Virus record (IMG/VR): IMGVR_UViG_3300047560_002175
Coordinates: 64,001-128,000 of that record
DNA from: a virus
Lineage: Duplodnaviria; Heunggongvirae; Uroviricota; Caudoviricetes
DNA: 64,000 nucleotides
Strand: one strand, 5' to 3'
Shown: positions 1 through 64,000 of the stretch, in pieces
Layout of the letters: each line of letters begins with the position of its first letter
How positions within the stretch are numbered: position 1 is the stretch's first letter
Notes under the pieces: model-generated
Told to the model about the DNA's origin: nothing
What the model saw: only the letters and a program-made list of their open reading frames with translations
Databases searched by the model: none
Position numbers and translations under genes: made by a program

Positions 1-45
1 TGCTTGCATTAATGACATATTGTTCTCTTTAATTATGTTGAAATG

Positions 46-555
46 TTATTTACCTAGGTCTTTAAATGATGGAACTTGATATTGCCACCAGTTAGGTAAC
101 TTTGATACGCCTTTTGGCATAAATCTTGGAGTTCCATCTAATTCAAATGGAATTTCAATTGTTGACTTTAGTCCTATTTTTTCATGAGCTTCTTTTGGGA
201 TCATAAAAAAGTAATATGAGTTATTTATTCTTTCATAAACTTGAACACATAACGTTCCAGTTTTATTATGTACATTTGAAATTGGAGCAGTATAGCTTCT
301 TTTATTATTACTAAATCTAACAGTTGATAATTTTGCATCATTGCCATTATCTAAGTCATATTGATCTTCAGAAACAACAGTATGTCCACCAACTGCTGCA
401 ATTGCGTGTTCAAATGCAGTAGACACTTGTAATATTCCTAAACCAAGTAAATTGTCAATTGTCCATTGATCCATTTTATCATATCCAGGAATAAGGTGTC
501 TAAAATTATCAAAATGTGCTACATCTAAAACTACGTTTTCTAATTTTGTTGTCAT
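46..555 (-). CDS. hypothetical protein (weak resemblance to PD-(D/E)xK nuclease fold)
   Basis: 169-aa ORF downstream of a sigma70-like promoter; DLDNGNDAK could be a PD..DxK motif, not confirmed. Confidence 0.5.
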   Translation of the reverse strand: MTTKLENVVLDVAHFDNFRHLIPGYDKMDQWTIDNLLGLGILQVSTAFEHAIAAVGGHTVVSEDQYDLDNGNDAKLSTVRFSNNKRSYTAPISNVHNKTGTLCVQVYERINNSYYFFMIPKEAHEKIGLKSTIEIPFELDGTPRFMPKGVSKLPNWWQYQVPSFKDLGK

Positions 556-593
556 AATATTTAATGTGTTTTGTTATGTTTAAAAAAAAGTAT

Positions 594-621
594 ATTATAA
601 TTTCTTTTTATCTTTTGTCAA
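594..621 (-). promoter_or_regulatory. sigma70-like early promoter
   Basis: minus strand TTGACA-N16-TATAAT. Confidence 0.65.
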
Positions 622-639
622 GCTTTTTTTTAAAATTAT

Positions 640-713
640 TGGAGCGGGATACGAGACTCGAACTCGTTTGGATAGCTTGGAAGGCTATTGCACAACCTAT
701 ATGCCAATCCCGC
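640..713 (-). tRNA. tRNA-Gly(TCC)
   Basis: GCGGGAT acceptor, anticodon arm ATAGC-CTTCCAA-GCTAT, GTTCGAGT T-loop, U73, encoded CCA. Confidence 0.93.
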
Positions 714-725
714 AGATGATATAAC

Positions 726-780
726 TGGATGCATTTTTAGTTTCACCAATTGAAATATTAAAAATGGCTGTTAGCATCCA
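726..780 (-). ncRNA. ACAGCA-box hairpin RNA (minimal family member 1)
   Basis: TGGATGC/GCATCCA terminal stem, TAACAGCC box, inner ATTTTTA/TAAAAAT and TTTCA/TGAAA stems. Confidence 0.6.
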
Positions 781-806
781 AAAATTGTTGTATGCGAACA
801 CTAAAC

Positions 807-858
807 TGAATGCATTTACTTTCGCCAATGAAATTAAAAGTTATGCTGTTAGCATTCA
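807..858 (-). ncRNA. ACAGCA-box hairpin RNA (minimal member 2)
   Basis: TGAATGC/GCATTCA stem, TAACAGCA box; paralog of 726-780. Confidence 0.6.
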
Positions 859-884
859 AAAACTATAGTATTCGCGTACTATGT

Positions 885-961
885 TGGTCGGGGTAACACG
901 ATTTGAACATGCGACCTATCCGCCCCAAACGGATCGCTCTACCAAGCTGAGCTATACCCCG
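885..961 (-). tRNA. tRNA-Pro(TGG)
   Basis: CGGGGTA acceptor, ATCCG-TTTGGGG-CGGAT anticodon arm, CCA end. Confidence 0.95.
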
Positions 962-969
962 GTAATTCT

Positions 970-1371
970 TTATAACAATTTTAAATGACCTGTTACTGGG
1001 TCAATCTTCTCAGGATAGTCTGGACCTATTGCTAAACATGTTAGAGTTGGGACTCCATTAAATTCAGTCAATCCTGCATCTTTAATTAGTTTTGTATTTA
1101 ATCCATGTTCTAATGCTTCTGAGAAAATATTAAGCAATTCTGCTTCACTATTTACATAAACACAGACTTTTTTAAATCTACCTCTAAGCCATTCTTCAAC
1201 TGGCTTGTTTACAGCTAAATTATAATAAGCATCTTTGTCTGCAGTTGCAGGATACATTTGCCCATAATTTAAAATTGCACCTAGTGAAGCATGGCTAGTT
1301 TGAGCAACGATTTTACCTTTACGCATGTTAAGGTCTTTTCGTACTACTATTACTTGTTTAGGTTCTGACAT
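970..1371 (-). CDS. pth2: peptidyl-tRNA hydrolase, Pth2 family
   Basis: KQVIVVRKDLNMRKGKIVAQTSHA, KKVCV, DAGLTEF, TCLAIGP motifs. Confidence 0.93.
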   Translation of the reverse strand: MSEPKQVIVVRKDLNMRKGKIVAQTSHASLGAILNYGQMYPATADKDAYYNLAVNKPVEEWLRGRFKKVCVYVNSEAELLNIFSEALEHGLNTKLIKDAGLTEFNGVPTLTCLAIGPDYPEKIDPVTGHLKLL

Positions 1372-1374
1372 ATA

Positions 1375-1746
1375 TTATTCACAATTCCATCTACGTCTTG
1401 CTTTACAAATTGGTTTATCTGGATTAGATGAACAATCTATATGATGCATTTTCTTTTGTCCATTTGATCTTGCACAAAAACTTTTACGACGTTTTGAATC
1501 TTTACTACCTTTCTTTAATTTACTTGGATCGGTAGTTACTGCTGTTTTTAATTTTGATCCTGGATTTTCTTTTCGATAAGCACTAACTGCTTTTTTACTC
1601 ATTCCATCAGTACCATCTTTTTTATTTACTGATTGCCAATCTTCATTAGCAGGAACACAGTTAGGAACTGTTTTTTTATTCTTCTTTTTGGTACCAACTT
1701 GTTTGTACCCTTTCCAACACGGATCTGTTATTTCAAAAATTTTCAT
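1375..1746 (-). CDS. basic phage protein with MKIxEI N-terminus, probable virion-internal protein
   Basis: MKIFEIT start; CWKGY..VPNCV and KTAVT..RRKSFCAR motifs recalled from T4-like phage hypotheticals; TAAATA late promoter and GAGG upstream. Confidence 0.65.
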   Translation of the reverse strand: MKIFEITDPCWKGYKQVGTKKKNKKTVPNCVPANEDWQSVNKKDGTDGMSKKAVSAYRKENPGSKLKTAVTTDPSKLKKGSKDSKRRKSFCARSNGQKKMHHIDCSSNPDKPICKARRRWNCE

Positions 1747-1789
1747 ATTGTTGCCTCACTTTTATAGTATTTAGTGAAGCAACACTATA

Positions 1790-2059
1790 TTATTTTAACA
1801 TTGCTTTATCAAACAAGCTGTTTAATTTGGTATTGTAATCATTAAACTTGCCATCAAGTAATTTACAATGATTTAAGCATTGTTCTTGTTGTTGTGATAG
1901 AATACTTACTTTACCTTCAACTTCTGTAACTTCTTTTACAATTGCAGTATCGTGAGCTTCAAGTTTTGAAACACGACCTGTTACTGCATCTAAATCACCA
2001 GTTGATGCACAACCAGTTACAAGTACAGCTAATGCTGAAATTAAAAATAATTGTTTCAT
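1790..2059 (-). CDS. Lpp/OprI-like coiled-coil lipoprotein
   Basis: signal peptide with lipobox LVTGC followed by a heptad-rich helix. Confidence 0.65.
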   Translation of the reverse strand: MKQLFLISALAVLVTGCASTGDLDAVTGRVSKLEAHDTAIVKEVTEVEGKVSILSQQQEQCLNHCKLLDGKFNDYNTKLNSLFDKAMLK

Positions 2060-2079
2060 TTCTTTTCCTCTTTGTTATA

Positions 2080-2169
2080 TGGCGGAAGAAGTGAGATTCG
2101 AACTCACGGACGGGACTAACCGTCGACAGTTTTCAAGACTGCTGCTTTAAGCCACTCAGCCACTCTTCC
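2080..2169 (-). tRNA. tRNA-Ser(TGA)
   Basis: GGAAGAG acceptor, GCAGT-CTTGAAA-ACTGT, long variable arm, G73, CCA. Confidence 0.95.
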
Positions 2170-2178
2170 TGTTTATTT

Positions 2179-2265
2179 TGGCGGAAGGTATAGGGTTCGA
2201 ACCTATACAACGGTTACCCGTTGACAGATTAGCAATCTGCTCCATTACCATTCTGGCAACCTTCC
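2179..2265 (-). tRNA. tRNA-Ser(GCT)
   Basis: GGAAGGT acceptor, GCAGA-TTGCTAA-TCTGT, long variable arm, G73, CCA. Confidence 0.95.
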
Positions 2266-2273
2266 TAACTATC

Positions 2274-2348
2274 TGGAGCCTCTTCCCAGAATCGAACTGA
2301 GATCTAAAGATTACAAGTCAATTGTAATAACCATTATACTAAAGAGGC
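2274..2348 (-). tRNA. tRNA-Thr(TGT)
   Basis: GCCTCTT acceptor, CTTGTAA loop, GTTCGATT T-loop, CCA; anticodon stem has two T-T mismatches. Confidence 0.82.
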
Positions 2349-2463
2349 AATAACTATTATTAAAGCATCTTTTATTTAGTGCTTTAATAATAGCTATCAT
2401 TTAAAAATGACAACTATTATCTAGGAAGATCCTATGTTAAAAAAACCTGGTACTATTTTGTTG

Positions 2464-2766
<303 letters not shown>

Positions 2767-2770
2767 CTTT

Positions 2771-3427
2771 TTATTTTTGTGAAAGTTGCATTGCAACGAG
2801 TCTATCTAAACCAATAGCAACTTCAAACACCATACCGTGTTCCCAGTCTTTTCTTACAGAACAACCTGCAACTTCCAAATCACCCATCATCCAATCTAAT
2901 GTTTTTTCGGAATAGTGGGGCAGTTCATCAGCTTCTACAATACGGCCGCCGTAAGCATTAGTTAATGCTTCTAATGCAGTTTCAATATACGGTGCTTTTG
3001 TATCATTACCGCAAAACAACTGGAATTCTAATTGGTAAAACTGTACTAAACGTAACTTACTAGCTCGCATTGTTTCAGCGTTGACTTCGTCTCTAAACGA
3101 TAAACCAACTTGCCACAAGCAAAGCGGAAGTTCTTTAACATTAAAGTTTGGGTGTAAAATGTTAAATGCTTCAAAAGTACCTGCAGTAGTTTCTGGACGC
3201 AAATAACCACGTTTTGTCTCAATTAGTTCAAACCCTACATCAATGTGCGATTGCAACGTTGCAGCAGGAGTTAGAATTGGTGTTTCTACACGCGCCATTC
3301 GTACTGCTCTGTTTAGCTTGTTCCATTCACTGTACAACAAATGCGGAATTTCTCTAATTAGTGTTTCACGTCGGATAATTTCCTGTTCATTCCACATTAC
3401 AGTCGCATTTGAAAAACATTTTTGCAT
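2771..3427 (-). CDS. glycyl-tRNA synthetase-like class II aaRS catalytic core (no anticodon-binding domain)
   Basis: LRPETTAGTF, motif 2 QVGLSFRDE..LRLVQFYQLEFQ, motif 3 EVAIGLDRL; only 218 aa. Confidence 0.8.
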   Translation of the reverse strand: MQKCFSNATVMWNEQEIIRRETLIREIPHLLYSEWNKLNRAVRMARVETPILTPAATLQSHIDVGFELIETKRGYLRPETTAGTFEAFNILHPNFNVKELPLCLWQVGLSFRDEVNAETMRASKLRLVQFYQLEFQLFCGNDTKAPYIETALEALTNAYGGRIVEADELPHYSEKTLDWMMGDLEVAGCSVRKDWEHGMVFEVAIGLDRLVAMQLSQK

Positions 3428-3457
3428 AGTAGCTCCTACTAGTTAATTAAAATAAAC

Positions 3458-3485
3458 ATTATACACTAAAATATTAAGATGTCAA
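3458..3485 (-). promoter_or_regulatory. sigma70-like early promoter
   Basis: TTGACA-N16-TATAAT upstream of the GlyRS-like gene. Confidence 0.65.
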
Positions 3486-3512
3486 CTATTACTACATCCT
3501 AATAAACTTGTT

Positions 3513-3589
3513 TGGCTGGATAGGCAGGGCTCGAACCTGCGACCCGCTGATTAACAGTCAACTGCTACTACCAACTGAGCTACTATCCA
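3513..3589 (-). tRNA. tRNA-Asn(GTT)
   Basis: TGGATAG acceptor, GTTGA-CTGTTAA-TCAGC, G73, CCA. Confidence 0.95.
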
Positions 3590-3624
3590 ATAAATCTTTT
3601 AACTACTTATTTATCTTCGTTATT

Positions 3625-3701
3625 TGGTGGGCCACCCGGGACTTGAACCCGGAACCTGCCGATTATGAGTCGGATGCTCTAACCAATTGAGCTAAAGGCC
3701 C
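3625..3701 (-). tRNA. tRNA-Ile2(CAT) (lysidine type) or elongator Met
   Basis: GGGCCTT acceptor, TCCGA-CTCATAA-TCGGC; resembles the E. coli ileX pattern. Confidence 0.88.
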
Positions 3702-3712
3702 TTAATAAATAT

Positions 3713-3860
3713 ACCTAAGGATGGATTCGAACCATCACCTCCTCGGATTTGCAAGGCAATTCTGTTGCGCCTAACCATATCGCGTTTATGGTATCATTGG
3801 CATTACAGGTTGTGGACGTGTATCAATAACGTCTGCTCTAACCAATTGAGCTACTTAGGT
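3713..3860 (-). ncRNA. long tRNA-like RNA with expanded central domain
   Basis: ACCTAAG/CTTAGGT acceptor, canonical D arm TAGCTCAATTGGTTAGAGC and T arm GATGG-TTCGAAT-CCATC, ~75 extra nt, no encoded CCA. Confidence 0.65.
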
Positions 3861-3865
3861 GTAAC

Positions 3866-3940
3866 TGGCGTCGCTACGGGGAATTGAACCCCGGTTGCAA
3901 GGATGAAAACCTTGTGTCCTAACCACTAGACGATAGCGAC
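3866..3940 (-). tRNA. tRNA-Glu(TTC)
   Basis: GTCGCTA acceptor, CAAGG-TTTTCAT-CCTTG, G73, CCA. Confidence 0.95.
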
Positions 3941-3943
3941 AAA

Positions 3944-4050
3944 TTATATTAAAACACACTACTACACGGAATCGAACCGTATCACTGACTCCGCGCCAGC
4001 TAGTGTTCCACACCCACGTTGATCAAACGCTGTAATGTGTTTAAATATAA
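3944..4050 (-). ncRNA. degenerate tRNA-like element inside a long AT-rich terminal stem
   Basis: T arm TACGG-TTCGATT-CCGTG, mini D arm CGTT/AACG, 3-nt anticodon loop, variable-like arm CTGGC/GTCAG. Confidence 0.5.
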
Positions 4051-4060
4051 CAACTTTAAC

Positions 4061-4145
4061 AGAATAGCTTGCTCAACCATTGAGCTTTATCGCTAAGATA
4101 GCAATAATGGAATCGAACCATTAAATAATTTGCTGTGACTATTCT
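4061..4145 (-). ncRNA. YrlA/Y-RNA-like circularly permuted tRNA mimic (ACAGCA family)
   Basis: AGAATAG stem, TCACAGCA box, T arm AATGG-TTCGATT-CCATT, looped acceptor ATTGCTA-TCT-TAGCGAT, D arm GCTC-AATGGTT-GAGC, CTATTCT. Confidence 0.75.
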
Positions 4146-4154
4146 TTATTAAAC

Positions 4155-4210
4155 AGGATAGAATTTATTTCAGATTAAGAGTCCAATTTAAATTATGCTG
4201 TTACTATCCT
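4155..4210 (-). ncRNA. ACAGCA-box hairpin RNA (minimal member) capped by an anticodon-like loop
   Basis: AGGATAG/CTATCCT stem, TAACAGCA box, TTGGA-CTCTTAA-TCTGA. Confidence 0.6.
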
Positions 4211-4214
4211 AAAC

Positions 4215-4288
4215 TGGCAGTCCCTGCAGGTATCGAACCTACGCTAGCAGAATCAAAATCTGCTGTGCTACCATTACACCAAGGAACA
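4215..4288 (-). tRNA. tRNA-Gln(TTG)
   Basis: GCAGA-TTTTGAT-TCTGC anticodon arm, 1-72 mismatch, G73, CCA. Confidence 0.92.
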
Positions 4289-4295
4289 CTAATAT

Positions 4296-4381
4296 TGGTG
4301 GTTGCTGTTAGATTCGAACTAACGAAGCACTAAGGCGACAGATTTACAGTCTGCTGGTTTTAACCACTCACCCAAACAACC
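4296..4381 (-). tRNA. tRNA-Tyr(GTA)
   Basis: GGTTGTT acceptor, GCAGA-CTGTAAA-TCTGT, long variable arm, A73, CCA. Confidence 0.95.
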
Positions 4382-4392
4382 ATGTTCTTTAT

Positions 4393-4626
4393 TTATACAA
4401 GTTCTTGATCGTTATGTGCAGTTTCGACTAAGTCTAATACACCTAACTTTCTCAAACGTTTTTCTAAAACTTTCAATCTATTTCTAATCTTAGATTTGTC
4501 ACGTGGACGACCTGTTTTTTCAAGTAACTCTTTAACTTGTGCTAAGTTTAAAGGTTTAAGTCTTGGGCGACCGTTACGTGTTAGTTTAGGATTAGCTGTT
4601 CTGTTTGCTTTACTAATTGTAGACAT
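4393..4626 (-). CDS. small basic hypothetical protein
   Basis: 77-aa Arg/Lys-rich ORF overlapping the stop of the upstream gene. Confidence 0.6.
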   Translation of the reverse strand: MSTISKANRTANPKLTRNGRPRLKPLNLAQVKELLEKTGRPRDKSKIRNRLKVLEKRLRKLGVLDLVETAHNDQELV

Positions 4627-4978
4627 GTTTTTCCTTTACTTTATTAATCATAGTGGTTAGCTGTTCATTAGTAAAATGATCAGGAACATTTATATGAAAA
4701 ATGTTTCTGCCATCTTGTTTTTCAACTTGAACAATATCCTTAGTTTCTTCTACATCAATGTTTTCTACAAGTTCAATTGAAGTTGTATTTGACATTATAA
4801 CTAAGTTTGCAGGTTCTACATGTTTAGCAAACGTAGTCTTAATATTTTCCATATATTCCATAGCATGTCTTGCTGGCATATTACCTACATCAACTTTAAC
4901 TATTAGAATACTGTTTTCAGTTAGTTTTTGCTTATCTAAAATCTGTATTGAATTTTCACTTAATTCTATTGTTTGCAT
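4613..4978 (-). CDS. hypothetical protein
   Basis: 121-aa ORF directly after a sigma70-like promoter. Confidence 0.6.
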   Translation of the reverse strand: MQTIELSENSIQILDKQKLTENSILIVKVDVGNMPARHAMEYMENIKTTFAKHVEPANLVIMSNTTSIELVENIDVEETKDIVQVEKQDGRNIFHINVPDHFTNEQLTTMINKVKEKHVYN

Positions 4979-4995
4979 ATTTGCCTTTGTTATTT

Positions 4996-5037
4996 AGTAT
5001 GTGTATATTATACACGTTTAAAACTAGTTGTCAAGTA
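4996..5037 (-). promoter_or_regulatory. sigma70-like promoter (related to the 7085-7126 and 15800-15841 copies)
   Basis: TTGACA-N16-TATAAT with shared flanks. Confidence 0.7.
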
Positions 5038-5324
5038 AATAATTTTTGTATTCTTGTTTAATTAAATCTTCAATAGCAGCACTTACATCAATACCATTTG
5101 GATTATTCATATCTTCTTTTGCTTCTTGAGTGACATTTGTTTCAAAAAACTTATCACGCCATTCTGCATAATCTAACTTATTTGCCATGTTTCTTAAAAT
5201 CCTTAACTAAATGTTTAAGAATGTCGTGCTCAAGATTGATATGTGCAGTAATATTTTTAGTAGGTTCAAATGTCCATTTACCGTTTAACTTACGAGGTTT
5301 TTTTGGTAATTTAGTTTTCATTCT

Positions 5325-5507
5325 TTATCCTTTGTTTTTAAATTCTGCTGCAACATCGTCAATTGTTGCGTGATTGCCATGTGAATTAGAAATAAATTCT
5401 TCTTTTGGTTCTTCTTTTTCTTTTTTATTAAATATCTTATCCCAGTTTTCATCAAACTGTGATTTGCTAATGCCTAATGGGCGCATTCTACTACCTTTGC
5501 CTGCCAT
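5325..5507 (-). CDS. hypothetical phage protein
   Basis: MAGKGSRMRP..FDENWDKIF; GGAG SD. Confidence 0.6.
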   Translation of the reverse strand: MAGKGSRMRPLGISKSQFDENWDKIFNKKEKEEPKEEFISNSHGNHATIDDVAAEFKNKG

Positions 5508-5529
5508 AAAATCTCCTTAACGTATAGAT

Positions 5530-5730
5530 TTAACCCCATGTTAAACCTACAAGCATTGAATGTTTAGGATCTTTAAACTGCATCCTAACCTCTCCTTGAA
5601 AACAATGCCATTTGTAATCTTGATTATGTATCCAACCTTTTTCTCTACACCATTTTGATATTTCTAATCCTTTAGCAAAATTACCTGGTATTGTTACATA
5701 TCCATTTTCGTGTGCGTAATCTGTATTCAT
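5530..5730 (-). CDS. small protein of the F-x-D...W C-terminal paralog family
   Basis: ends FKDPKHSMLVGLTWG, like the ORFs at 15842-16936. Confidence 0.55.
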   Translation of the reverse strand: MNTDYAHENGYVTIPGNFAKGLEISKWCREKGWIHNQDYKWHCFQGEVRMQFKDPKHSMLVGLTWG

Positions 5731-5753
5731 ATTTTTATTTGTAAGGTTGTTGC

Positions 5754-5816
5754 AGGATGGGATTGAGCTTTTTTAGATCCAAATTCTAACGCTTAATTGT
5801 TTGCAGTTACCATCCT
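5754..5816 (-). ncRNA. ACAGCA-box hairpin RNA (minimal member)
   Basis: AGGATGG/CCATCCT stem, TAACTGCA box. Confidence 0.55.
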
Positions 5817-5830
5817 AAAACTTGTTTATC

Positions 5831-5956
5831 AGAATGCATTTTAATTTTCCAGCGCGTCTACTACTTTCGCCATATGCGTTATTCAACGCATAGTAGGATT
5901 TGCACCTACACGTTATAAAACACTGGATTCCATTAAAAGTATGCAGTTAGCATTCT
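5831..5956 (-). ncRNA. YrlA-like circularly permuted tRNA mimic, Leu-type (ACAGCA family)
   Basis: AGAATGC stem, TAACTGCA, TCCAG, variable arm, T arm GTAGG-TGCAAAT-CCTAC, looped acceptor TATGCGT/ACGCATA, D arm GCG-AAAGTAGTAGA-CGC, CTGGA, GCATTCT. Confidence 0.75.
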
Positions 5957-5960
5957 ATTT

Positions 5961-6036
5961 TGGTTGCGAAGGGTTGGAATCGAACCAACGTCCTCTGGGT
6001 TATGAGCCCAGCTATCTACCACTGATATACCTCGCA
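5961..6036 (-). tRNA. tRNA-fMet(CAT), initiator-like
   Basis: CTGGG-CTCATAA-CCCAG (three G-C pairs), weak T1-A72 pair, CCA. Confidence 0.88.
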
Positions 6037-6047
6037 TAATGTAAAAC

Positions 6048-6165
6048 AGGATCCGTTTAATATCGCGCTCTAACCGTTAAGCTAACTGCTATATACATAG
6101 CAGTGTAGGATTCGAACCTACATCACGTGCTCCAAATGCAAATTATTGTATGCTGTTTAGATCCT
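6048..6165 (-). ncRNA. YrlA-like circularly permuted tRNA mimic (ACAGCA family)
   Basis: AGGATCT stem, AAACAGCA, T arm GTAGG-TTCGAAT-CCTAC, looped acceptor ACTGCTAT-GTAT-ATAGCAGT, D arm GCTT-AACGGTTA-GAGC, GGATCCT. Confidence 0.78.
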
Positions 6166-6179
6166 AAAACTTTTAAAAC

Positions 6180-6417
6180 TTATTAAAAAGAACCCAGTAA
6201 AGTTTTGGTTTCATCGAGTTGCTGCGGTCAACGTTTTACAGACGCCCTTTACTAGTTCCGCCTACATGACTACTATAGTAACTAGAATCGAAGTACTGTA
6301 AATACCCGAAACTCTCACTCGTTACCAGTTCGAGTCTATAACTCCCAAAATGTTATTTTTCCATATAACATTATGACCTTTCGGAACTGTTTTCAGTAGT
6401 TAGGTTCTTTTTAATAA
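6180..6417. ncRNA. candidate 238-nt structured RNA closed by a perfect 15-bp inverted repeat
   Basis: TTATTAAAAAGAACC / GGTTCTTTTTAATAA ends; internal hairpins; no ORF. Confidence 0.5.
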
Positions 6418-6427
6418 ATTCTTTAAC

Positions 6428-6498
6428 AGGTTCCACAAAGTGGGCAAATGTACGGAACATCTTTTCCGTAAGTCTGCAATAATTGCTGTAGGAAACCT
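6428..6498 (-). ncRNA. ACAGCA-box hairpin RNA (minimal member)
   Basis: AGGTTTCC/GGAACCT stem, TACAGCAA box, inner TACGGAA/TTCCGTA hairpin. Confidence 0.6.
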
Positions 6499-6511
6499 AA
6501 AACTATTTAAC

Positions 6512-6563
6512 AGAATGTATTTAGTCATATTTCAAAATGAATTAAAGTTGCTGCAAACATTCT
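6512..6563 (-). ncRNA. ACAGCA-box hairpin RNA (minimal member)
   Basis: AGAATGT/ACATTCT stem, TTGCAGCAA box. Confidence 0.55.
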
Positions 6564-6634
6564 ATAAACATATTGTACTACATTTTTACTACTGTGTCAA
6601 GCATTTTTTAATTTTTTTACAAGGAGTTTTTAAC

Positions 6635-6747
6635 AGGTTTCACAGTCTTTAGTCAATTACTCTACCAGCTGAGCTAACTGCTCTTGCGAGCAGTGCAGGA
6701 TTCGAACCTGCGACACGTTGATTGAAATTGTTTGCTGTAGGAAACCT
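6635..6747 (-). ncRNA. YrlA-like circularly permuted tRNA mimic (ACAGCA family)
   Basis: AGGTTTC stem, CTACAGCA, TCAAT, T arm GCAGG-TTCGAAT-CCTGC, acceptor ACTGCTC-GCAA-GAGCAGT (GNRA loop), D arm GCTC-AGCTGGTA-GAGT, ATTGA, GAAACCT. Confidence 0.8.
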
Positions 6748-6758
6748 AAAACTTGATC

Positions 6759-7064
6759 CTAATCCTTTAGGATAGCTAATACTTCATCTTCACGCATAAT
6801 GATGACTTCTTCGTCATGTAATTTGATAGGTGCCCCAGCATTCTTACCAAATACAATTCTATCACCAATTTTTACTTTTATTTCTCGAAACTGTCCACCA
6901 TCCATGTACTTCCCTGTTCCGATTGCTAGTACTGTCCCTAGTACTGATTTTTCTGTAGCTACAGGTGCAATTAAAATACCACCCGCACTAACCTTTTCTT
7001 CTTCATCTTGTCTTACAACGATCCGATCGTGTAACGGAATAACATTATCTTTTGTTACTGCCAT
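6759..7064 (-). CDS. groES: co-chaperonin GroES
   Basis: PLHDRIVV, SAGGILI, GTVLAIGTG, VKIGDRIVF, IMREDEVLAIL. Confidence 0.95.
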   Translation of the reverse strand: MAVTKDNVIPLHDRIVVRQDEEEKVSAGGILIAPVATEKSVLGTVLAIGTGKYMDGGQFREIKVKIGDRIVFGKNAGAPIKLHDEEVIIMREDEVLAILKD

Positions 7065-7084
7065 GTTGTGTACCTTTGTTGTTA

Positions 7085-7126
7085 AGTATGTGTATATTAT
7101 ACACTAATAAAACAGTTTGTCAAGTA
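7085..7126 (-). promoter_or_regulatory. sigma70-like promoter, 41/42-nt copy of 15800-15841
   Basis: TTGACA-N16-TATAAT. Confidence 0.7.
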
Positions 7127-7194
7127 TTTTTTTACAATTTATATGTAACTAAATATCCCAATAAAAATATTACTGCTACTGATACAAAAAACAT

Positions 7195-7656
7195 CTAACC
7201 TCCTAGGAATATTTCTCTCATTTCGTTTATGTTGCGTGTAGTTAGACCAATGGCGCCATCTACATGTACAAAGCGTGATTTTTGATAATCAAGCATATCT
7301 GATGTATCATCAAGGATTACATAATTATAATCTTCATTATGTTCTTGCAACCATTTTTCTATTTCGTAACCACGATCCCAACCTTTTTTTGAAAAATCAG
7401 GATCACTTTGTCTAGTCTGTGGAGTTACACCAATAATACGTGTTCTACAACAAAATCCTGCACGATACAATATCTCTTTCATTTCTTGCAAGCTATGTAG
7501 AATACGCCAAGAAGAACTTATTACGATTTCACAATCAACTTCTTCACAAAATACTCTAAGCATTACAAGTTTATTGTTTATTAAATGAATGCCTTCAGCC
7601 AGACTGGCGTCGTTGTTAAGGACGCCATCGATATCTAAGAATAGTAATCGTTTCAT
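7195..7656 (-). CDS. HAD-superfamily phosphatase (RNA-repair-associated HAD domain)
   Basis: FLDIDGVLN, IVISSSWR, RGYEIEKWL, YVILDD. Confidence 0.85.
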   Translation of the reverse strand: MKRLLFLDIDGVLNNDASLAEGIHLINNKLVMLRVFCEEVDCEIVISSSWRILHSLQEMKEILYRAGFCCRTRIIGVTPQTRQSDPDFSKKGWDRGYEIEKWLQEHNEDYNYVILDDTSDMLDYQKSRFVHVDGAIGLTTRNINEMREIFLGG

Positions 7657-7905
7657 TTTTCAAACATTGCCTTAATGCCCGGACCTAATACAAATACACA
7701 AAAGAAAGCTAAACCAAAACTTTCATTTAGTGATAAAATGTAACCATGGTCTTTGAAGATGAACCATGCTATTAAATAGAATATGATGCCAAGTATCGTG
7801 CTCATTTCTTTTTCTCCTTTTCAATCTGCTTAAACGCTTCAACTGTTTTTGAGATTGCAACTCCAAACAATGTTCCAACTACTAAAGCTATTGGTACTAA
7901 CGGCA

Positions 7906-8148
7906 TTATTCACCTCTCAATGTTTTAAGTAAACCTACAAATGGATCTAAAAATAACACATGTATAGTACATAACATCAATGGTATTGGCCAAAAGAAGA
8001 AACAAAATATGATTAAAGATTTATAGTACCATGCGTCTTTAGGAGCCTCCTTAGAAATTACATGAATTGTAGCTCTAGCAACCATTAAGTAAAATACTAC
8101 AAGACCAAAAATTCCTACTACTATTCCTGAATCCATTATGCTCTCCAC
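7906..8148 (-). CDS. small membrane protein
   Basis: two hydrophobic segments, FFFWPI motif. Confidence 0.55.
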   Translation of the reverse strand: MESIMDSGIVVGIFGLVVFYLMVARATIHVISKEAPKDAWYYKSLIIFCFFFWPIPLMLCTIHVLFLDPFVGLLKTLRGE

Positions 8149-8284
8149 ATTAAAAATGCCCAGCCAAGCATTGCTCTTAGCCAGTGTATAGGATTAGCAA
8201 CTTGTTTAGAACTTTCACATGTGAATGTGAAATACAACATACCTATAAATAGGTAAGCTGCTACAGTTAAAATAATCATAATCA

Positions 8285-9385
8285 TTAGATTTCCTCCTGT
8301 GTTAAGAACCAGTTACGTGCTACATATTTAACTCGAGACATAACATCTTTAATGTCAAGCTCGCTTGCAACTAAAGTATCAGTTTCTTCTTTAACAACAT
8401 CATCAGAGATCCATTTTAAGAAAACCGGAATGCTTTTAGGTTCGATACTAATATTGTTACATTTCAAATATTCTAAACCTTGATTAAGTCTAGATTCAGT
8501 TACAACAGTTTCAGCAAACTCGTTAATAGAATTAACTTTTTCAATATCAACACTTGCTAGTGTTTTAACTTTAGATGAACTGTGTTTTTCACCTTTAACT
8601 TTAAACATAAAGCGTGAGCTGTTATATCCAGGAGTAACACATTGCCAAACAATACCTTCACCTACACCTGTTACGCCAAATTGTTTAGCAATTGGACAAT
8701 TTTGTTCTACTTCAACAGTAAGTTCACCGAGTTTGTTTTGTGCAAGCTCAGGCTGATTGAAATCAATTTCCATTGTGTATGTTTTAAAATCATACTTAGT
8801 AAATAAGTTGTCAGGGAAATCTAACCCGCGGAAGCCAACAATTTCTTTAGCGTATTCTACTGTTCGTTTAACTTGTTCAGCAGTAAAGTAAATACGAGTT
8901 TGTTCGCTTGTTGCTGGATCAACATGTGCGTCCCATGCAACAATACCAAAGATGATAAACATTTTAGGTACTTCACTAATACCTACACCTTTTTGTACGC
9001 CTTGTCCGCACCATTCACCAAAGATAGAATAATGTGTCAATGTACCTTCGTGAAAAGTGTTTGAAGCAGCTACTAATAAACTTTCAAATGCAGCGCGGTG
9101 TTTTACTGTGTAAGCAGCCCAACCAAAGTTGTCATTTACAACAGTTAAAATACGTTCGCGTGATTGAGCCCAAAAATCATGTAATTTAGTTGATTCGCAA
9201 GTAACACTAGCATTAGTGCCATGTGCCTTAACAGAACCTTCAAACGTTAAAGTTGGCATAGGTGCAAAGCGATCAATAATTGGATTGCCATCTGCATCTA
9301 ATCCTTTAAAGCTTGAACGACTTTTAACTTCCTTAACCACTTGTCTAAATTGATTGATACTTGGCCATGACATGTGTTTTTGCAT
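8285..9385 (-). CDS. RNA ligase, Rnl2-like nucleotidyltransferase
   Basis: motif I KAHGTNA, IFGEWCGQGVQKG, GEGIVW, FKVKGEKH. Confidence 0.82.
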   Translation of the reverse strand: MQKHMSWPSINQFRQVVKEVKSRSSFKGLDADGNPIIDRFAPMPTLTFEGSVKAHGTNASVTCESTKLHDFWAQSRERILTVVNDNFGWAAYTVKHRAAFESLLVAASNTFHEGTLTHYSIFGEWCGQGVQKGVGISEVPKMFIIFGIVAWDAHVDPATSEQTRIYFTAEQVKRTVEYAKEIVGFRGLDFPDNLFTKYDFKTYTMEIDFNQPELAQNKLGELTVEVEQNCPIAKQFGVTGVGEGIVWQCVTPGYNSSRFMFKVKGEKHSSSKVKTLASVDIEKVNSINEFAETVVTESRLNQGLEYLKCNNISIEPKSIPVFLKWISDDVVKEETDTLVASELDIKDVMSRVKYVARNWFLTQEEI

Positions 9386-9443
9386 AGTGTACTCCTGTTG
9401 TTTGTTAAATAAAAATATATTATATTATAAGTGTATAGTAATG

Positions 9444-9668
9444 TCAAACTTTTTTAATAAGTATTTGCGCCGCAAGATCTTTTCTTAAAGTTAGTGAAAA
9501 TCCACGTAATTTAAGTTCTATAGGGTCTCCAAGTGGAGCAACTCTAACTACAGTCACTTCTGTGTTACGAGTTAGCCCCATGGTAAGTAATTGTTTTCTT
9601 ACAGGTGTATTTTCTAAATAACCTTGAACAATTGCAGATTCATTTACTTTTAAGAGATCTAGAGTCAT
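9444..9668 (-). CDS. feoA: ferrous iron transport protein A
   Basis: QLLTMGLTRNTEVTVVRVAPLGDPIELKLRGFSLTLRK. Confidence 0.93.
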   Translation of the reverse strand: MTLDLLKVNESAIVQGYLENTPVRKQLLTMGLTRNTEVTVVRVAPLGDPIELKLRGFSLTLRKDLAAQILIKKV

Positions 9669-9669
9669 A

Positions 9670-10290
9670 TTAGTTCACATATTGAATTTCAGTTTGAGTA
9701 ACATAAACGGTTGCTAATTTATCAAAATATCCGCACCATGGAAAATGACTAAACGCAAATTCTTGTCCATCAGAAGTATGCAAAGTTGTAGTTACTGAAC
9801 CAGTACCGCTACTTTGAATATATTTGTAAGTAGTATTATGTGGTAACGTTATGTTAGTGATATTCTTATCGGCTAGTTCTTTTTTAATAGTTCCGTAGCC
9901 GTTGATATTATCATAATGTTCAGAATCCCATAAGAATCTTTCAAGTTCTTCTGCAGCAGCTAAATCATAGAATACACCAATAGTTTCAGTACTCTCGCAT
10001 TCGGCTCTACCAAATGAATCACCGGTATCCCATTCTACCCATACCACATACACTTCATCACCAGGTTTAAGTGGTAATTTAGTAACAACATCTGGATGTG
10101 TAGTAGTTATTCTAGCTGATTTAAAGAAATTATAATATTCTTCACGCCAGTCACCATATTCTTCATCTTCTCGGTATGCATCAACTAGTGTACTTTCGAT
10201 ATACACTTCTAACCCAACTGGTTTATTTTCAAGTTTGTGAATATCGTAATCGTCTAATGATGGGTCAATATAATCTTCTTCATCTGTCAT
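9670..10290 (-). CDS. acidic hypothetical protein
   Basis: 206-aa ORF in an overlapping operon. Confidence 0.6.
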   Translation of the reverse strand: MTDEEDYIDPSLDDYDIHKLENKPVGLEVYIESTLVDAYREDEEYGDWREEYYNFFKSARITTTHPDVVTKLPLKPGDEVYVVWVEWDTGDSFGRAECESTETIGVFYDLAAAEELERFLWDSEHYDNINGYGTIKKELADKNITNITLPHNTTYKYIQSSGTGSVTTTLHTSDGQEFAFSHFPWCGYFDKLATVYVTQTEIQYVN

Positions 10291-10517
10291 TCTTGTTTCT
10301 CCTCATATACCCAATTGTAATAGTCTTTTGGATTCCACCATTCTAAGCCACAATAACAGGTTGGTATGTCTCCCTTTTGCGGTTGGTCGGCTCTGTTGAA
10401 AAATGTAAATCCGTCGGTGTAAAAACGTTCACCGCTGTGTAAATCTCTATTAGCAATAGCAACTAAATGCCCGTTTGGGCAAACGATAAATGTACTGCGA
10501 GGGGTTGCAACTGTCAT
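10287..10517 (-). CDS. small Cys/His protein (possible Zn ribbon)
   Basis: CPNGH and CYCG motifs. Confidence 0.55.
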   Translation of the reverse strand: MTVATPRSTFIVCPNGHLVAIANRDLHSGERFYTDGFTFFNRADQPQKGDIPTCYCGLEWWNPKDYYNWVYEEKQE

Positions 10518-10993
10518 TACTCTAACCTTACTAATACTACATCTCTATCAATTGCCCATTCGGTAAGTATGCGCATTACTTTAATTGGATCACCACCTGC
10601 TAATCCGCAGCCTATCATAGGAAATCCAAACTTAGTATCTTTAGGAAAGTGTTTTCCTATCTTGTGTAATACTTCTTCAAATGCTTGATAATCAAATGGA
10701 GCTCCATTTGAATGCCCGTAATGATACTGTGTATAAGCATTGACTACTTTACAGCATGGAGTTTCTGCAACAGTGAATGTTCCAAGTTTAGCTTTGTCAG
10801 CCATGTTAGTAGTACGATCGACTTCTGCTACTTGTGGCCATCGCATTGCAAGTTGTTTAGCAATACCTGCGCCCATTGTATTAAAACAATTACAACCATG
10901 CACAATAACATCAAATCGTTCTTGTAATGCAAGTTGTATTAAATCTCCGGTTATTACTCTCATTTTAATCTTCCTATTAGTGTGTACATCCAA
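10517..10993 (-). CDS. macrodomain (ADP-ribose processing) protein
   Basis: ITGDLI, VHGCNCFNTMGAGIAKQL, VVNAYTQY, FPMIGCGLAGGD. Confidence 0.92.
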   Translation of the reverse strand: MDVHTNRKIKMRVITGDLIQLALQERFDVIVHGCNCFNTMGAGIAKQLAMRWPQVAEVDRTTNMADKAKLGTFTVAETPCCKVVNAYTQYHYGHSNGAPFDYQAFEEVLHKIGKHFPKDTKFGFPMIGCGLAGGDPIKVMRILTEWAIDRDVVLVRLE

Positions 10994-11316
10994 CGTGGAA
11001 ATACAGGTTCGTTACAAAAAGCATCACAACTTTCTAATCCTGCAGGTGGATCAGGAAGTTCATATAGTGATTTTAATGGAGGTGGAGGATTAAATCCAGT
11101 CATTCCGTTTTGATTGCGATATTGCGGTTTGTGTGGTGGAAGAGGAGGGGACATCGTCTTAAACGGATGCCCGTCAACAATACGTTTCATAGCATCACGG
11201 TGTTCCATCAATGCTATGCGTGTTTCACCGTGATCTATATACATTATTTCATATCTCAACTTTTCTAATGTTGAATTGATATAATCGTATGATTCTTGTG
11301 TTAAGTTTTGATTCAT
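10960..11316 (-). CDS. proline-rich hypothetical protein
   Basis: 118-aa ORF overlapping both neighbours. Confidence 0.5.
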   Translation of the reverse strand: MNQNLTQESYDYINSTLEKLRYEIMYIDHGETRIALMEHRDAMKRIVDGHPFKTMSPPLPPHKPQYRNQNGMTGFNPPPPLKSLYELPDPPAGLESCDAFCNEPVFPRWMYTLIGRLK

Positions 11317-12623
11317 AGTCCACCTAATGCGCGTAATCGAATAGTATCTAAACTATCATCAATCAACAGCTTACCATTGTGATAATATGTTTCTAATTGG
11401 TATTCTTCAAATCTACCACCTTGTGATTTTTTACCTGGATCAGTAACTGGATTTTTAACAGTATCAATCCATTCATCATTGATTTTCATTGCAGAAGTTT
11501 TCTGTGCAAATGAATAAGTATCACGATTCACTTTTTGTAATAAACCACCACCACTGCCATATACAAGTGTTTCAGCTGCATAGCCAAGTTCTTTAACCAT
11601 GTGTGCTAATGCTTTCATAGATGCAGTATCAATACCATCACCTTGAATTAAACTAACATTGTTAAGCACTTTGTAGCCTTTAGAGTTTACAGTATGTCCA
11701 AACCAGTAATCAATAACATTAAGTAATTTTGGTATTACTACTAATGGATTACCTGAGTCTGGTCGGATAACAACTTTAATACCACTTTGTTTAATAATGT
11801 GTACAAAGTGTGAACACAATGCTTCAGTATCGCGATAAATGTCATAACCATCAAGTACAATTGAAACTATATCACCTTTTGCCATATCGTGTAGAATAGA
11901 TGAAATATATTCCATTTGTTTATCATTGCCATAAGAGCATTGAACGCTGTGTTCAGTAGCAGGAATTGAGTAACCTGGCATTTTACAATTATAATACTTA
12001 CGGCTAGCAGCAATTGATGCTAAGTTGTCAGTACCTCTAAAGTAAATTAAGTGAGCTAATCCACCCATCTCTGCAGTCTCATATGAGCTTACACCGCGAG
12101 CGCCAAAGTCATGTAATGCAAATTGTAAGTTTGCTAGGTTATCAGAAGTTTCATCGTACACTTCTTTAAGTATTGCATAGTTCTCACGATCATTTGAAGC
12201 AATAGTACTTGGATACCAAACATCACGTTGCAACCATGATTCAATGTAAGATGGCAACCAGTACAACTCTGGATCGTTTGATTCAACTGTAAGAATTGGA
12301 GTTTGTGATGGAGTAGGTGTGCCTTCTAGCACTGCTTTAATAGTAACAGGCAAGTAACCACCGTGTACATCATGAATTCTCTCCCATCCTGCGTAATTAA
12401 ATGGTAATCCATGTTCAGTAAGAATCTGTTCTGCTTCAATAACATCTTCCCATTTAATTGGTTTTAGCAGATTCTTTTTAATTGCCATCTGCAAGCCAAA
12501 TGGTACGATTGTTTTACCTGGCTTTCTTGCTGACAAGTAAGCAAATTGAGCAGAAGTACCAGCTGGGTACCATGCATAGTGACTGGCTTTGTAAGAGTCG
12601 GCATTAAGAATAATATTAGACAT
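11313..12623 (-). CDS. nadV: nicotinamide phosphoribosyltransferase (NAMPT/NadV)
   Basis: ADSYKASH, LHDFGARG, IPATEHSV, VIRPDSGNP, IQGDGI, GSGGGLLQKVNRDT. Confidence 0.95.
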   Translation of the reverse strand: MSNIILNADSYKASHYAWYPAGTSAQFAYLSARKPGKTIVPFGLQMAIKKNLLKPIKWEDVIEAEQILTEHGLPFNYAGWERIHDVHGGYLPVTIKAVLEGTPTPSQTPILTVESNDPELYWLPSYIESWLQRDVWYPSTIASNDRENYAILKEVYDETSDNLANLQFALHDFGARGVSSYETAEMGGLAHLIYFRGTDNLASIAASRKYYNCKMPGYSIPATEHSVQCSYGNDKQMEYISSILHDMAKGDIVSIVLDGYDIYRDTEALCSHFVHIIKQSGIKVVIRPDSGNPLVVIPKLLNVIDYWFGHTVNSKGYKVLNNVSLIQGDGIDTASMKALAHMVKELGYAAETLVYGSGGGLLQKVNRDTYSFAQKTSAMKINDEWIDTVKNPVTDPGKKSQGGRFEEYQLETYYHNGKLLIDDSLDTIRLRALGGL

Positions 12624-12633
12624 TGTTACCTCG

Positions 12634-13575
12634 TTATTTCAAATTAAATTTTATCTTAGCAAATGTATTAGTCATTGAGCTAATAATATCTCTATGATCA
12701 TGGAACATATCTAAGTCGTTAAGTACAGTAGTTAATGGAAACCATTGTGCATCAATTGCATCGTCATTGGCTACTGTTTGCATAGGTTCATCAACTACAA
12801 ACATTTTACAGTATGTAACTCTAAGAATACCACCGCTGTCTCGACGTACTGAATCAAACAACTGAGTCTTGTATGCTATGCTACTGACAGTAATACCTGT
12901 TTCTTCTAGTAGTTCGCGATCAGCGCATTGATCAAATGTTTCATTAGCATTCTTAAATCCGCCTGGCAATGCCCATTTGTTTTTACCTGGAGCAGTTTTT
13001 CTTTTAATTAGTAAAACTTGATTGTCATTAGTTATTACTAATGCATCACTACAACAAAATGTAAGTGTTTCTGGAAACGGATAACTTGCAAACATCTGTT
13101 TCTCGTTTTTAAAATAGTTGTAGTCTTCTTGTGCTAGTTCAGGTAATTGATTATTTTCTGCTAGTTCAGTTCTAATTTGTGTACCTGAAATAGTTGAAAC
13201 TGGATCAACTTCTATGTATTCAAATCCTTGAAACCAAGACAAGTATAAGTTATCTGGTTTAGTATGTCCATATAAGCAAACGTCGTGATCTTCTGAATGC
13301 ATACGAATAATATAACATGTTTGCGATATCCATTTGTTATCATTATACAAGTAGTCGTTAAGTGGTTCCACAATAACATTAGGAAACTTCTGTTTAACAT
13401 TGTCATGTCGTTCTGCATAGGACCATGGATTCTTAATAGTATTTGATTGATTAGCTGAACCAATTAAAACTAATTGTTTATCAGTATTTTTAATCATAGT
13501 CTGTATGATTAGTTCGTGTCCTTCATGCATTGGTTGTAATCTACCAATAAAAACACCTAATTTAGGTTTTATCAT
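12634..13575 (-). CDS. bifunctional NMN adenylyltransferase / Nudix hydrolase (NadM-Nudix/NatV-like)
   Basis: GRLQPMHEGH (HxGH) and Nudix box PGGFKNANETFDQCADRELLEETG. Confidence 0.93.
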   Translation of the reverse strand: MIKPKLGVFIGRLQPMHEGHELIIQTMIKNTDKQLVLIGSANQSNTIKNPWSYAERHDNVKQKFPNVIVEPLNDYLYNDNKWISQTCYIIRMHSEDHDVCLYGHTKPDNLYLSWFQGFEYIEVDPVSTISGTQIRTELAENNQLPELAQEDYNYFKNEKQMFASYPFPETLTFCCSDALVITNDNQVLLIKRKTAPGKNKWALPGGFKNANETFDQCADRELLEETGITVSSIAYKTQLFDSVRRDSGGILRVTYCKMFVVDEPMQTVANDDAIDAQWFPLTTVLNDLDMFHDHRDIISSMTNTFAKIKFNLK

Positions 13576-13924
13576 TTATCAAGTTCCTTTATGCAAATAA
13601 AGATTCAGGGGAATCAACTTCCCCTGCATTGTCCTCTAAGTAAAAATCATATAAGTCATATTCTAACTCGGGAATATGTTCTTTCTTAGGTTGATGTACT
13701 CCTCCTTTACCTAATATAGGTGCTGGATTATGACCCCTTACGTAATGTGCTTTCATTTGTATCTCCAAATAGTTTTTTTCTAAGATCAGATATCTGAAAC
13801 TTTTTTGATCTGTTTTTGTTTATAAACTTTTGTTCTGGATCATTCTGATATTGTCTTATACGTGATAAAATATCATTGTGTTTGTATTCCATATTGACTC
13901 CTTGTGTAATTAATATTTTTGCTT

Positions 13925-13953
13925 ATTATATAGTGTACTTATAATAAAGTCAA
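13925..13953 (-). promoter_or_regulatory. sigma70-like promoter of the NAD operon
   Basis: TTGACT-N17-TATAAT. Confidence 0.65.
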
Positions 13954-13959
13954 CATTAA

Positions 13960-14460
13960 AGGACTAAAGTCCTAAAACATTCAAAGTTCATATTCGTTGG
14001 CACTCATATTCACTTATCTGTTTTATTTTTAATCTCTTTTTTAATATTGAATAATAATGATTGCTTTTTAATTTTATGTAGATTGTAGAGCCAATATGAT
14101 ACCTAAAATCGGTATCATAAGAGGAAGGACTTTATGTGAGTTGCTTCGCTTTTTTAGATAGCAGGTGTTTTTATTTTGATCCCGATGTTTGGCTCTACGC
14201 TTACCAGTACCTGCCGCGACTTTTAAGAATACCTCGTATCATTGTATTCATACATCGTTTAGAATCATTTTGCAACCATATACAATTAAACAAACGCTAG
14301 TAACCAGTGGGTTCTCGTTTAGGCATCCAATAAAGGGTAGTGTTTAAAGGCCTGACTATAGCAGTCAGAACTAGCTACCATCACACATCAGAATGGGTTC
14401 ACTAACGGTATTACAATTGGCCCGTCAACCTTAAGCTATAATTTCAACTAGTATACACTC
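13960..14460. ncRNA. candidate ~500-nt ORF-free structured region
   Basis: interleaved pairings 14085-14094/14189-14198 and 14161-14166/14209-14214, plus local hairpins. Confidence 0.4.
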
Positions 14461-14510
14461 ACTGTTTTCAAAAGTCATCTTTGATTTTACCAAAAGATAA
14501 ATATATTACT

Positions 14511-15119
14511 ATGAAAATACATGAAATTATAAGCGAGGCTCACAATCGTGGTGATATGAAGTCGGTGCTAACTGCAAGAGGATATAAATTGTTAGGAACT
14601 GGATATTATGCAACTGTTTGGCAAGCACCGAATGGATCAATTTTAAAAGTGTTTTCTGCAAGTGAAGAACAAGATTATCATAATAAAACTTGGTTAGAAC
14701 CTAATTATGAACAGTATCCTGACGATCTAAAAGATTTTTTAATGTTCTATCATTATGTTAAGCAACATCCAAGTCCATATCTTCCAAAATTTGGAAAACT
14801 TAAACGTGTAACAGTTGATAATCGTGAATATGTTATTGTAACAACTGAACCATTATCAGCAACTAGTACTAATCCAAAAACTGAAGATGCGTTTAGGTCT
14901 ATAATAGTTAATGGCGGAGCTACTACATGGGAAGAGATAATTAAATATAGTCCAAGAGATGCTGACATATTAAATAAGTATGGTCCAAAAACATTTATGC
15001 CAGTTGCATTATTAGCCGCACATCTTAGTAGTATAAGTCCAACTTGGGATTTCTCAGATCATTTATCTAGCAATATAATGTTTCGTGGTGATATTCCAAT
15101 AATTAATGATCCGTGGTAA
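14511..15119 (+). CDS. protein kinase-like fold protein with MKIxEI N-terminus
   Basis: Gly loop LLGTGYYATVW, ILKVF, DHLSSNIM, IINDP; start moved to 14511 (MKIHEIISE) after the TAAATA late promoter. Confidence 0.7.
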   Translation: MKIHEIISEAHNRGDMKSVLTARGYKLLGTGYYATVWQAPNGSILKVFSASEEQDYHNKTWLEPNYEQYPDDLKDFLMFYHYVKQHPSPYLPKFGKLKRVTVDNREYVIVTTEPLSATSTNPKTEDAFRSIIVNGGATTWEEIIKYSPRDADILNKYGPKTFMPVALLAAHLSSISPTWDFSDHLSSNIMFRGDIPIINDPW

Positions 15120-15125
15120 CGAGTC

Positions 15126-15156
15126 AATAAAAAAAGCTGCCCTAGGGCAGCTTTTA
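15126..15156. terminator. bidirectional intrinsic terminator
   Basis: AAAAAAAGCTGCCC-TA-GGGCAGCTTTT between convergent genes. Confidence 0.8.
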
Positions 15157-15158
15157 AT

Positions 15159-15362
15159 TTATCCACCTGCTACGCCTGGAACTCCAGGTTGAGTGTGACA
15201 CGCCATACCAACAGGAATTGCCCATGACATTGGATAAATCCACCACGACCCGTCAAAACCGTTGCAACGGTTGCTAACTAGTACGCCGTATGCATTTACA
15301 AATTCAATTGAAAATGCAGATGTTGAAAACGTTAATAATGCTACTAATAGAATTTTTTTCAT
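15159..15362 (-). CDS. small secreted Cys-containing protein
   Basis: signal peptide MKKILLVALLTFSTSAFS; two Cys. Confidence 0.6.
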   Translation of the reverse strand: MKKILLVALLTFSTSAFSIEFVNAYGVLVSNRCNGFDGSWWIYPMSWAIPVGMACHTQPGVPGVAGG

Positions 15363-15384
15363 AAATCCTCCTAACGTATGTTAT

Positions 15385-15412
15385 GAAAAAGCACCCCGGA
15401 GGGTGCTTAGTT
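15385..15412 (-). terminator. intrinsic terminator after the tmRNA coding piece
   Basis: AAGCACCC-TCCG-GGGTGCTTTTT on the minus strand. Confidence 0.75.
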
Positions 15413-15757
15413 GTATTTTGGTTAACAAGGCATACATGCCCCGGAGGGGTAGGTTATTAAGCTACCATGTCAGCTGCTTCCAAAGAGAAGTCAACTGTCA
15501 TATACTCGAATTTAGATGCTTTTGCGTCTATAAGTTTTGCGCTGTTTAGGACAGTCACCTCACCTGTTGCCGTCTCCATTATCTCACCCAATCGAAACCA
15601 TGACAGCCCCATTATAAAACACACTAGCACTTCCCTTTTAGGGGGCAGGAAGTTTATGGCTATGGCCCCACTCTAATACCTCTAATGTGTTTTATGGTGG
15701 AACTGGGGGGAGTCGAACCCCCGTCTTGAATGCCTTCACTTTGAAGGAATTACAACA
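15413..15757 (-). ncRNA. ssrA: two-piece (circularly permuted) tmRNA
   Basis: acceptor piece GGGGG-TTCGACT-CCCCC-CAGTTCC-A-CCA ends at 15695; 84-nt intervening segment; coding piece starts GGGGCTGTCATGGTTTCGA at 15610 (G3:U70); tag ORF 15525-15457 AKASKFEYMTVDFSLEAADMVA*. Confidence 0.88.
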
Positions 15758-15799
15758 ATAATAAGAACACTAATAAATCTAATGTTCTTATTATTATTT

Positions 15800-15841
15800 A
15801 GTATGTGTACATTATACACTAATAAAACAGTTTGTCAAGTA
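15800..15841 (-). promoter_or_regulatory. sigma70-like promoter for the tmRNA
   Basis: TTGACA-N16-TATAAT, near-identical to 7085-7126. Confidence 0.7.
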
Positions 15842-16081
15842 CTAATTACTCCATTTTAACATAAACCAATTTTTGTATTTCTCTTCAGCAAAATAAATTG
15901 CATGTACAATTTGGCACCGATATGCATGATAAGGTTCCAGTGCGTCGTCGATATCCTTTGCTGAAAGGTGTACACAATTATCACCGTGTTGGTATCGAAG
16001 ATCATTAATAAAATTGCGCCATGTAGTAGGACATTCGTCCCACCAATCACCAAGATCTAGTTTATATTCAGTTGGATTCAT
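15842..16081 (-). CDS. small paralog-family protein (F-x-x-E...WF-x-L-K-W end)
   Basis: ends FAEEKYKNWFMLKWSN. Confidence 0.6.
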   Translation of the reverse strand: MNPTEYKLDLGDWWDECPTTWRNFINDLRYQHGDNCVHLSAKDIDDALEPYHAYRCQIVHAIYFAEEKYKNWFMLKWSN

Positions 16082-16091
16082 GTTACCTCCG

Positions 16092-16316
16092 TTAAATGCT
16101 TAATATGAACCAGGCTAAATCTTTTTCAGATTCAAATATTATGTGGCCAAAACCTACATTCATGTTAAAATCACCGTTAAACTTATCTTTAACAAATTTC
16201 TTTGATTCAGGGAGTGTTACAAGGTTTTCGTGTAAGTAATCCTTGCCTGCTACTGCAATATATTGCCATTGTTCAAATGTTAGCTTATGTTCTATCAATA
16301 TATCTCCTTTGCCCAA
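16092..16316 (-). CDS. small paralog-family protein
   Basis: ends FESEKDLAWFILSI. Confidence 0.6.
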   Translation of the reverse strand: MGKGDILIEHKLTFEQWQYIAVAGKDYLHENLVTLPESKKFVKDKFNGDFNMNVGFGHIIFESEKDLAWFILSI

Positions 16317-16519
16317 AGCAAATTAAATACAAAGTAATCATCATTATCCATTTCCCAATGACCGGATTGTTCAAAACTTGTTTGCTTGGTTATAACAAAT
16401 TTTGCTGATTTAAACCCTTGCTGTCTCATAAATTCGTCACACAGCAGTTCTTTATTTGAAGTCATGTACCATAGTTCAAAAAACTCAGGATAATTATCAT
16501 ATAAATCTTCTATTATCAT
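16295..16519 (-). CDS. small paralog-family protein
   Basis: ends MDNDDYFVFNLLWAKEIY. Confidence 0.55.
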   Translation of the reverse strand: MIIEDLYDNYPEFFELWYMTSNKELLCDEFMRQQGFKSAKFVITKQTSFEQSGHWEMDNDDYFVFNLLWAKEIY

Positions 16520-16520
16520 T

Positions 16521-16709
16521 TTATCCGCCCCATCTCATAACAAACCAAAATCGATCTTCTTCATCTCTAAACTGAACAGTATACTCTAACATGAACCATC
16601 TGCTATTTATTAGCCCAGCAGATGGTCCAAATGTTTCATTACACCATTCTAAGATTTCAGACTTACTCTGACGATGCGGAAGAATCGCTGAATATCTAAG
16701 TCCAGACAT
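16521..16709 (-). CDS. small paralog-family protein
   Basis: ends FRDEEDRFWFVMRWGG. Confidence 0.6.
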   Translation of the reverse strand: MSGLRYSAILPHRQSKSEILEWCNETFGPSAGLINSRWFMLEYTVQFRDEEDRFWFVMRWGG

Positions 16710-16711
16710 TG

Positions 16712-16936
16712 TTATGCAGAAAAGTATTTAATTTGGAACAATAAGAATGCCTTTTCGTCAAGTACATCGTAATCCATAATGTAATAACCATCTGAATTTT
16801 TTATCATTTTAAAACCGTATTTGTCTTCTAACCATTGTGGGAAGTCCATATCGTTTACTTGATCAGAAGCTAAAAATTCTTCACGTGAATCACGTAAACT
16901 ATTACGATAAACTTCAGTTGAAACTGTTAGTGCCAT
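16712..16936 (-). CDS. small paralog-family protein
   Basis: ends VLDEKAFLLFQIKYFSA; promoter at 16974-17002. Confidence 0.6.
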   Translation of the reverse strand: MALTVSTEVYRNSLRDSREEFLASDQVNDMDFPQWLEDKYGFKMIKNSDGYYIMDYDVLDEKAFLLFQIKYFSA

Positions 16937-17058
16937 TACATATACTCCTTAGTTGTGTTATTAAATTTTGTATATTATAAGCAATAATAGCATATAAGTC
17001 AACGATTAAGATAACCGCAAAATTTAACTAAATACTACTATTATAAAGGAGTGCAAGG

Positions 17059-17340
17059 ATGCATGAAATATTTAAGCTAATAGGTGATTTAGGTTTCCCA
17101 ATTGCAGTAGCGTTTGCAGGTGGATACTTTGTTTATTTAACTATTCAATTATTATTAGGCGGTGTATTAGGAGCTATTAAAGGAATGGCTGGTATTATTA
17201 CTGCTCTTGATAATCGTGTTAAAACAATGAATCATGACGTTGTGCGTATAGACACAATCGTATCAAATGCACTTGGACTTAAACCAGATGTAGATCGTAT
17301 TGCTCGTGCAGACGGTAAAAATGATGCTCGGAGGGACTAA
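17059..17340 (+). CDS. single-TM plus coiled-coil protein (GFPI family, paralog A)
   Basis: LGFPIAVAFAGGYFVY..LDNRVKTMNHDVVRID; late promoter TAAATA and GGAG SD. Confidence 0.7.
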   Translation: MHEIFKLIGDLGFPIAVAFAGGYFVYLTIQLLLGGVLGAIKGMAGIITALDNRVKTMNHDVVRIDTIVSNALGLKPDVDRIARADGKNDARRD

Positions 17341-17540
17341 TGCATTACATAGATTATGTATGGCAGTTGTTTCCATGGGGTATGATTTTAGATGAAGAAA
17401 TTAATCTTGATGATTTAAAATGGGAAGATGGGGACTATTTTAGGTTAGAACGTACTACTGACGGCAGTCGTCCTGTGTTAAGAAAAGTTAAAGTAATTAG
17501 AAAGTATAAACCAGGAGAAGAATCAAATGGAAATGAGTGA
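17340..17540 (+). CDS. hypothetical protein
   Basis: 66-aa ORF translationally coupled between the two GFPI genes. Confidence 0.55.
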   Translation: MHYIDYVWQLFPWGMILDEEINLDDLKWEDGDYFRLERTTDGSRPVLRKVKVIRKYKPGEESNGNE

Positions 17541-17916
17541 AATAGTTGGACTTGTAAACAAGTATGGATTTCCAATTGTTATGGCAGTGGGAATGGGATA
17601 TATTATACGTTATGTGTGGGAATGGTCTACTAAAGAAGTTAAGCCAGTTATTAGTGAAGCTAACACTGTATTGATCGCACTTATTGATCGTATTCGTATG
17701 TTAGATAATGATTTGATCCGATTAAATCAAAAGGTAAATACAGTATTGCATTTACGTGGTAAAATTATTGAAAGTGATCGAGTTATGGAACAAGTTAAAG
17801 TTGATCGAGAAGCTTCAAAACAATTTGATAAAGCAGTACGTATGGATGACCCTAAACTACCAAAGAAGAAAGGAAAATCTGAAGACGACAGTACTGCAGC
17901 AGCTGGAGAAAGTTAA
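17527..17916 (+). CDS. single-TM plus coiled-coil protein (GFPI family, paralog B)
   Basis: YGFPIVMAVGMGYII..IDRIRMLDNDLIRLN. Confidence 0.7.
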   Translation: MEMSEIVGLVNKYGFPIVMAVGMGYIIRYVWEWSTKEVKPVISEANTVLIALIDRIRMLDNDLIRLNQKVNTVLHLRGKIIESDRVMEQVKVDREASKQFDKAVRMDDPKLPKKKGKSEDDSTAAAGES

Positions 17917-17918
17917 GA

Positions 17919-18161
17919 ATGAAAATAAGTGAGTTATTAGAAGGTATTGATTTAGATGAAGCGAGAATACCTACTAGTAAAGAATTGAAAAATGCTTTGA
18001 TGAAGAAAGGTTATACACCGAGTGAAGGTGGAGAACATATGAAGTTTCATGCACCTGACAAGTCACATCATATATCAATGCCTCGAGGGCCAAAACCGTT
18101 AAGTATTGGCCTTGCAAGGTCTGTTATGAAAAAAGCGGGAATTACTGACGCTGATTTTTAA
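17919..18161 (+). CDS. hicA: HicA-family mRNA interferase with MKIxEL N-terminal extension
   Basis: KELKNALMKKGY..GGEHMKF..ISMPRG..LSIGLARSVMKKAG; catalytic His retained. Confidence 0.78.
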   Translation: MKISELLEGIDLDEARIPTSKELKNALMKKGYTPSEGGEHMKFHAPDKSHHISMPRGPKPLSIGLARSVMKKAGITDADF

Positions 18162-18851
18162 TTACTTCTGTTGTAAGCTACGATATTCTTCTACAGTAAT
18201 AAATTCTACTAATTTTTCTATTTTATATTTTGTAGTGTTATTTGCTTTAGCGCAAGCATGTATTCCATGATATACTTCACCGTTATAGCGACAAGGTTTA
18301 GAATGTACTAAAGCGTGTTCAACACCGTATGTTTGCTGTACACCTGACTTTCCTTTATTCCACGGTTCTTTACCTTTGTTAAAATGTTCTTGTGTTTCCC
18401 ATCGCTTACGAAGTCCTTCAGAAGTTTTTGGTTTAGGTATTCCTTTCTGTTTTCCTTTTGCATTCTCGCTAATTTTTTTCCTAATCTCTAACGTATGCTT
18501 TTTACCGTAGTATCCGTTTTTCTCGCCTGTGAGTTTTTCTTTTTTACTCATAGCTTCTTGCCATGCAGGACAACTAGACATATCCCCGCCATCGCCTGAT
18601 TCTTTTTTTAAATTAGCCCATTCTTTGCTTTCTACAATATTCCATAAATCACTATAATAAATACCTTTTTCTATCAATTCTTCTTTACTGTTAGTTTCTA
18701 ATAGTATTTCTGTAGTATAGTTGTAACCATGTTTTTTAAGGTGTCTAATCCACATAGTTCCGCTACCTGGATACCTATGCGGATCTTGTTTTGTAGTTTT
18801 TCCTAAATATTTTAAACCCGTTTCGTTGTGTGTTTTAACGTACAAATACAT
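18162..18851 (-). mobile_element. free-standing GIY-YIG homing endonuclease (Seg-like) with NUMOD3-type repeats
   Basis: MYLYVKTHNETGLKYLGKT, YPGSG, NGYYGKKHTLEIRKKISE; own late promoter AATAAATAC. Confidence 0.88.
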
Positions 18852-18895
18852 TATAGTTCTCCTTTAATGTATTTATTCTCATGTGCAATGAATAG

Positions 18896-20941
18896 TTATT
18901 TTTCCGTAGCTATCCATTCTCCATTCCAGTTATCACCTAAATCTTGTTGTTTCATAAAGTCACAACGTTCAATCCATATTTTGTAGTATTTGTCCATTTG
19001 TCCACCAAAGGTGCCTTTCATAGTTTTACACATTGCAGCAGCTTCATCAAACTTCTTTTGTTTATATAAGTCGTGCATGAGGTTGTGTAAGTCTTTATCT
19101 TTACTATAATCAGCACCTTTGGTGCGTAATGCAGTATAGATTAAGTCTGCAACTGTTTTACCTTTTGGTTGTAAGTTATCTAACAGTAAGTAAAAGAAAT
19201 CGTCTTTAGTTCTGTTATATGTTTCAGCACCAATGATACATAGTACACCGTATGCTTTACAACGTGCTTCTAAACGAGCAGCAGTTGAAACCATATCACC
19301 TAAGATATCATAGCTGTGTCTATCACTAGAACCCATTTCGCCAATGAAGCCTATTCCGCTATTACACCCCCAGCCCATAGCTGCGGGTGGTAACCCTTTG
19401 GCTTCCATAATCTTAGTATATGTATCGACTGCGTCTAGCATTTCTAAGCCAACTTTAACAATAGTACGAGCATGATTTCCATCATCAATTGGAGCACCGT
19501 GAATATGCATTGATGCATCTCCTACGTACTTAATAACCATACCTTGACTATCCATAATAGGTTTACTAATACTATCCATATATCCGTTCATGTATAGACC
19601 TAGACCTGCAACATCATCGCCAAAGTGTTCACCAATTGGAGTAAATCCGCGCAAATCTGAGAACATAACTGAAACATCTTTACGTACACCTTGTTTAATT
19701 AAGTCTGGATTTTCTTGTAGCATTTCAACTACTTTTGGAGAGCAGTAGCCAGCAAATTGTTTTTTAATAGCTAGTTTTTGAGTTAGTTCATCCACAAACT
19801 TAACAGTATAAGCATGAGCATAAACAAGAGTAAATCCAGATACAACAAATGTTGCATCCAAAAGAATATTATAAGTGGTGAAAGCATAACTAAAAGCATA
19901 AGGTATACCACCAATGAAAGCAATAATAGGAACAAAGCCGTATCTCCATCTTGTTAAAAATATAGATCCAATTGCAAGTACAATAAAACCTAATAGTTCA
20001 GCACCGTCTGCATAATCAGGTCGTACAATATTAGTACCGGATACTAATGTGTCTAAAACCGCACCTTGAACTTGATGCGGAAACTGTTCTCCTCTAGCAG
20101 TTGCAACTGGGTTATTGAGTCCCCTTGCAGTAAGTCCGACAATGACGATCTTTCCGCCAAAGAATTCTGGGAGATCAGTGATTGGAAAACTTTCAGGTTG
20201 GTGGGACCAGTCAATCCAAACTCTACTATAGGGGTCTGTTGCAATTTTTCCAAACTTAGGTATTCTGACAGCTTCGACTCCAATGTCTGAGATTTTAACT
20301 TGGAAACTTGGATCTCCACTTGCGACTCTAAGTGTGTCCAGTCCAAGGCTTGGATAGAGTTTTCCTTTTGATGAAATAACCATTGGCATTCTTCGCACGA
20401 CGCCATCAAGTTCTGGGAAAGTGTTAACAATACCAGCACCAGCAATAACATCATTAAGTTCTTTAGTATTTGCTTGTATGTTTTCATAATTTACAGTAAA
20501 AGGTTGATCTTCGTTACCGATTACACTAACGCCTGGACGAAATGCAATAGTATCTGATTTTATAGGTTCGTTAGTTCCAGTTTGCGGTAAGATTACAGGA
20601 ACTGTTGTCATAAGTTTAGCTAAGACTGGGTCTTTTTTAAATCTATCAGCATCTGGCATAAAGATGTTGAATACAACTAAGCCAGCACCTCTTGAATACA
20701 ACTCTTCAATTATTTGAGCATATATATCACGTGAGAATGGGAATTGACCATACTTCTCTAATGCAGCATCGTCGATGTTTACTGTAGCAACAGATGATTC
20801 TTGTATAGGTTTACTTGTAATAAGTGTATCAAAGTATCTTAATCTCATACTTTCTACAAATGATGGATCTGCAATTCTTATAGCTGCAACTAGCATAAGA
20901 GTTAAAAGAGCAGTCCATGGGTTTAATAATATTTTCTTCAT
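18896..20941 (-). CDS. CHASE2-domain class III adenylate cyclase
   Basis: N-terminal TM, CHASE2 (YGQFPFSR, DGVVRRMP), 3 TM, SVMFSDLRGFT, KYVGDA, YDILGDMVSTAARLE; start 20941 (MKKILL) coupled by TAATG. Confidence 0.92.
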   Translation of the reverse strand: MKKILLNPWTALLTLMLVAAIRIADPSFVESMRLRYFDTLITSKPIQESSVATVNIDDAALEKYGQFPFSRDIYAQIIEELYSRGAGLVVFNIFMPDADRFKKDPVLAKLMTTVPVILPQTGTNEPIKSDTIAFRPGVSVIGNEDQPFTVNYENIQANTKELNDVIAGAGIVNTFPELDGVVRRMPMVISSKGKLYPSLGLDTLRVASGDPSFQVKISDIGVEAVRIPKFGKIATDPYSRVWIDWSHQPESFPITDLPEFFGGKIVIVGLTARGLNNPVATARGEQFPHQVQGAVLDTLVSGTNIVRPDYADGAELLGFIVLAIGSIFLTRWRYGFVPIIAFIGGIPYAFSYAFTTYNILLDATFVVSGFTLVYAHAYTVKFVDELTQKLAIKKQFAGYCSPKVVEMLQENPDLIKQGVRKDVSVMFSDLRGFTPIGEHFGDDVAGLGLYMNGYMDSISKPIMDSQGMVIKYVGDASMHIHGAPIDDGNHARTIVKVGLEMLDAVDTYTKIMEAKGLPPAAMGWGCNSGIGFIGEMGSSDRHSYDILGDMVSTAARLEARCKAYGVLCIIGAETYNRTKDDFFYLLLDNLQPKGKTVADLIYTALRTKGADYSKDKDLHNLMHDLYKQKKFDEAAAMCKTMKGTFGGQMDKYYKIWIERCDFMKQQDLGDNWNGEWIATEK

Positions 20942-21564
20942 TATTGTCCTTGTTGTACTGATATTGGTGCGCATCCGCCTGCAGTAGCGCAGTTAGAGTT
21001 TATAGAATAAATTTGTTGAGTAGCACCGCTTTGTCTTAGGTTTAAACTAGCAGGCTGTCCAGATAGAATAACTTCAGACATATGAGGTGCTGCTCCTTCT
21101 TGTATAATACTAACATTCTTATTACCACCTGAAAGATTAACTGTTGCATAATGATTACCTTCATCAGTTTGGTGAATGCTAAGTAAGTTATTATCATCAG
21201 CTACTGTAGCAAATATACCTTTCCCAAAGCTAGTAGCTGTAGTTGTAGTTTGTTCAAGATCTATAGTATTAGTGTTACCAGTTGTTGATAAATCAACAAA
21301 ATTAGTTTGCAAATCGTTAGTTCCAATTTGATTGATTGTTACACTATTACTACTACCCACACCTGTATAGTTAGTGTAGTTATTTTTTGTACCAATTTGT
21401 TCAACGGTAATTGTATTATCATTACCAGATTGCATAATAGTTGATTGATTATCAGAAGTTGGTCTTGACACAAACGTCATTACTTTAGCAACATCTGCAG
21501 GGTTTGCAGGCGGTAATGCATAACTTACTGAGGTTGCTAATAATAAAAGAAACATAAATCTCAT
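20941..21564 (-). CDS. secreted curlin-repeat (CsgA/CsgB-like) protein
   Basis: signal peptide; Q-x-G-x-x-N-x-I-x-x-x-Q repeats; C-terminal Cys pair. Confidence 0.7.
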   Translation of the reverse strand: MRFMFLLLLATSVSYALPPANPADVAKVMTFVSRPTSDNQSTIMQSGNDNTITVEQIGTKNNYTNYTGVGSSNSVTINQIGTNDLQTNFVDLSTTGNTNTIDLEQTTTTATSFGKGIFATVADDNNLLSIHQTDEGNHYATVNLSGGNKNVSIIQEGAAPHMSEVILSGQPASLNLRQSGATQQIYSINSNCATAGGCAPISVQQGQ

Positions 21565-22643
21565 TTGTGTAATACTCCGTTAGTTTGTGTAATATTTACT
21601 GTATTGCCGCCAAACCCTCCTTGACCTATAAGAGCCGATGACAGTGTGTTATCTTGTGTCACTGATACTGTAGTGTTTGAATTATATCCTTGTGTTTTAA
21701 CTTCTGAATAATGATTCATAGGTGAAATTCTGTAAGCAATTGCTTTACCCTTTTGTTCACCTTCTCCATCCGGATTTTCCCACATTAGGCAAACAGTAGT
21801 AATTGGATTACATCCATTATCAAATTTAAAGTTTAATATTGCTCGAATATGTGCGTCCATTGTTTCTTGAGTCTTTGATACTTGATTTGCTAACCTACGC
21901 GTAGCTTCTTCTTCAACTTCTTCCTGTTCTTTATCCCATTTAGTTTTAGCTGCTTCTTTAACAGCTTTTGTAAGTTCAGGAGGTTTAAGTAGAATCAACG
22001 TATTGTTGATCTTTGATTCAAGTACACTAACAATAGTTGGAGGACTAGGCATAACAGTACGACTTTGAACATACGTTGCATGGAATGCTTGATCTAATAC
22101 TACTTTACCTGCTTCATTCTCAACTTCAATTTGTCCTGACTTGCATTGATTTTCTTCAAGTTCGTATTCTTTAACTTGCTTGTCATCTTTGCAACTTGGT
22201 AACAGTACAATTAAAGATTGACCAGCTTCGTCAACTGTCATGGAAAAGTCAGTACCTCTAACTGCAATAGTAGCAGTAGGAGTTTGAATACCAACTTGTT
22301 GTGGATTAGCTTTAGCTATCTGCCCACTTGCATAACGTACAGTTCCCATACCAACTTTTAATGCAAGTTTACCTGCATCAGATTGCTTTGGATCGTAAAC
22401 AAAGTCATCTATAACTAATCGACTATTTTCTGTTACTTTAACTTTTGTATCGTCTTTGAATATTAAATTGCTAACGCAACTACCAGTAGAATACGCATCC
22501 ATACTTTCTATTGATGCGCCTTTATCACCAGTAAGTTTTTCTTTATTACGTTCAATATTACACGCAGTTCCTTTGGCATCAGATACTGAACCAATACCTG
22601 CGTGTACATTTGTAACTAAAAGAAAAAATAGTAAGATCCACAT
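21561..22643 (-). CDS. periplasmic FecR-domain protein
   Basis: signal peptide; FKDDTKVKVTENSRLVID, GTVRYASG, TPTATIAVRGTDF. Confidence 0.85.
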   Translation of the reverse strand: MWILLFFLLVTNVHAGIGSVSDAKGTACNIERNKEKLTGDKGASIESMDAYSTGSCVSNLIFKDDTKVKVTENSRLVIDDFVYDPKQSDAGKLALKVGMGTVRYASGQIAKANPQQVGIQTPTATIAVRGTDFSMTVDEAGQSLIVLLPSCKDDKQVKEYELEENQCKSGQIEVENEAGKVVLDQAFHATYVQSRTVMPSPPTIVSVLESKINNTLILLKPPELTKAVKEAAKTKWDKEQEEVEEEATRRLANQVSKTQETMDAHIRAILNFKFDNGCNPITTVCLMWENPDGEGEQKGKAIAYRISPMNHYSEVKTQGYNSNTTVSVTQDNTLSSALIGQGGFGGNTVNITQTNGVLHK

Positions 22644-23422
22644 TATCTTGCAACAGCTGATTTTTCGCCTACTATACCTAATGTTGCATCATTAGTTGAA
22701 TGTACAGTAATTGTATTGTTATTACCGGTAGTATTGATATCAATCATAGAATCATTAGACCCTTGTTGCTGTGTAACAATTGAGTTAAAGTCACCAGTGA
22801 TTAGTTGTGTAAGTTGATGTCCAATACCGCCATTATCTTGTTCGTTTATAAAAGAGTTAAAGTTACCATTTGCGGTAGTAGTATCAATTCCATTCATACT
22901 ATTTAATCTTGTAGTAATTTGGTTAGACGAACCAGTTATCGCAATTGTACTATGTATATTATCTTTAGTTAGTGATTGAATAATAAAGTTTGTATCTCCA
23001 CTAACTGTTTCATTTACTATGTTAGTAGATGACGGAGTTCCTGTAACACCAATAGTAAGTAACGTTTGATTTTGCATTCCTGTTATCAGTGATGAGTAAA
23101 TGTTATTGTTACCATTGATGTTATATTGTGCCCAGTTCCCGTCGCCTGTTTGATTAAGAGTTACTTGGTTAGTATTTCCTGTAATCGTTGCATAATTCGT
23201 TGTGGCTGCAGCACTTGGTACAAACGAAGTAATAATGTTGTTAGCACCGTAAGATATAGGAGAAACAAGTGTTGTGCCACCAACATTATTAGTTCCGCCA
23301 ATCTGATCAATAATAATTGTGTTTGTATTACCAAGTTGTTCAATGTATACATTATTAGTTCCTGTTGGTCCAGCTGCAAGTACAGAATTACTGAGTAGGA
23401 GTAGAACTAATAACTGTTTCAT
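22643..23422 (-). CDS. secreted curlin-repeat protein
   Basis: start 23422 (MKQLLVLLLL signal peptide); N-x-V-x-I-x-Q-x-G-x-x-N repeats. Confidence 0.75.
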   Translation of the reverse strand: MKQLLVLLLLSNSVLAAGPTGTNNVYIEQLGNTNTIIIDQIGGTNNVGGTTLVSPISYGANNIITSFVPSAAATTNYATITGNTNQVTLNQTGDGNWAQYNINGNNNIYSSLITGMQNQTLLTIGVTGTPSSTNIVNETVSGDTNFIIQSLTKDNIHSTIAITGSSNQITTRLNSMNGIDTTTANGNFNSFINEQDNGGIGHQLTQLITGDFNSIVTQQQGSNDSMIDINTTGNNNTITVHSTNDATLGIVGEKSAVAR

Positions 23423-24245
23423 TGCTGGTCTCCTTAGATTGTTCTTTAAAAGACCAATGTCCTTTTCTCGCTCCTTCTTTAATAGTTTCAAGCACTGCAG
23501 CTTGAATTGCCTTATTAGTTGCCTTATTAATACTTTCATTAATACTTCCACCTATTTCTGTTTCTAACATCTTTGTGTCAGAAGAGAACATTCTTAATAC
23601 ACCTACTTTATCCATATAACTTAGAACAGTTTTTGTTACTACTACCGATGTTAAAATTTCACCAGAAGTAACAGAAACTACTCTCAAGCTAACTGTAACT
23701 GTATCGCTTTGGTATTGCGTTTCACCCCCAATACCAAAGATCCTAACACCAGCACCTCCTGTGACTGTGTTAGAGTCGTACCCAACAATTGCACCTTCTG
23801 CAATAATACCAGCAAAAGTCATAGCAGGTAACGGTGTTGCAGCATCCTTTCCTTGGAACTGCTCGCGGGTTTGACGAATCATTTGCCGCTCTTTAATTAG
23901 ATTATCTAATCCAACTCTTTCTAGTACTATAAACCATCGATTATTACCTACTTCTTTTAATGCTTTAATTAAGTAATTTTCTGCACCTTGGGTAACAGCT
24001 GAACTTAAACTAGCAATATTTGGAACTGATTTACGTTGCCCAGTTTTATCATTAAATCCGTATACTGCAATTGGTATAGGACCAGTAGTAGGCGGTGCAA
24101 GTAAGTTTTCTTCTTTTTTCATAAAAGGAGTATCATCAATAATTGGATCATCAAATTGTTCACCTGTTATGAATTTTTCAATTGTGCTAGTAGTAGCGCA
24201 TCCGTAAAGTAATATGGTTGTTATTAGTATGAGTAGTTTTTTCAT
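23388..24245 (-). CDS. csgG: curli secretion channel CsgG-like lipoprotein
   Basis: lipobox LYGC; AVYGFNDKTGQRK, TQGAENYLIKAL, WFIVLERVGLDNLIKERQMIR. Confidence 0.92.
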   Translation of the reverse strand: MKKLLILITTILLYGCATTSTIEKFITGEQFDDPIIDDTPFMKKEENLLAPPTTGPIPIAVYGFNDKTGQRKSVPNIASLSSAVTQGAENYLIKALKEVGNNRWFIVLERVGLDNLIKERQMIRQTREQFQGKDAATPLPAMTFAGIIAEGAIVGYDSNTVTGGAGVRIFGIGGETQYQSDTVTVSLRVVSVTSGEILTSVVVTKTVLSYMDKVGVLRMFSSDTKMLETEIGGSINESINKATNKAIQAAVLETIKEGARKGHWSFKEQSKETSNETVISSTPTQ

Positions 24246-24253
24246 GCTTTACC

Positions 24254-24727
24254 TTAAAAATAGAAAGTGCCCGCAGGTACTTTCATCAATGTTGTTTGAT
24301 CTGGATTAAGATTATTTGTAATACTAATAACGATCATTCCTTGATCAGAGCCTTCACCTAAACTCCATGAAACTGTACTCCCTCCAAGATCGGGAATAGT
24401 TCCACATGTTATACCAGGTTCGGTACATTTAGTTCCGTCAGCAAACATACTATCAGTAAGTTGTTTTGCTAACTGTGAATATATTCTTGATTCTAAATTT
24501 GATAGAAATTTAGCTTGTGGAGTATTAAGTGCAAGAGCGTCTGCTTTGGCTTGTATTGCATCAGCAAGTGCTTTATGTTTTTCAACATTTTGCTGTTCAA
24601 GTTGTTGAATAGTTAGAGTATGATTACTATAACCAATGCCGCTAAATGCTGGGCTATTAAAGCTATGTTGGAGTTCAGCAGAATATGCTGTTGTTGATAC
24701 TAGTAGTAATGCTAATAGTTTTTTCAC
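24254..24727 (-). CDS. csgF: curli assembly factor CsgF-like protein
   Basis: signal peptide then ELQHSFNSPAFSG..; FLSNLESRIYSQLAKQL. Confidence 0.85.
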   Translation of the reverse strand: MKKLLALLLVSTTAYSAELQHSFNSPAFSGIGYSNHTLTIQQLEQQNVEKHKALADAIQAKADALALNTPQAKFLSNLESRIYSQLAKQLTDSMFADGTKCTEPGITCGTIPDLGGSTVSWSLGEGSDQGMIVISITNNLNPDQTTLMKVPAGTFYF

Positions 24728-24790
24728 TTCAGTCCCCTTTAAGTTATTATGTATTTACCTAAAAAAAGTAGTAATTTTTAGAACTGTAAT

Positions 24791-24915
24791 ATAAGAGATA
24801 AATAACTATAACAACTTAGGACCGTCACATTTATGTGCCTAAGGCGTCAAGGTTGCCCTACCTAGCAGTTTGAGATTCGCTACCTCTTATAACTGTAAAC
24901 AGGGCTTTTTTTTTG
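24791..24915 (+). ncRNA. candidate ~110-nt small RNA
   Basis: TATAAGAG/CTCTTATA closing stem, CTTAGG/CCTAAG and CACAT/ATGTG hairpin, TAAATA box at the 5' end, T-run at the 3' end. Confidence 0.4.
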
Positions 24916-24916
24916 A

Positions 24917-25324
24917 CTAATTATCAGTCTTATGAGCAAAGTTAGTAAAATAGTCTACTTCTTTGTCACCGTATGTTTTCTTAGCTGGTCTTTTCTTAGT
25001 TGGAGCTGGAGTATCAGTATCAGTAGCTTTAGTACGACCGGTACTACTAATCTTTTTTAAATCTGCATCTATTTGTTCTCTTCGTCTTTTTGCCTTTGCT
25101 TCCGGAGTATTTTGTGCAGCAAGTTCCTTATCTTTCTTTTCTTTTTCAAATTTTTTAAAAGCAGCAATATCAGCTTCGGCTTTTTGTTTTGCAGCCCATT
25201 GTTTCTTTTCTTTAGCAGTTGCATAACGTGGCGGTTGTTTTGGTTTGTCTTCTTTTTTCTCTTTTGGTTTTGGAGCCATTAGATCAAGTTCTTTTTGAGA
25301 AAACATAATTTCGTCTATTTTCAT
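24917..25324 (-). CDS. Lys-rich protein with MKIxEI N-terminus
   Basis: MKIDEIM start; late promoter upstream. Confidence 0.6.
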   Translation of the reverse strand: MKIDEIMFSQKELDLMAPKPKEKKEDKPKQPPRYATAKEKKQWAAKQKAEADIAAFKKFEKEKKDKELAAQNTPEAKAKRRREQIDADLKKISSTGRTKATDTDTPAPTKKRPAKKTYGDKEVDYFTNFAHKTDN

Positions 25325-25351
25325 AATTTAAAAATCCTATGATTAAAACTA

Positions 25352-25366
25352 TATTTATGCTAAATA
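25352..25366. promoter_or_regulatory. back-to-back T4-like late promoters
   Basis: TATTTA (minus-strand TAAATA) and TAAATA driving the divergent MKIDEI and MRIFEI genes. Confidence 0.6.
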
Positions 25367-25370
25367 CTAC

Positions 25371-25721
25371 ATGAGAATATTTGAAATTACTGCACACATG
25401 TCAATAGATCCGGATAACTACGGAACTACTATACAAAGTTGGAATAAGAAGGAACGACATAAAGTTAAAGAAATTCCAATGTCACAACTTATAACATTTG
25501 AGCATCCTGATAAGATGAAAGATCCTGCAAGTAAGCAGAATATGATGAAGATTGCTAAGGCATATCATATGGGAGAACGTATACCACCTATCATGGTTAA
25601 AAAACATGATGATAAGTATATGATATTAGATGGGCATCATAGATACTTTGCTGCAAGACTTGCAGGGATAAGATCTATCCCTGCAATCATTATACCTGAT
25701 GATAAAATTACTATTGATTAA
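25371..25721 (+). CDS. ParB/sulfiredoxin-like domain protein with MRIxEI N-terminus
   Basis: IPPIMV..YMILDGHHRYFAA. Confidence 0.78.
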   Translation: MRIFEITAHMSIDPDNYGTTIQSWNKKERHKVKEIPMSQLITFEHPDKMKDPASKQNMMKIAKAYHMGERIPPIMVKKHDDKYMILDGHHRYFAARLAGIRSIPAIIIPDDKITID

Positions 25722-26592
25722 GTTTTGATTTAACGTATTCAACAATTTCAAAACCAACATTAGTATTGCAGAAGTGATCAAATCCATTAAACCCTGGATT
25801 AGAATTAGCTTCGCAAACTTTAAAACCGTTTTTATCAAATAAGAGATCAACACCTGCTATTTCTAAACCAAGAGCTTGTGTTGTTGCTAATGCAATTGAT
25901 TCTATTTCTGAAGTAACTGGATATGGTTCGCCTTTCCCACCAATTGTAATATTAGCACGAAAATCACCAGATGGAGCAGTTCGCTTCATTGCACCGATGA
26001 CTTTATTACCTACTACAATAACTCTTAGATCAACACCTGGTTGATCTCCAAGATACTCTTGTACCAGAAGTTTCTTTTGGTTATCAAGATTTTTTAAGAA
26101 TTCGATTAATTTTCGATACTCGTGCTCACTATGACACAAGTAAACACCTTCTCCAAAACTACCAACTAAGACTTTAATTACGCAGGGAAATCCTATATGT
26201 GTTGCGATTAAGTCGTTAGTGATGGGAAAGTGTACAAGCATAGTAGTCGGAACTGCTATATTAGCTTGTGATAAGATTTGACTAGTATGAAATTTATTCT
26301 GTACTATGTTTACACTGTCGCTTGAATTTATACATGGAATGCCATGTAATTCAAAATATCTAACTACGGCCAATTCAACTGAAGTAATGCCTGCACCTAG
26401 TCTTACTAATACTAAGCTAGGGAGATCAAAATCTTCACCAAGATATTTAATAGGTTGATTTATAACAATATCAAAGTTATTAAATTGCCGCACAGATGCA
26501 TCGATACCAGCAGCTATAAAATTAGATAATAATTTAGCAGTTTCGTATTCGATTAAAGTGTGTTTTGTAAGAATTATAACTGTTTGTTTCAT
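25711..26592 (-). CDS. rimK: RimK-family ATP-grasp ligase
   Basis: NKFHTSQIL, VPTT, GSFGEGV, LVQEY, DLRVIVVG, FRANITIGG, AGVDLL, VCEANSNPGF. Confidence 0.9.
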   Translation of the reverse strand: MKQTVIILTKHTLIEYETAKLLSNFIAAGIDASVRQFNNFDIVINQPIKYLGEDFDLPSLVLVRLGAGITSVELAVVRYFELHGIPCINSSDSVNIVQNKFHTSQILSQANIAVPTTMLVHFPITNDLIATHIGFPCVIKVLVGSFGEGVYLCHSEHEYRKLIEFLKNLDNQKKLLVQEYLGDQPGVDLRVIVVGNKVIGAMKRTAPSGDFRANITIGGKGEPYPVTSEIESIALATTQALGLEIAGVDLLFDKNGFKVCEANSNPGFNGFDHFCNTNVGFEIVEYVKSKLNQ

Positions 26593-26626
26593 AGTGTATT
26601 TATCTGTATAAATACACTATTCAACT

Positions 26627-27304
26627 TTACATTTCAGGAAATAGACATTCGTGTACGAATAATTTAACATCTTCGTCACTTAGTCCAAGTGCAGCCATTA
26701 CTCGAGGGGTGTGCGGTATTTGTTTTTGTTGTATAGCATAAAAGTTTTGTGCTTGCACCGTGCTTTTAACTGTGTTATTTGTACGCGCAACGTTTGAAAC
26801 ATAGTAGTTGCTTGTTGTTTGTACAATGCTATTTATTTGTGTAATTTCATCTTGTTTTTGAATATTACTTGCTGCAATTATATGTGGGGAAAATATATCC
26901 TTCCCCCACTCAGGAATTTCTCGAACCTTTTCCCAAGTAAGTTTGTTTACTTCTTGGCTAAAAAAATCTATCATTGGATGATCAACATCACCTGCAGGAC
27001 TGTAATCATGAAAGAATCCAGTAATCTTATTACGTCCTGCAACAATGTCGCAACCAAAGATAGGAGCCGGGTTATGAATGTGAGGAAAAATACAGCAATG
27101 CATCATCCATAACCCGTTACCATCTGAAGCATCTACTACATTAAGATGCGCTCTACGATATGCATTGCTAGTCCAAACTCTGTTGATCCAGCCATTATAG
27201 TTAAATCGTTCTAAGCCAGGTTCTTCAATTTCAGTACCTGACTGATTAAACAATTCTTCTAAATGATGCTGGACTTTAATTAGTTGTGTCTTTAGCTCAG
27301 TCAT
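26627..27304 (-). CDS. ferredoxin-dependent bilin reductase (PcyA/PcyX family)
   Basis: YRRAHLNVVD, LWMMHCCIFP, PIFGCDIVAG, QKQIPHT. Confidence 0.88.
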   Translation of the reverse strand: MTELKTQLIKVQHHLEELFNQSGTEIEEPGLERFNYNGWINRVWTSNAYRRAHLNVVDASDGNGLWMMHCCIFPHIHNPAPIFGCDIVAGRNKITGFFHDYSPAGDVDHPMIDFFSQEVNKLTWEKVREIPEWGKDIFSPHIIAASNIQKQDEITQINSIVQTTSNYYVSNVARTNNTVKSTVQAQNFYAIQQKQIPHTPRVMAALGLSDEDVKLFVHECLFPEM

Positions 27305-27854
27305 TGACTAATGGAATCGAAATTGAATCGTGTAGTTCATCAAACAATCTTGCGGCAAATTCAAAACACACGTTTGCTTCATCTGCCATATCATCGTTTA
27401 GCTTTTCTCTAATGGTAGCTTTAAGCTCACTGGCATTTTCAAATTTGTAATAGTTTCCTTGTCCTGGAACTTTTTGTGCAATCATTTGACCACCATACAA
27501 ATCTCCCATGTGTCTAACATACAAGTGCGCCATTAGTTTTTCTTTATCTTCGCGTATTGTAACTAAATGCTCTTTATATGCAGTAGTCACTGGCAATTCA
27601 ACAGGTGGAGCATCTCCCTTAGGCCATAGTTCATAAAAATCTTCGTGTATACGCGGAGCACGTCTAATATTAGGAAGATCGTTTAACAGTCCAGCCATTG
27701 TTGCATGTGTTTCTAGCATGTCGTACATTTGAAATTGATTATACAAATATGTTGCATATAGAGTTGGATTGATCTCTCCTGCAAAAATCATTTTAACAAA
27801 TGGCTTTGATTCAACTAGATCGTGTGATGCTTTAGTTAGTTCTTTTAAACTCAT
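27297..27854 (-). CDS. hemO: heme oxygenase
   Basis: start 27854 MSLKELTKASH (proximal His); AHLYVRHMGDLYGGQMI; EANVCFEFA. Confidence 0.92.
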   Translation of the reverse strand: MSLKELTKASHDLVESKPFVKMIFAGEINPTLYATYLYNQFQMYDMLETHATMAGLLNDLPNIRRAPRIHEDFYELWPKGDAPPVELPVTTAYKEHLVTIREDKEKLMAHLYVRHMGDLYGGQMIAQKVPGQGNYYKFENASELKATIREKLNDDMADEANVCFEFAARLFDELHDSISIPLVND

Positions 27855-27870
27855 TATTTCTCCAATAAGG

Positions 27871-28173
27871 TTATTCTTCTTCAAGTTTAAGTTGTAATGG
27901 GAAACCCGACGCCCTTGCAAGTGCAGTTGCTTCGACTGTTTTTATTTCTGCAATTTCAAAATTGTAAACACCTGCTACTGCAGAACCAGTTTCATGAATT
28001 TGCATAGTAATAATACCTGCAGAATTTGGGTCATGTTTAAAGATCTCCATTAGCATTGATACAACAAAATCAACCGGAGTAACATCATCGTTAAGAACGA
28101 TTACTTTCCAACGTTTTGGTTCTGGTACTTGTATCTTTACTTTTTCGTCTACAGCAATATCTGTACTTGTCAT
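27871..28173 (-). CDS. clpS: N-end rule adaptor ClpS
   Basis: WKVIVLNDDVTPVDFVVSML, IHETGSAVAG. Confidence 0.92.
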   Translation of the reverse strand: MTSTDIAVDEKVKIQVPEPKRWKVIVLNDDVTPVDFVVSMLMEIFKHDPNSAGIITMQIHETGSAVAGVYNFEIAEIKTVEATALARASGFPLQLKLEEE

Positions 28174-28181
28174 TTGGACTC

Positions 28182-28601
28182 CTATTTAATTTGAATTTGA
28201 CGAGTAATCGTCGGGGTAGGTGAAATGTGATTAAGAGTAATTGTTAGTACTCCGTCCTCAATTGTTGCACTTTGGATTTCAATATTTTCAGCTAAAGAAA
28301 AAGATTTTTCAAAATCGCGAAAACCAAGCCCTCTATGCATGTATATTTTATTTGCTGAAGGATGCGGTTGGCTTCTTTTTCCAATAATAACAAGCTGATT
28401 ACCTGTAAGATTTACAGTAATATCTTCTTTTTTAAAACCTGCGATTGCTATTTCAATAGTGTATTCACTATTATCATAATTGATTATATTGTATGGTGGG
28501 TAATTGTTAGCTGCTGAAATACATGCAGCAGTAAATAGAGAATCAAACCCTATTAATGATTTATTGTATACTAGTAATGATAATTTGTCATCTGACGACA
28601 T
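28182..28601 (-). CDS. small heat shock protein Hsp20/IbpA
   Basis: NYPPYNII, IEIAIAGF, YMHRGL, DGVLTITL. Confidence 0.92.
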   Translation of the reverse strand: MSSDDKLSLLVYNKSLIGFDSLFTAACISAANNYPPYNIINYDNSEYTIEIAIAGFKKEDITVNLTGNQLVIIGKRSQPHPSANKIYMHRGLGFRDFEKSFSLAENIEIQSATIEDGVLTITLNHISPTPTITRQIQIK

Positions 28602-28664
28602 AAAAAAATCTCCTTATAAAAAGCGAGTACCGTTATAAACCCGTATGGCGTTTATTTAAAATAT

Positions 28665-28693
28665 ATTATAGCATAGCTGCTGACAAATGTCAA
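28665..28693 (-). promoter_or_regulatory. sigma70-like promoter
   Basis: TTGACA-N17-TATAAT. Confidence 0.65.
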
Positions 28694-28712
28694 CAGCTAT
28701 GCACAAGTATTG

Positions 28713-30641
28713 TTATTCAGTTTTATCTGAATCAGGATTTGCAGTTACCTCAACTACTTCTTCAGTTGGAGTAACTTCTGAAAATTCAGCATCTACACTT
28801 TCTGCAGTTGATGAGTTAGCTTCATCTAACTCACGTTTCTTATCAAATGCAGGTTGCGCTGCTTCGTATAGTGTTTTAATTGCTTCACCGATAGCTTCAA
28901 TATCTTCACCGTCACGAGCAGTATTTAATGCAAGGAATGCATCTTCAATTGCATTGCGTTGTTCATCAGTTAGTTGATCTTTTACTTCATCATAATCTTT
29001 TCTAACTAAGTATACCTGTGTTTCAGCTTGATTTCGAGTATCGATTAGCTCTTTAGCTTTAGCATCTGCTTCTGCATTTTCTTCAGCTTCTCTAACCATA
29101 CGTTTGATTTCGTCCTCAGTTAAACCTGAATCAGATTTAATAGTAATCTTGTTTTCTTTGCCGGTATTCTTATCTTTAGCACTTACATGCATAATACCGT
29201 TAGCATCGATATCAAATGTTACTTCAATCTGTGGCATGCCACGTGGGGCTGCATCAATACCTTCTAAATTAAATTCACCAAGTTGTTTATTGTAACGATA
29301 CAATTCACGTTCACCTTGTCCTACTCTAATAGTTACAGCAGGTTGGTTGTCCTCTGCAGTTGAGAATGTTTGGCTTGCTTTAGTTGGGATAGTTGTGTTT
29401 TTAGTAATTAGTTTAGTAAATACACCACCCATTGTTTCAATACCTAAACTTAGTGGAGTAACGTCAAGTAACAATACGTCAGTTTTGTCACCTGCTAATA
29501 CCGCACCTTGAATAGCTGCACCAGCTGCAACTGCTTCGTCTGGGTTAACATCTTTACGTGGTGCTTTTCCAAAGAATGCTTCAACAGCTTCTTGTACTTT
29601 AGGCATACGTGTTTGTCCACCTACTAAAATTACTTCGTCAATATCTGACAAATCAACTTTAGCATCTGCAACTGCAATTTTACAAGGTTCAATTGAACGT
29701 TGAATTAAATCATCAACTAGACCTTCAAACTTAGCACGAGTTACAGTTACGTTTAAGTGTTTAGGACCAGTGGCATCTGCAGTAACATATGGTAAGTTGA
29801 CATTAGTTTGTGCAGTGCTTGATAACTCAATTTTAGCTTTTTCAGCAGCTTCTTTTAAACGTTGTAATGCCATTGTATCGGATTTAAGATCAACACCAGA
29901 ATCTTTCTTAAATTCATCGATTAAATGATCCATTAAACGTTGGTCAAAGTCTTCACCGCCTAAGAATGTATCACCGTTTGTTGATAATACTTCAATTTGT
30001 TTATCACCGTCAACATTAGCGATTTCAATAATACTAATATCAAAAGTACCACCACCTAAGTCAAATACAGCAACTTTGCGGTCTTTCTTATCAGACTTAT
30101 CAACACCATAACTTAATGCTGCGGCTGTTGGTTCATTAATAATACGCAATACTTCTAATCCAGCAATACGTCCTGCGTCTTTAGTTGCTTGACGTTGTGA
30201 ATCGTTAAAGTATGCAGGTACAGTAATAACTGCTTGAGTTACTTCTTTACCTAAATAGTCTTCTGCAGTTTTTTTCATCTTACGTAAGATTTCTGCAGAT
30301 ACTTGTGGTGGAGCTAATTTTTCACCGTTCGCTTCTACCCATGCATCGCCATTGTCAGCTTTAATAATACTGTACGGCATTAAGTCAATATCTTTCTGTA
30401 CAGCTGACTCGTCGAATTTACGACCAATGAGACGCTTAACAGCATATAATGTGTTTTTTGGATTTGTTACTGATTGACGTTTTGCTGCAGCACCAACTAA
30501 AATTTCTTCTGGTGTGTATGCGATGATTGAAGGGGTAGTACGTGTACCTTCTGCGTTTTCAATTACTTTAGCAATTCCGTTTTCTAAGATTGCTACGCAG
30601 CTGTTTGTTGTACCTAAGTCGATTCCGATAATTTTGCTCAT
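28713..30641 (-). CDS. dnaK: chaperone DnaK (Hsp70)
   Basis: [39 protein letters not shown]; proteobacterial-type sequence. Confidence 0.98.
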
Positions 30642-30768
30642 TGTAATTCTCCTATATATTAAGCGAGTAATGTTGTGGACACCATGTCCGTGTATTAAAC
30701 CCTATTGGCATTTAATACGTTTTTATTTATCATTTTGAAATAAAAATATTTCAAAAATGATTTATTTT

Positions 30769-30996
30769 TCATAATTTTTTAAATACTGGCATTTGATTTG
30801 TCATTTCTATAAACTTGTACTTATTTGGGTTAAAACGATTTTTAATGTCGTTTTTGGGATTTCTAATATTTACTGGCATTCGCTCAATTGAACGACCGCG
30901 ATTATCAATAATCATGTACCATAGTAACCCAACACTTGTATCAGCTGGAAATGAATCCAGCTGAGTTTTAAATAAAGCATGATATTTTAGTTTCAT
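30769..30996 (-). CDS. hypothetical protein
   Basis: 75-aa coupled ORF. Confidence 0.5.
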   Translation of the reverse strand: MKLKYHALFKTQLDSFPADTSVGLLWYMIIDNRGRSIERMPVNIRNPKNDIKNRFNPNKYKFIEMTNQMPVFKKL

Positions 30997-31553
30997 TTGT
31001 ATTTCTTAAATGGATTGATACCGTGTTCCATAAGTACTTGTGATACATTCTGTACACCAATCGCTTGTGCTACAGCATCTTCTACAGCATTGTGAGCTGT
31101 AACTGGTGGCATATTTGGATCAATACCTAAATCAAAATATGTACGAACATCTCGAATAGCCCAGTACTTCCAAGGTGCAGCGCGATTTAATGCATTATAA
31201 TAAGTGTCGCATACTACAATATCAAATCCAGCACCGTTTGACCAAAAGCAACTTGCACCCCATGAAAATTTATGTAGTTGAGTAAATGCATCAACTACTG
31301 GTATTCTACCTTCTTCAGTAAATGCTTCGTCTTGTGCTTCTTGTGATTGTTTAGACCACCATTCAATTGTGCCATCGTCAATATGCATTCCAAGATTGCC
31401 TGAATCTTCAAGGCTTACTCTAATGTATAATTTATCTTTTTCTTCAATTGGATCATTGCCTAATGGGTCAAATCTAACTGCACCAATTGTTAGAATAGTT
31501 GCATTAGTTTGTGTAGATAATGTTTCAAGGTCCAGCATGATATGATTTTTCAT
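30993..31553 (-). CDS. DEDDh 3'-5' exonuclease
   Basis: HIMLDLETL, WSNGAGFD, IRDVRT, HNAVEDA. Confidence 0.88.
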   Translation of the reverse strand: MKNHIMLDLETLSTQTNATILTIGAVRFDPLGNDPIEEKDKLYIRVSLEDSGNLGMHIDDGTIEWWSKQSQEAQDEAFTEEGRIPVVDAFTQLHKFSWGASCFWSNGAGFDIVVCDTYYNALNRAAPWKYWAIRDVRTYFDLGIDPNMPPVTAHNAVEDAVAQAIGVQNVSQVLMEHGINPFKKYK

Positions 31554-31556
31554 TTA

Positions 31557-32264
31557 TTATCCTTTTAGTAGTGTAAGAGTTTCGTCAATATATTCATGAT
31601 AGTTTGATAGTGTATAAGCCCAACGATCACATAAAAACTCATAAACATTATCATTGTACGGAATACCATACATTGCTATGACGTTATCTGACTCTACAGC
31701 TTTTTCTAATGCCGGAGTCCAGTGAGCTATACGCTGTGCAATTTCTTTTTCAGTGTTGCATGGAAACTTCTCGTACATATCAAGTGTAGGATCATCAAGC
31801 AATTCTTGACATTTAGAGTAAAACCAAATAGCAGCATCAATCCATTTTGGTCCTAATTCTTTAAAACCAGTTTGCCAAATAGTAGAATACTTTTTCTTAA
31901 AATTAGGATATGGAGATTTATCTGCAATACTTTGTATTTTAACCCAATACATGCTAGGATCGTAATTAGAGCGTTCGCTGTCTAATGCAACATATTTAGC
32001 TTTATGATCGTGTCGATTAAAATACCCGTTATACACATCTTCTTCTGTCAGAAGTTGTAATGCTCGTTCTTTATCAAAGGGTGCATAAGTTACTTCTTCA
32101 ATCAAGTCTGCATCGTTGTTAATACCATTGCCTAATACATTTAGCAATTGATCAAAGACTTTAAATTTTGCATCTTCAAATGATTTACTAACAAATAGAC
32201 TAGGATATTTAATTACTCGAGATAATACGTAATCATCTGGAGTGTAAAAATTAGAATGTGTCAT
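31557..32264 (-). CDS. hypothetical protein
   Basis: 235-aa ORF in operon. Confidence 0.6.
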   Translation of the reverse strand: MTHSNFYTPDDYVLSRVIKYPSLFVSKSFEDAKFKVFDQLLNVLGNGINNDADLIEEVTYAPFDKERALQLLTEEDVYNGYFNRHDHKAKYVALDSERSNYDPSMYWVKIQSIADKSPYPNFKKKYSTIWQTGFKELGPKWIDAAIWFYSKCQELLDDPTLDMYEKFPCNTEKEIAQRIAHWTPALEKAVESDNVIAMYGIPYNDNVYEFLCDRWAYTLSNYHEYIDETLTLLKG

Positions 32265-32514
32265 AAGTGTAAGAGCTCCCCCAACCTAATAAAAGTCCAA
32301 AAATAATAATATAATTTAAATCATGTCCGTCATACCAATCGGTACTAAACCGTTGAAACCAGTTTGGTCGAACTCCTATTGTAACATACGAAAAATTCCA
32401 ACTAGCGTATGCTACGTGATCATGCTTGCGTATTCCTTTATGGAATTTTTGATTAAAACTTATTGTAATCGATTTGTCATGTATTAACAATACTTCTGGT
32501 TTTTCAAACAACAT
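32251..32514 (-). CDS. hypothetical protein
   Basis: 87-aa overlapping ORF. Confidence 0.5.
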   Translation of the reverse strand: MLFEKPEVLLIHDKSITISFNQKFHKGIRKHDHVAYASWNFSYVTIGVRPNWFQRFSTDWYDGHDLNYIIIFGLLLGWGSSYTYDTF

Positions 32515-32836
32515 CTATTGTCCTCACAGGTCGAATGATTGCAGTTAAATGTGGAAACAGCCAATGTTTAAAACCATCTTGATGTTGTTTAAAGTGTTTT
32601 ATTTTTACACAACCATTGGTGTGATTTATTTTATTTGATAAGTACCATCCAGATAAATCGTAATCTACATACGTATGGATATATACTAATTCAGCATAAG
32701 TTGGAACTCGCCAACCTCGTTTACCGTCAACTGTAAGCATAAAGCAATATAGCATTGCTTGCTCATATGATAGTTCTGTCTCAGTGTGCTTTGGAGCGAT
32801 TTCTATATTCATTTTTAACAAGTTCACGTTTAGCAT
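32504..32836 (-). CDS. DUF1566/Lcl-like domain protein
   Basis: LSYEQAMLYC..GWRVPTYAEL; true start may be internal. Confidence 0.6.
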   Translation of the reverse strand: MLNVNLLKMNIEIAPKHTETELSYEQAMLYCFMLTVDGKRGWRVPTYAELVYIHTYVDYDLSGWYLSNKINHTNGCVKIKHFKQHQDGFKHWLFPHLTAIIRPVRTIDVV

Positions 32837-33128
32837 TAGCCTTAGCTTTTAGGGCATTTTGTAATCTTTCGTATTTGAGTCGTAACGGAGATTTACATTG
32901 TTCCATTAAGTGCATAGGCATTTGGCATTTACCTGTTGTTTGGTAGAAATCAGGTTTGCCCCATTTACTTTCTGGCAAATCATATTCAATTGGAGCAATT
33001 ACTGTTGGTAATGGCTGTACTGGATTTGCTGCTGCATATTTTTGAAGAATAGGAGTAATATCTATATCGTCATCAACATTTGCATGTGCTGAACTTACTA
33101 ATAATAACGCCAGAAAGTATTTTTTCAT
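32781..33128 (-). CDS. secreted hypothetical protein
   Basis: signal peptide MKKYFLALLLVSSAHA. Confidence 0.55.
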   Translation of the reverse strand: MKKYFLALLLVSSAHANVDDDIDITPILQKYAAANPVQPLPTVIAPIEYDLPESKWGKPDFYQTTGKCQMPMHLMEQCKSPLRLKYERLQNALKAKANAKRELVKNEYRNRSKAH

Positions 33129-33131
33129 ATA

Positions 33132-33518
33132 TCACCAAGTAATCGTTAGTTTATTTGCTTGAGTAAATTGTTCTGATTTGAATTCAGAGCAAGCTACATG
33201 ATATCCGTAACTTGCTAACTTCTCAACAAGTGGTTCAAAAAACTTGTTGTGTTCATAAAACTTTACAAGTGTCTCGTGTGCTTCCCATAAAAAATCAACA
33301 CCAGATTCACGTTGTGGTCTAGAAAGCTTTGGACTAAAGAAACCAGGTGGTTGTTTAATCTTTTCATAAAGAACAAGTGTAAATTGATTGGTGTTTGGAC
33401 TAGTTCTAACTTGATGGATACGTAACAGCTTATCAAGCTCTCTCATAAATAACCAAATCTCGTGATCAAGATTGGTGTATTTCTTTAGTTCCCATGAATT
33501 AATCATTACTCCTCCCAA
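33132..33518 (-). CDS. hypothetical protein
   Basis: 128-aa ORF. Confidence 0.5.
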   Translation of the reverse strand: MGGVMINSWELKKYTNLDHEIWLFMRELDKLLRIHQVRTSPNTNQFTLVLYEKIKQPPGFFSPKLSRPQRESGVDFLWEAHETLVKFYEHNKFFEPLVEKLASYGYHVACSEFKSEQFTQANKLTITW

Positions 33519-33997
33519 ACGTTTGGTAATCTGCTTTTGTTACGGATTGCAGTATAAATGTTGATATTCTCGTTATCTGCAAAGTGAATTAGTTTGTTGA
33601 TAATATCAGTACCAACTAAAAAGTCAGCATTATCAATAACAAGTATATTTGATTTACTTTCACTGACATTATCGATGCCTTTATAGAGTTCAAATAAGTA
33701 TGGAATCATTTCTCCATTGTAAATCTCATGTGTAGCTTTTACTGCTGCACTCATTGTACTTTCAATAACGTGAATAAGCTCAACATTTGAGTTTGCATCG
33801 TTAAACCGATTTTTAATCCCTGTATCTGTTTCTATACTAAGGTACACTACGCGGTTACCTCTTAACGATTCATGAGCAGCTGCATTCGCAAGTAACGTAG
33901 TAACGCCTACTTCTTTTTTTGAAAAATCATAGATCATAACTTTGTTGCGTGATTCTACACCGTTGTTCATAGATCTAAATGAGACTTTTTGTATCAT
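33506..33997 (-). CDS. degenerate P-loop (RecA/KaiC-like) fold protein
   Basis: GVTTLL (lacks the Walker A Lys), VVYLSIE, ILVID. Confidence 0.5.
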   Translation of the reverse strand: MIQKVSFRSMNNGVESRNKVMIYDFSKKEVGVTTLLANAAAHESLRGNRVVYLSIETDTGIKNRFNDANSNVELIHVIESTMSAAVKATHEIYNGEMIPYLFELYKGIDNVSESKSNILVIDNADFLVGTDIINKLIHFADNENINIYTAIRNKSRLPNVWEE

Positions 33998-34192
33998 ATG
34001 GACTCCTAATTAAAAATATATTATACTATAGTTTGCATAAGAAGTCAAACTTTATGAAATAAAATCTGTAGAGTAAATGCAAATAGCCCAAATGTAATAA
34101 GAGATCCACCTACAATTGGATTACCTCCTAATAATAAAAGAACAATACCAATAAATGATATTAAGTTAAGAATGATAGTAACAGTAAAGTCG

Positions 34193-34492
34193 CTAACCAT
34201 GTTTGCACCTCGAGTGTTTGCGGTTATGAATCCATAACCATATATTGTGTAAGTAGATACTTGAAACAATTCCAAAAGCACCACCTAATACAAACACTAT
34301 GCTTTCAAGTGTAGATGCATTAGGTGCTAATTTAAAAAGAACTAATTGACAAGTACCAATCATTAAGGATGTAACGAATGCTGCTATCACATGTTTATCA
34401 CGTACAATTTGTGACTGAAAGCCTAACAGTAGTACAACACTGTAGGATGAGAAGAACAACATCAATAAAGTTTCCATAACCCTCCTAATCAA
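34193..34492 (-). CDS. small multi-TM membrane protein
   Basis: three hydrophobic helices, GGAFG. Confidence 0.55.
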   Translation of the reverse strand: MIRRVMETLLMLFFSSYSVVLLLGFQSQIVRDKHVIAAFVTSLMIGTCQLVLFKLAPNASTLESIVFVLGGAFGIVSSIYLHNIWLWIHNRKHSRCKHG

Positions 34493-34514
34493 AACAGACC
34501 AAATAGTATTTCAA

Positions 34515-34745
34515 TCATTCGTTAGCTGATTGTTTACGTTTCTTAATAACCTTCTTTGCTCTCCAACCAATGTGGAACCAATGACGTGCTATCATAAAAT
34601 TAGAAGAAGGTTTAAGAGCATCCTCATCTAACTCAATCAACTGATGTTCGCACAAGCTCTTAAAATACTTCCACTGTTTATCTGTAAGTGGTCCTTGAAG
34701 TTGTTTATCTAATTGTTTTTCTAAATCTTTTTTCATTAAATGCAC
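34515..34745 (-). CDS. hypothetical protein
   Basis: 76-aa coupled ORF. Confidence 0.5.
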   Translation of the reverse strand: MHLMKKDLEKQLDKQLQGPLTDKQWKYFKSLCEHQLIELDEDALKPSSNFMIARHWFHIGWRAKKVIKKRKQSANE

Positions 34746-35830
34746 TCCCGTGAATATTCATGTAAATGGTTGTTTAAAAAGTATTTGGCATACGCAGGTT
34801 CTTGACCTTTAAACTTCATCATTAGTAGCCAAAATAGTGGATGTGTGTTGTATGTTAAAGCAAACTCTTTGAATTGACCAGTTTCGATACCGCAAGTTGC
34901 AACTGTAGTATTCACTTCTTCAATAATCTCAGAAAGTGTTTTATTAACTCGTGTTTCAATTGCAGATACTTTGTCAAACAAATCTAAATCGCCAACTGAT
35001 GTACAGTATGATTTAAAATCGTCTACAGTTTCGTCAATAACCATTTCGGCTATGTTTTTCTCTGTAGTAAATGTTACGCTGCCATGTAATGACAAATACC
35101 AAGCAGTTTTTAATTTAATCATTTCACCGTTATTAAACTGCATGACCCAACCTTCAATACCGGAAACTGTTGCTGCATCGTGTTTAATCTTATGAATATC
35201 AACATCAGAAAATACATCAACGATAGGAATATTCCAATCGTATGCATAATCTACAATTTCTTGACGAGTTGCATATTTGCCAGTTTCATTATGTCTAACT
35301 GCTAACAATACAAGCTCAGTTTCTTTATACGAAACTACAATACGATTACTTGGAGAAGTAATTTCAAATATTGGAGTATAGCCAAGTTTGCATAAGTGTA
35401 ACGAAAAGTTGTATTGTGGAGTATTAGGACCAAAGGTATCATTAACAAGTACTGCTGGATCTGATGTAAATGATCTTTTAGTTTTAAACTTAATAGTTTC
35501 ATCTTCAAATAAAACAGGACTAATCATAGATCCGTCACGTTTATCCATAAATGATGAAATTGTAGACCAATCAACATTTTTTTCTAATGTTGATTCACGT
35601 TCACCTAAGTTAAAAAATTTGTGTAACGGACGTGAAACTAATTTGCCGTTTCTATCAAATGTAATACCGCGGCATTCTCTTGCGTAAGGGTTTTGAAAAA
35701 CTTTACTATCTAAAATATAGTAAGACGCAATAGTATAACCACCAGGAACAGTTATAAATTCAATGCCAGGTATTTCACCTACATTAGCTTTAAACTCTTC
35801 TAAGTTAGTTATAGTTGGGAAAATGCTCAT
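34736..35830 (-). CDS. T4 Rnl1-like RNA ligase
   Basis: RECRGI, KFFNLGE, KRDGSMI, FEITSPSNRIVVSY, EGWV, MIKLKTAWY. Confidence 0.9.
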   Translation of the reverse strand: MSIFPTITNLEEFKANVGEIPGIEFITVPGGYTIASYYILDSKVFQNPYARECRGITFDRNGKLVSRPLHKFFNLGERESTLEKNVDWSTISSFMDKRDGSMISPVLFEDETIKFKTKRSFTSDPAVLVNDTFGPNTPQYNFSLHLCKLGYTPIFEITSPSNRIVVSYKETELVLLAVRHNETGKYATRQEIVDYAYDWNIPIVDVFSDVDIHKIKHDAATVSGIEGWVMQFNNGEMIKLKTAWYLSLHGSVTFTTEKNIAEMVIDETVDDFKSYCTSVGDLDLFDKVSAIETRVNKTLSEIIEEVNTTVATCGIETGQFKEFALTYNTHPLFWLLMMKFKGQEPAYAKYFLNNHLHEYSRECI

Positions 35831-35833
35831 ATA

Positions 35834-36424
35834 TTAGTTTCCTCCGTCTTCATCGTTGCTGTCGTCATAAAAATCATCGTAGAAATCATCGTGCGTTTTA
35901 TGGTCATTGACTGGTTTCTTGTTTTTACATAAATCTTGAATAACATCTACAAGTGATTCGCCTGCTTCAAATCTTTTAGTGTAATGATCGATACTAATTC
36001 GAAACTTACGCGGAGATGGATTGATAAACTCTGCATATTCTGAACAAGCAGCATGTATTCTTCCTAGTCTGCGGTTTAGCTGGTCTCTATTAGTATTGAT
36101 CTGTTTAATAACATCTTCAAGTTTTAACGATCTAAGCAGTGGATGCGATCGATAAACTTCAAATGCAACTTTAGTCTCTCGTTCTGTTTGTTCTTTGTCA
36201 TCTGATACAATTGCATCAAGAAACACATTGTTGATTATTATAAGCCCGTACCATCGTCGGGATGGATAAGCATCTTCAATTAAGTAATATGACCCGCAAG
36301 GTGGATTAGTGCCATCTTCATAATTAGGAGCGTTATCTCCAATATGATATGACCGTAATGCATTGTCAAGTTTTTTGGTTTGCACTTCTACATCTTCTAC
36401 GTAGAAAGAGTCGAACATTCCCAT
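35834..36424 (-). CDS. hypothetical protein
   Basis: MGMFDSF..QTKKLDNAL start; 196 aa. Confidence 0.55.
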   Translation of the reverse strand: MGMFDSFYVEDVEVQTKKLDNALRSYHIGDNAPNYEDGTNPPCGSYYLIEDAYPSRRWYGLIIINNVFLDAIVSDDKEQTERETKVAFEVYRSHPLLRSLKLEDVIKQINTNRDQLNRRLGRIHAACSEYAEFINPSPRKFRISIDHYTKRFEAGESLVDVIQDLCKNKKPVNDHKTHDDFYDDFYDDSNDEDGGN

Positions 36425-36573
36425 TGTATTGTCCTAAAAGTATAAAGTTAAGATTGTAATAATAATTGGTATAGCTATTGACACAGCTAAAATAATGATG
36501 TCGTTTATAAGCATAAATGAACTCCTTATGTTTTGTATATTATATTATAATAAAGTATAAAATGCAAGAAATA

Positions 36574-36598
36574 AAAAAGCCGCATAATGCGGCTTTTT
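36574..36598. terminator. intrinsic terminator
   Basis: AAAAAAGCCGCA-TAA-TGCGGCTTTTT. Confidence 0.8.
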
Positions 36599-36599
36599 A

Positions 36600-37373
36600 T
36601 TAAATGCTTGTACTTTCGATGAATTTTAAAGTTTTAATTAAATTTTGATATTTCTTAGGAGATAAGTAATCTGCCAATGCTATTGAATTGTGTCCTGAAA
36701 CATATTGAGATAAGTTACTTGTACTACTCATATCTTTAATGTCGTTTTCTATGTACTTGTTGTTTATCTTAACTATTGTACCAGTAGTTGATTTAATATC
36801 TACTAAATTACGACCAATATGCACATCAGTTGGCGCAGCACCTATTTTTTGAGCAAATTGAATTAATTCTATTGCAGCCTTAGGTTTAATAATATAACCA
36901 TAAGCACCCCACACAAATTCACCAACGCCGTGCCATGTACCTTTAGCAGGTGGGTCATAAACATCTATAGGTTGATTTATACTACTATGTACTTTATTTG
37001 TGTAATCAGCAATAAACGGATCGTATGGATCTAATTTTAAAACCCCATCAAACTTTTCTAATATGTTATCAGGTACATCACGAATAAAAATTCCATCGTG
37101 TTCTAGAATAATAATAGGTTCATTTAGTTTTACACATTTAATCCATAATTCAAAATGACTTAAAAAGCATCCTTGATGTCCTGGATTATCGATAAGATCT
37201 CGTGTTAAGAATCTAGTAATATTATATTCTTTAAACTTACTAGCAGAGTTATATCCTAATACACCTGGGTGTACTTCAATATCAATATTATGAAAACGAG
37301 CAGCCGCAATTGATTCCTCACCAATTGCGCGGCTGTGTTCACATTCTTGTAAAATGATTACAAATGCTTTCAT
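36600..37373 (-). CDS. glycosyltransferase family 25
   Basis: start 37373 MKAFVII; GHQGCFLSHFELW, IIILEHDG, GAYGYIIKP, PTD. Confidence 0.85.
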   Translation of the reverse strand: MKAFVIILQECEHSRAIGEESIAAARFHNIDIEVHPGVLGYNSASKFKEYNITRFLTRDLIDNPGHQGCFLSHFELWIKCVKLNEPIIILEHDGIFIRDVPDNILEKFDGVLKLDPYDPFIADYTNKVHSSINQPIDVYDPPAKGTWHGVGEFVWGAYGYIIKPKAAIELIQFAQKIGAAPTDVHIGRNLVDIKSTTGTIVKINNKYIENDIKDMSSTSNLSQYVSGHNSIALADYLSPKKYQNLIKTLKFIESTSI

Positions 37374-37374
37374 A

Positions 37375-40071
37375 TTAAATCTTTGTATAACCCCAAGAAA
37401 CAGATTGAGATGAACCGCTGGTATTATTGATAACGAATTCAAAAACGTTTGAAGGAGTACCACGAGTAGAGCTATCTCTAACTATAGTACCTGCAGTTCC
37501 TACAAGTTGAGTAGGTAACGTGGTAAAATCTAACAAAGATCCTGCACCACTATACACATACGCAAACTGTTGTCCTAATGCAGGTAGGTTAGCGTTAGTT
37601 ATTGTCGCAGTAGCATTCCATGAAATAACCCCATTGTTTACTATTCCTTTAACCCACATAGTGTAAGTACCATTTACTGGAACTTGAAAACTTACAGTAT
37701 TACTACCGGTAGTCAATGTCCATGACCCTTCATTACGTAAATCAGTTCTATATGTTAGCTCTTTAGTAGTAGTATCATAGGTTACAAAATTATTATAGTT
37801 TACGTTTCTAACTGGGTCTACAAAGAATCCTGATTCAGAACTAGATAAATCTACTCCAGACGCATTAAGAATAATACTGTTAGCATGCTGACTAACTGGT
37901 CCTGCATGGAAACCAATCGCAATAGCATTAGCTCCTTGACTGGTATTACCGGCATACGCACCAATAGCAATAGCATTAGATCCTTGAGTATTATGTCCTG
38001 TAAGTACACCAATAGCAATAGCGTAATTACCTTGGTTGAGACCACCTGCACCAGACCCTAAGCCTACAGCATAATTACCTTGGTTTTGTCTGCCTGCTTG
38101 ATTACCGATAGCAACAGGGTCATTAGTAATCTGGCTATATTTACCTGCTTCCCAACCGAATCTAATTGCTGAAGCAAGATTTCCAGTCCATGCAGTAGTT
38201 TGTATAGTTGCATCTGGAAAGGTTAAAGTACCGTTTGTTCCAAATGTAAAATCGTTCTCAGTGTAAGTTGAGAAGTTTGGAGGACTTGCCATTGACAGAT
38301 ATCTTGTACGAATTACTAAATTCTCTTCAGTAGTTGTTTGGATAATTTCCGGAACTTGTAGTTTTCCATTACCAAGTACTGATAACGAATTAGTACCAGC
38401 AGTTATGCTAACACTCGATAATAATAATTGGTGATCAGCATAAAAATCAAGTATAGTAGTTAATGCCGTTAAAATTTGAGTATGCATATTTGCTGAAATA
38501 GCAGGGTAAAACAATAACGGAGCAGGTGGGCTTGATGGTATGTCGTTTTGAATTTCCCATGCTTGATTAACAATATTAATATAGGATTGAGCATTAGTTC
38601 CATTTACATTATCCCAACCTGCAAATGGCCAACCTTCAAGTGTTATACTTGGGTTATTATCAATTGCATATACAAATTCATTTATTCTCATGTTTTCCCA
38701 TGTAGCAATTGCATGAGTGTACTTAATATCTGCATCAGCAATCTCTGAACCAGTGGTTGGTTCAATAACGCTATTGTTTGGTAAAATCAATGAACCAGTA
38801 GTTGAAAGAGTTAATTGATGATAATTTGATTCAAGTGTGATATGTCCAGGAGCAGTTCCAGATCCAGCTGTAATGCGAATATTACCGCCATTTGTTACTG
38901 AATTACCTGCAGATAATGTTATATCCCCACCTGTAGTATGTCCATAACCACCATCAATGTTAACATAACCTCCACTGCCGGATACATCGCTATCGCCTGC
39001 ATAGATTTTAATATCCCCACCATTTACATCTGAATCCCCACCCCATATATAAACATCGCCGCCTTCACCTGAACCAGTTCCGCGTTGGCCTTGCACAATT
39101 ATGCGTTGCGCAGATGACCCAGATGCAGGAGTTGGGCCTGTGATAATAACTTGCTTTGTTGGATCATCAAACTTTAAAACTTGTCCGCTTTGCACTCCAC
39201 CGTTATGTAAATCTACAGATAATGTTGGGAATGTTGTAGTACCAGTTGAGTTAAATTCCCATGTATTAGAACTTACATTTATAATTAAACTATCTGCAGC
39301 TACTCGTTCTTGCCAGATACTATAGCTAATTGTTACCTCGTGTGCTATTGGTGCTGCTGATGGACTGATTGTATCTGGGGGAAGTTGAAGTATTTCGTTA
39401 TATGTTAGATGACTTACTGGTAATGTGATACCCCATGGATATCCTGGTAATGAAGAAAACTCATAAAATAGTGCTTCTAATTCAACAAGAGCATTTACGT
39501 AAACTGATTCTAATTGTGATAACTCATTACCGGTATCTAAAATAATTCTACGAGCAGCTGATAATTCAACATCTCCGGATATTTGCATGTTTAAAGTTGA
39601 ATCACCGTTAGTGATTGCACCTGGTACAGTTAATGTGCCATTGTTATCAAATGCCCAAGTATGTAATGCAGGATTGTATGTATTAATTACAACTGAAGAA
39701 TAACTTGATAATGCAATTGGACTATCTTCAACACCAATTAATTCACTACCGTCAATTTGTAGTTGTGTATCATTTTTTACAGGAAAACTAATAGTGCCAT
39801 TTGTATTTAATGTTACTGTATAGTTACCATTAATCATTTCGTTAGTAAACCCTGCAGGACCTTGAGGTCCAGTAGCACCAGTAGCGCCAGTTAAACCAGT
39901 AGCACCTGTATCTCCAATAAAGAAGCTTAAATTAGACCATTGAGAGGTTCCGTTACCTATTTTAATTTTATGTAAAGTGGTATCTAATCCAAGTTCTCCT
40001 TGACTTAGAATAGGATTTACTGAATTCCAATTTGCAGTAGTATCCCTTCTTATTTGTATTTTATTTGCCAT
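37375..40071 (-). CDS. tail fibre/adhesin protein (Mtd-type N-terminus, short collagen segment, YadA-like head repeats)
   Basis: KIQIRRDTTANWNSVNPILSQGELG; [10 protein letters not shown]; repeated AIAIG..AG motifs. Confidence 0.75.
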   Translation of the reverse strand: MANKIQIRRDTTANWNSVNPILSQGELGLDTTLHKIKIGNGTSQWSNLSFFIGDTGATGLTGATGATGPQGPAGFTNEMINGNYTVTLNTNGTISFPVKNDTQLQIDGSELIGVEDSPIALSSYSSVVINTYNPALHTWAFDNNGTLTVPGAITNGDSTLNMQISGDVELSAARRIILDTGNELSQLESVYVNALVELEALFYEFSSLPGYPWGITLPVSHLTYNEILQLPPDTISPSAAPIAHEVTISYSIWQERVAADSLIINVSSNTWEFNSTGTTTFPTLSVDLHNGGVQSGQVLKFDDPTKQVIITGPTPASGSSAQRIIVQGQRGTGSGEGGDVYIWGGDSDVNGGDIKIYAGDSDVSGSGGYVNIDGGYGHTTGGDITLSAGNSVTNGGNIRITAGSGTAPGHITLESNYHQLTLSTTGSLILPNNSVIEPTTGSEIADADIKYTHAIATWENMRINEFVYAIDNNPSITLEGWPFAGWDNVNGTNAQSYINIVNQAWEIQNDIPSSPPAPLLFYPAISANMHTQILTALTTILDFYADHQLLLSSVSITAGTNSLSVLGNGKLQVPEIIQTTTEENLVIRTRYLSMASPPNFSTYTENDFTFGTNGTLTFPDATIQTTAWTGNLASAIRFGWEAGKYSQITNDPVAIGNQAGRQNQGNYAVGLGSGAGGLNQGNYAIAIGVLTGHNTQGSNAIAIGAYAGNTSQGANAIAIGFHAGPVSQHANSIILNASGVDLSSSESGFFVDPVRNVNYNNFVTYDTTTKELTYRTDLRNEGSWTLTTGSNTVSFQVPVNGTYTMWVKGIVNNGVISWNATATITNANLPALGQQFAYVYSGAGSLLDFTTLPTQLVGTAGTIVRDSSTRGTPSNVFEFVINNTSGSSQSVSWGYTKI

Positions 40072-40430
40072 TATGCGGCTCCTCCGTTGATTAGCATATC
40101 TGTGAATGTGTCTGTAGTAGCGTCACCGCCAGTAAAAGTTGGATCCTCAAATATTGTAGACGCGAAACCGCCATCTACAAGTGAACTTGTATTATATAAA
40201 TTAAGTGCATTATCTGGGTCGTTATAAGTAGCTGTGAGACCAAACAGAGTCCCATTGGAAATCATAGCTGCTATAGTGTCTTGTATAAGTTCTTGAAGAG
40301 TGGTACTTGAACCACCTGTGATTTCGTACAATTCTGCAAAGTTAGCGTTAACTTTGTTAAAAGCGGCTTGTAAAGTATCGCCGCTTTTATCATTTGGAAA
40401 TGTACCTGTGTTTATTATTAATCTTGACAT
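40071..40430 (-). CDS. baseplate/fibre-attachment protein with a gp9/gp10-like N-terminal motif
   Basis: IINTGTFPNDKSGDTLQAAFNKVNANFAELY. Confidence 0.7.
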   Translation of the reverse strand: MSRLIINTGTFPNDKSGDTLQAAFNKVNANFAELYEITGGSSTTLQELIQDTIAAMISNGTLFGLTATYNDPDNALNLYNTSSLVDGGFASTIFEDPTFTGGDATTDTFTDMLINGGAA

Positions 40431-40487
40431 ATTAGATCCTCGTTCTAATATTTATCGTAAAACGAGGATCAATACTGATTGATAATA

Positions 40488-43400
40488 TTATGCTTGTGCT
40501 TCTGACCAGCACAACCGTGCTGCTACACTAGCGTTAGCACCCAATGGAGTAACACAAATTGTAAGAATATCTGGACCATCTGGGTAAGTGTTTGATGCAG
40601 TTGGTGAAACAAATAGTGTATTACCACCACCAAACATACTGTTACCAATATCACGTACTTTTGATAAGTCTTGTGAACTAACACCACCAGCTGGAGCAAA
40701 GAATGTAAAGATACATTCACCACCTGTAACAGTAGCTGCAGTTGAATGCGATGCATATTGTGCTAAACTTGAACCACCTACAGGGTTAAATGTTCCATTT
40801 GAAACCCTTGCGTTAATGAATAATTCAACTTTAACACCAGATGTTGTTACATATACACCCATTGACGCTGGAGCAAGCTGCATACGGTTGATAATTTCTC
40901 TAGCTCCTAAAATACCAGTGAAACCACTATCAACACTTGGTGATAAACGAACACTGAATACAGGATATCTAACACCAACGTTTGCATAAACTACTGGAGT
41001 TTGTAAACCATAGTTAAACAAGAACGATTTATCATCGTCGTATCTACCATCCATCATTACAGCAGAACCCCAGTGACTGATTGAGCTTGCAACTTGTGGA
41101 GCATAAACTGATACCATAACTGGTGCAGTTGCACTATATGTAAATGTTTGTGCAGAAGATAAACCACCACCGCCTGTTAAACCGCCAGGACCTGTTAAGT
41201 TAACTCTTGCGCGTGTTAAACCAGTAAAGGTAGTAGCTGTTTTACCTGTATATTGAACAAATTCAGTAACAGCAGAAACAGTTGTTCCTGAAGCTTGAAT
41301 ACAAATATACCCTGCAGGTGGGAAACCTTCAGTTGACAACACATTGATAGTTGTTGTTTCAACGTTTGAAACAGTTTGTGTTATTCTTGTGTATGGCCAG
41401 TATGTGTTAGCTTCATAACGAGCTGGTAAGTTACCAGAACGCATGTAAGCTTCAGACATAGCGTTACCATGTGCCAAACGATGAGCATACATAGCTTCAC
41501 CACGGTGGTTTTTAAAGCCCCAACGAATTGGACCTGCACCGTACCATGTATAATCCATTAACCACATTTGCATTTTAGTAATATCTAAGTTGAAACCACT
41601 TGATCCTGTTCCGTCACATTTATCAATGTTCCATTGACTTTGTGGAATTTTAGTATCGATTGTTTTACTAACAACAACAAGTGTAGGAGTATAAATTGGA
41701 GTACCACGATACTCAGGATAAATTGTCATAGATGTTTGTGACTCGATACTAACAACTGTATGAGATTGTCCTCTGATAACAACAAAATCACCTGGTATTA
41801 ATTGTTCTGCCCATTTTGTTCCTGTACCTGTACAACGTTGTTCACCTGTGAACAATGTAGTGATATAACCTGAGATTTGAGTAGTACTTGATCTACGAAC
41901 TGCAAATACTGTTTGACCATCATATTGGAAGAAGAAACCATTTTGTGTATCAAACATACCAATTCTTAAACTTGCACCGTACCATTGATATGGTTGAACT
42001 ACAATATTCATACCACCAAGACCGCCAGTTGCAGGTGAAGCACTTGGGGCAACTAATGCAATATAAGTAAATGTTAAATCACTTGCTGGTTGCGCACTAA
42101 CTGTAAATGTACCATTGTAATCAGCTTGATCACAACCTGAAACTTTAATTGTTGCACCTTGACCTAAGTTGTGTGGCAATTTAGTTGTTACAGTAACAGT
42201 AGTACCTGATGCAGTAATTGTATCAACTTGGAATGGGTTACAGAAGTTTGTACCAGTGTTAAATGAAATACCTTTACCAGATTGGTATCTGAAATAACGA
42301 CGTGTTTGGCGAATTAATTGGTTGCCATGATATGGTAAACCAACACCAAATTGAACACCGCCGTCAAATGGTCTATGAATACTTGAACCCCATGATCTTG
42401 CAAATAAGATAGAACCAGAATGTGAAAGGGTTAATGATGAAACTGATGCAGATGTTGTATAACCCGAACCTGCGGCAAAAATACCAACTTGGAGAATACC
42501 ACCAGTGGTTGTTGTTGCTAATACTTTAACAAACCCGTTAGTTCCACCTGGTACAGATAAAATATCATTAACGTTGTATAATGAACCAGCAGTTACTACA
42601 GATGCTGAAATTAAAGCACCACTAGTTGCAACTGTTGAAAGAACTAAACCAGAACCTGGAGGTGTAATTGTAAGTGAACCTGGGGCATTGATTACATCAA
42701 ATGTAAATGTTACTGCATTTAATACAGTTTTTACAAACCATGAACCGTTCATGTTTGTATTACCAGTGTTAACTACAAAGATAGCTGAACCAACGGTTAA
42801 ACCATGTGGCATTGTAGTAATACATTGTACGTTAGTACCGGATGGGCAATAAAACCCTTTAGTTGTATCAGCAGCACCAGCAGTAATAGTAATACCTGCT
42901 CCGGTATAGAATGTACCAACAAACATGTAAGTTTTTGTACTATCATATATGTTTGTAATAACAGGAATACTGCCATCACGAGCCAGGTAAGTAAACGCTG
43001 TTGGTGCAGAACCGCTTAATGATGGAGCTGCGGTTGGAATAATCCAGCCGTTTGCTACCGGGTAAATTGCATCTTGAACAAATATTGGAGTACTTGCAGT
43101 AATTGGGAAACCTAATTGCATTGTATAAGTTGTTGTAGCACCTGCAGTACCTGATACTGTTATTGTATATACGTTAGCAACTGGACCAGTTACACTCGTA
43201 ACAGTTGAACCAACAGCAATAGAACTACCACCATTGTTTAATACTTGCATACCAACTATTGGCGCCATGTTTGGACTTGTAATTGTTAAAATGTTGGTAT
43301 TAACAGTAGCACTAAAAGTACCGGTAACATACATTAAGTTTACAGTTACAACTCGAGAACCACCACCTGTTGGAATCATACTAACAATACCAACAGGTGC

Positions 43401-43841
43401 AGTATAATCGTAAAATGCTGATAAACGATTATTCATTAAACCAACTGTTTCCCATTTGGTTTGTTGAACACCATATTCAAAGTCAGTATCAATTAATGAT
43501 TGAGCAGTACTGGTACGTAATTTCCCAATTGGATCTTGCAGTACTTCTGAAGGTTGAAATGATTCGTTTGTTTCTTCAATTAAAATTGATAATTTATCAG
43601 TGCTACTCATTGAAGTAGTATTATAAGTTAATACAATGGTAGTAGCTTCGTTATTAGCAATAATCGAAGGTGTATATGCCGATGCAGTTAATGAGCTGTC
43701 GGCAAAGTTATAGATCACAGTGTTAGTAGTAACGTTTGTGATCAAGATTAGCTGTTCTCTACGTAAATAGCGGCCAGTAATTGAAACTGTACGGCTCGCA
43801 GGAGTAAAGGTATAAGCTTCTAAAAGAATTCTTTTTGCCAT
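40488..43841 (-). CDS. large virion structural/tail-associated protein
   Basis: 1117 aa, Thr/Gly-rich beta character, GTGTKW..GD motif, located in the fibre operon. Confidence 0.7.
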   Translation of the reverse strand: MAKRILLEAYTFTPASRTVSITGRYLRREQLILITNVTTNTVIYNFADSSLTASAYTPSIIANNEATTIVLTYNTTSMSSTDKLSILIEETNESFQPSEVLQDPIGKLRTSTAQSLIDTDFEYGVQQTKWETVGLMNNRLSAFYDYTAPVGIVSMIPTGGGSRVVTVNLMYVTGTFSATVNTNILTITSPNMAPIVGMQVLNNGGSSIAVGSTVTSVTGPVANVYTITVSGTAGATTTYTMQLGFPITASTPIFVQDAIYPVANGWIIPTAAPSLSGSAPTAFTYLARDGSIPVITNIYDSTKTYMFVGTFYTGAGITITAGAADTTKGFYCPSGTNVQCITTMPHGLTVGSAIFVVNTGNTNMNGSWFVKTVLNAVTFTFDVINAPGSLTITPPGSGLVLSTVATSGALISASVVTAGSLYNVNDILSVPGGTNGFVKVLATTTTGGILQVGIFAAGSGYTTSASVSSLTLSHSGSILFARSWGSSIHRPFDGGVQFGVGLPYHGNQLIRQTRRYFRYQSGKGISFNTGTNFCNPFQVDTITASGTTVTVTTKLPHNLGQGATIKVSGCDQADYNGTFTVSAQPASDLTFTYIALVAPSASPATGGLGGMNIVVQPYQWYGASLRIGMFDTQNGFFFQYDGQTVFAVRRSSTTQISGYITTLFTGEQRCTGTGTKWAEQLIPGDFVVIRGQSHTVVSIESQTSMTIYPEYRGTPIYTPTLVVVSKTIDTKIPQSQWNIDKCDGTGSSGFNLDITKMQMWLMDYTWYGAGPIRWGFKNHRGEAMYAHRLAHGNAMSEAYMRSGNLPARYEANTYWPYTRITQTVSNVETTTINVLSTEGFPPAGYICIQASGTTVSAVTEFVQYTGKTATTFTGLTRARVNLTGPGGLTGGGGLSSAQTFTYSATAPVMVSVYAPQVASSISHWGSAVMMDGRYDDDKSFLFNYGLQTPVVYANVGVRYPVFSVRLSPSVDSGFTGILGAREIINRMQLAPASMGVYVTTSGVKVELFINARVSNGTFNPVGGSSLAQYASHSTAATVTGGECIFTFFAPAGGVSSQDLSKVRDIGNSMFGGGNTLFVSPTASNTYPDGPDILTICVTPLGANASVAARLCWSEAQA

Positions 43842-43853
43842 TTGTATGTCCTA

Positions 43854-44198
43854 TTATTTTGGTTTTGTAGATGTCGTTGTTGTAGTTTTTTCTTCAACTG
43901 GAGCAGCTTCTTCAACTGGAGCAGCTTCTTCAACTACAGGATCAGTTTCTTCAACTGGAGCAGTTTCACTGACTGGAGCACCTGGGACATCGATCAACCA
44001 TTCAAACCCATTAACATTAACATCGTGTTGAACTGCAAAAATAATTTTGCCTTGGTAATTTAAAATGTGGCAATCTCCACCAGTTAATCGAGCACTACGA
44101 TCCATTGCGTCTGCTAACGATAACCCAACTACTTCGTAAAAGTGCGTGTGGTTAGGAAATGCAGCATTTAATTCGTCAAACATAATTTTTATCCTCAT
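43854..44198 (-). CDS. hypothetical protein with C-terminal PVEE repeats
   Basis: APVSET-APVEET-PVVEE-AAPVEE-AAPVEE. Confidence 0.55.
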   Translation of the reverse strand: MRIKIMFDELNAAFPNHTHFYEVVGLSLADAMDRSARLTGGDCHILNYQGKIIFAVQHDVNVNGFEWLIDVPGAPVSETAPVEETDPVVEEAAPVEEAAPVEEKTTTTTSTKPK

Positions 44199-44219
44199 AT
44201 ATTTTGTAATAGTATTTAG

Positions 44220-47200
44220 CTAATTCCAGAATTGAATAGTTTCTTTTTTCTGGGTGCTAACTCCGTCCCCGTTCATGATTGTATGGTAATTTGATGTAAT
44301 AAACTTGTCAACTCGTCCTCTACTATCTATCATAATACGGGTCATATCGTTAAATCTAATTTTAGTTCCGATACCTTTTTCTGCTACTGTTTCAACTTTA
44401 GGTGCAAGTACAGTATTTAAGAAACTGTTATCAGCTCTTATAATATTATATTTTACTCCAGTGTTAACAGTAAACTTATTGATATCACTTGTTAATTTAA
44501 CAACTTGTTTTGATAACGTACTCCAAATTGGTGATTCAAATACTGGAATACTTCTCGATTTAAATATATTTATTCTAGGAGTTCTATTATTGTTAGTAAA
44601 TGTAGAAACAGATTGATTAACTGTTTTACCCCATACAAAGAACATACCTGATGTACTTGGTAAATCATATGGATTCTTAATAATCACCGAATCAGCTGAT
44701 ACAGATTCAATTGAGAATATTCTATCATACCCTGAGTTAGGTTGTAATATTCTAATATACCTACTGTCAATTGTCATTGGTATAGGGTTAATATACAATG
44801 TAACGTATGCTGCTGACGAATCAATTATTGAAAGTATATCATTGCGTTCTTCAAATGCATACCACTCTGCAATTGTTGGTAACGTACTTCTTCCATTTAT
44901 ACCGTTTACATAAATTGGCACATTTGACCATGATAGATAAGATGAAACAGTAGTTGATTCTACTTCTTTACTAACATAACTTTCAATAGAAGTTAGTTTA
45001 GTTGCTGATACTACTTTACTAACTGTAAACTTATTAGGTTCACCTTTAGCGTTATAAGTAATTGCAGTTGAGTTAACAGTAAACTTGTTTGGCTCACCTC
45101 GAATACCTGTTTTAGGTAATGTTACTGAACTCAATGAATTGTTATTTCTTAACTCTCCAACATTATGGAATAATGCTTTATTAAGTGGTTTAATTCTTGA
45201 ATAATACAAATTCTCTTTAGGTGATACAGGCGGTGCAATAGTTACTACTAAATCCTGTGGATAGATTGACGATACTGCTTTTTCAATATATAAATTATCG
45301 GTTACATATAAATCAGTAGGTTGTGGAATTGTTATTGAATTTGTAGTACCTGCAATTACTGTAACATATATCGAATATGGGTAATTTGTTATTTTAACCA
45401 AACTTCCTGTTGGGAATGGTACAAATGTTTGTGCATCAAAATATAATGTTTTAACAGTATTAACACCAGTTAAGTAATGTAGTATATCGTTTTCGTTTGC
45501 ATACCAATTTGCAGTATCTGTAGAAGTCGTAGTAGTATCAACACTTTGTAAACTTACTCTTATTTTAAAATCACCTGGGATAGTATCTGCAGGGAACACT
45601 TCTAATCGATCAGTTTTTGAAACACCAATAGCACCAAGTGATACTGAATTATAGAAAGATACCCCTCGTAAGTTTGGTTGGTTTTCCGCAGCAAATAAGT
45701 TTTCTCTTGGTAATGTTGACTGCCGTATAATACCTTGTGGCATTAAGACTGATGATGCATAGTCTTTAGAATATACAGGAGACGTTACACTAACAATTCT
45801 AATTGGCCCTTTTGGAAAATTAGGAATTGAATTTATTGTAATTGAAAACAAAGTAGAATCAATTACTTCAACTACTTCGCTAAAACTACCATCTACTTGT
45901 TCAATTTTAACAAAATGTCCAGTATAGAAACGCTTATCAACACCTTCAAATGCAAAGAACAATGTTCTCGTTGTTCCAACATTATCAACTACTTCTGAGA
46001 TTACATTAGTATATTCAAATATCAACCAATCAATAATACTTGATTTTGATTCATTGAAAAGATTAACTGAAACATTAGTTGGTACGTTGTAATAGTTGTT
46101 TAATGATGCAGGATCTGGTTTAATTCTTAAATCAAATAATGCTTCGTTTGGTGCTGATAATCTAACACCAATACCTAAATTAACAATACCAGTTGGGAAG
46201 TAAATTGGGAACATATTTGGATTAGCAGTAACAGATTCGTTACGACCAAACTTCAATGTTGGTAACTGATCAGCAAGTCGTTTGTTATCAGTTGATTTAC
46301 CATATTTCCCAGATGCCATAGTTGCATAAAACAGATTCTCGCTTGGAGTACTTGGTTTAGTATTAACTATAACAGTTCTTTGATCAGTTGTTGATATTAT
46401 AATGTTTGATAATATGTTAGAAAGATCAGGTTTTACTACAAACTTAGATGTAGAAAAATTAACTTTTGGTGATTCAAGTATTACATTATTAGGTACTGTG
46501 AATCGATCAACTTTATTAGTTTTTAAAATAGCTTGATCAGCTGTTAATTTCAGTAATTGCGATACTGGGTTTGAAACTGGTGTTTCTGTAGTAGTATAGC
46601 TTGCTGATTTAAACTTAGAAATACTGTAGATATTATTATTGTCTGTATAACTAACAGTTGCATCAACTGAATCAAAGCCCCATTGCATAAACATGTTAGA
46701 AATACTTGGAAAATCAATCGGTTTAACAATTGTAATTGAGTTTGCAGTATTTGAAATTAATGTTACAGTTTGAGAATATCCAGTGTCTTTTATCAATCGA
46801 ACTGAAATATTATTGTATATAGTTGGCATAAAGATGTCGGTAAAATACAATGTAATATTTGGCGATGATAAGTTTGTTGTTGTTAATTTATCAAATTCAA
46901 ATGCATACCATGCTGCAGTATTTGCAGAATTAGAATTTGTACCAATTATAGCAACTGGTGTATTCCATTTAATAACAGGTGTAGTTACAATTGATTTAAC
47001 TTCTCTTGATGCATATGATTTATCGCTTGCAAGTTTAAATAATTGCTGTCTGATATCACCTTTTGATGTTGAAACACTATTTGTTGTTGTGGCTGCATTA
47101 TAAGTCTTAGCAGAACGTAATACTGGACTTATTAACCCATAGAACAAGTTTTCTCTTGCATTAACCGGCGGACGAGTAGCATCAAATACCAATGATTGTG

Positions 47201-50200
47201 GGAAGTACGATGGACTTGAACTGTAAATCGATGTTCCTGCATTAGTTGTAATAAATGCAGATGTTTTTACAAATGATATTGTTGAAAACGTAGTTGCTGT
47301 AACTTGTACAGGATATGTTCCACCGTCTATCATTGATATAGTTACCGTAGAGTTTAATCTGAAAATGTACGATTGCTGTGTAGCAAATGATACCGTAGTT
47401 CCAAAGTAAATGTACAATTCAGAATCTGGAATGTTATCATTTAGAATGGTTATACTTGTAGCAGTTGACGAAAGTACATTAACAGTTTTGAAATATCCAG
47501 TATCATATTTTATTAAAGTAACGGTTGATCCAATAGTTCTTCCAGTTGTATTTGTAAATGTTAGTGTGATATTTACAGGTGCTGCAAGTGGAGTTATTGT
47601 TAAAATATCTGAATCATAAGTATACCAAGTGCTAACATTGTTTAAGGTTGATTTAGTTCTACCTGAAATTAATATAGCAGTATCTACCGATGTAATAACT
47701 GGTGTTAAGTTTTCAATAACTCCTTTAACATTCTCAAATACTTCTAATCTTGGTTTAACTTGATACGAGATTGTATCACCTCTAACTACTGTTGATTGGT
47801 TAACTTTTGAAGTAGTGAATACAGGTGTTGCATCCGATCTTAAAACTGTGCTAATTCTTGTACTACTAATTTTTGGTGTTTCAAACACTACTGTATTAGT
47901 GATTGGTGTTTTTAGCTGTTTAAATGTTACAACCTTAAATGAAGTGTTATCGCTTCTTACAACAATACTTGGTGATGTTTTATTCACTAATGGCACTATA
48001 CCTGCACTGGCTAATTTTGCAGGTGGGCTTTTAAGAATAAATGGTATAACATTTGTATCAAAGTAGCTAACAGTTTCAGTTGTAGTATTTGTACCCATTA
48101 ACATATACATTCCAGATATAGTTGGGAATGCAATAGGCATTGCAATGGTTACTGATGATGTTGTGTATGAAATTAGATCAAATATTCTATCATAGTTTTC
48201 AGCCGGTAAAATTATACGAATTTTATCAATTTTAAAATTACGTGTATTTGAAAAATACAAGGTCAATGTATTTTCCATAGAATCGTATGTTTTTATTGTA
48301 TTGTATAAATCGTCACGTAAGTACCAGTTAGCTACAGATGGTGTTGTGCTTATTCCACTTCTACCAGAAATATAAAATACATCAGATAACCATTTTACAG
48401 TTGGTGTTGTAACTACAGTTGAAACTGTTTTAGATGCATAGTTTTGTACTGATGTAAGTTTAGTAGTTGACGTAGTCTTACCAACCGCTAGTGTAGTTTG
48501 ATCTTGCGCAAGTGTACGATTATAATCATTAACAAATACCGAAGTTGGTAATGTTCTTGATAACAATTTATAATACGTATCGTGCGGAGCATGTCCTGTA
48601 GCAGAAGAAGTTTGCCATCCAGGATATACAAATGGACTTGCATTAGTAACTGTTACAATTGAATTTGTAGTATCGTAGAATCTTGATTTAACAAATGTAA
48701 CCGAATAACTTGTATTGCTCACAACTGGAAATGACAATGCATAGTTATACGTGTTTGATGCTACTTTAACATAAGTTCCAAATCCATTACCAATATAGGA
48801 TGGGAATATAGCAGTTGAGTTAATATAAATGTGTAAGTTTGAAGTACTTGTTAAATCATCTGATGTTGCAATAGTAACACTATCGGTTGTTGATGAAATA
48901 ACAGGAACTACTTTAAAATACCCAGTTGTATAATTTATTAAGGTAATAGATGAACCAATGCTATATGTAGTTGGACCAAAATATAAAGTAACAGTTGCAC
49001 TTGGTGCAAGATTTGTTAATTTGAAAATATTAGATTCAGTTGTATACCAAGAAATTACATTAGTTGTATAGGTTGCTGATCTTCCAATAATTGGAATAGT
49101 ATTTTCAATAGTTTGTGTAACATTAATCGGTTGATCATATGTAAACCCAATGTTATCAAATGTTTCTAATCTTGGTTTAGCTTGATATGCAATCGAATCA
49201 CCTCGCAGCATCGTTTGAAGTAATACTTTTGATACCTGTGGTACTGATGTTTCAACAAAACTTTTTACAGCAAACTTCTCAACAATTGGTGTTTGATTAG
49301 TATTAGTGTATGTAACTGTTTCAATATTAGTTGATGTACCCCATATTGCATACATTCCATTAATGGGTGGGAAATTCCCTGGATTTGTAATTGTTACTGA
49401 GTTAACAGTAGATGAAACAATTGTAAAAATTTGACTGTAACTTACTGTAGGTTGCATAATACGGATCTTATCACCTATCAAAGGATAAGGTGTAGGACCG
49501 TAATATAATGTTATAGTGTTACCAAGATCAGTTGTAGTTATAAAGGTATTTGATTCAAATGCATACCATCTTTGAATAGAAGGATTAGTACTAATGCCTT
49601 TAATACCAGTTATTGGAGTATTTGATCCCCAAATAACTGTAGGTGTTGATACAGTTGATGCCACACCTTTACTTGGATACATTTTATCAACTGATACTAC
49701 CTTAGCAATTTGTTTTGCTAAATTACCAGATGTAACTGTTGTTTTATCGGCAATAACTTTAACTGAAATCGATGTACTGCTAACTTTAATTTTACTTGGT
49801 TCTCCAGTTACTACAATTGCTTTTAATTTTACACTGTTAGATGGTAGTTGTACAGGTGCATCTCTTAATATAGTCAATTGTTTAGTAACATTTGAAACTG
49901 CTGGAATCTCAAACGTCTGTATATTTGATGCTTTAAATAACTTAACAATGTTGATTGAATCGTTAGCAGTGTAAGATACTGAAGTAGTAGTTACATCTTG
50001 TCCCCAAACAAAATACAATCCGGTAATAGCTGGGAAATTTCCAGGATCTTGAATTGTAATTGAGTCATATGTAGATGAAACTGGTATAAAGACTTTATCG
50101 TAACTAGTTGCAGTATTTCTAATTCTTACTCGATTAGTTTTGTTACGTATATTAGATGGGTTAAAGTATAACGTAATATAATCTGAAACAATAGTAGTTG

Positions 50201-53200
50201 AAACGAATGTATTTTTTTCAAATGCATATACATTAGCAATAGATGGATTTGTGCTAAACCCAGTTCTACCAGTAATATAAATTAGTTCATCATACCATAT
50301 TGGAGCAGTTGCACTTGTTATAGTTGATAATTCTTTACTTTGATAATTTCCAATTTTAACTGAAGTTAGAGCCAATAATTGTTTAGCAACATTGCCTTGT
50401 TTAATTTGGTTATTATCATTTGTAAGTTTAACTAGTTGTTTTGCCAATGTTCCGCTTACTGGAGCATCTACTAATTGACCTTGAAACTGTTTAACTTGTT
50501 TAATCAGTGGTACTGAATTTGGATCAGTATAAGTTACATCAGTTTGTGTAGTTGAACGACCCCATGTGAAGTACATTCCTGAGATAGGAGGAAATTCGCG
50601 TGGTGCTTCGATTGTTACTGAGTTAACAGTGGATGACACTACATTAAAGATTTGATTGTATCCAGTGTAAAGTTGTACAACACGAATTTTATCACCACCA
50701 TTATATAAAGTTCTACCTGTGTATAACGTGATGTAATTAGATGCAAGAGCAGTTGGTAAAATGATGTTTAAATCAAACTCGTACCATGCTGCAACTGATG
50801 GATTTGTGCTATGTCCACTAATACCACTAACTGTAATCTGATCTGTATACCATATTACGGTTGGGAATGTTATACTTGTTGCACGTTCTGTACTTGCATA
50901 TTTTCTATCAGATGTAAGTTTGACAATTTGTTTTGCTAAGTTGCCTGAAGTAACAGTTGTTCTATCAGATGCTACTTTAACTGATAGTGTGGTACTACTT
51001 ACTTTGATAGCACTTGGTTCAGCTTTAACTATTATTCCTTTTAATTTTACACTATCGGATGACATCTTAGCAAGTGTATCTCTTAGTGAAATTTTAGAAT
51101 TTATTAATATTCCATTAGCAGGAGTTACACTTGATGAACCTAATCCGGCTGAACCTTTGTTTAATGGTCTTAGCATTGAATAGTACAAGTTTTCTCTTGA
51201 ATTAGTTGGGATAACAGTAGTTACTACTTGAGATTGTAAGTATACCGAAGCAGTAATTCGTTCTATATACAAGTTATCCATTGGCAATATAGTTGCTGGT
51301 TGTAAGAAACTAATTGAATTGACTGTACCTGTAATTACTGTAGCAGTAATTGACATTAGGTCAGATGATATTTTTACAGTTGTGCCATTAGGATATGGAA
51401 CTGCTAATTGCGTATCAAAGAATAATGTTTTAATAGTTGCAGGCGCAGATGTTGTAGTAATAACATTATTTTCAAACGTATACCACTGTAATATGTTGTT
51501 AGTTGCTGTTATTAAGTCAGATGTTTGTCTTGTAGCAAGTAATTTAAAATCACCTGTTATTTTCGTATCTTGGAAAACTTCAAGTCTGTTAGGTTGGCTA
51601 ACATTTGTAACACCTGCAGCTCTATTACCAATTGAGTAATTAAATCCACGTAAGTTAGGTAATGTTTCAGTTGCGTACAAGTTTTCTCTTGGTAATGTAG
51701 TTTGAATAACAACACCGTATTGCATTAATTGTGAAGCAACTAATGATCTACTGTATACTGGGTTTGAAACACTAACAATTGTCATACCGCTAATACTTGA
51801 TGGAAAACCATCAACTTTTGCAAATGTTATGCTAAATGGTGTAGTTGATATTAGTTGTACAGTTGCAGAAAATCCACTTGATAACTGTTCAATTTTAACA
51901 TAGTTGTTTTCATAGAATAGTTTAACTAAACCTTGTGTTGGACTATTAAATGTTAATGTCTGTGTTAATCCAGGAGTTGGTGTAGTTGATGCAACTATTT
52001 GATTTTCGTAAATATACCAAGATACAATATCATAGACTGCAGATTGACCAGTAACTGTTACTGGATTACCTTCAACTACATTATTAAAGTTAGATAACGC
52101 ATACGATTTAACTGGGTCACTTGGTACAGTAAATTTACTGTTAGCTGTAGGAGAAGTTGAAATCCCAGTTGGAATACCAAGTGGATTCATTTTTGCATAT
52201 ATTACTACTGGTGTTGCATCACTAGAGTTTCCTGCATTAATATTAGATAAAACGCCGTATACTTCTTTATAAGTTTTTGCACTATATTTTTGAGGTACTA
52301 CTTTTGAATAGAAGAAGTAATCACATGGTCTTGATGCAGCACCATTTATAAGAATTGAATTTTGATCAATATAGTAATCAGTTGTAGCATATACCCCTAT
52401 ACCAGTATAGTTGATAGGAGGAAGTTGATCAATTTTAAGTTCGGGCAGTGTTGCAAGTTTATGTTTAAGTTTGGTTACTGTTTCAGTAGACAGTGCAATG
52501 TTATTACCTCTAACACCTAATTTAATCTTTGTTAACGCTGATGCAGGTGTTGCGAATACATGTGTATTTGTAACAGTAAGTTTCATAAGTTTAGAAACTA
52601 GTAATTGCGTTGGTTCAGATCTTACAGTTATTAGTTGTTTAGACATACTGCTCAATGATGATAGAGGATTAGGTGCAATTCCATTAACACTTCCGGTTAA
52701 TTTAATAAAATTACCAATGAGTGGAAGAACTGGTAATGATTTAGCAAATATAACCTGCTTGCTTAATTGAGAATAACTAATATCTGCCGATACTGTTTTT
52801 AATTTTGTAATTGATTTAGACAACCCTGATGACACAGGTGCTTCAAATACTTGAGAAGCTCCTGGTTTGTATTTTGTCATAGGTGACATAGAAATTACTG
52901 TTTTATCGGCTACTAATTTTGCTAATACTTTTTCTAATACAGCTGATCTAAGGTTGTTTCCAGACCCAGTACCTATAATTCGTACTCCAGATCGCAATCC
53001 AGGGCTTAAATTAAAGTAGTATAGATTTTCTCGAGGATTAACCGGTGTAGTTACTAATGAAACATTTTCTTGAGGAAATACGGATTTTGTAAAGTTATCA
53101 ATGTATGTCCCATCAGTAAGGAATGCGTCAGACGTATCTAATATTACTGAATTGTTAGTACCTAATGCCACTGTGAATAATTTTGAATATCCATTTGTAT

Positions 53201-54533
53201 TGTTTCTAAGTCTAATAGTGCTACCAGTTGGAAATGGTATTACGATTTGATTTTCAAAATATACAGTTTTAACTAATACTGCAGATGTGCCATATGTTAA
53301 AATATCAGAGTCGAATGCATACCAAATACTTGTATTTGGATTTATAGTTATAAGATCAACTGATTGGCCAGTTATTGCAAAATTCTTATCACCAGTAAGA
53401 GCTTGATGTGTAAATGTTTCTAATTTGCTGTAGCTTGCTAATAAACGAGAATCTGCAAAGAATTGAGAAGTAGAAAATTTTACACCTCTAAAGTTTGGCA
53501 AATTTTCAGATGCAAATAAGTTCTCACGGGCCTTAGTAAGATTAGAAGGAACACCTTTACTTAACATTTCTGACTGCACTACAGATTTTGGATATACTTC
53601 CATAGTAACATTTACTAATCTCAACGCTCCAGTATTTGTAGTAGGAAACCCGTCAACTACATCAAAAGTAATGCTTGCAACTGATGCTTCTCTAATTTGT
53701 ACAATTGCACCAAACCCGGTTGTATCGTATGATATTTTAATTTTTTGATCTTTCTTATATCTTATTGATCCATTTTGAGAATTATCAAAGTATAACGTCT
53801 GTGTATTAACTACAGTCCGAGGTGATGATGTTAAAATTGCAGATTCTTTAATATACCAATCAACAACATTATACCCTAGATTGTACTGTCCGTTAATATA
53901 TATTGGATTGTCAATTTCAGTTGATACGTTGTCAAACCAAGATAATTTAGGTGATACTTCTGGTAAGGTTGTAGTATTAAAGTTGTAATACCAACGTTTT
54001 GCAGATGTTGCTCCAGGTGCTGGAAAAGTAGTTGGTGCAGACGGCACAGGTGTACCTGGAAATAAATCAGTAGTAACGTTTACTAATCTAAGTCCGGCGG
54101 TATTAACTATTGGAAATCCATCAAAGATATCAAAGGTAATACTTATTGGTGTAGATTCTTTAATAGTTACGATCTTGGAAAAACCGTCTCCAAGATATGT
54201 TAGTTTAATATCAGTATTTTTTCGATATAAGATCGCCCCAACTTTATCGGTATTATTAAGATATAAGGTTTGAGTTATAACCGGAGTTCTTATTGTTTTT
54301 GTAAGAATATTGCTTACACTGCTAAGATACCAATCTGCTACATTATATGCAACATTGTATTGGCTACTTATGTAAGTAGGCGAATCAGTTTCAACTGGAC
54401 TGTTTAAATATGTTGATAATTTTCCAAAAACAGATGGAAGATCACATGAAACAAAGCTATCGGTTAATTGAAATGAGTTTGGTGCACCAGGTGCTGGAAA
54501 AATAATATTAGTAGTCATGTTATTATTTACCAA
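44220..54533 (-). CDS. giant 3437-aa repetitive virion/fibre protein
   Basis: uninterrupted 10.3-kb ORF with many WYxxE..TLYF..FP modules and eight RENL/xENL motifs. Confidence 0.75.
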   Translation of the reverse strand: MVNNNMTTNIIFPAPGAPNSFQLTDSFVSCDLPSVFGKLSTYLNSPVETDSPTYISSQYNVAYNVADWYLSSVSNILTKTIRTPVITQTLYLNNTDKVGAILYRKNTDIKLTYLGDGFSKIVTIKESTPISITFDIFDGFPIVNTAGLRLVNVTTDLFPGTPVPSAPTTFPAPGATSAKRWYYNFNTTTLPEVSPKLSWFDNVSTEIDNPIYINGQYNLGYNVVDWYIKESAILTSSPRTVVNTQTLYFDNSQNGSIRYKKDQKIKISYDTTGFGAIVQIREASVASITFDVVDGFPTTNTGALRLVNVTMEVYPKSVVQSEMLSKGVPSNLTKARENLFASENLPNFRGVKFSTSQFFADSRLLASYSKLETFTHQALTGDKNFAITGQSVDLITINPNTSIWYAFDSDILTYGTSAVLVKTVYFENQIVIPFPTGSTIRLRNNTNGYSKLFTVALGTNNSVILDTSDAFLTDGTYIDNFTKSVFPQENVSLVTTPVNPRENLYYFNLSPGLRSGVRIIGTGSGNNLRSAVLEKVLAKLVADKTVISMSPMTKYKPGASQVFEAPVSSGLSKSITKLKTVSADISYSQLSKQVIFAKSLPVLPLIGNFIKLTGSVNGIAPNPLSSLSSMSKQLITVRSEPTQLLVSKLMKLTVTNTHVFATPASALTKIKLGVRGNNIALSTETVTKLKHKLATLPELKIDQLPPINYTGIGVYATTDYYIDQNSILINGAASRPCDYFFYSKVVPQKYSAKTYKEVYGVLSNINAGNSSDATPVVIYAKMNPLGIPTGISTSPTANSKFTVPSDPVKSYALSNFNNVVEGNPVTVTGQSAVYDIVSWYIYENQIVASTTPTPGLTQTLTFNSPTQGLVKLFYENNYVKIEQLSSGFSATVQLISTTPFSITFAKVDGFPSSISGMTIVSVSNPVYSRSLVASQLMQYGVVIQTTLPRENLYATETLPNLRGFNYSIGNRAAGVTNVSQPNRLEVFQDTKITGDFKLLATRQTSDLITATNNILQWYTFENNVITTTSAPATIKTLFFDTQLAVPYPNGTTVKISSDLMSITATVITGTVNSISFLQPATILPMDNLYIERITASVYLQSQVVTTVIPTNSRENLYYSMLRPLNKGSAGLGSSSVTPANGILINSKISLRDTLAKMSSDSVKLKGIIVKAEPSAIKVSSTTLSVKVASDRTTVTSGNLAKQIVKLTSDRKYASTERATSITFPTVIWYTDQITVSGISGHSTNPSVAAWYEFDLNIILPTALASNYITLYTGRTLYNGGDKIRVVQLYTGYNQIFNVVSSTVNSVTIEAPREFPPISGMYFTWGRSTTQTDVTYTDPNSVPLIKQVKQFQGQLVDAPVSGTLAKQLVKLTNDNNQIKQGNVAKQLLALTSVKIGNYQSKELSTITSATAPIWYDELIYITGRTGFSTNPSIANVYAFEKNTFVSTTIVSDYITLYFNPSNIRNKTNRVRIRNTATSYDKVFIPVSSTYDSITIQDPGNFPAITGLYFVWGQDVTTTSVSYTANDSINIVKLFKASNIQTFEIPAVSNVTKQLTILRDAPVQLPSNSVKLKAIVVTGEPSKIKVSSTSISVKVIADKTTVTSGNLAKQIAKVVSVDKMYPSKGVASTVSTPTVIWGSNTPITGIKGISTNPSIQRWYAFESNTFITTTDLGNTITLYYGPTPYPLIGDKIRIMQPTVSYSQIFTIVSSTVNSVTITNPGNFPPINGMYAIWGTSTNIETVTYTNTNQTPIVEKFAVKSFVETSVPQVSKVLLQTMLRGDSIAYQAKPRLETFDNIGFTYDQPINVTQTIENTIPIIGRSATYTTNVISWYTTESNIFKLTNLAPSATVTLYFGPTTYSIGSSITLINYTTGYFKVVPVISSTTDSVTIATSDDLTSTSNLHIYINSTAIFPSYIGNGFGTYVKVASNTYNYALSFPVVSNTSYSVTFVKSRFYDTTNSIVTVTNASPFVYPGWQTSSATGHAPHDTYYKLLSRTLPTSVFVNDYNRTLAQDQTTLAVGKTTSTTKLTSVQNYASKTVSTVVTTPTVKWLSDVFYISGRSGISTTPSVANWYLRDDLYNTIKTYDSMENTLTLYFSNTRNFKIDKIRIILPAENYDRIFDLISYTTSSVTIAMPIAFPTISGMYMLMGTNTTTETVSYFDTNVIPFILKSPPAKLASAGIVPLVNKTSPSIVVRSDNTSFKVVTFKQLKTPITNTVVFETPKISSTRISTVLRSDATPVFTTSKVNQSTVVRGDTISYQVKPRLEVFENVKGVIENLTPVITSVDTAILISGRTKSTLNNVSTWYTYDSDILTITPLAAPVNITLTFTNTTGRTIGSTVTLIKYDTGYFKTVNVLSSTATSITILNDNIPDSELYIYFGTTVSFATQQSYIFRLNSTVTISMIDGGTYPVQVTATTFSTISFVKTSAFITTNAGTSIYSSSPSYFPQSLVFDATRPPVNARENLFYGLISPVLRSAKTYNAATTTNSVSTSKGDIRQQLFKLASDKSYASREVKSIVTTPVIKWNTPVAIIGTNSNSANTAAWYAFEFDKLTTTNLSSPNITLYFTDIFMPTIYNNISVRLIKDTGYSQTVTLISNTANSITIVKPIDFPSISNMFMQWGFDSVDATVSYTDNNNIYSISKFKSASYTTTETPVSNPVSQLLKLTADQAILKTNKVDRFTVPNNVILESPKVNFSTSKFVVKPDLSNILSNIIISTTDQRTVIVNTKPSTPSENLFYATMASGKYGKSTDNKRLADQLPTLKFGRNESVTANPNMFPIYFPTGIVNLGIGVRLSAPNEALFDLRIKPDPASLNNYYNVPTNVSVNLFNESKSSIIDWLIFEYTNVISEVVDNVGTTRTLFFAFEGVDKRFYTGHFVKIEQVDGSFSEVVEVIDSTLFSITINSIPNFPKGPIRIVSVTSPVYSKDYASSVLMPQGIIRQSTLPRENLFAAENQPNLRGVSFYNSVSLGAIGVSKTDRLEVFPADTIPGDFKIRVSLQSVDTTTTSTDTANWYANENDILHYLTGVNTVKTLYFDAQTFVPFPTGSLVKITNYPYSIYVTVIAGTTNSITIPQPTDLYVTDNLYIEKAVSSIYPQDLVVTIAPPVSPKENLYYSRIKPLNKALFHNVGELRNNNSLSSVTLPKTGIRGEPNKFTVNSTAITYNAKGEPNKFTVSKVVSATKLTSIESYVSKEVESTTVSSYLSWSNVPIYVNGINGRSTLPTIAEWYAFEERNDILSIIDSSAAYVTLYINPIPMTIDSRYIRILQPNSGYDRIFSIESVSADSVIIKNPYDLPSTSGMFFVWGKTVNQSVSTFTNNNRTPRINIFKSRSIPVFESPIWSTLSKQVVKLTSDINKFTVNTGVKYNIIRADNSFLNTVLAPKVETVAEKGIGTKIRFNDMTRIMIDSRGRVDKFITSNYHTIMNGDGVSTQKKETIQFWN

Positions 54534-54560
54534 AAAAATAGCTGCGGGTTAGGCAGCTAT
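54534..54560 (-). terminator. intrinsic terminator
   Basis: ATAGCTGC stem followed by a T-run on the minus strand. Confidence 0.7.
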
Positions 54561-54587
54561 TTCTTGTTTACCTAAACAACTGGTAAA

Positions 54588-57500
54588 TTATGCAGGAATT
54601 GCAAATCTAAAGTTGTTTACAAATACTGCAGAAGGAGTAGTACTGTTTGATGCAGTAGTATCTTCTAAACTACGATATTGTGCAGTTACAGGAACGTTTG
54701 GTGATGCTACGTTAACGATTGTAAATCTATAAGTTTCAACACCTGTTTTAGTTGATGTAACACTGTTACCAGGTGATGTAACAACCCAGTGATCAGTTGC
54801 AGGAGCAGTTGAATCATAGAAATCATTTACTGTATCAACAGTTACACTTACTGTATCCATCAATGAACCTAATGCACTTGGAATTACTTTTAAACCAAAA
54901 ATTCTTCCACGGATATCTGGATCATATGCAGGCCCCATAACAACTACTGGGCTAAACATAAAGCGTTTGCTGTTATAAACGTTAGAGTTAACAGGTACTA
55001 AATTTCCTAAGTGCGGCATTGGGAACGCGTTTGTAACTGTAGCAGTCATTAAACCTGCAGAAAGTGTACCAGGAGAATTACCATACATACCAGTTGCACT
55101 TTGTTCAATTAAATGTCCCCAACGTCCAGTAGTAATTGTACATGCTGAATAAACATGAGCATTTTTACCAATTAAGTCACCACTACTTACATGCACACGT
55201 GGGCAAGCATAGATACCACCATGTACTGACAAGTTAACACTGTTTAATGTGTAGTCACTCGGAGCAGTTGGAATTTGTGATGATCCAGTTGGGAATCTAT
55301 CAGAATGGAAGTATGCAAAGCAAGGCCATGGACTGATGTTTGGTTGTCCAGTAGGCGAAATACTTGTGAAATAGTTTACACCATTTGAAGTAGTTGTTCC
55401 TAAACCTGTACCAACGTCTTCTGGTTGTGCTCTTTCAAATTCAATACAACCTAACCATGATTTTTGTACATTTAAGAATGATTTACCTTGGATAATAAAG
55501 TATCTTGGTTTAGCAAACAAATACAAGAAACCACCTGCAGTCAGCGATGTAGTTGTACGATCGATAACAGCACTTACTGAAGCTGTGTTATCACTTAAAT
55601 CAGCTTTGTTTAAACCAACACCACCTGATTGTCCAAGTCCAGCAACCCAACGTTCGTATACAACTAAGTTATATGCACCGTCAGATGTAGCAAATGTACC
55701 TGTTGATTGCATTGGCCACCAACGGAATCCAAAGTATTTACGATCTAAGCTTTGGTTAAACAATGCAACCGATGCTTCAGCTGATTTGTTTGGAGCTGAG
55801 TAAATAAATTCAATAAACTCGTTTTGTCCTGAAGAAGGTGTTGGGCACCAAACTGCTGGAGATTGTGCTGCTGCAATTTGTGATACTGGAATTGAGTTAC
55901 GTAATGGTGTACCAAGTACTAAGTTGTATGGACCAGCACCTGTTTGTGATACGATATATGTATACAATGGAACAGTTCTAAAAATTGGTGTAATACCAAC
56001 TGTTGCTGCAAATGAATAACTTGCAGTGAATGCAGAATCAGATGTAATAGATGCAACGGTTGTGTAAACACCTGCGATACATACTTCAGCACCGACATGT
56101 AATTCAGTTCCAAATTTAGTACCATAACCTGTAACAGTTGTACCTGCACCAGTAACAGCAACTGAACCAGTTAACATAACAGGAGGTCCGCCAGCATTTT
56201 GAATTTTGATAAAGTTGTTAACTGTGTTAATACCTGAAACTGTGTTTACAGTAATTGATGTAGCACCAATTGTTGCTGCAGTAGTAACATAAGATACAGT
56301 TGAGAATTTACCAATTGCAGTTGCACCTTCACGTGTACCTTCTAATACATAACCGTGAATTTTTTTCTTTTTGTATACAGTTGACAATGCAGGAATTGTA
56401 GGCATATCTTGTCCTACGCGGAACATTGTATCACTGATGATTTGAACAACAGTTGCTTCAGTTCCATTAACAATAATATCGTCACCTACACGCAATTCTT
56501 GTGATAACACAGTATTACCTGATTGAACATACGCAATCAATGTGTCATCTTTTCTAAATGGAGATGCCGAAATTGCTTCACGAATAGTACCATCAGTACC
56601 GCCTGATGAATATGTCGGTGCAGATAAAGTTGCAGCGTTGTATGCAGTTGGAGTGAATGTACGTAATTCATCACCAATCCATACTTGACTTGCAGCTAAT
56701 GGTAAATCCCAGTAGAAGTTAGCACCAACTACGTTACCTGGTATAACTGCTGAAGCACCGGCTGCAACAGCGATAGTTCCACGTGGGTATGATTTTACTT
56801 TTAAGTTACTGTCAAAGAAATCAAAACCAGCGTTAACTGTTAGTTGTGTGTTGCTAAGAATTGCAGTAATTTGTCTAACACGACCACCGATTACAATTGT
56901 TCTACCAGCAACACCGTTGATTGCTTTGTAAATTGCTGATGCAGTTGAAATTGCAGATGCAGGCGGTACTGTTACAGTTGCAGTTGTATCATTAGTTACA
57001 GTTGCAATTGTGAAGTAGTTACTTGCACCAATTCTAATTGAATCACCAGGTTGTAATGCTGTAGTTGAAAGACCAGTACCTGTTGCAAATTGTGAATTAA
57101 CACCAGTAATAACACCGTCTGTACCAACTGTAACGGTTACTGCAGCAGTACCTGTAAGTTGTACGTCGGTTACTTGGTTTGTAAGTTCACTTAAAAAGTA
57201 TGTTCCAGTACCGTTAACGATTGTGCTGTTTAAATCCGCTGTAACTGCAACAGATCCGCTAATGATATTTGAAAAATTGTAGTACCCTGTACCAGTTGTT
57301 GTGTTGTTAGCTGTCCCCAATAAAGTATAGTTAATAACTTTAATTGAAGATGCAGTTGTAACTGCAGGGCTAAATGCTTGAGTTACAGTAAAACTTGTAT
57401 CAGAAGCAACTGATTGTACAATACGCAATTGCCCGGCAAGCATGATAGTATCGCCTGCTCTTACTTGTGTGTTAAAAATTGTGTTGTTTGTACCAGTAAC

Positions 57501-57653
57501 AGTTGTGCTTGCTGCTGTTGCTGTCCCCTGTAACGTATCGTTTCGTAACCATTTGTCAACAGTTGCGAAAGTAGGCCATTGTTCAGAACCTGTACCACTT
57601 GCTGGGTATGTGATTGCTGCACTATTTCTGCCAAGTTCGTTAAGTACTGCCAT
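54588..57653 (-). CDS. large virion structural protein with repeated GTxF..L..GDxI beta modules
   Basis: 1021 aa; late promoter ATAAATAC upstream. Confidence 0.7.
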   Translation of the reverse strand: MAVLNELGRNSAAITYPASGTGSEQWPTFATVDKWLRNDTLQGTATAASTTVTGTNNTIFNTQVRAGDTIMLAGQLRIVQSVASDTSFTVTQAFSPAVTTASSIKVINYTLLGTANNTTTGTGYYNFSNIISGSVAVTADLNSTIVNGTGTYFLSELTNQVTDVQLTGTAAVTVTVGTDGVITGVNSQFATGTGLSTTALQPGDSIRIGASNYFTIATVTNDTTATVTVPPASAISTASAIYKAINGVAGRTIVIGGRVRQITAILSNTQLTVNAGFDFFDSNLKVKSYPRGTIAVAAGASAVIPGNVVGANFYWDLPLAASQVWIGDELRTFTPTAYNAATLSAPTYSSGGTDGTIREAISASPFRKDDTLIAYVQSGNTVLSQELRVGDDIIVNGTEATVVQIISDTMFRVGQDMPTIPALSTVYKKKKIHGYVLEGTREGATAIGKFSTVSYVTTAATIGATSITVNTVSGINTVNNFIKIQNAGGPPVMLTGSVAVTGAGTTVTGYGTKFGTELHVGAEVCIAGVYTTVASITSDSAFTASYSFAATVGITPIFRTVPLYTYIVSQTGAGPYNLVLGTPLRNSIPVSQIAAAQSPAVWCPTPSSGQNEFIEFIYSAPNKSAEASVALFNQSLDRKYFGFRWWPMQSTGTFATSDGAYNLVVYERWVAGLGQSGGVGLNKADLSDNTASVSAVIDRTTTSLTAGGFLYLFAKPRYFIIQGKSFLNVQKSWLGCIEFERAQPEDVGTGLGTTTSNGVNYFTSISPTGQPNISPWPCFAYFHSDRFPTGSSQIPTAPSDYTLNSVNLSVHGGIYACPRVHVSSGDLIGKNAHVYSACTITTGRWGHLIEQSATGMYGNSPGTLSAGLMTATVTNAFPMPHLGNLVPVNSNVYNSKRFMFSPVVVMGPAYDPDIRGRIFGLKVIPSALGSLMDTVSVTVDTVNDFYDSTAPATDHWVVTSPGNSVTSTKTGVETYRFTIVNVASPNVPVTAQYRSLEDTTASNSTTPSAVFVNNFRFAIPA

Positions 57654-57713
57654 TTTTTATTCTCCTTATTAATGAAGTAAGCTCGTCACTTCGATAAATG
57701 TATTTAGTTTATT

Positions 57714-58928
57714 TCACTGATTATAAAGTAAAGTTAGACTAAAATTAGTACCTGCTCCTGCCACTACGCTAACCGTAAGTCGATCATTTGTATTGATACC
57801 AATTTGTAAACCAGTGTACATTGCTGTAATATTTGGTGCGTCAATTTGAAAAAATTGAACTAAGTCACCGCTTTTATATAATCCAACCATTATTTGTGAG
57901 GTTGTCATATTACCAACTGTTAGCTGTACAGATGTTATTAGTGAAGTAGCAACTGGAACAAAAATTGCACTTCCTAAAAGTGGTGCATGGAATTCTCCTA
58001 ATATATTAAATGTTTTAATTATAACAGGTGGGACATTATTTAAATCTTCGTAACTACCAGTTTTTGCTACAGTTGATAATCCTAAATTTGTAAATGCATT
58101 TAATTTTTCAGTATCTGACAGATTTTGATTATTAACATCATATCTTATTGATGCAGTTACAAATTCAGTATATTCTAATCCATCTGCAGTAGAATTAACT
58201 CTTAAAACATTACCAGCTGCCCCGATTGGTAATGTAGTCATCTCATTATTAAGAGAACCAATTAGTATATCATTGGGATTAATAGATGAAAGACCAGTAC
58301 CACCGTATTGTGGAGTTATAACAGTACCATTCCACTCACCGGTAGTAATTGTTCCTAATGTAGTGATACTTGTTTGACCAACGTATGTGCTATCGATATC
58401 AATATTGGTAGTTGATACTACAATTCGTCCATCAGTTCCTGCTTGTATTATCCCAGGAGGTCCTTGTTCACCTGTTGCACCGGTTGCACCAGTTGGTCCT
58501 TGTACACCAGGTACACCTTGTGGACCAGTATCACCTGTATCACCTTTAGGTCCTTGTAATCCGGTTTCTCCTTGTGGTCCAGTTAAACCAATAGGACCTT
58601 GATCACCAGTATCTCCCTTAGGTCCCTGTAAACCAGTTTCTCCTTGTGGTCCAGCAGGTCCAGTTTCACCTGTATCACCCTTAGGTCCTTGTAATCCAGT
58701 TTCACCTTGTGGTCCAGCAGGTCCAGTTTCACCTTGTGGACCAGTTGCACCCGGAATACCTTGTCCACCTGTTGAATATGGTAAATCATTCCATCGATGA
58801 ATTCCATCACCAATCTTAAATTTACCACCTTGATCTAATTCAATTGCTAATTCACCTTCAGCAAGAAGTGGATTATAATAAGTCCAGTCTGCCGCGAGTC
58901 CTCGCCGTAGTTGTAGCTGATTAGCCAT
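57714..58928 (-). CDS. collagen-like tail fibre protein (Mtd-type N-terminus)
   Basis: [21 protein letters not shown]; Gly-X-Y run GPQGETG. Confidence 0.8.
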
Positions 58929-60975
58929 TTATTCCTCCAAAATCAAAGGTTACTAATCCGCCGTATACTGAATTAGGTCCACCTCCGTCTATCATAAATT
59001 GTGATAAATCACCTTTAGGTCCTTGTGGTCCAATCGGACCAATATCACCTGTGTCGCCTTTAGGTCCTTGCGGTCCTACAGCTCCGTCTATTCCTTGTCT
59101 TCCGTCAACACCGGCAGGTCCTTGTTCTCCCTGAGGTCCTTGTGGACCAATTGGTCCAGTTTCACCTTGAATTCCTTGAATTCCTTGTGGACCAGTTTCG
59201 CCTTGAATTCCTTGAATTCCTTGTGGACCTTGATCTCCGGTATCGCCTTTAGGTCCCTGTATGCCTTGAATCCCTTGTGGACCAGTTAAACCAATTTCTC
59301 CTTTAAGACCTTGTTCGCCTTGTGGTCCTTGTGGCCCAATCGGTCCAGTTAAACCAGTTAAACCACGTGGTCCTTGTTCTCCCTGAAGGCCTTGAGGTCC
59401 TTGGTCGCCTTGTGGACCAATTAATCCTGCAGGTCCTTGTGGTCCTTGTGGCCCAGTTAAACCATCTGCTCCCTGTGGTCCTTGTGGTCCAACAGCACCA
59501 GTTAAACCAGTAGCGCCAGTTAGTCCGCGTTCTCCCTGAAGTCCCTGCGGACCTTGCGGTCCTTGTGGACCAGTTAAACCAGTAGCACCTGTTGCACCAG
59601 TTAACCCCTGTGGTCCTTGAGCACCTTGTTCGCCTTGAGGACCAGTAGCACCAGTTAAACCACGTAGACCTTGCGGTCCTGTTGGTCCAATTTCTCCTTG
59701 TGGTCCTTGTATACCTTGAGCACCAGTTAATCCAGTTAAACCACGTTCCCCTTGTATACCTTGATCGCCTTGTGGTCCTTGTGGTCCAACAGCACCAGTA
59801 GCACCGGTAGCACCAGTTAGGCCACGCTCTCCTTGTATACCTTGCGGTCCTTGTGGTCCAACAGGACCAGTTGCGCCAGTTGCTCCTGTAGCGCCAGTTG
59901 CACCTGGTAATCCGTCTGCACCTGCAGGGCCTTGTGGTCCAACTGCGCCAGTAGCACCAGTTAAACCAGTTAGTCCGCGTTCGCCTTGTAATCCCTGCGG
60001 TCCTTGTTCGCCTTGTGGTCCGGCAGCACCAGTTAAACCAGTTAGTCCGCGTTCTCCCTGCGGTCCTTGTGGTCCAATTGGTCCTTGTTCACCAGTAGCA
60101 CCAGTTAAGCCGCGCGGTCCAGTCGGTCCTGCCGGTCCGGTATCGCCTTGTATACCTTGTGGACCAGTTGCGCCAGTAGCACCAGTTAAACCAGTAGCGC
60201 CAGTTAACCCCTGTGGTCCTTGTAATCCCTGTGGTCCTTGTGGGCCAACAGCACCAGTTGCACCAGTAGCGCCAGTAGCGCCTGGTAATCCGTCTGCACC
60301 TGCAGGTCCTTGTGGTCCAGTTGGTCCAGTTAAGCCAGTTAACCCACGTGGTCCTTGATCACCGGTATCACCTTTAGGTCCAGTTGGTCCAGTTAAACCA
60401 GTAGCACCAGTAGCACCAGTTAGTCCTCGTTCCCCTTGTATACCTTGAGGTCCGTCAGGTCCAGTTGGTCCGGTTAAACCAGTTAAACCACGTGGTCCTT
60501 GATCGCCTTGAGGTCCTTGTGGACCAGTTAAGCCTTGAGGTCCTTGTGGTCCAGCTGGGCCAGCTGGCCCTTGTGGTCCTGTAGTATATTCGACGCTAAT
60601 AGTTCCGTCTGCGCTAACAGTAATACCAGAACCAATTTTAACACCGCCGAGGATAGATGAAGTAGCAATAGGTGTAGCAGATGCAGATCGCCATGTATTT
60701 GCATATCGGATATTTAGATTGCCAGTTGTGGTATTCCACCACAAAGTACCTGGATCTAAAGAAGATGGAGGAGTGCTTGAAACGTAGATTGTTGCGTTGC
60801 CGGAACCCCCTCCACCTCCAGATCCTCCAAAGGTGAGTGGAATACCGCCAAGCGTTATACCGTCAGATAATCGTAAATCGCCGACATCTTCGTTATAAAA
60901 TATAATACCTTTTTCGCCGACAAAGTCGTCGGCATCAATTTTAACACGTCCTGATCTAATCTTTTGAGTGGTCAT
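58921..60975 (-). CDS. long collagen-like fibre protein
   Basis: roughly 170-175 uninterrupted Gly-X-Y triplets ([12 protein letters not shown]). Confidence 0.88.
59020..60580. repeat. collagen-coding degenerate 9-mer tandem repeats
   Basis: ccttgtggt / accagttaa / accagtagc units on the plus strand. Confidence 0.85.
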
Positions 60976-61025
60976 ACATGTATTTATTGTAGATTATCAA
61001 AAGATTAAGCAGGGTGTATAAGTAA

Positions 61026-61259
61026 CTAGCGACGTCGTTTAGCTAGAATCGCTTCTTTTTCTAATTTTTTACGGTAACGTGCTTTTGCAGCGCCTGCTTC
61101 ACGTTTACGCTTTGTAGTGGGTTTTTCGTAGAATTCTTTCTTACGTAGAGTTTCTAATTTATTTGAATCTTCAACTTTGCGTTTAAATCTACGCAATGCT
61201 TGTGTAATATTTTCATTTTCTCTTACTGAAACTTTAACTTTATTCTGCAGTGTTATCAT
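61026..61259 (-). CDS. rpsU: ribosomal protein bS21
   Basis: [35 protein letters not shown]; GAGG SD before the ATG at 61259. Confidence 0.92.
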
Positions 61260-61647
61260 TATCTTCCTCATTGTTAATTTGATCAACTATCCAATCTAAA
61301 TCAAAAATTCTATTTTTAGAAATTAAATTGTATGGTGTTAGTTCGTCGTTAGTTATATAATATGATTCTGGGTGTGTTAGCATAAAACTAATAAACAGTT
61401 TAGTAGTTGGATCACAATTATCAACATCAATAATTATTACAGCTACTTGATGCATTACACTCAATAACCATTCAATATCTGGTTCGTCAGTATCGTAAAT
61501 GAAGACATTCATGTCTTCATCAGATTGACTAATAATAGTTTGAAAATTTTCTAAAACATTATTTGATGGACGTACTAATAAATAACCAACATCTAAATTA
61601 AAAAATTTATCTGGAGGAGTTATAACTGTAACTTTTCCTAAATTCAT
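61240..61647 (-). CDS. hypothetical phage protein
   Basis: 135-aa [11 protein letters not shown] start. Confidence 0.6.
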
Positions 61648-61655
61648 GTGACCTT

Positions 61656-62183
61656 CTATGTAGTGATTAGTTTTGTTTTGTATTTAGTGTAAAAACCTTT
61701 CACTGTTAAAGAAACCTTTTGAACACCGGTAATTCCAATTCTTTTAGCAGCTTCTTTTGAAAGATCAATGATTCTGCCTTTTAAAAATGGTCCGCGGTCA
61801 TTGATTCTAACTAGTACTGATTTATGATTTACATCATTAGTTACTTCAACAACTGTGCCAAATGGTAATGTCTTATGTGCTGCAGTTAGTTCTTTTGGAC
61901 TAAAATATTCTCCGTTTGCAGTTTTTGGTCTGCGACGATATCTTGGTCCTGATTCATAACCATACCAGCTTGCATAACCATTCATGCTATCTCCAGATGC
62001 TAACGGATTTCTGTGTTTATGTTTTCTGTGTTTTTTGAATAATGCAATTTTATGTTTCATTTTTGCATTGTGTTTAACTTGTTCGACATGTTTTTCGTTG
62101 ACATGTTTTTGTGACGCATCTACTGGAAATGCGGTTGAAATTAATGAGAGGGCAAGAAGCCCTATTGGTAGTGAATTTTTCAT
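61656..62183 (-). CDS. rlpA: RlpA-family lytic transglycosylase (DPBB)
   Basis: start 62183 with signal peptide; [38 protein letters not shown]. Confidence 0.9.
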
Positions 62184-62500
62184 ATTTTCTCCTTTCACTT
62201 GGTGTGCTCTGTCACAGCCGCACATTACATTAAGGGAGTAAACTGCACGAGGTTCTTCGAACCCATTTGTTCGTGACGTCTTCTCCATCAGCCACAACAT
62301 TAAAACTGCAAATGTTGTACCTTTGGCAAGCCTGGCTTCCCGAATTTCGCGGGTTTCTACTTTGGCCAAGACTCGCAGGATTGATTACATCTCTCAATCC
62401 AACTATCTTAGTTTCTCTCGAAACATATAATATATAGTATAAATTGATAAAATACAATTTAAAATATGGTTTTTTATCTAATTAACTTATACTTTTACAT

Positions 62501-62529
62501 ATTATACATAAAAATTGCTAAGTTGTCAA
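62501..62529 (-). promoter_or_regulatory. sigma70-like promoter giving rlpA a ~300-nt leader
   Basis: TTGACA-N17-TATAAT. Confidence 0.65.
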
Positions 62530-62566
62530 GTGAAAACTACTAAATATAAGATAATAGGAGTTTTTA

Positions 62567-63469
62567 ATGAAAATACATGAATTAATGGAAGCACGTTTGC
62601 AAGATTCACTCCCTCATCTTCTTACAAGCGTAGCATCTTTAGAAAAACTATATACAATTACCATGCCAGGCATTCTTGCTGATTTTACAAGAAAAATGCG
62701 TGATACTGGTGCTGCTACTGATAGTTTTGGTCGTGGTATGGAAAATAGAGATATTAGAACTGTTACGATGCAACTTGGTGCTGCAAAATCAAAATGGTTT
62801 ACTGAAAATTATTTTTCATATTCTAAGAGTAGAAGAGAGTTATCAGGGACTGGGCTAAAAACTGCATTAGTGGAATTATCAAAATTACCTGAATTACAAA
62901 GCATTCCTGCTATAAAAACATTAGCACATTTAGATGTTAACATAAATCCAAATAATAAATCTAAAGAAGCTGACATTATGTCATATGGTGAGTTAATGGG
63001 TGAGATTGAATTAGAGTTACCAGAAATTTTAGAAAAAATTGGTAAAATTATTGGAAATCCGGATTTAACTGCTAGAGGAACAAGGTTAGATACTACTATC
63101 GGATCTTGGTATAAAAAGAAAGATGCTACTGTTCCAAAAGTTCATCAGGATGCAGACAAAATAGTAAAACGTGGTGATGCATATCATACTCATCGTAAAG
63201 ATAGTAATTTAGGTAAAGGTGACATCATGTCGCCAGCTGAAAAACCTGGCAAATCTGGCAATCATAGTCAAAATATGAGTGCTGCTCAACAAGCAATTAA
63301 TCAAGGTTTTGAATTACTTAAAAAGCATGGTATTAGAGATCATGAATTACATGCAATTAGACAAAAAGTTCAAAAAAGTGATAATCAACTAATGGCCTTA
63401 CTGCAAGTATTTCAAGAGTTTGGAATCAACCCAAATGCGTTAATGGAAGCTTGGTTAAGAACTTATTAA
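62567..63469 (+). CDS. hypothetical protein with MKIxEL N-terminus
   Basis: MKIHELME; TAAATA and GGAG upstream. Confidence 0.65.
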   Translation: MKIHELMEARLQDSLPHLLTSVASLEKLYTITMPGILADFTRKMRDTGAATDSFGRGMENRDIRTVTMQLGAAKSKWFTENYFSYSKSRRELSGTGLKTALVELSKLPELQSIPAIKTLAHLDVNINPNNKSKEADIMSYGELMGEIELELPEILEKIGKIIGNPDLTARGTRLDTTIGSWYKKKDATVPKVHQDADKIVKRGDAYHTHRKDSNLGKGDIMSPAEKPGKSGNHSQNMSAAQQAINQGFELLKKHGIRDHELHAIRQKVQKSDNQLMALLQVFQEFGINPNALMEAWLRTY

Positions 63470-63497
63470 GAAAAAAGGGCTAATTAGCCCTTTTTTT
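63470..63497. terminator. bidirectional intrinsic terminator
   Basis: AAAAAAGGGCTA-AT-TAGCCCTTTTTTT. Confidence 0.8.
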
Positions 63498-63570
63498 AAC
63501 GATTACAAATATACATAGTGACTTCAAAGCCAAACCGTATATCATTATAACTTGGTGTTTCCCATTTCAT
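63496..63570 (-). CDS. pqqA: coenzyme PQQ precursor peptide PqqA (24 aa, not in the ORF track)
   Basis: MKWETPSYNDIRFGFEVTMYICNR*, with the E-x-x-x-Y core and C-terminal NR; SD AAGGAG upstream. Confidence 0.92.
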   Translation of the reverse strand: MKWETPSYNDIRFGFEVTMYICNR

Positions 63571-63583
63571 AACTTAATCTCCT

Positions 63584-63850
63584 TTATCCGCCTGCAAATA
63601 CGTTACCTGAACCGGTTGCAGGATGTGCGCATGATGCTTTATCACCCTCGCGACATACTCCAATATTGTTAGCAAACACTGTTCCGCTATGGTCAACCAT
63701 TACAGGTGACGCATGTGGTGCATCACCGTGACCTTGAATGTGAGCACCTTGTACTGTAATAGGTTTGTTATTAACAAATACAGTAGGTGCTAACGCTTCA
63801 ATGATTGTGCCACCTGCGGTATCTTGATTTACTCTCGAAACCCCAGGCAT
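63584..63850 (-). CDS. PAAR-domain spike tip protein (gp5.4-like)
   Basis: TVFVNNKPI, HGDAPH, VFANNIGVCREGDKASCAH. Confidence 0.9.
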   Translation of the reverse strand: MPGVSRVNQDTAGGTIIEALAPTVFVNNKPITVQGAHIQGHGDAPHASPVMVDHSGTVFANNIGVCREGDKASCAHPATGSGNVFAGG

Positions 63851-63999
63851 TAGGTTATAATACCAGTTGTTGCTTTAGTATAAGAACTTGCTGATTCTTT
63901 TTCAGTTGGTTCCATTACTACTACAGTAGATGCAGCAATTTTAACTACTTTATCAGGATCAACTGTAAACAAGTATGGTGCCATTCCAATACCTGATTG
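63850..63999 (-). CDS. 3' end of a hypothetical gene running off the window
   Basis: frame ..GIGMAPYLFTVDPD..YTKATTGIIT*, coupled to the PAAR gene by TAATG. Confidence 0.5.
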   Translation of the reverse strand, partial: QSGIGMAPYLFTVDPDKVVKIAASTVVVMEPTEKESASSYTKATTGIIT

Positions 64000-64000
64000 T

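Follow-up and report, generated by a model that had tools for sequence, protein, structure and literature searches.

The six short RNA hairpins described here lie on the minus strand, among the tRNA genes of a jumbo phage of 372 kb that carries pmoC. Positions are those of the window, the 64-kb stretch of this genome that was analysed. The hairpins are six of eleven copies of one handle in the phage tRNA island. This handle comprises a terminal helix of 7 bp, then three nucleotides and a box reading CWGCMW, with a G after the 3´ strand. All six hairpins of the original prediction were found and, as it had claimed, the shared stem varies in sequence yet remains paired. A 7-bp end-to-end helix is present in each of them (with one G–U pair in 6428–6498), and three nucleotides separate its 5´ strand from the box in every case (N3-CWGCMW). 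The GTT expected 3´ of the stem is found in five of the six, with GCA instead at 5754–5816.

The variable interior, or cargo, differs from one copy to another. The copies at 726–780 (55 nt) and 807–858 (52 nt) have a common hairpin, TTTC..TGG.GAAA, contradicting the earlier view that the apical parts are unrelated. In 726–780, the cargo is a 4-bp stem with a non-canonical 7-nt loop; syntenic copies in close relatives keep the stem unchanged while their loops read Gly(UCC) or Lys(UUU), and a copy in L132 that shares the handle stem reads Gln(UUG). The cargo of 807–858 shows no canonical anticodon arm, and its orthologues permit an alternative, Glu(UUC)-like fold. The copy at 4155–4210 (56 nt), which begins 4 nt past the CCA of a tRNA-Gln, shows the anticodon stem-loop of a tRNA-Lys(CUU); in seven close-relative records the loop is invariant and the stem appears in four pairing variants. 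At 5754–5816 (63 nt), a 5-bp stem carries the Gln-like 7-nt loop A32-U33-UUG-G37, and in one relative the corresponding triplet is UCG. The copy at 6428–6498 (71 nt) bears a conserved two-tier hairpin without an anticodon arm, cut down to 36 nt in one relative, and that at 6512–6563 (52 nt) has a 4-bp stem and an 8-nt loop. The 5´ end of the latter falls 6–8 nt past the conserved −10 box of a sigma70-type promoter match on the minus strand (6572–6600, 11/12, a consensus match only, kept in seven close-relative records) and is therefore probably a transcript start.

The remaining four copies of the ten in the original prediction, on the same strand, carry a permuted tRNA domain. A permuted tRNA elbow is found at 4061–4145 (where a T arm, a closed acceptor and a D arm succeed one another), 6048–6165 and 6635–6747, scoring 26.9, 25.8 and 36.3 bits, respectively, with the YrlA model, and a permuted tRNA-like domain with a T-loop variant is found at 5831–5956. 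The copy at 6635–6747 also scores 21.3 bits with the Dictyostelium Class I model, in a match that runs through the box. An eleventh handle RNA of 142 nt, also on the minus strand, lies outside the window, just before its first base (L001:9847-9988). At 6187–6410, the ends pair into a long helix that is not accompanied by a proper box, and this element was left out of the count.

Of the ten matches that a strict scan returned in the 7.5-kb island, nine are handles and one falls by chance on tRNA-Ser; the other 365 kb of the genome gave five scattered matches. Shuffles gave 0.017 matches each (no more than one in any of 300), for a pattern that was derived from these same copies. The independent test picked half-sites by sequence alone beside 80 DUF2828 homologues and then sought their own complement. 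This complement plus the G closed 179 of 205 half-sites, representing 33 different 5´ strands, against 3/205 in the upstream control, 0/13 in the antisense control and 0.5% with swapped strands. At the 80 DUF2828 loci, 341 sense and 21 antisense matches were counted and 77 loci were positive, numbers that overstate independence since the sampled loci include many related ones. In the reverse direction, a DUF2828 gene was present in 37 of 88 short handle-anchored loci. The handle is thus conserved, covarying, confined to one strand and co-occurring with the DUF2828 gene. With its covarying stems and a box kept in relatives, it supports the modular handle-plus-cargo RNA family that had been proposed. 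When folding was considered by itself, only two of the six short copies were clearly more stable than shuffled sequences (z −2.3 and −3.4), so the case for the hairpins rests on covariation and not on stability.

Terminal inverted repeats in AT-rich spacers could also represent intrinsic terminators, DNA inverted repeats or decayed tRNA remnants. However, no copy scores as a terminator or has a U tract on either strand, the box is confined to one arm and one strand, G–U pairs are tolerated and one copy begins just past a conserved promoter match. In addition, gene order and loops are conserved in close relatives, with compensatory changes. This reading is largely refuted and most improbable.

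Downstream of the handle copies, on the same strand and outside the window, lies the gene for P0001, a protein of 469 aa with DUF2828 and DUF7788 domains (PF11443+PF25043; L001:7897-9306, genome 255,896-257,305). It is 0.5 kb from the eleventh copy, 1.7 kb from 726–780 and 7.6 kb from the farthest copy. The predicted structure of P0001 is a Ro60 ring (pLDDT 95). Its best matches by Foldseek and by VIA are Ro60/Rsr, a group to which all of the 13 leading PDB matches belong (E 8e-9 to 1e-5), and the model superimposes on 1YVP with a Z of 21.4 and an rmsd of 4.2 over 415 residues. P0001 had no match when the PDB was searched by sequence, and the link to Ro60 comes from structure only; identity to TROVE Ro60 proteins in structural alignments is 12–17%. 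TROVE (PF05731) has no match in the complete phage genome, and a search of the genome-contig collection, sensitive to close relatives only, found none of P0001. Among phages, DUF2828 has homologues in 711 records, those of Felixounaviruses, KVP40, A511 and mycobacteriophages (UPIE, for example) among them, and giant viruses have homologues too; some are annotated as 'Ro-like RNA binding protein'. The original prediction held that the handle recruits one protein. Judging from co-occurrence and modelled fold, P0001 is the likely single partner of the handle RNAs.

Comparison of cultured phages points in the same direction. CAGCAA handles are present in all seven DUF2828 phages examined (KVP40, SP116, A511, UPIE, NCTC12673, BUCT-ZZ01 and fHe-Yen9-04), whereas regional scans, covering tRNA or Ro genes, found none in seven phages without DUF2828 (T4, T5, S-PM2, K and the TROVE phages Bxz1, CcrColossus and Jay2Jay); the 14 phages were hand-picked. 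When prokaryote genomes were searched with one exact pattern of the handle, nine stretches matched, and these were judged chance matches or phage contigs in bins. It could be argued that the handle binds another phage or host protein and that DUF2828 is merely a neighbour in the tRNA island, as both reside in translation and repair islands, and a similar Dictyostelium Class I RNA has been reported to bind the RRM protein Rnp1A (PMC7919456). Nevertheless, the 7/7 versus 0/7 split extends over phage families and hosts that are unrelated, gene and handle are found together again in a giant-virus contig and the DUF2828 protein has, in the model, a Y-RNA-binding fold, which makes this very improbable. 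Binding of the handle RNAs by the DUF2828 protein itself can be regarded as probable.

The handle might instead be a cis-acting site in a tRNA precursor or in the DUF2828 mRNA (a processing mark, stabiliser or autoregulatory operator) that yields no free RNA. Copies adjoin tRNA ends at 4 nt and 12 nt, and the handle is often directly upstream of the DUF2828 gene. However, the tRNA clusters of T4, T5, S-PM2 and K have no handle, the UPIE handle is downstream of DUF2828 and has no annotated tRNA nearer than 2.5 kb, that of fHe-Yen9-04 is 200 kb from the gene and giant viruses carry handles in tandem. A selected anticodon-arm cargo would also be superfluous for a cut site, and this alternative is improbable.

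Small non-decoding RNAs inside phage tRNA clusters include the species 1 and 2 RNAs of T4 and the stable tRNA-like RNAs of T5. The handle RNAs share this setting, but the T4 and T5 clusters lack the handle and their genomes lack a DUF2828 gene. At gathering level, Rfam recognizes nothing but tRNA and tmRNA in the window. The same 64 kb encode two RNA ligases, a HAD repair phosphatase and PTH2 besides the tmRNA, and these repair and translation genes were counted as supporting context. The suggested Flavo-1 lead (RF01705) gave no match in the genome at E values up to 10. The suggested Y RNA family (RF02553, YrlA/YrlB) leaves the six short copies unmatched, and the best long copy reaches 36.3 bits against a gathering score of 69. 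[quoted passage not shown] YrlA also differs in its partner (PF05731 TROVE, rather than DUF2828/DUF7788), in lacking the anticodon arm that short phage copies often have and in having a permuted T/acceptor/D domain, missing from the six short copies and present in four neighbours; the number of copies here, eleven, is a further difference. Two broad features of Ro60/Y RNA systems are nevertheless shared, namely a same-strand Ro60-fold gene no more than about 4 kb away (for the nearest copies) and a stem formed by paired 5´ and 3´ ends, as indicated by the covariation test.

There is also a likeness in design to dictyostelid Class I RNAs (RF01414), which are about 50–65 nt long and occur in many copies, with a short covarying terminal stem, an unpaired 11-nt motif containing ACAGCAA by the 5´ strand, a variable interior, an (A)AG start and a CUGU end (PMC7919456). 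The phage handles resemble them in architecture and in the core of the motif, with the box one nucleotide nearer the stem. The best handles score 17–21 bits against a gathering score of 41.5, and the 18.6 and 17.3 bits of two short copies are within the range of background matches. Class I RNAs have been reported only from social amoebae, with a DUSE promoter and Rnp1A as partner (PMC7919456). The resemblance may reflect homology or convergence; by Rfam score, the handles do not qualify as YrlA, Flavo-1 or Class I RNA. No published description of the handle family, of a DUF2828 ligand or partner RNA, or of their pairing was found in the literature searched, from which subscription journals were mostly missing.

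The cargo of the short copies repeatedly takes the form of an anticodon arm. Across the family, 143 of 286 short cargos have a 7-nt loop on at least five pairs, against 27 when shuffled. Among 99 distinct arms, C32 occurs in 53, U33 in 73, A37 in 67 and A38 in 68, and A34 in only five, against a background of 44% A. Twenty anticodons are represented, Lys(UUU) being the commonest. This signature is under selection. A 5-bp stem with a 7-nt Y32-U33-NNN-R37 loop characterizes the family and is found in 4155–4210; 5754–5816 departs from it at A32, and the other four short copies do not conform. The six short copies include only two good arms, one degenerate arm and three that are not arms. The original prediction that they lack the tRNA domain is correct for the permuted T/acceptor/D domain but not for the anticodon arm, which at least two possess. 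In 56 of 66 canonical loops, A37 is preceded by U36 or A36, as at sites of t6A and i6A modification; the preference for U36 or A36 may come partly from AT richness. The mimics do not avoid anticodons of the phage's own tRNAs (101 overlaps versus 89 ± 5), so a simple model in which the phage protects what it does not encode is unsupported.

The elements would be small non-coding RNA genes, presumably co-transcribed with the phage tRNAs and then processed. Their paired ends and unpaired CAGCAA box would form a docking handle for the Ro60-like DUF2828 ring, by analogy with the Y-RNA stem on Ro60/Rsr. The handle would carry an exchangeable tRNA piece, a T/D elbow in the long copies and an anticodon arm in many short ones, and the particle would most likely expose them, in stable form and away from translation, to the host proteins by which tRNA loops are read.

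Alternatively, the cargo could serve not as bait but as an adaptor for RNA decay or repair, by which PNPase, RNA ligase or tRNA-modifying enzymes (writers of t6A and i6A) are held on the ring, like the Y RNA of RYPER. The t6A and i6A contexts of the loops fit this proposal, as do the RNA ligases that adjoin DUF2828 in A511 and fHe-Yen9-04 and those of the present window. Such a role is known for Yrn1 and YrlA (PMC4201824) and for the Ro60-Yrl-PNPase of phiLo (PMC12135203). A tether has no need, however, of 20 different anticodons or of loops that differ at one syntenic position among close relatives, and the adaptor role is rather unlikely.

The displayed pieces would more probably act as bait for, or competitively inhibit, anti-phage nucleases that cut tRNA. 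One proposal for YrlA is that it competitively inhibits an anticodon nuclease (PMC7790460), and a defence nuclease has been shown to cut isolated anticodon stem-loops (PMC13692257). The bait role, taken separately, is tentative. On balance, we favour non-canonical Y-like RNAs that dock on a Ro60 paralogue and display parts of tRNA, perhaps as nuclease bait. A wider proposal is doubtful: that DUF2828 and the ACAGCAA-handle RNAs form a second, undescribed Ro60/Y-RNA branch, with which hundreds of phages display anticodon arms and elbows that neutralise host defences directed at tRNA cleavage, their loops being exchanged under selection, and that the handle is the origin of dictyostelid Class I RNAs.

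The handle constitutes a candidate ligand for DUF2828 proteins that is open to direct testing in laboratory phages. Its likeness to the Class I RNAs of Dictyostelium also leads to a prediction that can be tested in that field. Should the anticodon arms act as bait, they would represent an RNA-based counter-defence against tRNA-cutting immunity.

All six hairpins described in the original prediction (726-780, 807-858, 4155-4210, 5754-5816, 6428-6498 and 6512-6563, minus strand) are present. They share a U-rich lead-in, then (A/U)G and five further bases, a spacer of three bases, a CWGCMW box and a variable interior (the cargo); the 3' side complements the opening seven bases and is followed by a G, with GUU in five of the six. 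A strict scan of the 7.5-kb island gave 10 matches, comprising nine handles and one chance match on tRNA-Ser, versus 0.017 in each shuffle; the remaining genome gave five scattered matches. Permitting one G-U or mismatch brings the genome to 11 handle copies: the six short ones, four longer ones whose tRNA T/D domain is permuted, and a 142-nt copy of the same phage genome that lies just beyond the window (L001:9847-9988, minus). Most of the six short copies do not stand out if only their folding energy is considered. The handle RNAs almost certainly constitute a real RNA family.

A possible pseudoknot in the eleventh copy would join a G-rich hairpin loop of the cargo to a GCCC stretch close to the 3' strand, and its pattern recurs in the records L002-L004. 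Between two handle RNAs lies a structured element of about 225 nt (6187-6410, minus). It has a long terminal helix, its box is degenerate, and both L003 and L004 conserve it; Rfam gave no match. A further RNA (3712-3860, minus) has the shape of a tRNA, with acceptor, D and T arms but an enlarged middle, and is forced by ARAGORN into a tRNA-Ala with an intron.

The short copies had been described as lacking the tRNA domain, which holds only in part. Three of them (807-858, 6428-6498 and 6512-6563) have conserved hairpins that are not canonical anticodon arms; two others, 4155-4210 and 5754-5816, do carry an anticodon arm. The former is a Lys(CUU) arm; in seven records of close relatives its loop is invariant, while its stem occurs in four pairing variants, and ARAGORN finds no tRNA-Lys in the phage genome. 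The latter is a Gln-like arm with A32. The loop of 726-780 is non-canonical, but in relatives the syntenic copy has the same stem with a loop that reads as Gly(UCC) or Lys(UUU).

Related loci supplied 286 distinct short cargos. A 7-nt loop on at least five pairs forms in 143 of them, compared with 27 after shuffling; enrichment is weaker for 9- and 10-nt loops (72 and 66). The 99 distinct arms show C32 (53), U33 (73), A37 (67) and A38 (68), a nearly free position 35, and A34 only five times against a background A of 44%. Fully canonical arms number 48 and cover 20 anticodons, Lys(UUU) being the commonest. G37 accompanies G36 in the mimic loops, and these two bases also go together in real tRNAs. 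The loops are skewed, U36-A37 and A36-A37 making up 56 of 66, and their anticodons show no avoidance of the phage's own tRNAs. Since many short cargos hold such arms and the long copies hold T/D domains, the tRNA is split across the family into elbow and anticodon arm. A 60-nt handle RNA in L375, another record (reverse strand, position 4044), has a lone T-arm-like hairpin as cargo, so short copies can show other tRNA parts as well.

The candidate partner is encoded by a same-strand ORF of 469 aa that lies beyond the window, 1.7 kb downstream (L001:7897-9306), and matches DUF2828 and DUF7788. Its sequence found no match in the PDB, and TROVE has no match in the phage genome. With its AlphaFold model (pLDDT 95), the top 13 Foldseek rows were Ro60/Rsr structures, and the alignment with the Xenopus Ro60-RNA complex reached Z 21.4 over 415 residues, vWA-only rows being far lower (Z 10). 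A homologue is present in 711 phage records, and some of these proteins bear the annotation "Ro-like RNA-binding".

At 80 viral loci retrieved with the DUF2828 protein, 77 of them positive, 341 handles lie on the strand of the gene versus 21 on the opposite one. When 5' half-sites were picked by sequence only, to avoid circularity, 179 of 205, over 33 different strands, had the exact complement of the half-site and a G following downstream (controls: upstream 3/205, antisense 0/13, swapped strands 0.5%). In the reverse direction, an RNA-anchored search placed a DUF2828 gene within 37 of 88 short loci. All seven cultured phages with DUF2828 carry handles. Scans of tRNA or Ro regions found no CAGCAA handle in four phages that have no Ro gene at all or in three whose Ro is of the TROVE type. 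The handle RNA family is real and conserved. Because the samples were hand-picked or related, its link to the DUF2828 gene amounts to a strong association but does not prove binding. A role purely in cis is disfavoured by fHe-Yen9-04, where 200 kb separate the handles from the gene. A giant-virus contig also bears tandem handles beside a distant DUF2828 gene. The DUF2828 protein is probably the partner of the handle RNAs. Head-to-tail tandem handles were seen in the GVMAG giant-virus records L097, L105, L126 and L143, those of L097 lying upstream of a DUF2828 gene (24% identity) that is transcribed divergently, at a distance of about 160 bases.

The phage record is complete (372 kb, with terminal repeats), the window being its positions 258,255-322,254, and it carries a capsid gene of T4-like type. 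A pmoC/amoC gene outside the window (L001:1660-2430; PF04896, E 2e-121) suggests a methanotroph host, and the phage looks like a pmoC-carrying freshwater phage. The window contains 11 tRNA genes (640-6036, minus), and a two-piece permuted tmRNA (15366-15787, minus; RF04321 and RF01850 above threshold). Its genes for a PTH2 peptidyl-tRNA hydrolase (970-1371), a HAD RNA-repair phosphatase (7195-7656), two RNA ligases (8285-9385 and 34736-35830) and a NAMPT and NMNAT-Nudix pair (11313-13575) make up a neighbourhood of translation rescue and NAD salvage. Within a non-coding stretch, 2714-2762 (minus) matches positions 1093-1148 of the bacterial 23S rRNA model (29.8 bits, E 3.6e-6), immediately following a 218-aa ORF that resembles class II tRNA synthetases (2771-3427).

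In this phage and seven relatives, a predicted sigma70-type promoter ends 6-8 nt ahead of the copy at 6512-6563; other copies adjoin tRNA ends, and no handle copy is terminator-like. Along the island, four further sites match the sigma70 promoter consensus perfectly, each with a 16-nt spacer (594-621, 3458-3485, 5007-5034 and 7096-7123, minus).

Most likely, a Ro60-like ring would bind the handle, keeping the tRNA pieces stable and out of translation. The displayed pieces could act as bait or competitive inhibitor for tRNA-loop nucleases. This role, a tentative one, is favoured because the loops are varied and repair enzymes lie nearby, because the same role has been proposed for YrlA (PMC7790460), and because a defence nuclease cleaves isolated anticodon arms (PMC13692257). 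The particle may instead be an adaptor in RNA decay, repair or modification, for which RYPER offers a precedent (PMC4201824, PMC12135203).

By the proposed Ro60-like binding, handle RNAs and DUF2828 would work like Y RNA and Ro60. Membership of YrlA was rejected: the GNCGAAN0-1G motif and a TROVE match in the genome are missing, and the three long copies that touch the model score well under threshold. In one of these three, the box additionally gives a weak match to the Dictyostelium Class I model. The handle RNAs resemble dictyostelid Class I RNAs (PMC7919456) in their architecture, size, end sequences and the core of the motif, but relative to these the box spacing is off by one base, and the handle RNAs score no higher than background. 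No description of the family was found in the literature searched. The handle RNAs are an apparently undescribed variant of the Ro60/Y-RNA kind, with a putative function.
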